Positions 1 through 13,347 of a stretch of DNA of 13,347 nucleotides are shown one piece after another (position 1 is the stretch's first letter; the number at the start of each line of letters is the position of its first letter). The notes below the pieces were generated by a model that worked only from the letters and a program-made list of their open reading frames with translations, did not search any database and was not told where the DNA came from. The position numbers were made by a program, and so were the translations under genes. The stretch lies in IMG/VR virus record IMGVR_UViG_2713896781_000005, one strand, 5' to 3'. The DNA comes from a virus. Its lineage: Duplodnaviria; Heunggongvirae; Uroviricota; Caudoviricetes.

Positions 1-72
1 CGTTCGAAGAAATCTAACGACAAGCCTTCTAAGGGAAAGAGCTTCGCCGTACGCTTTCGCGTTATGCCCTGA
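1..72 (+). CDS. 3' end of a gene that starts upstream of the window (last 23 codons, product unknown)
   Basis: Frame 1 is open from the window edge to TGA at 70-72 (...RSKKSNDKPSKGKSFAVRFRVMP*); the stop sits inside a short hairpin ccctga-cttt-tcaggg (67-82). Too short to assign a product. Confidence 0.3.
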   Translation, partial: RSKKSNDKPSKGKSFAVRFRVMP

Positions 73-196
73 CTTTTCAGGGAAATATCCTTTCAGTAAA
101 CTGTCAGTACCGGATTCTTATCCGTGTCCGGCGCACGACCACACGTGACAGCGTGTTGGTCTCCATTTTTAACCCAGAACCTCAATGGAGGATAAA

Positions 197-406
197 ATGC
201 CAAACAAAAAAAGAAATCCGCTTATTGAAAAACAGATTGAATGCCTGGTAAATCAACTCAGGCAATCAGGGTTATTAAAAACTCATTCAGAGTTGAGGCT
301 CACAGAATCAGCATTCGACGATAAATTAAATAATGTCCTTTATAATGGCATTATTGATTTTAATCGTTCTGTTGGTCGCCGCGGCCCTGCTGGTGTTTCC
401 TTATAA
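197..406 (+). CDS. hypothetical small protein (69 aa from ATG 197; track ORF begins at 185)
   Basis: ATG at 197 is preceded by GGAGGA (187-192) with a 4-nt spacer. N-terminal part looks coding, but the 3' third has T-rich third codon positions and abuts the end of the convergent minus-strand gene at 407, so the true 3' end is uncertain. Confidence 0.4.
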   Translation: MPNKKRNPLIEKQIECLVNQLRQSGLLKTHSELRLTESAFDDKLNNVLYNGIIDFNRSVGRRGPAGVSL

Positions 407-443
407 TTACCAGTCAATCCAGAGTGGACCGTGTTCAGCGTAA
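333..443 (+). CDS. alternative-frame small hydrophobic ORF (36 aa, MSFIMALLILIVLLVAAALLVFPYNYQSIQSGPCSA; one predicted transmembrane helix)
   Basis: My own translation of the +1 frame relative to 197..406; not in the supplied ORF track. Codons in this frame are G/C-ending (ctg, gtc, gcc, gcg, gtg) as expected for enterobacterial coding DNA. Overlaps the 3' end of the minus-strand gene by 37 nt. Confidence 0.3.
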   Translation: MSFIMALLILIVLLVAAALLVFPYNYQSIQSGPCSA

Positions 444-1057
444 ATATAACTGTACACATCCAGATTATATTTGTGGTCTGTTAAGAACAGGCCGCAAATA
501 CATGCCGAAGCTTCCAGTGCAGCGGCTCTGTTACTGAATAACCATGTAGCAACATTCCAGCGTTTTTCTGCATCCCAGTCTTTATCAAGGCCTGATACCA
601 TGAAGAAACCGTTAGTGTTGCCATCAAATAATTCTGTTTCCAAATTTTTAAGCAATGCCTGATGGACTCTTGCCAGGTATTCCGCCGGAATTTCGCCACG
701 AATTCTGATGAGATTGTCATAAACAAACATGTTCCCCGCATATGGCGATTTTTCTTTCTTGTTTTTTAAACCAGCATCATGAGCAAACTGATCAATTTCT
801 TCTTCCGTTGGTTTCGTATTGATGTTTTGCGCTGTCGTTTCTGCAATTTTATTTGCCACACTCTCTGAGTCGTGTTTATTTATAGACGCACAGAAATACA
901 ATCCGGTAAACGCATCGCGCACATTACGAGCCATATTATCAGTGTCTTTTTTCGTTACCGATTCCAATTCAAGTTCGTTCAGACGATGACGAAGTGTGTG
1001 TGCTGCAATCTCCTGGATTGAAGGAGGTAAATCTTTAAATTCCATCGTCAACCTCAT
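407..1057 (-). CDS. hypothetical protein, 216 aa (more likely 212 aa from the internal ATG at 1045); distal gene of a two-gene operon
   Basis: Long ORF. Its first ATG (complement of 1055-1057) overlaps the stop of the upstream 77-aa ORF (complement of 1057-1059); the second ATG (1043-1045) has GAGG 6 nt upstream. No catalytic or DNA-binding motif that I can recognise. Confidence 0.65.
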   Translation of the reverse strand: MRLTMEFKDLPPSIQEIAAHTLRHRLNELELESVTKKDTDNMARNVRDAFTGLYFCASINKHDSESVANKIAETTAQNINTKPTEEEIDQFAHDAGLKNKKEKSPYAGNMFVYDNLIRIRGEIPAEYLARVHQALLKNLETELFDGNTNGFFMVSGLDKDWDAEKRWNVATWLFSNRAAALEASACICGLFLTDHKYNLDVYSYIYAEHGPLWIDW

Positions 1058-1290
1058 CAGTCAGTGTTTCTGGCTAACCAGCGACGCGCGCCAGCTTCAG
1101 TTTTAAACGTTTTGCTTCTGGTATACGTCATCGCGGTAAACGTGCCGTCCTGATTGGGAAACACGCCACATACCAGAGATTCGTTGTTGCCAAGATCGAT
1201 AGTATCCATGCTGACCTCATTTCCCCTTAACGCCGGGGTAGCGGAACAAAAACCTGCTGCATAGTTATTAAAGTTGAACCCTGCCGTCAT
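1057..1290 (-). CDS. hypothetical protein, 77 aa; proximal gene of the two-gene operon downstream of the repressor
   Basis: ORF with GAGG about 9 nt upstream of the ATG; stop overlaps the start of the downstream ORF. No recognisable motif. Confidence 0.6.
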   Translation of the reverse strand: MTAGFNFNNYAAGFCSATPALRGNEVSMDTIDLGNNESLVCGVFPNQDGTFTAMTYTRSKTFKTEAGARRWLARNTD

Positions 1291-1394
1291 GTTCTTACGC
1301 CTCGGGCTGGCTACTTAACCCCTGACCACTGCCTGGTAACTCGAAGTATTGCCCTGCATTCTGTGGGGCGGGGTGGGTTGGTATGAAAAGAAGG

Positions 1395-1432
1395 ATACCC
1401 ATAGGTATTTAAAAAGTAAATACCCATGGGTA
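1395..1432. promoter_or_regulatory. pair of operator-like palindromes (ATACC-CATA-GGTAT at 1395-1408; TACCCATGGGTA at 1421-1432) upstream of the leftward two-gene operon
   Basis: Inverted-repeat arms are visible directly; the second is a perfect 12-bp palindrome. Half-site GGGTAT/ATACCC recurs in the repressor/cro divergent region. Confidence 0.45.
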
Positions 1433-1474
1433 AATTTTTGCGGTGTCTTAACTGGTGACTAGTTGTTTGGTGAG

Positions 1475-1894
1475 CTATGATGCGTTTTGTGCTTTCTTTT
1501 TACGGATTTCTTCGTAGATCATATTGTAATACTGTTTTTTCTCTTCAAGAGTTTTTAATAATTTATCCGCTTCACTTTCTGGCAGTTCGTCTAAGAGATC
1601 TAAAAAAATACGTTGTCGTGGCGTTAGAACCCTTGTTTCATAACTGGAGGCTGTGTTCGTTGATGATGAAACGATACCATCCATCCATCCCCGGGGTAAC
1701 CCAAAGGACTCTTCGATAATCTCCACCATATCATCAGCGATCCGTTTTTTTCCCTTTTTCCCCTCTGGGTACAACATTCTTGATACATAAGAAGGCTCGC
1801 GCCCGATCTTTCTGGCCACGTTAACCGCTTTACCATCGCATTTCTCATCACGAATTTTGATGAGTTGCTGTCGTCTAAATTCATATTTGTCCAT
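1475..1894 (-). CDS. prophage repressor, DicA/RacR-like HTH (XRE-family) protein, 139 aa, no peptidase domain
   Basis: N-terminal helix-turn-helix segment (AVNVARKIGREPSYVSRMLYPEG); C-terminal LLDELPESEADKLL motif resembles DicA-type repressors as I recall them; divergent from a cro-like gene. No obvious Shine-Dalgarno before the ATG, so possibly leaderless. Confidence 0.75.
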   Translation of the reverse strand: MDKYEFRRQQLIKIRDEKCDGKAVNVARKIGREPSYVSRMLYPEGKKGKKRIADDMVEIIEESFGLPRGWMDGIVSSSTNTASSYETRVLTPRQRIFLDLLDELPESEADKLLKTLEEKKQYYNMIYEEIRKKKAQNAS

Positions 1895-1930
1895 AGGTAA
1901 ATAATAGATGCGATTACCGCAAGGTAAACA

Positions 1931-1980
1931 ACCTGTGGGTATTGACTTTTGTTTACCTGTGGGTATTCTTTGCTGTGTTT
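1931..1980. promoter_or_regulatory. divergent operator/promoter region: two exact 13-bp direct repeats ACCTGTGGGTATT (1931-1943, 1955-1967) flanking a -35-like TTGACT (1943-1948), with a -10-like TATTCT (1964-1969)
   Basis: Repeats seen directly; sits between the repressor start (1894) and the cro-like start (1995). The hexamer spacing is about 15 nt, so promoter assignment is approximate. Confidence 0.45.
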
Positions 1981-1994
1981 ACTAAGGAGTAGCT

Positions 1995-2276
1995 ATGGAA
2001 GAATTAAGAATATTTCTCAATTCTCTTTCGTCAGATGAACAGCGTATGTTTGCATGCGAGTGTGGTACCAGCATCGGTTATCTAAGAAAGGCATTGAGTA
2101 AAGGTCAAGTGTTAGGGGCATCGTTATGTGTCCTTATTGAGCGAGCCAGTAATGGTGAAGTTACACGTCAGCAACTAAGGCCTTTTGATTGGATGAATAT
2201 TTGGCCCGAGCTGGAAGATACCAAAACGTTAACACAACCACTTTCTAGGAGCTTGATTCATGAAAATCAAGCATGA
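1995..2276 (+). CDS. Cro-like small DNA-binding protein (YdaS family)
   Basis: AAGGAG before the ATG; first rightward gene divergent from the repressor; ERASNGEVTRQQLRPFDW segment resembles Rac YdaS as I recall it. Confidence 0.65.
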   Translation: MEELRIFLNSLSSDEQRMFACECGTSIGYLRKALSKGQVLGASLCVLIERASNGEVTRQQLRPFDWMNIWPELEDTKTLTQPLSRSLIHENQA

Positions 2277-2685
2277 ACACATCCGCATGGCGATGAATGC
2301 CTGGGCGCGTCCTGATGGCGAAAAAGTTCCAGCAGCTGGAATAACCCAGGCTTATTTTGAGTTGGGTATGACGTTCCCAGAACTGTATGACGACAGCCAT
2401 CCGGAAGCCCTGGCTCGCAATACCCAGAAAATTTTCCGCTGGGTAGAGAAAGACACCCCTGATGCTGTTGAAAAAATGCAGGCTCTGTTACCGGCGATCG
2501 AAAAGGCGATGCCGCCTTTGCTGGTGGCCCGTATGCGCAGCCACAGTTCTGAATATTACCGTGAGATCGTCGAACGGAGGGATCGGCTGGTGAAGGATGT
2601 CGATGATTTTGTTGCGTCAGCGGTTGTTTTGTATGACCAGATGAATCGCGGCGGCCCGGCAGGGAATGCTGTGGTGATGCACTAA
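2260..2685 (+). CDS. YdaT-family protein (CII-like regulator position), 141 aa
   Basis: Starts MKIKHEHI and ends ...VVMH, matching my recollection of Rac YdaT; overlaps the cro-like gene by 17 nt; AGGAG upstream. Confidence 0.6.
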   Translation: MKIKHEHIRMAMNAWARPDGEKVPAAGITQAYFELGMTFPELYDDSHPEALARNTQKIFRWVEKDTPDAVEKMQALLPAIEKAMPPLLVARMRSHSSEYYREIVERRDRLVKDVDDFVASAVVLYDQMNRGGPAGNAVVMH

Positions 2686-2707
2686 AAGCACGGTGTTCGG
2701 GGGTTTT

Positions 2708-3676
2708 ATGAGCAGCAAGCTTCATGGTCTTGTCTGGGAAGGGTGCGCCTTCACCGGCATGATCTTATCCAGGGTGGCGGTTATGGCCCGTCTTGCAGAC
2801 TACAGCAATGACGAGGGCGTGTCATGGCCTGCCATTGAAACTATCCGGCGTCAGATCGGTGCAAGAAGTGAATCCACAGTGAAATCGGCTATTGCAGAAC
2901 TGGCGAAAGAGGGCTGGCTGACGAAGGAAGAGCGTAAGGTCGGTGGGCGTAATGTAAGCAATATCTATCGGCTTAATGTGGAAAAACTCGAAGCAGCTGC
3001 GGCGGCGGCGCGTGAGTCATATAAACCGAAAAGAAAAATTAGCCCGGCAAAAAATGACCCGTTAACAGTTGACCCGTCAAATATTGACCCCTCAACGGTT
3101 GACCCGTCAAATTTTGATGGATCAACTGTTGATAAAAAACTGCCGATTAGGGGGGCGATGATTGACCCCGATCCGTCAGTATTAAAACCTGATCCGTCAG
3201 ATAAAAGATCTTCTTGTCCGGACGTTTCACTGCCGGACGAAAAACAAGCATCACCGGTCGAGCGATTTCTGGAGAAACACCCGGATGCGCATACCTGGAA
3301 TGTACCAAAGCGACAGTGGGGAACCCGGGAGGATTTGACGTGTGCACAGTGGATCTGGGGACGGGTTGTTGCGTTGTATGAACAGGCCGCCAGTGATGAT
3401 GGGGAGGTATCACGCCCCAGAGAGCCTAACTGGACGACCTGGGCGAATGATGTGCGCATGATGCGTATGCTGGATGGACGTAGTCACCGACAGATTTGTG
3501 AAATGTTTGGGCGTGTTCAACGGGATTCGTTCTGGGTAAAAAACATCATGAGTCCGGCAAAACTCCGGGAAAAATGGGATGAACTGGTTATCCGCCTGGG
3601 GCGTTCGCCCGCGCAGCGTTGCGTGAATCATATTTCTGAACCGGATACCGAAATTCCGCCGGGTTTCAGGGGGTAG
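2708..3676 (+). CDS. replication initiator, lambda O-like (N-terminal winged-helix replication domain, internal iteron-encoded repeat linker)
   Basis: N-terminal segment (LSRVAVMARLADYSNDEGVSWPAIETIRRQIGARSESTVKSAIAELAKEGWL) is typical of phage replication-initiator HTH domains; immediately precedes a DnaC-like gene. ATG 2708 (GGGGG 4 nt upstream) preferred over the GTG at 2693. Confidence 0.65.
   Translation: MSSKLHGLVWEGCAFTGMILSRVAVMARLADYSNDEGVSWPAIETIRRQIGARSESTVKSAIAELAKEGWLTKEERKVGGRNVSNIYRLNVEKLEAAAAAARESYKPKRKISPAKNDPLTVDPSNIDPSTVDPSNFDGSTVDKKLPIRGAMIDPDPSVLKPDPSDKRSSCPDVSLPDEKQASPVERFLEKHPDAHTWNVPKRQWGTREDLTCAQWIWGRVVALYEQAASDDGEVSRPREPNWTTWANDVRMMRMLDGRSHRQICEMFGRVQRDSFWVKNIMSPAKLREKWDELVIRLGRSPAQRCVNHISEPDTEIPPGFRG
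3054..3140. repeat. iteron array (about six 14-bp units, core TTGACCCGTCAA) inside the initiator gene; likely replication origin
   Basis: Tandem repeats seen directly: atgacccgttaaca / gttgacccgtcaaa / tattgacccctcaac / ggttgacccgtcaa plus two degenerate units and further TGACCCCGATCCGTCAG copies at 3161-3200; they encode the DPxxVDPSxxD peptide repeat and are followed by an A-rich stretch, as in ori-lambda within gene O. Confidence 0.55.
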
Positions 3677-3682
3677 CGCACC

Positions 3683-4423
3683 ATGAAAAACATTACGTCA
3701 GGTGGTGTTCTGGCAAGAGTCAGCAGATTTGTGCCGCAGGATGCAATCCCTCCGTACCGTACGGTGGCGGAGTGGCGGGAATGGCAGCTTGCTGAAGGGC
3801 GTAAGCGAAGCGAGGAGGTTAATCGTCTGAATCATCAGACGCGGGTTGAAAAAATCATTAACCGCTCCGGTATCCAGCCGCTTCACCGGAAGTGTACGTT
3901 CGGTAACTACCGGGTGCAGAACGATGGTCAGCGCCATGCCCTGAGTCAGGCGAAATCCATTGCGGCAGAGCTGGAAGGCGGCTGTACGAATTTTGTTTTC
4001 AGTGGCAGGCCTGGCACAGGAAAAAACCACCTGGCGGCGGCTATTGGCAACCACCTTCTGGCGAAAGGTCGCAGTGTGATTGTGATAACAGTGGCGGATG
4101 TGATGCTGGCGTTACATGGCAGCTACGACAACAAAAACTCGGGCGAAAAATTTTTGCAGGGATTGTGTGGCGTTGACCTGCTGGTACTGGATGAAATTGG
4201 CATGCAACGGGATACGCGTAATGAGCAGGTCACGCTGAATCAGATTGTTGACCGCAGAACGGCATCGTTACTCAGTGTGGGGATGCTGACAAATCTTAAC
4301 CATGCAGCGATGAATACACTTCTCGGCGAGCGGGTGATGGACCGCATGTCCATGAACGGTGGTCGCTGGGTGACGTTTAACTGGGAGAGCTGGCGTCCGA
4401 ACGTCAGCCAGCACAGGAACTGA
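3683..4423 (+). CDS. DnaC-like replicative helicase loader (IstB-type AAA+ ATPase)
   Basis: Walker A GRPGTGKNHLA and Walker B LLVLDEIG; overall DnaC-like layout; directly downstream of the initiator. Confidence 0.85.
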   Translation: MKNITSGGVLARVSRFVPQDAIPPYRTVAEWREWQLAEGRKRSEEVNRLNHQTRVEKIINRSGIQPLHRKCTFGNYRVQNDGQRHALSQAKSIAAELEGGCTNFVFSGRPGTGKNHLAAAIGNHLLAKGRSVIVITVADVMLALHGSYDNKNSGEKFLQGLCGVDLLVLDEIGMQRDTRNEQVTLNQIVDRRTASLLSVGMLTNLNHAAMNTLLGERVMDRMSMNGGRWVTFNWESWRPNVSQHRN

Positions 4424-4452
4424 GAAGTAATTTTTATCCGGAGGAAGTTTTA

Positions 4453-5223
4453 ATGGAAACCGTATTGCATGCACTGAAAGCGATGGGTAAAGCCAATTCT
4501 GTTGAACTGGCGGCGCGGCTTGATATCAGCCGTGAAGAAGTTCTCAACGAACTGTGGGAACTCAAAAAAAATGGCGTTGTTGATAAAACGGGTCACACCT
4601 GGTTTCTGGCTGGCGAAGGTGAATCCCGGGTAACCGAAGAGCGGCCAGTAAAATCTGAAGCACAGGATATGCTGACCGGGGAGGTCGAACAAAAAGTTAC
4701 CGCAGACATGATGATTGAGTTTATCGGTCAGGATGGTGCTAAAACGTGTGAGGAACTGGCGGGTAAGTTCGGCGTCAGTACTCGCAAGGTTGCCTCCACG
4801 CTGGCGGTGGTAACCGCAACGGGGCGGCTGGCACGCGTTAATCAGAACGGTAAATTTCGTTACTGCATACCGGGCGCTGATTTACCGGCAGAGCCGGAAG
4901 CTGCATCGGTAACGGAAACCGATAGTAAAGCCTTTCCTCAGCCAACAGGTGTTGCGTTACCAGTCCGGGAAGCGGAAACACAGGAAGAAATAAAAACTGA
5001 AAGTGTGGCGGTCACAGTGCAGTCACAGCCGTCGTTCACCAGAAAGCATCCGGATGGTCTGATTTTACCATCGCTGCATGTGGCTAACCGCGAGCTGCGC
5101 CGGGCAAAAGGTCAGGTTCAGAAGTGGGAGCGTGTCTGCGCCGCGCTGCGGGAGCTGAACAAGCACCGGGATATTGTTCGACAGATTACTGATTCTTCCC
5201 GCCGTGTTGTATCGGAAAAGTGA
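4453..5223 (+). CDS. hypothetical protein with two tandem winged-helix-like modules, 256 aa
   Basis: GGAGGA before the ATG; two internally repeated segments (ANSVELAARLDISREEVLNELWELKKNGVV... and KTCEELAGKFGVSTRKVASTLAVVTATGRL...) each with an HTH-like signature. Confidence 0.6.
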   Translation: METVLHALKAMGKANSVELAARLDISREEVLNELWELKKNGVVDKTGHTWFLAGEGESRVTEERPVKSEAQDMLTGEVEQKVTADMMIEFIGQDGAKTCEELAGKFGVSTRKVASTLAVVTATGRLARVNQNGKFRYCIPGADLPAEPEAASVTETDSKAFPQPTGVALPVREAETQEEIKTESVAVTVQSQPSFTRKHPDGLILPSLHVANRELRRAKGQVQKWERVCAALRELNKHRDIVRQITDSSRRVVSEK

Positions 5224-5238
5224 TTGCCGGAGGCGCTT

Positions 5239-5631
5239 ATGGCAAAAGTATTTACACCAGAAGATCGGGAAGAAGTGACGGCGCGCATTGTGGAATTCGT
5301 GCGCCTGAGCGGACGAGAAACTTTTCGACAACTGGCAGATAAAACGGGTGTCAGTAAGACCGCTATTCGTCGTTTATCTGGTGCGCTTGCGGCCAGTGGT
5401 GATGTCTGGCTCTCTGGTTGCGGGGTATTTCCATCAGAGCAGGCGTATCGCGTATGGCGTAAGACACCGGAGAAGGCTGCTGACCCGACACTGATTCGAA
5501 AGTTACCTGACGGAGAAATACGTCGTTACAACAGACGGCAGAACATAATTTGTCGTGAGTGCCGCCAGAGCGAAGTTATGCAGCGTGTGCTGGCGTTCTA
5601 TCGGGGAAACTTTCAGGAGGTGATGGAGTGA
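5239..5631 (+). CDS. hypothetical winged-helix-like protein, 130 aa
   Basis: ATG at 5239 with GGAGG 5 nt upstream (track ORF begins at an in-frame TTG at 5224); ETFRQLADKTGVSKTAIRRLSGALAASG segment repeats the module of the upstream gene. Confidence 0.55.
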   Translation: MAKVFTPEDREEVTARIVEFVRLSGRETFRQLADKTGVSKTAIRRLSGALAASGDVWLSGCGVFPSEQAYRVWRKTPEKAADPTLIRKLPDGEIRRYNRRQNIICRECRQSEVMQRVLAFYRGNFQEVME

Positions 5632-5924
5632 GGGTGAGAGTTTATATTGCCGGTCCAATGACGGGATATGAAAATTTCAACCGTGAGGCGTTTCACAAGG
5701 CGGAAGAGGAACTGAAACGGGAAGGGCATACCGTCTTAAACCCGGCAGTACTTCCGGACGGGCTGACACAGCCGCACTACATGGATATTTGCATGGCAAT
5801 GATTCGTTGCGTGGATGCGATTTACATGCTGAATGGCTGGCAGCGGTCAGCGGGCGCTAAGGCAGAGCTGGCACTGGCGGAGAAACTGGGACATGCGGTG
5901 ATTTATCAGGAGGTGGCTCAATGA
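5628..5924 (+). CDS. DUF4406-family protein (nucleoside 2-deoxyribosyltransferase-like fold family)
   Basis: VYIAGPMTGYENFNREAFHKAEEELKREGHTVLNP...NGWQRSAGAKAELALAEKLG matches the DUF4406 signature as I recall it. GTG 5628 overlaps the upstream stop (GTGA) and follows GGAGG at 5616-5620. Confidence 0.7.
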   Translation: MRVRVYIAGPMTGYENFNREAFHKAEEELKREGHTVLNPAVLPDGLTQPHYMDICMAMIRCVDAIYMLNGWQRSAGAKAELALAEKLGHAVIYQEVAQ

Positions 5925-6640
5925 GAGAGGTTAACTATGAGGCGCTTCGTGAAGCAGCAGAGAAAGCAACTAAAGGATGCTACATCGTAGGGCATACATC
6001 GGGCAATCAGCATGGGAATATAACAGGAGTTTTTTTTTGTCAAAAATGGAAAGGAGAACCCGGTGGCGTAATTGCAGAATGTCACGTTAACTGCCTGGTT
6101 GAAACAGATGCTCAGGCTTACGCAAACGCTGAATTTATTGCTGCCTTTAATCCAAATGTTGCGCTGGCACTACTGGATGAACGGGAAAGAAACCAGCAAT
6201 ACATCAAATCACGCGACCAGGAGAACGAGGAGATTGCGCTTACGGAAGGGAAGCTGCTAATCGAAAACGGCCGGCTTGTTGCCGATACGCTACGCCACTT
6301 AGCTGATAACGAAATCGACTCTGATTATTTTGCTATCACCTCAACGAATGAGAACGGTACTGAAATTGATCATGAGATGGCTATTACCGATTACGCACTG
6401 CAAGCTGCCGGAACTGTAGACGAATTGGTTGCGGCGTTGGAATCCGCAGAGAATCGCATTGCAGAACTGGAAGCACGGGAAATATCGCTCCCAGAACGTA
6501 GCAGCATGCTTCATCGAACAGATTTTCACGATGATTACCAAACGGTAATGGCATACAAAGTTTCTGAAGTCATCGCTGCAATCCGCGCCGCTGGCATTCG
6601 CATCAAAGGAGAGGAGCATGGAAATAAAACCAGAAGATGA
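5921..6640 (+). CDS. Ead/Ea22-like family protein
   Basis: N-terminus MREVNYEALREAAEKATKG... resembles prophage Ead/Ea22-like proteins; ATG overlaps the upstream stop (ATGA). Confidence 0.55.
   Translation: MREVNYEALREAAEKATKGCYIVGHTSGNQHGNITGVFFCQKWKGEPGGVIAECHVNCLVETDAQAYANAEFIAAFNPNVALALLDERERNQQYIKSRDQENEEIALTEGKLLIENGRLVADTLRHLADNEIDSDYFAITSTNENGTEIDHEMAITDYALQAAGTVDELVAALESAENRIAELEAREISLPERSSMLHRTDFHDDYQTVMAYKVSEVIAAIRAAGIRIKGEEHGNKTRR

Positions 6641-13347: not shown

Follow-up and report, generated by a model that had tools for sequence, protein, structure and literature searches.

Two small minus-strand open reading frames (ORFs) lie directly downstream of a prophage repressor gene, at positions 407-1474 of a 13,347-nt stretch of Caudoviricetes DNA (IMG/VR record IMGVR_UViG_2713896781_000005; the whole stretch is here called the window), and the question is what they encode, what controls them and whether they form a unit of their own. 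The initial annotation had described them as a self-contained, translationally coupled two-gene operon under repressor control and as a candidate for defence, anti-defence or host takeover. Here it is proposed, with a probability of about 0.72, that the interval is the promoter-proximal end of an early-left, PL-type operon of the dicBF type in a Qin/Rac-like lambdoid prophage of E. coli, with a control region and a cargo cassette whose roles are proposed along with it.

Source prophage and immunity region

A lambdoid prophage of EHEC O145:H28 (E. coli O145:H28 RM12761) matches the window at 100% DNA identity. Its annotated context is int-xis-exonuclease-DUF1482-dicB ... DUF1391-repressor, followed on the other side of the switch by cro-YdaT-..., and besides the operon it retains int, xis, replication, Q and lysis genes. 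The two ORFs exist as first annotated (1057..1290, 77 aa; 407..1057, 216 aa), and their position directly downstream of the repressor is likewise correct. The repressor gene diverges from a Cro/YdaS-like gene:

1475..1894, minus strand: immunity repressor, 139 aa, HTH (ORF; phrog_5736 'transcriptional regulator', E 6e-70)
1995..2276, plus strand: Cro/YdaS-like gene, 93 aa (phrog_35, E 5e-23)

The repressor is labelled a hypothetical protein by PGAP and has no S24 peptidase domain. Its likeness to DicA is confined to the C-terminal 46 aa (33% identity, BLASTP), and DicA itself was ruled out by the NCBIfam DicA model (24.5 bits vs a cut-off of 101); judged by sequence, this repressor is of a different immunity type on the same kind of operon as dicBF. 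The 93-aa Cro/YdaS-like protein scores 25.8 bits with Pfam YdaS_toxin, under the cut-off of 30. No experiment on the 139-aa repressor, its promoter or its transcript was found in the searched literature.

Gene boundaries of the repressor-proximal ORFs

Comparison with related loci places two genes in the interval:

1057..1209, minus strand: YdfA/YdaF-family gene, DUF1391, 50 aa (Pfam PF07151; conserved start and Shine-Dalgarno)
407..1045, minus strand: gene for a 212-aa protein, phrog_2151, 'Ybl81' in some records (conserved start at 1045)

No motif had been recognised in either protein, which holds for the 216-aa ORF (no Pfam match) and fails for the 77-aa ORF, whose residues 29-75 match PF07151 over profile positions 1-47 of 48 with 100.3 bits vs a cut-off of 27.3 (E 4.6e-29). 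Of 77 related loci, about half lack the 27-codon extension of the 77-aa ORF or interrupt it with a stop, and only about half of the DUF1391 loci have an open upstream extension with an ATG; the MDTIDL ATG at 1209 and its GAGG Shine-Dalgarno are kept in nearly all related loci (one has a divergent upstream sequence), and this start is also chosen by PGAP (50 aa) and in K-12 ydfA. The 77-aa ORF reaching to 1290 is, by this comparison, an over-extended call of the 50-aa gene, whose protein is 90% identical to K-12 YdfA and 86% to YdaF. Similarly, several loci have no MRLT extension of the 216-aa ORF, and MEFKDLP (ATG at 1045) is the start of nearly all homologues. Since the longest-ORF extensions are not conserved and the inner starts are, the real genes run from 1209 to 1057 (50 aa) and from 1045 to 407 (212 aa), separated by 11 nt and without overlap. 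The start-on-stop overlap that had been read as a sign of coupling exists for the longest-ORF starts only; the Shine-Dalgarno of the 212-aa gene begins at the stop codon of the first gene (TGA-TGAGGttgacgATG), and translational coupling is possible.

The DUF1391 sequence is present in 4133 of 5426 complete E. coli genomes (~76%). A search of its profile against PDB sequences gave nothing below E 0.4, and the literature search on DUF1391 found no functional report.

Putative operators and promoters

The repeats that link this interval to the repressor, and the promoters associated with them, are arranged as follows:

1421..1432: operator-like palindrome OL-a, TACCCATGGGTA, directly upstream of the leftward -35
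1396..1407: operator-like palindrome OL-b, TACCCATAGGTA, with a 2-nt overlap with the leftward -10
1392..1420, minus strand: predicted PL-like sigma-70 promoter, -35 TTTACT (1420-1415), 17-nt spacer, -10 TATCCT (1397-1392), read from sequence
1915..1965: OR-like region with three operator copies (1915-1926; 1930-1941, one mismatch; 1954-1965)
1942-1969, plus strand: PR, TTGACT-16-TATTCT, overlapped by operator copies
1928-1901, minus strand: PRM-like promoter, TTTACC-16-TATTAT, overlapped by operator copies

OL-a and OL-b lie 106-142 nt upstream of position 1290 and, as the initial annotation observed, match repeats between repressor and cro; their TACC-N4-GGTA core recurs there at 1915-1926 and 1954-1965. 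The predicted leftward promoter agrees with the consensus at 8/12 positions and was missed by the promoter scan because of the 9/12 threshold; its layout parallels that of PR, where AACCTGTGGGTA, TTGACT, 16 nt and TATTCT follow one another at 1930-1969. The motif TACC-N4-GGTA has five exact matches in the 13.3 kb vs 0.07 expected (five or more in 0/200 shuffles), and four of the copies bracket the PL-like promoter together with PR/PRM. Among related loci, 9/9 with the same repressor have the motif ahead of DUF1391, against 0/~60 of those with other repressors; in K-12 Qin, both corresponding spacers, upstream of ydfA and between repressor and cro, contain a palindrome particular to that prophage. 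Because the motif co-varies with the repressor type, repressor control of the operon is well supported: together with the shared motif and the PR-like layout, this distribution upholds the control first suggested, and the early-left genes are very probably controlled by the adjoining immunity repressor, which would bind TACC-N4-GGTA. From the end of the -10 in the repressor promoter to the repressor ATG there are 7 nt, implying a leaderless repressor mRNA; the cI mRNA of lambda is likewise leaderless.

Continuation of the operon to dicF and dicB

The description as a self-contained two-gene operon did not survive the extension of the analysis to the left, where the two genes prove to be the 5' part of a dicBF-type operon running on to dicF and dicB. 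The dicF gene (L001 13807-13858, minus strand; 71.5 bits vs a gathering score of 48) is on the same strand just outside the window, as is dicB (L001 13444-13632, minus strand), about 140 and 370 nt past the left edge, respectively. Between them and the 212-aa gene are:

197..406, plus strand: orf69, a convergent 69-aa gene, phrog_4274, whose stop codon abuts that of the 212-aa gene (Shine-Dalgarno GGAGG at 187-191)
1..196: non-coding block, the right-hand part of ~330 nt between orf69 and dicF, which is the dicF leader on the minus strand and the orf69 upstream region on the plus strand

When the leader block is aligned with the K-12 ydfC-dicF spacer and with PPompW, mean column identity over the three sequences is 91%. 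The block is common to all types of the cassette described below and also occurs in Salmonella loci without dicF; DicF was not found next to the Salmonella gene pairs at E <= 0.01. No minus-strand terminator-like site was predicted between 1392 and dicF, consistent with a single polycistronic transcript through dicF and dicB. In K-12, DicA represses the promoter of the polycistronic dicBF operon, in which ydfABC have no known function (PMC5069750). Host takeover, one of the roles first put forward, is right for the operon as a whole, since DicF and DicB, with which it ends, inhibit cell division.

The 212-aa protein

The 212-aa protein (net charge -9.9) has a helical N-domain (residues ~1-75), an acidic linker and a conserved alpha/beta C-domain (~100-200), with dN/dS of 0.42-0.75 for the N-domain and 0.16-0.22 for the C-domain. 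Out of 1.84 billion representatives, an exhaustive profile search picked 55 proteins. Those with the full-length architecture form essentially a single cluster, and distant relatives of the C-domain are limited to P0144, which bears an inserted Xre-type HTH, and P0153. Scans of the 216-aa ORF and of orf69 with Pfam, NCBIfam and PADLOC gave no match, PADLOC-DB v2 giving no family at E <= 0.1 for these two, the 77-aa ORF or the repressor, and the PHROGs matches of the 216-aa ORF and orf69 are to 'unknown function' families only. Profiles of the 212-aa family and of orf69 found nothing below E 0.4 among PDB sequences, and literature searches with the protein accessions and Ybl81 found nothing functional.

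Structural models are only moderately confident (pLDDT 66 for the whole 212-aa protein with AlphaFold, and 73), and two fold searches gave no match that assigns a function. The best hit of the whole-protein model with Foldseek against BFVD (E 0.016) was to Prp/YsxB-like cysteine proteases, and this assignment was rejected because the cysteines are not kept in P0144 or P0153. An enlarged YdfB or YdaG was rejected by comparison with both.

The convergent partner and a polymorphic cassette

The comparison of loci shows that the conserved partner of the 212-aa C-domain is the convergent orf69 and not the neighbouring DUF1391 gene. The orf69 gene accompanies the C-domain in 71/73 evaluable loci and has a dN/dS of 0.19-0.27. 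In Salmonella prophages with a P2-type switch, that is, in a different immunity context, orf69 copies of 42-52% identity adjoin the distant C-domain homologues P0153 and P0144 (30-33% identical), still convergent and abutting or overlapping, and a Salmonella variant of the C-domain without the N-domain is still paired with orf69. The orf69 product has no hydrophobic segment. No sigma-70 promoter was placed for orf69, the sole candidate (169-198) overlapping its start. As a separate and suggestive observation, the region upstream of orf69 folds with z = -2.4, its Shine-Dalgarno pairing with an upstream CUCCAU.

The slot after DUF1391 is polymorphic, and the locus comparison agrees with its earlier description as a variable island. 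Many occupants share the helical N-domain, the alignment of which is too variable to be used for a locus search. Five C-terminal types are found, each with its own small convergent ORF, and across 141 unique genes the C-terminal type co-varies with the type of the opposite-strand small gene (unique loci per pairing: X1-Y1 35/42, X2-Y2 31/32, X4-Y4 11/12, X7-Y5 6/6, X5-Y6 5/8), a co-variation that could be simple block inheritance; most of the loci come from near-identical E. coli isolates. Two of the other small convergent genes have dN/dS of 0.26-0.34; homology of the small ORFs of other types to orf69 was rejected at 16-29% identity. The cassette borders match conserved junctions (...TGATGAGGTTGACGATGGAA at one border, ...ATGGAGGATAAAATG at the opposite one), and the flanks are the same for all types. 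A viable phage, mEp460, has the order repressor-DUF1391-121-aa N-domain gene-convergent 66-aa gene-dicB, its cassette being of the X2/Y2 type.

Alternative explanations

The DUF1391 gene and its 212-aa neighbour could still be a coupled module working as a pair in defence, anti-defence or a toxin-antitoxin-like role. They are adjacent and co-directional, 68/77 C-domain loci have DUF1391 immediately upstream across an identical 11-nt junction, and the Shine-Dalgarno of the second gene overlaps the stop codon of the first. However, the overlap between them rests on non-conserved start codons, and the co-occurrence check on which the idea of a unit depended shows no obligate pair: the whole block is present in 568 of the 5426 complete E. 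coli genomes, far fewer than have DUF1391, which the 212-aa gene accompanies in ~10%. In K-12 Qin, in Rac and in REL606, DUF1391 precedes unrelated genes; ydfB or ydfC separates it from the 212-aa gene in five of the loci and it is absent in three. The operon also runs on to dicF and dicB, the K-12 ydfA-containing operon (ydfABC and ydfD) is not toxic after deletion of dicF and dicB (PMC5069750), and PADLOC gave no match; such a module is the least probable of the readings weighed here. With regard to a type II toxin-antitoxin system, Pfam and NCBIfam matched no toxin or antitoxin family, and the pair that is conserved, the 212-aa gene and orf69, is convergent and not co-directional. Only slightly better placed, and very unlikely, is a housekeeping early regulator of N-less lambdoid phages, with DUF1391, the 212-aa protein or both as an N, CIII or Kil analogue for delayed-early expression or the lysis-lysogeny decision. 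Strong purifying selection on DUF1391 (dN/dS 0.11-0.16), the HTH inserted in the distant 212-aa relative P0144 and the lack of an annotated N-like gene in the prophage region examined would fit it. Pfam, PHROGs and NCBIfam nonetheless gave no N, CIII or Kil family match, no nut site (boxA/boxB) was recognised by eye, the DUF1391 protein is neutral (net charge -0.5) and not arginine-rich as a lambda N-type antiterminator would be, and the 212-aa gene, present in only ~10% of genomes and replaced elsewhere by unrelated C-termini, is a misfit with a core function.

The remaining alternative concerns the 212-aa gene and orf69, which may be functionally unrelated: orf69 would be a lysogen-expressed moron like sieB, the 212-aa gene a dispensable early gene, and their linkage that of one DNA block inherited between conserved recombination junctions. 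Rac sieB is convergent with ydaF at the same place, the conserved junction sequences at the cassette borders are typical of lambdoid mosaicism, and all cassette types have the same flanks. Against mere neighbourhood stand the Salmonella loci, where the pair is kept convergent at 30-33% (C-domain) and 42-52% (orf69) identity in another immunity context, and even in the variant without the N-domain, as well as the five C-terminal types with a small convergent ORF each. On balance, unrelated neighbours are somewhat unlikely.

Comparison with known systems

The nearest known system is the dicBF operon of K-12 Qin (dicA, then ydfA-ydfB-ydfC-dicF-dicB-ydfD), which has the same order and strands. In both, a ydfA-family gene adjoins a repressor that diverges from a cro/dicC-like gene, a variable middle is followed by the conserved non-coding leader, dicF, dicB and a ydfD-like gene, and immunity-specific palindromes lie upstream of the first gene and in the repressor-cro spacer. 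They differ in the repressor and its palindrome (DicA and the Qin palindrome there, a non-DicA repressor and TACC-N4-GGTA here) and in the middle genes (ydfB and ydfC there, the 212-aa gene and the convergent 69-aa gene here).

The racR-ydaG-ydaF/sieB region of Rac also has a DUF1391 gene (ydaF, 86% identical) in a repressor-proximal leftward operon, met at its 3' end by that of an opposite-strand gene (sieB). However, Rac has the order ydaG then ydaF, its ydaG is unrelated to the 212-aa protein, and kilR and kilS take the place of dicB and dicF. SieB is a membrane protein, and by that description orf69, with no Pfam match and no hydrophobic segment, would differ from it. The Rac operon is derepressed when racR expression drops, ydaF and ydaG rising ~40-fold (PMC6765115, PMC11014345). 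As in the lambda immunity region, operators lie here on both sides of the repressor gene and overlap the -35 and -10 of the divergent early promoters, whereas lambda has an S24 peptidase in its repressor, three left operators (two here), an N gene and a nut site; the first leftward gene here is DUF1391.

In pore-forming colicin operons the immunity gene is convergent to the colicin gene. By analogy and not homology, the locus resembles them in having a repressed modular gene with a conserved N-part and an exchangeable C-domain, and a small opposite-strand gene at its 3' end that co-varies with that domain; it differs in that there is no similarity of sequence or fold, neither a secretion nor a lysis function, and no segment of membrane type. 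BstA/aba (PMC8585504) is also an accessory locus next to a prophage repressor, and cognate self-protection is one possible logic here, but there is no KilA-N domain, other BstA feature or PADLOC match, and the large gene here belongs to the repressed early strand, instead of being expressed during lysogeny.

Proposed model and significance

In the dicBF-type reading preferred here, the 139-aa repressor of a lysogen would sit on TACC-N4-GGTA operators that flank the -35 and overlap the -10 of the leftward promoter (1420-1392), and the same operators would cover the PR/PRM region, so that the operon would be silent. Derepression would give one leftward transcript carrying the 50-aa DUF1391 gene (1209 to 1057), after 11 nt the 212-aa gene (1045 to 407), then the antisense of orf69 (197-406) and the ~330-nt conserved leader, followed by the cell-division inhibitors dicF and dicB and by the ydfD-like gene, exonuclease, xis and int. 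The 212-aa protein may be an early-lytic accessory factor, and orf69 its separately transcribed cognate partner, whose expression PL read-through would oppose; as an effector and its cognate partner, the two proteins might interact. A wider form of this idea is doubtful: an undescribed polymorphic cassette of dicBF-type early-left operons and Salmonella prophages with a P2-type switch, in which an effector with a 'MEFKDLP' N-domain and an exchangeable C-domain would be matched by a type-specific opposite-strand neutraliser (or defence by self-immunity), the small gene being driven from the antisense side of the dicF leader and the balance switched by PL on induction. It would comprise at least five types, the window holding type 1 (212 aa and orf69).

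The locus mostly resolves into known biology, as another immunity type of the dicBF/Rac-like early-left operon, which is widespread in E. coli, with several copies in EHEC, and two starts over-extended by longest-ORF calling are now corrected. The uncharacterised 139-aa repressor, which occurs in O145, O157 and O103 EHEC prophages, now has an operator consensus (TACC-N4-GGTA) and a promoter layout, both testable. DicF and DicB affect cell division, metabolism and phage resistance; if the effector and cognate partner are real, they would add an accessory module of a new kind to the part of the prophage from which these two are made.

Gene content and boundaries

The two minus-strand ORFs of 77 and 216 aa reported in the initial annotation were present as described; their start-on-stop overlap does not hold, as it depends on starts that are not conserved among 77 related loci. 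In about half of these loci the first ORF's 27-codon extension is interrupted by a stop or has no ATG, and the upstream ATG of the second ORF is missing from several. The MDTIDL start at 1209, also used by K-12 ydfA and PGAP, is kept with its GAGG Shine-Dalgarno sequence in nearly all of the 77 (one sequence is divergent), and MEFKDLP is the beginning of nearly all homologues of the second ORF. Because the starts at 1209 and 1045 are conserved across loci, unlike those of the longer ORFs, the genes proper are those listed here, having a spacing of 11 nt, with the Shine-Dalgarno sequence of gene 2 beginning at the gene 1 stop codon.

197-406 (+), orf69, convergent 69-aa gene
1045 to 407 (-), gene 2, 212-aa protein
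1209 to 1057 (-), gene 1, DUF1391 protein
1475-1894 (-), repressor, 139-aa HTH protein

Both proteins had been said to lack a recognizable motif, which is untrue for gene 1, matching Pfam DUF1391 at 100.3 bits (cut-off 27.3). Its product has 90% identity to YdfA (Qin) and 86% to YdaF (Rac), and is a member of a known, functionally uncharacterised family under purifying selection (dN/dS 0.11-0.16). In phage records ON470595, ON470580, PV340562 and others, the gene is labelled 'head-DNA stabilization protein D'; this looks like an annotation error, the only support seen being a head decoration protein in the PDB, matched over 22 residues without significance (E 0.41).

Gene 2 had zero matches in Pfam, NCBIfam and PADLOC; it was assigned to phrog_2151 (unknown function). 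Its homologues are nearly all from Escherichia (204-214 aa, 'Ybl81' on some records). When 1.84 billion cluster representatives were searched exhaustively with a profile, 55 proteins were returned. Many short proteins whose C-termini are unrelated have the N-terminal 55-90 residues (N-domain), and the C-domain reappears only in P0144 (286 aa), which has an inserted Xre-type HTH, and P0153 (220 aa). In the AlphaFold model the N-domain is helical and the C-domain has the order beta-beta-alpha-beta-beta-alpha-beta; pLDDT is 66 over the full length and 73 for the C-domain modelled alone. With a net charge of -9.9 the protein is acidic; it lacks a hydrophobic segment, and its dN/dS is 0.16-0.22 in the C-domain and 0.42-0.75 in the N-domain.

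Operators and promoters

The palindromes noted upstream of the first ORF were located at 1396-1407 and 1421-1432. Their TACC-N4-GGTA core has five copies in the window against 0.07 expected, no shuffle reaching five, and four of the five lie in the two regulatory spacers, in agreement with the recurrence of half-sites claimed between repressor and cro; a sixth copy, with one mismatch, is at 1930-1941. The predicted leftward promoter and PR have the same layout, one operator abutting the -35 and another overlapping the -10.

1432-1392 (-), PL-like promoter, TACCCATGGGTA-TTTACT-TTTTAAA-TACCTATGGG-TATCCT
1930-1969 (+), PR, AACCTGTGGGTA-TTGACT-TTTGTT-TACCTGTGGG-TATTCT
1894-1928 (-), PRM-like promoter, TTTACC-16-TATTAT

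Upstream of DUF1391, the motif was found in 9/9 loci with this repressor, a set including the window itself and its source locus, against 0 of about 60 with other repressors. The two equivalent spacers of K-12 Qin share a different palindrome, TGTTAGTCAT..CTAACA, and the likeness of the repressor to DicA is confined to a C-terminal stretch. Since motif counts, PR-like layout, co-variation with repressor type and the Qin parallel agree, the proposed control of the early-left operon by the immunity repressor is well supported, and the repressor would be expected to bind these sites.

The -35 of the PRM-like promoter overlaps the operator at 1915-1926, and its -10 ends at 1901, with the repressor ATG 7 nt further on (1894), which implies a leaderless mRNA; the lambda cI mRNA is leaderless. 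The two left operators jointly make up a 16-bp AT-rich hairpin (1396-1432, minus strand) with TCCTTCTTTT after it, shortly past the repressor stop codon (1475); the site resembles a terminator and could keep repressor transcripts out of the early-left operon.

Relation to dicBF-type operons

Rfam places DicF about 140 nt past the left window edge, on the same strand (71.5 bits vs 48), with dicB next. The gene order corresponds to that of K-12 Qin (dicA, then ydfA-ydfB-ydfC-dicF-dicB-ydfD), and the operon resembles that of Rac (racR, then ydaG-ydaF, with sieB on the opposite strand). The plaque-forming phage mEp460 has an equal layout with a cassette of another type. The orf69-dicF stretch has 91% mean column identity to the K-12 ydfC-dicF leader in a three-way alignment, and no terminator-like sites were predicted on the minus strand from the promoter to dicF. 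The Qin dicBF operon is polycistronic and under DicA repression, toxicity being assigned to dicF and dicB, with ydfA, ydfB and ydfC of unknown function (PMC5069750); in the Rac prophage, a drop in racR expression goes with a rise of about 40-fold in ydaF and ydaG (PMC6765115, PMC11014345). The feature is real, and for the most part it exemplifies an operon type already known, here with a new immunity specificity.

About 330 nt of non-coding DNA between orf69 and dicF form a conserved block (window 1-196 plus 13859-14000 of the source locus L001, where position 14001 is window position 1). It is common to all cassette types, and is present too in Salmonella loci without dicF. Within it, the stretches CACAACCGGAAGCGCAC / GTGCGCTTTCGTGTTGTG and GCCGGA..TCCGGC are complementary and conserved. 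Any transcript running rightward from a start left of dicF would include the full anti-DicF sequence. Outside the window, between dicB and dicF, a promoter-like TTAACA-16-GAGAAT (L001 13697-13724, plus strand) is directed at orf69, antisense to dicF.

Prophage setting

Window 1-2300 is matched at 100% identity in the E. coli O145:H28 RM12761 chromosome and in many other EHEC genomes. In RM12761 this region is a lambdoid prophage adjoining rspB. Its genes run int, xis, exonuclease, DUF1482 and dicB; beyond a gap come hypothetical genes of 69 aa (opposite strand) and 212 aa, then DUF1391 and the repressor, a hypothetical gene of 139 aa. Divergent from the latter are a transcriptional regulator, a YdaT-family gene, replication genes, Q, a methyltransferase and lysis genes.

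Other features include an ead/Ea22-like gene (5921-6640, plus strand), for which PGAP flags a frameshift in the identical RM12761 sequence, and sok antisense RNA (8446-8621, plus strand, 118.5 bits) beside the annotated hokD toxin gene (~8615-8770), a type I toxin-antitoxin locus within the prophage, broken by a masked N run (8635-8650). A second N run (9618-9667) lies within the DUF968-family gene region. Downstream of the DNA methyltransferase gene, at 13048-13318, sRNA STnc100 (plus strand, 175.6 bits) is directly followed by AgvB, an anti-GcvB sRNA (minus strand, 92.5 bits). The tRNA calls disagree: Rfam gave a weak partial match at 12869-12928 (37.3 bits, model positions 7-64), ARAGORN found zero tRNAs over the whole window, and PGAP places tRNA-Met elsewhere, at L001 26991-27061 (window 12991-13061).

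Co-occurrence and the convergent partner

DUF1391 is directly adjacent in 68 of 77 C-domain loci (ydfB and/or ydfC between in 5, absent in 3), which have at least six repressor types, but DNA matching the DUF1391 end is in 4133 of 5426 complete E. coli genomes and the whole block with the 212-aa and 69-aa genes in 568. The closer linkage is to orf69 (dN/dS 0.19-0.27), present in 71 of 73 evaluable C-domain loci with its stop abutting that of the 212-aa gene. Neither orf69 nor the C-domain matched any of 50,697 phage genome records. No promoter could be placed for orf69. In a fold of modest stability (z = -2.4), its Shine-Dalgarno sequence can base-pair to CUCCAU further upstream.

The pairing also occurs beside distant C-domain homologues in Salmonella prophages with an Int-C-Cox (P2-type) switch (identities of 30-33% for the C-domain, 42-52% for the small protein). 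In a further Salmonella variant (L089-L091) the C-domain is a stand-alone 138-aa ORF, missed by the gene caller, with orf69 convergent to it. Just beyond is a separate 119-aa N-domain gene with its own convergent 64-aa ORF; the same 'YQR(M/T)RLTME' start region stands ahead of this N-domain gene and of the C-domain ORF, an arrangement that suggests recombination at the start-codon junction. In the Salmonella prophages L084, L087 and L092, the distant relative P0144 (286-294 aa) lies directly 3' of cox in the P2-type switch, its HTH (36-38% identity to the DicA N-terminus) being inserted between N-terminal segment and C-domain.

Across 141 unique N-domain genes, the C-terminal type (X) predicts the type of small convergent ORF (Y); the window carries X1/Y1.

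Pairing of C-terminal and small-ORF types (unique loci)
X1 (212 aa), Y1 (orf69): 35/42
X2 (121 aa), Y2 (66 aa): 31/32
X4 (112 aa), Y4 (64 aa): 11/12
X7 (135 aa), Y5 (77 aa): 6/6
X5 (129 aa), Y6 (105 aa): 5/8

Two more C-terminal types have only dubious antisense ORFs. Y2 and Y4 have dN/dS of 0.26-0.34, from few substitutions. All types have common flanks, with a junction ...TGATGAGGTTGACGATGGAA at the N-domain gene start; at the small-gene start, the flank is the dicF leader in antisense and frequently ends in ...ATGGAGGATAAAATG. Because neighbouring DNA is co-inherited, X/Y co-variation by itself is no proof that the two genes work as a pair; how deeply the type-1 pair is conserved argues for this more strongly.

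What the analysis established is gene content and gene boundaries, the operator statistics, the linkage and the purifying selection. In the proposed mechanism, the repressor would keep the leftward promoter shut, and induction would give a single transcript for DUF1391, the 212-aa protein and then DicF and DicB, running antisense across orf69. The latter would come from its own rightward transcript, and the 212-aa protein and orf69 may act on one another or on a shared target. It is this conserved convergent pair in a polymorphic slot that is worth pursuing.

Follow-up and report, generated by a model that had tools for sequence, protein, structure and literature searches.

Nucleotides ~3038-3238 of the DNA analysed here, a 13.3-kb stretch that we refer to as the window, are probably the replication origin of this lambdoid prophage and lie inside the linker-coding part of its initiator gene. 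Judged from the sequence, the element would belong with the lambdoid origins that lie inside an initiator gene, and would differ in its DNA-binding domain, in the tighter spacing of its sites and in a conserved GATC core. In principle, such a plan is unsurprising, as it restates the textbook lambda arrangement with another DNA-binding domain. The initial annotation had singled out a repeat array in this gene as the best candidate for the origin. The type of initiator, the position of the array in the linker, selection at the DNA level and the pairing of box type with the N-terminal domain all agree with that proposal, each by inference.

The initiator gene (2708..3676, plus strand) encodes a protein of 322 amino acids that comprises an N-terminal winged helix, a disordered linker and a C-terminal domain like that of lambda O. 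In RefSeq, the coding sequence is labelled 'helix-turn-helix domain-containing protein'. The whole protein aligns with the profile of PHROG 391, 'replication initiation O-like' (E 5.2e-107; residues 1-322 with all 298 profile positions), and this full-length match, together with the similarity of the C-terminal domain to lambda O, bears out the earlier description of the gene product as an O-like initiator. The N-terminal domain (aa 1-104; 2708..3019, plus strand) is recognized by Pfam HTH_36 above the cut-off (E 2.3e-6); this and a weak DnaD_N match are its sole Pfam matches, with none to Phage_rep_O. In the AlphaFold2 model, the domain is formed by helices and a β-hairpin wing with pLDDT values of 74-89. 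Foldseek returned weak matches only, to winged helix-turn-helix regulators and the DnaD N-domain (best E 6.5e-3), and a sequence search found no solved structure for the domain. We presume that it is the iteron-binding domain of the protein.

Residues 110-180 form a linker that is predicted to be disordered (AlphaFold2 pLDDT <50), and the repeat array occupies this linker, between the N- and C-terminal domains. The C-terminal domain is helical (aa 183-297; 3254..3613, plus strand, the lambda O match reaching aa 302), with pLDDT mostly 70-92, and is homologous to both lambda O and phi80 gp15: by BLASTP, it shares 43% identity with lambda O (E 2e-25, against lambda O aa 188-277) and 35% with phi80 gp15 (E 2e-25). 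In these BLASTP comparisons only the C-terminal half aligns; the N-terminal halves do not. Unalignable N-terminal halves combined with C-terminal homology point to an initiator of the O family whose DNA-binding domain was swapped for that of another family. The protein ends in a tail, AQRCVNHISEPDTEIPPGFRG (3611..3673, plus strand), that is near-identical to the C-terminal end of E. coli DnaT, which phmmer matched in PDB chains 2ru8, 6aep and 9zbt.

The surrounding gene order is lambdoid, running from a cI-like gene (1475-1894, minus strand) through a YdaS-like gene in the cro position (1995-2276) and a YdaT-like gene in the cII position (2260-2685) to the initiator, the helicase loader and then genes of nin-region type. 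The loader gene (3683..4423, plus strand) lies directly downstream of the initiator and is DnaC-like by Pfam (IstB_IS21) and PHROG 50 ('DnaC-like helicase loader'); NCBIfam NF009043 scores 474.8 bits, above its cut-off, and the DnaC equivalog profile gives E 1.4e-90, below its cut-off. A pairing of the DnaT-like tail with a phage DnaC-like gene was also considered and is not supported, as 0 of 28 species-level relatives with this tail (GFRG type) have a DnaC-like gene downstream. A consensus scan predicts a pR-like and pRM-like promoter pair at 1901-1969, the pR-like promoter (1942..1969, plus strand) falling between the cI-like and cro-position genes. Positions 2600-3800 of the window share 100% identity with an rspB-adjacent prophage of E. 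coli O103 strain RM8385. That comparison covers 2600-3800; the window's genes further downstream appear to differ.

The tandem array within the initiator ORF is far above chance expectation. Its core comprises five 15-bp units (3054..3128, plus strand) built on the dyad core TTGA(C/T)-N(2-4)-(G/A)TCAA. In the register table, the units are ATGACCCGTTAACAG (start 3054), TTGACCCGTCAAATA (start 3069), TTGACCCCTCAACGG (start 3084), TTGACCCGTCAAATT (start 3099) and TTGATGGATCAACTG (start 3114), all on the plus strand; in the fifth, the centre is inverted (TTGATGGATCAA), and its best match is to the minus strand. A weak, degenerate leading unit, TTAGCCCGGCAAAAA (3039..3053, plus strand), matches with three mismatches and is in register. 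A degenerate trailing unit, TTGATAAAAAACTGC (3129..3143, plus strand), retains only a half-site and holds a run of six A residues. In total, therefore, the array has five good units and one or two degenerate ones. Tandem Repeats Finder, run on the window, reported a period of 15 with ~5 copies, and a 30-bp super-period scored better (3043-3117, 84% matches, score 101). Allowing up to two mismatches, the 12-mer TTGACCCGTCAA gave 7 strand-hits in the window, all within 3054-3125, against 1.25 expected, a number attained in 1 of 200 shuffles. No other multi-copy tandem array was found in the 13.3-kb window, the replication region included.

These results bear on several points of the initial annotation. 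Its account of a near-palindromic TTGAC-CC-GTCAA core agrees with the dyad that we observe, which is matched on both strands at the same positions. It had described about six tandem 14-bp units: the tandem array itself stands, but the 14-bp period is ruled out by both Tandem Repeats Finder and the register table, which give 15 bp, and the count becomes five clear units plus degenerate ones. The A-rich stretch said to follow the units reduces to the A6 run inside the last degenerate unit, in surroundings (3106-3141) that are 72% A+T. The array is in frame with the ORF and, because 15 bases make five codons, reads as a peptide repeat, NDPLT-VDPSN-IDPST-VDPSN-FDGST-VD, in agreement with the DPS-type repeat already noted within the initiator. 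Of the checks that had been proposed, the tandem-repeat analysis thus returned an array of 15-bp period that is unique in the window, and a comparison with relatives placed a 15-bp array of variable copy number at the same position in nearly all of them.

Other functions for the repeats were considered. A promoter consensus scan found none within 2000-4500, so that an internal promoter built from the TTGAC motifs was discarded. Matches to the DnaA box occur at chance level (9 versus 11.4 expected), and a search of Rfam gave no RNA family match in or near the array region.

To gain a comparative view of the element, we sampled 80 loci that encode relatives of the initiator, taking one genome per species, and analysed the 74 with an intact ORF. 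The genera sampled were Escherichia, Shigella, the Klebsiella group, Erwinia, Pantoea, Edwardsiella, Morganella, Proteus, Providencia, Yersinia and others. At conserved residues, the normalised codon entropy is 0.82 in the N-domain, 0.23 over aa 111-177 (nt 3038-3238) and 0.70 downstream of aa 180, and the frequency of the same codon given the same residue is 0.40, 0.85 and 0.47, respectively. The difference in entropy between N-domain and linker is significant across the 74 loci (Mann-Whitney p = 1e-14), and the low-entropy block coincides with the predicted disordered segment, aa 110-180. For codon counts, repeat units were chosen by peptide alone (x-[DE]-x-S-x). By this measure the Ser codon is TCA in 19 of 19 units in the subfamily to which the window belongs and in 90% of the other subfamily's 212 units; in the N-domain of these genes, 12% of Ser codons are TCA. 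For Lys, AAA is used in 94% of cases in the repeat units, versus 59%.

An overlapping or antisense gene does not account for the fixed codons, since the five other reading frames carry stops in nearly all loci: over the block, each of them is open in at most 5 of the 74. A minus-strand ORF at 2965-3459 is for this reason not conserved. Near-fixed codons without a conserved alternative frame indicate that ~200 bp, the codons for aa 111-177 (3038..3238), are constrained as DNA. From these comparative data, which also set its extent, the block is very probably a functional cis-acting DNA element. Codon fixation of this kind offers a simple and general means to delimit cis-acting DNA inside coding sequence.

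The residues that do vary follow the same logic. V, I and F are all specified by xTT codons, which keep the TT of TTGAC, and changes among P, A, T and G touch the central bases only, with P to G corresponding to a flip of the central CC to GG. On sequence grounds, an explanation at the level of the peptide cannot produce a pattern of residues that preserves the dyads in this way. We nevertheless weighed the proposal that the array is a low-complexity peptide linker, generated by replication slippage and devoid of any function as DNA. Slippage would fit a segment that is predicted to be disordered, changes in copy number by steps of 15 bp and the mutation of some core positions in close relatives. 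It would leave unexplained why synonymous codons are near-fixed in 74 species-level loci yet saturated in the flanking domains, and why the variable residues (V/I/F; P/G/A/T) are exactly those that spare the dyad arms. Nor can peptide constraint explain why Asp is written GAC in the array versus GAT at the boxes further downstream. We regard a slippage-derived linker as scarcely credible.

Those downstream boxes form a second cluster (3162..3202, plus strand), in which TTGACCCC is followed by GATCCGTCAGTA (3170-3181, plus strand) and GATCCGTCAGAT (3191-3202, plus strand), 21 bp apart. Both of the latter overlap a GATC (Dam) site, and neither figured in the initial annotation. Four GATC sites fall within 3120-3210, a modest cluster (p ~0.045 for random placement). 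Among the relatives, at least one GATCC-type box is kept in 74 of 74, and 55 of 74 retain a pair of GATCC(A/G)T(C/T)A boxes at a distance of 18-24 bp. Asp is written GAT, which gives GATC, at the two downstream boxes in 100% of loci, as opposed to GAC in the tandem units (81%). A synonymous choice that depends on position in this way suggests selection for Dam sites beside the A/T-rich junction.

The junction itself, ...CAGTATTAAAA...GATAAAAGATCTTCTTGTCC (3175..3220, plus strand), is a candidate site of unwinding; in the phi80 and lambda origins, the A/T-rich arm is collinear with it. A+T content is 65% at 3175-3214, within the junction, and 72% at 3106-3141, at the end of the array, versus 48% for the ORF. 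These A/T-rich segments are ~2 s.d. less stable than the window mean, but among overlapping windows of 30-40 bp they rank only ~215th-365th. DNA of lower stability, intergenic regions included, lies elsewhere in the window, so that this criterion speaks neither for nor against unwinding at this site.

The constrained block thus contains the array, two conserved GATCCGTCA boxes and the A/T-rich junction, and fixation is strongest not in the array itself but over the 60-70 bp on its 3' side. The conserved core after the array runs ..GGGGATCCGTCAGTA..(A/T-rich)..GATCC(A/G)TCAGATAAAA..CTTCTTGTCC. Over ~65 bp, this core, with its GATCCGTCA boxes, the A/T-rich junction and ..CTTCTTGTCC, is kept codon for codon in loci ranging from Proteus to Escherichia, irrespective of the C-terminal domain attached. 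We consider tentatively, as a possibility against which the odds still lie, that this ~65-bp core is a shared, portable origin core that fires under the control of Dam methylation and SeqA; with the head-to-tail 15-bp dyads, which would set neighbouring dimers on opposite helix faces, this would imply an initiator-DNA assembly of a geometry unlike that of the lambda O-some.

Variation of the array among relatives was surveyed by a motif-free, lag-15 autocorrelation scan of the loci. A 15-bp periodic array occurs at ORF nt ~290-400 in nearly every locus, with ~2-9 units overall and 3-9 in nearly all. Close E. coli relatives differ by exactly one 15-bp unit (185 versus 170 nt between anchors). 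Substitutions in the core were also found in close relatives (TTGGCCC, TTGCCCC and TTAACCC), which implies either that individual boxes are dispensable or that some prophage copies are decaying. Two types of N-domain could be distinguished, each paired with its own type of box: KLHGLVWEG(CA), the type found in the window, occurs with (A/G)TTGA(C/G)...TCAA units, and KL(T/S)xYVWD(G/A)CA, the SfIV type, occurs with TCTGAC.C.TCAAAA units. Box type follows N-domain type across at least three unrelated C-terminal domains. This covariation links the repeats to the initiator, in a supportive rather than a strong manner, because it reflects essentially one evolutionary split and counts as a single observation.

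In a large group of relatives, the N-domain and array are near-identical and the C-terminal allele differs from ~3215 onward. The movement of N-domain and array as a module is a behaviour known for lambda O and ori. Such mosaicism raises the prospect that the linker DNA is a recombination joint, kept similar by repeated exchange of lambdoid modules and not by function. It is consistent with a mosaic joint that lies just after the block, in relatives that share the N-domain and array and carry another C-terminal allele from ~3215, and with the fusion of the same N-domain and linker to at least three types of C-domain. Repeated exchange would, however, drag along at least one flank, and synonymous sites in the adjoining N-domain are saturated over the same range, Proteus and Providencia to Escherichia, in which the block is conserved. 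Phased dyads and the position-specific use of GAC versus GAT are likewise unexpected for a passive joint, and we hold this explanation to be highly improbable.

Origins of a comparable plan have been characterized in lambda, where the presence of iterons and an AT-rich tract in the middle of gene O is experimentally established, and EMSA, footprinting and plasmid replication assays have been applied to the origins of lambda, 933W and P27 (PMC7466680). Iteron number varies among lambda-type relatives and alters the length of the protein, the Stx phages 933W and P27 having 6-iteron origins (PMC7466680). The suggestion that the array mirrors ori-lambda holds for its position in the linker and for the C-terminal domain; it fails for the N-terminal family (HTH_36) and for the 15-bp spacing. 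Like ori-lambda, the element places dyad sites in the middle of the initiator gene, in a linker that joins a presumed DNA-binding N-domain to a homologous C-domain (43% identity), varies in repeat number between relatives, lies downstream of pR, and is followed by an A/T-rich region and then the helicase-loader gene. Unlike lambda O, whose N-terminal domain is Phage_rep_O, the initiator would read 12-bp dyads every 15 bp, as opposed to 18-19-bp iterons every 20-24 bp; it is accompanied by a second class of box overlapping GATC, carries a DnaT-like tail and is paired with a DnaC-like loader in place of P.

The lambda and phi80 records both annotate iterons in the same inter-domain linker as the array described here. 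In a DNA alignment, the arrays and the junction that follows are collinear (CAGTATTAAAA..GATAAAAGATCTTCTTGTCC in the window, CAGTATTAAAAGATCTTCGTCC in phi80 and GAAAAGATTATTCGTCA in lambda), the array and A/T-rich junction (TAAAAGATCTTC(G/T)TCC) aligning with the sites annotated for gp15 binding in phi80 and with the lambda iterons. The phi80 origin, in gene 15 (gp15 sites annotated in JX871397), thus resembles ours in its homologous C-terminal domain and similar, collinear junction, and differs in having four sites ~21 bp apart of a different sequence (..TTCCCGAAAACGGGAA..), an N-domain of the lambda O type and a P-like partner, gp14.

Gene 18 of P22 and phage L provides a further lambdoid case in which an initiator gene has its own distinct short repeats, taken as the origin; the repeat sequence and the initiator family are others, and the partner is a DnaB-type helicase. 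In phage L, gene 18 harbours six inexact copies of an 11-bp sequence, and the origin was assigned by sequence inspection only (PMC8022706). That assignment rests on the same kind of evidence as ours, namely repeats inside gene 18 (PMC8022706). Closer to the window are the initiators of SfIV and SfII and of related prophages, which are labelled 'primosomal protein' or 'replication protein O' and share the N-domain family (~66% identity), a 15-bp array, the GATCCGTCA block and the GFRG tail. In these, the box is flanked as TCTGAC...TCAAAA, versus (A/G)TTGAC...TCAA here, and the species-representative relatives with the GFRG tail, including an SfIV-like locus of Shigella flexneri (L087), are without a downstream DnaC-like gene.

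Iteron-plasmid origins of the RepA/pi/RepE type have iterons of ~17-22 bp in helical phase, nearby DnaA boxes and a Rep protein with tandem WH1-WH2 domains. The window differs on each count, with a 15-bp spacing, DnaA boxes at chance level and a single winged helix-turn-helix followed by an O-like helical domain, and we set this origin type aside on those grounds.

The same comparisons bear on whether the array, while binding protein in cis, serves as something other than an origin, such as an autoregulatory or road-block operator or a site of partition or packaging type. Such an array could bind the initiator or another helix-turn-helix protein of the module (YdaS/YdaT-like, DUF1627) and control downstream expression. 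Constraint at the DNA level does not by itself specify a function, tight tandem sites at 15 bp look more like centromere or operator arrays than two-turn iterons, and the A/T-rich region is modest. Set against these points, the array lies exactly where the origins of phi80 and lambda are annotated, the C-terminal half of the initiator is homologous to that of their initiators and the A/T-rich junction is collinear; box type tracks the N-domain of the initiator itself in different C-terminal fusions and among different neighbouring genes, and the replication region offers no other iteron-like array to act as an origin. We judge a non-origin role for the array improbable. For the origin reading, the points on the debit side are the spacing of 15 bp, where lambda and phi80 iterons stand roughly two turns apart, the modest instability of the A/T-rich DNA, the core substitutions and the non-lambda N-domain. 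Literature searches found no paper describing these repeats, mapping the origin or showing binding or origin activity for this initiator family. By Megablast, no phage record spans the region, and the phage relatives found by tblastn are all at ≤72% identity, none with an annotated rep_origin.

Taking the block as the origin, a sequence of events can be proposed by analogy with lambda. Early rightward transcription from the pR-like promoter would produce the initiator and, in crossing the origin, may activate it as in lambda. Dimers of the winged-helix N-domain would bind the TTGAC-CC-GTCAA dyads. With five or six boxes 15 bp apart and ~3 bp between sites, neighbouring dimers are expected on nearly opposite faces of the helix, and the 30-bp super-period would return alternate units to roughly the same face. 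The two Dam-overlapping boxes (GATCCGTCAG..) would place bound initiator beside the A/T-rich junction at 3175-3220, where, by collinearity with the phi80 and lambda origins, the strands may open. The lambda-O-like C-terminal domain and the DnaT-like tail could then recruit host DnaB through the DnaC-like loader. Because the element sits in a disordered linker, the protein tolerates whichever peptide the DNA dictates (DPS, DGS, EGS and so on).

Knowing the position of such an origin and the domain that reads it would help to predict competition or cross-activation between co-resident prophages, to interpret induction and the amplification of toxin phages, and to type the replicons of lambdoid prophages that are without lambda-type O and P. 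The module of initiator and repeats is very common: DNA matching this region is present in 2,098 of 5,426 complete E. coli genomes, including EHEC lineages such as O103 and O157, and related modules are found across the Enterobacterales.

The O-like replication initiator ends in a DnaT-like tail: its last 21 residues, AQRCVNHISEPDTEIPPGFRG (window 3611-3673), match the C-terminus of E. coli DnaT almost exactly (..SEPDSQIPPGFRG; PDB 2ru8, 6aep and 9zbt), a resemblance that accounts for annotations of such proteins as 'primosomal protein I'. E. coli DnaT is encoded next to dnaC, and the mechanism by which it recruits DnaB/DnaC was still described as unknown in a 2026 paper (PMC13377028). The tail common to DnaT and the phage initiators may be a docking peptide. 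A DnaC-like gene lies downstream of the initiator gene in the window and in about 1,500 E. coli genomes; by contrast, the 1.2 kb downstream of the initiator gene holds no DnaC-like gene in any of 28 species-level relatives with the same type of initiator C-terminus, termed the GFRG tail (loci in L082-L157, one genome per species). On this basis the GFRG-type tail may by itself recruit the DnaB-DnaC of the host, and the phage's DnaC-like gene may be an optional addition.

Comparison with E. coli prophages placed a mosaic joint within the initiator gene at about 3215-3225. Many of these prophages, forming a large group with 91% overall identity, have the N-domain and the complete repeat block of the candidate origin almost exactly as in the window, and from ..TCTTCTTGTCCGGACG onward carry a C-terminal allele that differs from the window's.

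Upstream, divergent pR-like and pRM-like promoters are found between the cI-like gene and the gene in the cro position. Overlapping them is an exact 13-bp direct repeat, ACCTGTGGGTATT, whose copies at 1931-1943 and 1955-1967, 24 bp apart, are probably repressor operators. A long, near-perfect palindrome of 16 pairs, TACCCATAGGTATTTAAAAAGTAAATACCCATGGGTA (1396-1432), leads into a minus-strand T-run and looks like a terminator; it has the motif (A)CCCA(T/C)(A/G)GGTA in common with the operator-like repeats. In the cro and cII positions (1995-2685) stand genes for a YdaS-like and a YdaT-like protein; both belong to Pfam 'toxin' families and, given the lambdoid context, more probably act here as Cro/CII-type regulators.

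Elsewhere in the window, an Rfam scan, in which matches were counted above the gathering score, identified the sok antitoxin RNA of a hok/sok module (8446-8621), a tRNA (12869-12928), the sRNA STnc100 (13048-13256) and, on the minus strand, the anti-GcvB sRNA AgvB (13257-13318). In the prophage of E. coli O103 strain RM8385, hokD is annotated. Two runs of N, representing masked or unknown bases, break the window at 8635-8650 and 9618-9667. Lastly, two adjacent direct repeats of 32-33 nt, 75% identical, occur at 7859-7923, within a DUF551-containing ORF (7436-8149).

Follow-up and report, generated by a model that had tools for sequence, protein, structure and literature searches.

The characterised enzymes closest to the protein described here are the nucleoside 2-deoxyribosyltransferases (NDTs; Pfam PF05014), the 2'-deoxynucleoside 5'-phosphate N-hydrolase DNPH1 (Rcl) and the phage enzyme DmtZ. 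Enzymes of this superfamily work through a covalent (deoxy)ribosyl-enzyme intermediate formed by the Glu. For DNPH1, the PDB entry 8qhr presents the trapped glycosyl-enzyme intermediate in a chain carrying E55Q, and the entry 8qhq carries E104Q, at the position equivalent to Glu80 of the present protein. DmtZ, a small NDT-like enzyme of PurZ0 phages (Gordonia phage Ghobes, Arthrobacter phage Wayne), has a Tyr/Asn/Glu triad and acts both as a hydrolase of dAMP and as a transferase that passes deoxyribose-5-phosphate on to 2-aminoadenine; its activity is lost in the mutants E103A or Y6A (PMC12884076). It was the only assayed phage NDT-like enzyme met in our literature searches. The proline after strand 2 has been described, for Pro57 of DmtZ, as a transferase-type residue, and uncharged residues at the position equivalent to Ser74 go with 5'-phosphorylated substrates (PMC12884076). 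The same report describes the Tyr of strand 1 as orienting the Glu and excluding substrates with a 2'-OH ribose, and cites the replacement of Phe17 by Tyr in MilB (F17Y), which switches the enzyme from CMP to dCMP (PMC12884076). DUF1937 (PA1492-like; PDB 1T1J) and DUF7768 are separate Pfam families, uncharacterised as well, and therefore give no functional information. DUF4406 (PF14359), the family treated here, appeared in the literature searched in only three papers, each time as an annotation, and no functional study of it was found.

The window, that is the whole stretch of 13,347 nucleotides analysed here, shares 99.9% identity with a Rac/Stx-like lambdoid prophage of E. coli O145:H28, in which the same ORF with the same ends is annotated as 'DUF4406 domain-containing protein' (RefSeq WP_001266130.1). 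Its layout, drawn from ORFs, Pfam matches and RefSeq annotation, is the one usual for an immunity and early-right region. A repressor-like gene reading leftward and a cro-like gene reading rightward are followed by a YdaT-family gene, the O-like replication gene and the DnaC/IstB-like ATPase gene; then come the genes for DUF1627, DUF977 and DUF4406 and, after these, ead/Ea22 (Ead_Ea22 Pfam match, E 2.2e-30), several small ORFs, hok/sok, DUF968, RusA, the antiterminator Q and a DNA methyltransferase. The DUF4406 gene thus belongs to the rightward early operon of this lambdoid prophage, with the replication genes on one side and Q on the other, in agreement with the early operon named in the original prediction. 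Neither dUTPase-like nor purZ/PurA-like genes are present in the window.

The reading frame and the 98-aa product proposed originally were confirmed directly from the nucleotide sequence (Table 1), and all the pieces of the signature that had led to the family name were found in the translation: YIAGPM at residues 6–11, GHTVLNP at residues 33–39 and W..S.GA..E at residues 71–80. The translational coupling claimed with the upstream winged-helix (DUF977) gene is likewise visible, as an overlap of start and stop codons placed shortly after an AGGAGG. Signs of coupling are seen on both flanks of the gene, the downstream one being the overlap with the ead/Ea22-like gene. A longer reading of 121 aa from a GTG at 5559 was considered and rejected because homologues begin 2–4 residues ahead of the YIAGPM motif. 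The median dN/dS of the gene is ~0.08 among 42 distinct alleles from related prophages, so that the protein is under purifying selection.

Table 1. Features of the window that bear on the DUF4406 gene, in order of position; residue numbers refer to the 98-aa product.
Feature	Position	Strand	Remarks
O-like helix-turn-helix replication gene	2693–3676		
DnaC/IstB-like ATPase gene	3683–4423		
DUF977 ('LygF'-like, winged-helix) gene	5239–5631	+	Upstream neighbour; Pfam PF06163, E 1.7e-40; RefSeq boundaries
Shine-Dalgarno AGGAGG	5615–5620	+	7 nt 5' of the GTG start, within the 3' end of the DUF977 gene; read from sequence
DUF4406 CDS	5628–5924	+	98 codons, 98 aa; GTG start (5628–5630), TGA stop (5922–5924), read from sequence; Pfam PF14359; RefSeq WP_001266130.1 has the same ends
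GTGA overlap	5628–5631	+	DUF4406 start codon with DUF977 stop codon; translational coupling; read from sequence
Tyr6 codon	5643–5645	+	Equivalent to the catalytic Tyr (DNPH1 Tyr24, DmtZ Tyr6); from hhalign with the DNPH1 family and hmmsearch with 2a0k
Pro39 codon (LNPA motif)	5742–5744	+	Equivalent to the transferase Pro of NDTs; aligns with DNPH1 Glu55
Cys55 codon	5790–5792	+	Third triad position; DNPH1 Asp80; Asn in T. brucei NDT and DmtZ
Ser74 codon	5847–5849	+	Equivalent to DNPH1 Ser98 (5'-phosphate contact); Asp in nucleoside-specific NDTs
Glu80 codon	5865–5867	+	Equivalent to the covalent nucleophile (DNPH1 Glu104, NDT Glu98, DmtZ Glu103)
Second AGGAGG	5908–5913		Ahead of the ead/Ea22-like ATG
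ATGA overlap	5921–5924	+	ead/Ea22-like start codon with DUF4406 stop codon; read from sequence

Membership in DUF4406, the first point on which the original prediction depended, was borne out by a full-length match to PF14359 (E 5.7e-38, 129.7 bits against a cut-off of 22), which spans residues 4–93 of the protein and positions 2–91 of the 91 in the profile. The protein also matches PHROG 355, named 'nucleoside 2-deoxyribosyltransferase', at 3e-48; a search of NCBIfam gave no match, and the Pfam search returned no family outside the NDT clan. The match to the NDT profile itself (PF05014) lies below the cut-off (14.4 bits against 28.8, E 0.042) and covers profile positions 1–93 of 117, and weak or sub-threshold matches to the same profile are found in 22 of 59 relatives (best E 3.8e-7). 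Because this sub-cut-off match stops at position 93 of 117, DUF4406 is placed beside the NDT domain as a truncated sister from which roughly the last quarter is missing.

The family is large and widespread. The window protein directly matches 582 clusters (built at 90% identity) and the family profile 17,955 clusters (built at 50% identity), and homologues occur in 526 phage records, from phages of Arthrobacter, Vibrio, Gordonia, Mycobacterium, Pseudomonas and enterobacteria, under conflicting names (deoxyribosyltransferase, dCMP deaminase, MazG-like pyrophosphatase, hydrolase). At a nucleotide identity of at least 80%, the gene is carried by 1212 of 5426 complete E. coli genomes (22%), Shiga-toxin-producing strains among them, in up to four copies per genome; coverage is at least 80% in 1204 of the 1212. 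The gene thus counts as an ordinary representative of a family that is catalogued but uncharacterised; its annotation is already public, and finding it is no discovery.

The NDT-like fold anticipated for the product proved to be correct. A confident AlphaFold2 model (pLDDT 90.8, pTM 0.85), for which 30 homologues were used, has the predicted elements β1 (residues 4–8), α1 (19–31), β2 (35–37), α2 (48–59), β3 (64–67), α3 (75–87) and β4 (90–93), that is a flavodoxin-like α/β arrangement with a parallel sheet superposable on NDTs and DNPH1, as in the N-(deoxy)ribosyltransferase-like fold. The first Foldseek matches in the PDB (probability 1.0, TM 0.70–0.76 over the query) are the NDTs of T. brucei, L. 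mexicana and C. thermalis, DNPH1, the CMP N-glycosidase MilB and 1t1j (DUF1937), the best of them being the T. brucei NDT 2a0k (Foldseek E 2.5e-5, 25% identity). The same entry is reached by sequence alone with the diverse profile A2 (E 3.3e-4); PDB sequence searches with the protein alone or with the shallow alignment A1 returned only noise. The protein stops after strand 4, its residue 98 corresponding approximately to DNPH1 residue 123, and the fifth strand and last helix are absent.

The residue map of Table 1 was obtained by aligning, with hhalign, a profile of 227 DUF4406 domains to a DNPH1 family alignment, in which the human sequence was that of the PDB chains over residues 20–162. This alignment covers residues 3–93 and, in addition to the tabulated positions, pairs Asp63 with DNPH1 Asp88 and Gly76 with Gly100. 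It is full-length but of low probability (E 5e-4 to 4e-3), and the DNPH1 profile is shallow because the homologue search gave almost only mammalian orthologues; hhalign of the A1 profile against single sequences of DNPH1 or of the L. leichmannii NDT was not significant. The DNPH1 alignment is nevertheless trusted because it agrees with the alignment to 2a0k and with the helix-to-strand spacing. In the independent HMMER alignment to the T. brucei NDT, Pro39 falls on the transferase Pro, Cys55 on the triad Asn, Ser74 on an Asp and Glu80 on the nucleophile. For Tyr6, Pro39, Ser74 and Glu80, three alignments give concordant equivalents.

The putative catalytic residues are conserved, as had been expected of an enzyme. 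Phe22, Ser74 and Glu80 are invariant among the 227 relatives, and Gly9, Asn18, Pro39 (99%), Pro43, Tyr51, Met58, Gly76 and Ala77 are conserved in at least 97% of them; position 6 is Tyr in 92% and Phe in 8%, and position 12 is Thr or Ser in 96%. The Glu nucleophile stands in a G-x-x-x-E motif where the helix that follows strand 3 begins, the Tyr lies at the end of strand 1, and the Ser that contacts the 5'-phosphate in DNPH1 is present as Ser74, where the T. brucei NDT has the aligned Asp. The Ser in place of Asp at position 74 suggests, by sequence comparison, a 5'-phosphorylated substrate. The Glu found after strand 2 in DNPH1 (Glu55) is replaced by Pro39. The third triad residue, an Asp or Asn in the helix before strand 3 of the relatives, is Cys55 in the window protein, and nothing in it corresponds to the C-terminal parts with which relatives complete the partner subunit's active site (Ser128 in DNPH1, the C-terminus in NDTs, Trp124 in DmtZ).

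Position 55 is occupied in close relatives by Cys (80%) or Asp (9%), and in some by Gly, Ala, Ser or Thr. Distant DUF4406 members, such as the actinophage proteins P0165 and P0266 (~35% identity), have Asp at this position ('YMxID'). Because these distant members keep the Asp, the family seems, from the sequences compared, to have begun with a full Tyr/Asp/Glu triad, the Asp being swapped for Cys in the enterobacterial branch. The nearby Asp53 (YMDIC) was considered as the catalytic Asp and rejected: it is 70% conserved, and both alignments place Cys55 at the triad. Since it co-varies with Arg60 (both are present in 135 of the 227), the pattern indicates that the two form a probable i/i+7 salt bridge on the surface of the helix. 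The change from Asp to Cys, which is specific to the subfamily, and the truncated fold make the protein a worthwhile but unsurprising biochemical target.

The surroundings of the gene were compared in 80 close relatives from viral contigs and in a diverse set of 80 loci from different species (43–65% identity), 61 of which had a called DUF4406 ORF and typable neighbours. DUF977 lies upstream in 60 of the 80 close relatives, in which the downstream gene varies, but it is found in 3 of the 61 diverse loci, and the pairing is therefore not a functional one: the coupling to DUF977 is lineage-specific, and DUF977 is a neighbour and not a functional partner. Within two positions of the gene, the 61 diverse loci show a customary mosaic that comprises genes for replication proteins and integrases, Q, lysis genes and DNA methyltransferases, with a dUTPase in one; no partner is conserved across the 80 diverse loci, no neighbouring gene family occurring in more than 14 of them, and no nucleotide-metabolism partner is conserved beside the gene in either the close or the diverse set. 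The actinophage homologues sit among replication and nucleotide genes, and the contexts of homologues in Chloroflexota and Planctomycetota gave nothing coherent. The DUF4406 gene is an autonomous module.

Fusions were sought in 61 longer relatives, which contained sporadic DUF4752, DUF551, RNA polymerase alpha CTD-like and ClpX zinc finger partners and no enzymes. Apparent actinophage fusions to dCMP deaminase, MazG and 'hydrolase' were rejected, these being misnamed single-domain DUF4406 proteins of 121–128 aa. To judge by their UniProt names only, two proteins of uncultured phages in BFVD, A0A6J5LQ71 and A0A6J5S4N9, would combine a dATP/dGTP diphosphohydrolase domain (DUF5664) with a DUF4406-like one; such a joining, if true, would parallel the DmtZ-DutZ fusion.

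The reading to which we give most credence, tentatively and as something a little short of probable, is that of a stand-alone, shortened dNMP N-glycosidase or transferase of the NDT/DNPH1 superfamily, which by analogy with its relatives would edit the nucleotide pool early in infection. As a translationally coupled product of the rightward early operon, the protein would appear early in the lytic cycle and, probably as a dimer as in its relatives, would bind a molecule resembling a 2'-deoxyribonucleoside 5'-monophosphate. The phosphate of this molecule would be held by Ser74 and the G-P-M-T/S-G loop, and a 2'-OH would be kept out by Tyr6. Glu80 would then attack C1', releasing the base and leaving a covalent deoxyribosyl-5-phosphate-enzyme intermediate, which may be resolved either by water, as in an N-glycosidase, or by another base, as in a transferase, Pro39 being of the transferase type. 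The predicted outcome is an edited deoxynucleotide pool, through sanitising or salvage, during phage DNA replication. Several features stand against such a dNMP enzyme: the third triad residue is Cys and neither Asp nor Asn, there is no counterpart of Ser128 or Trp124, the fifth strand and last helix are missing, the PF05014 match is below the cut-off, Phe is found at position 6 in 8% of relatives, and the gene has no conserved neighbour from nucleotide metabolism. The substrate and kinetics are expected from the sequence to differ from those of NDTs, DNPH1 and DmtZ, and neither substrate nor rate can be read off these relatives because Cys55 stands at the triad position and the C-terminal segment is missing. 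To our knowledge the DNA of E. coli lambdoid phages is unmodified, and the benefit of hydrolysing dNMPs is for that reason not obvious.

Part of this evidence also fits a weak or inert nucleotide-binding protein or decoy, which would bind a nucleotide for regulation or as a sponge, or would co-assemble with an NDT-like or TIR-like protein of the host, for example the NDT effector of retron Ec86, and block it. The loss of the canonical Asp/Asn and of the C-terminal segment with which relatives complete the active site across the dimer, the very small single domain and the variation seen in some relatives (Phe at position 6; Gly, Ala, Ser or Thr at position 55) all speak for such a protein, which we hold to be unlikely but the most credible of the alternatives.

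The original prediction had proposed a small nucleotide-processing enzyme acting either on nucleotide pools or on nucleotide-derived immune signals. Its enzymatic part is reasonable in view of the family, the fold, the nucleophile, Ser74 and Tyr6; as for its two targets, a role in the nucleotide pool is better supported than one against an immune signal, in favour of which the analysis yielded no evidence. An anti-defence factor would degrade or sequester a nucleotide-derived signal (gcADPR or His-ADPR of Thoeris, cyclic oligonucleotides of CBASS, cCMP or cUMP of Pycsar) or a host-made nucleotide poison, and it retains a slender probability, given that the gene is short, early and mobile and has no companions. 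Against it, the homology is to NDT/DNPH1 and not to signal-making or signal-binding TIR/SLOG domains, PADLOC gave no match, no recognisable anti-defence genes are clustered with the DUF4406 gene in the window, and the literature searched yielded no link of DUF4406 to defence or anti-defence. The Thoeris, CBASS and Pycsar signals known to us are all ribonucleotide-derived, and the anti-signal proteins of which we know (Tad1, Tad2, Acb1, Acb2 and Apyc1) have other folds. Tyr6, by analogy with MilB and DmtZ (PMC12884076), predicts exclusion of a 2'-OH and hence 2'-deoxy substrates, so that an anti-signalling role, with signals that are ribonucleotide-based, is mildly disfavoured.

It is more doubtful still that the protein, in place of acting on ordinary dNMPs, is a glycohydrolase for an activated N-ribosyl compound that can be cleaved without an acid catalyst (for example NMN, NAD+ or a nucleotide whose base is cationic or modified). 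In favour of this, the subfamily has Cys or small residues where the general acid would be, and the relatives of this fold that act on NAD+ with Glu alone include TIR/SARM1 and the NDT effector of retron Ec86, which depletes adenine derivatives (PMC11482910). Tyr6 nevertheless argues for 2'-deoxy substrates, depletion of NAD+ would hurt the replication of the phage itself, and Asp55 is kept in the distant members, because of which the family as a whole looks like one of ordinary NDT chemistry. Equally improbable in our estimation is a minimal, Cys-containing NDT active site that would serve the temperate phage early on as a weapon against a specific molecule of the deoxynucleotide type in the conflict with its host, for instance a toxic or chain-terminating nucleotide made by the host, or a damaged or deaminated dNMP; if true, it would represent a new class of nucleotide-directed counter-defence enzyme and not a housekeeping pool sanitiser. 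A chance ORF or decaying pseudogene is refuted by the full-length Pfam match, the low dN/dS, the carriage by 1212 E. coli genomes and the Shine-Dalgarno sequence with its coupled start.

Returning to the preferred reading of a deoxynucleotide-pool enzyme, one biochemical assay would settle the annotation of thousands of DUF4406 genes and would show whether editing of the deoxynucleotide pool extends beyond phages with modified DNA to ordinary temperate ones. For the choice of mutants, the residue map (Tyr6, Pro39, Cys55, Ser74 and Glu80) is a guide.

Compared with the known systems, the window protein is typical of DUF4406 and PHROG 355, its length and motifs being as in hundreds of prophage homologues. 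With the NDTs (PF05014; 2A0K, 1F8X from L. leichmannii and 8PQT from C. thermalis) it has in common a YIAGP start, a Pro that follows strand 2, a nucleophile motif of the form G-[AT]-x-x-E and an 'AD' cap ahead of strand 3, whereas these enzymes have Asp at the position of Ser74 and Asp or Asn at that of Cys55 and, being of ~150–160 aa against 98 aa, possess a fifth strand and a C-terminal tail that reaches into the neighbouring active site. DNPH1 (PDB 4P5E, 8QHR, 4FYH) has the same fold and matching Tyr, Ser, Gly and Glu residues at ~20% identity, with its Asp80 and Glu55 replaced by Cys55 and Pro39 in the window protein, which is also without the second phosphate serine (Ser128) and the C-terminal helix of DNPH1. 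DmtZ, which the Pfam models do not detect, differs in its length (~145 aa), its Asn77 and its lid Trp124; it is linked or fused to the dATP/dGTP hydrolase DutZ and serves the synthesis of 2-aminoadenine DNA, whereas the window has neither dutZ nor purZ0. Both proteins are nonetheless small, with a third triad residue other than Asp, a conserved Pro and an uncharged 5'-phosphate site in common.

Several relatives of the DUF4406 protein carry, or may carry, additional sequence outside the domain. Five metagenomic proteins (P0147, P0165, P0173, P0204 and P0245), of 260–333 aa, have long N-terminal extensions built of repeated Trp-rich modules with recurring motifs of the 'W.P...GW.W' type. These extensions gave no match in a Pfam search and may represent an undescribed phage domain or repeat. 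Two further proteins from uncultured phages, A0A6J5LQ71 (216 aa) and A0A6J5S4N9 (462 aa) in BFVD, matched the DUF4406 model (41% and 33% identity, respectively) and bear names that cite a dATP/dGTP diphosphohydrolase N-terminal domain. The combination of the deposited names with the model match suggests that in these proteins a dNTP pyrophosphohydrolase may be fused to a DUF4406-like domain.

Single-domain homologues are encoded by the actinophages Kepler, Lizalica and Nadeem. These proteins (121–128 aa) were deposited under the names 'deoxycytidylate deaminase', 'MazG-like pyrophosphatase' and 'hydrolase', and Pfam detected in them DUF4406, together with a weak match to nucleoside 2-deoxyribosyltransferase, and no other domain. 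Judged by domain content, the enzyme names look like annotation errors, a misnaming that could propagate to other records. DNA methyltransferases are found near the DUF4406 homologue in Nadeem and Kepler. Of the 61 diverse-species loci with a called DUF4406 ORF and typed neighbours, about 13 (a raw count) have a DNA methyltransferase gene no more than two positions away from DUF4406, and the classes Dam, C5, N6_N4, D12 and MT-A70 are represented among them. The window itself encodes such an enzyme at a greater distance.

Coordinates of features in the window and of the actinophage DUF4406 genes
Feature	Sequence	Position	Strand	Remarks
DUF1627 protein gene	Window	4453-5223	+	
ead/Ea22-like gene	Window	5921-6640	+	One intact ORF, 239 codons
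hok/sok-type toxin-antitoxin locus	Window	8446-8621	+	With ORFs near 8559-8771; Rfam, RefSeq
DNA methyltransferase	Window	11764-12822		About 6 kb downstream of the DUF4406 gene
tRNA-like element	Window	12869-12928	+	After the DNA methyltransferase gene; Rfam, RefSeq
STnc100	Window	13048-13256	+	Prophage sRNA, right end; Rfam
AgvB	Window	13257-13318	-	Prophage sRNA, right end; Rfam
Single-domain DUF4406 protein	Kepler (L084)	2477-2845		
Single-domain DUF4406 protein	Lizalica (L085)	2504-2869		
Single-domain DUF4406 protein	Nadeem (L086)	2501-2887		

The RefSeq record of the nearly identical E. coli prophage differs from the window in length and in the ead/Ea22 gene. Over the same span it comprises 13,470 bases against 13,347, being longer by about 120, and the ead/Ea22 counterpart in strain RM12761 is marked there as frameshifted, whereas the gene is intact in the window. 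A stretch of 50 N (9618–9667) falls within ORFs of the DUF968 region, and another of 16 N (8635–8650) breaks the hok reading frame at the locus annotated by RefSeq as hokD, where the Rfam search retrieved sok with 118.5 bits. The tRNA-like element, named tRNA-Met by RefSeq, covers the Rfam tRNA model only at positions 7–64 of 71 (37.3 bits); on inspection of the sequence its acceptor stem is apparently unpaired, and an ARAGORN scan of the window returned no tRNA. The Rfam scores of STnc100 and of the anti-GcvB sRNA AgvB were 175.6 and 92.5 bits, respectively.

Upstream of DUF4406, the DUF1627 protein showed several HTH matches in Pfam, all of them weak, and weak winged-helix matches in PADLOC (best E-value 1.7e-5) that are similar to HTH domains in the regulators CARF, Csa3 and CasR, a likeness that probably reflects generic winged-helix similarity.
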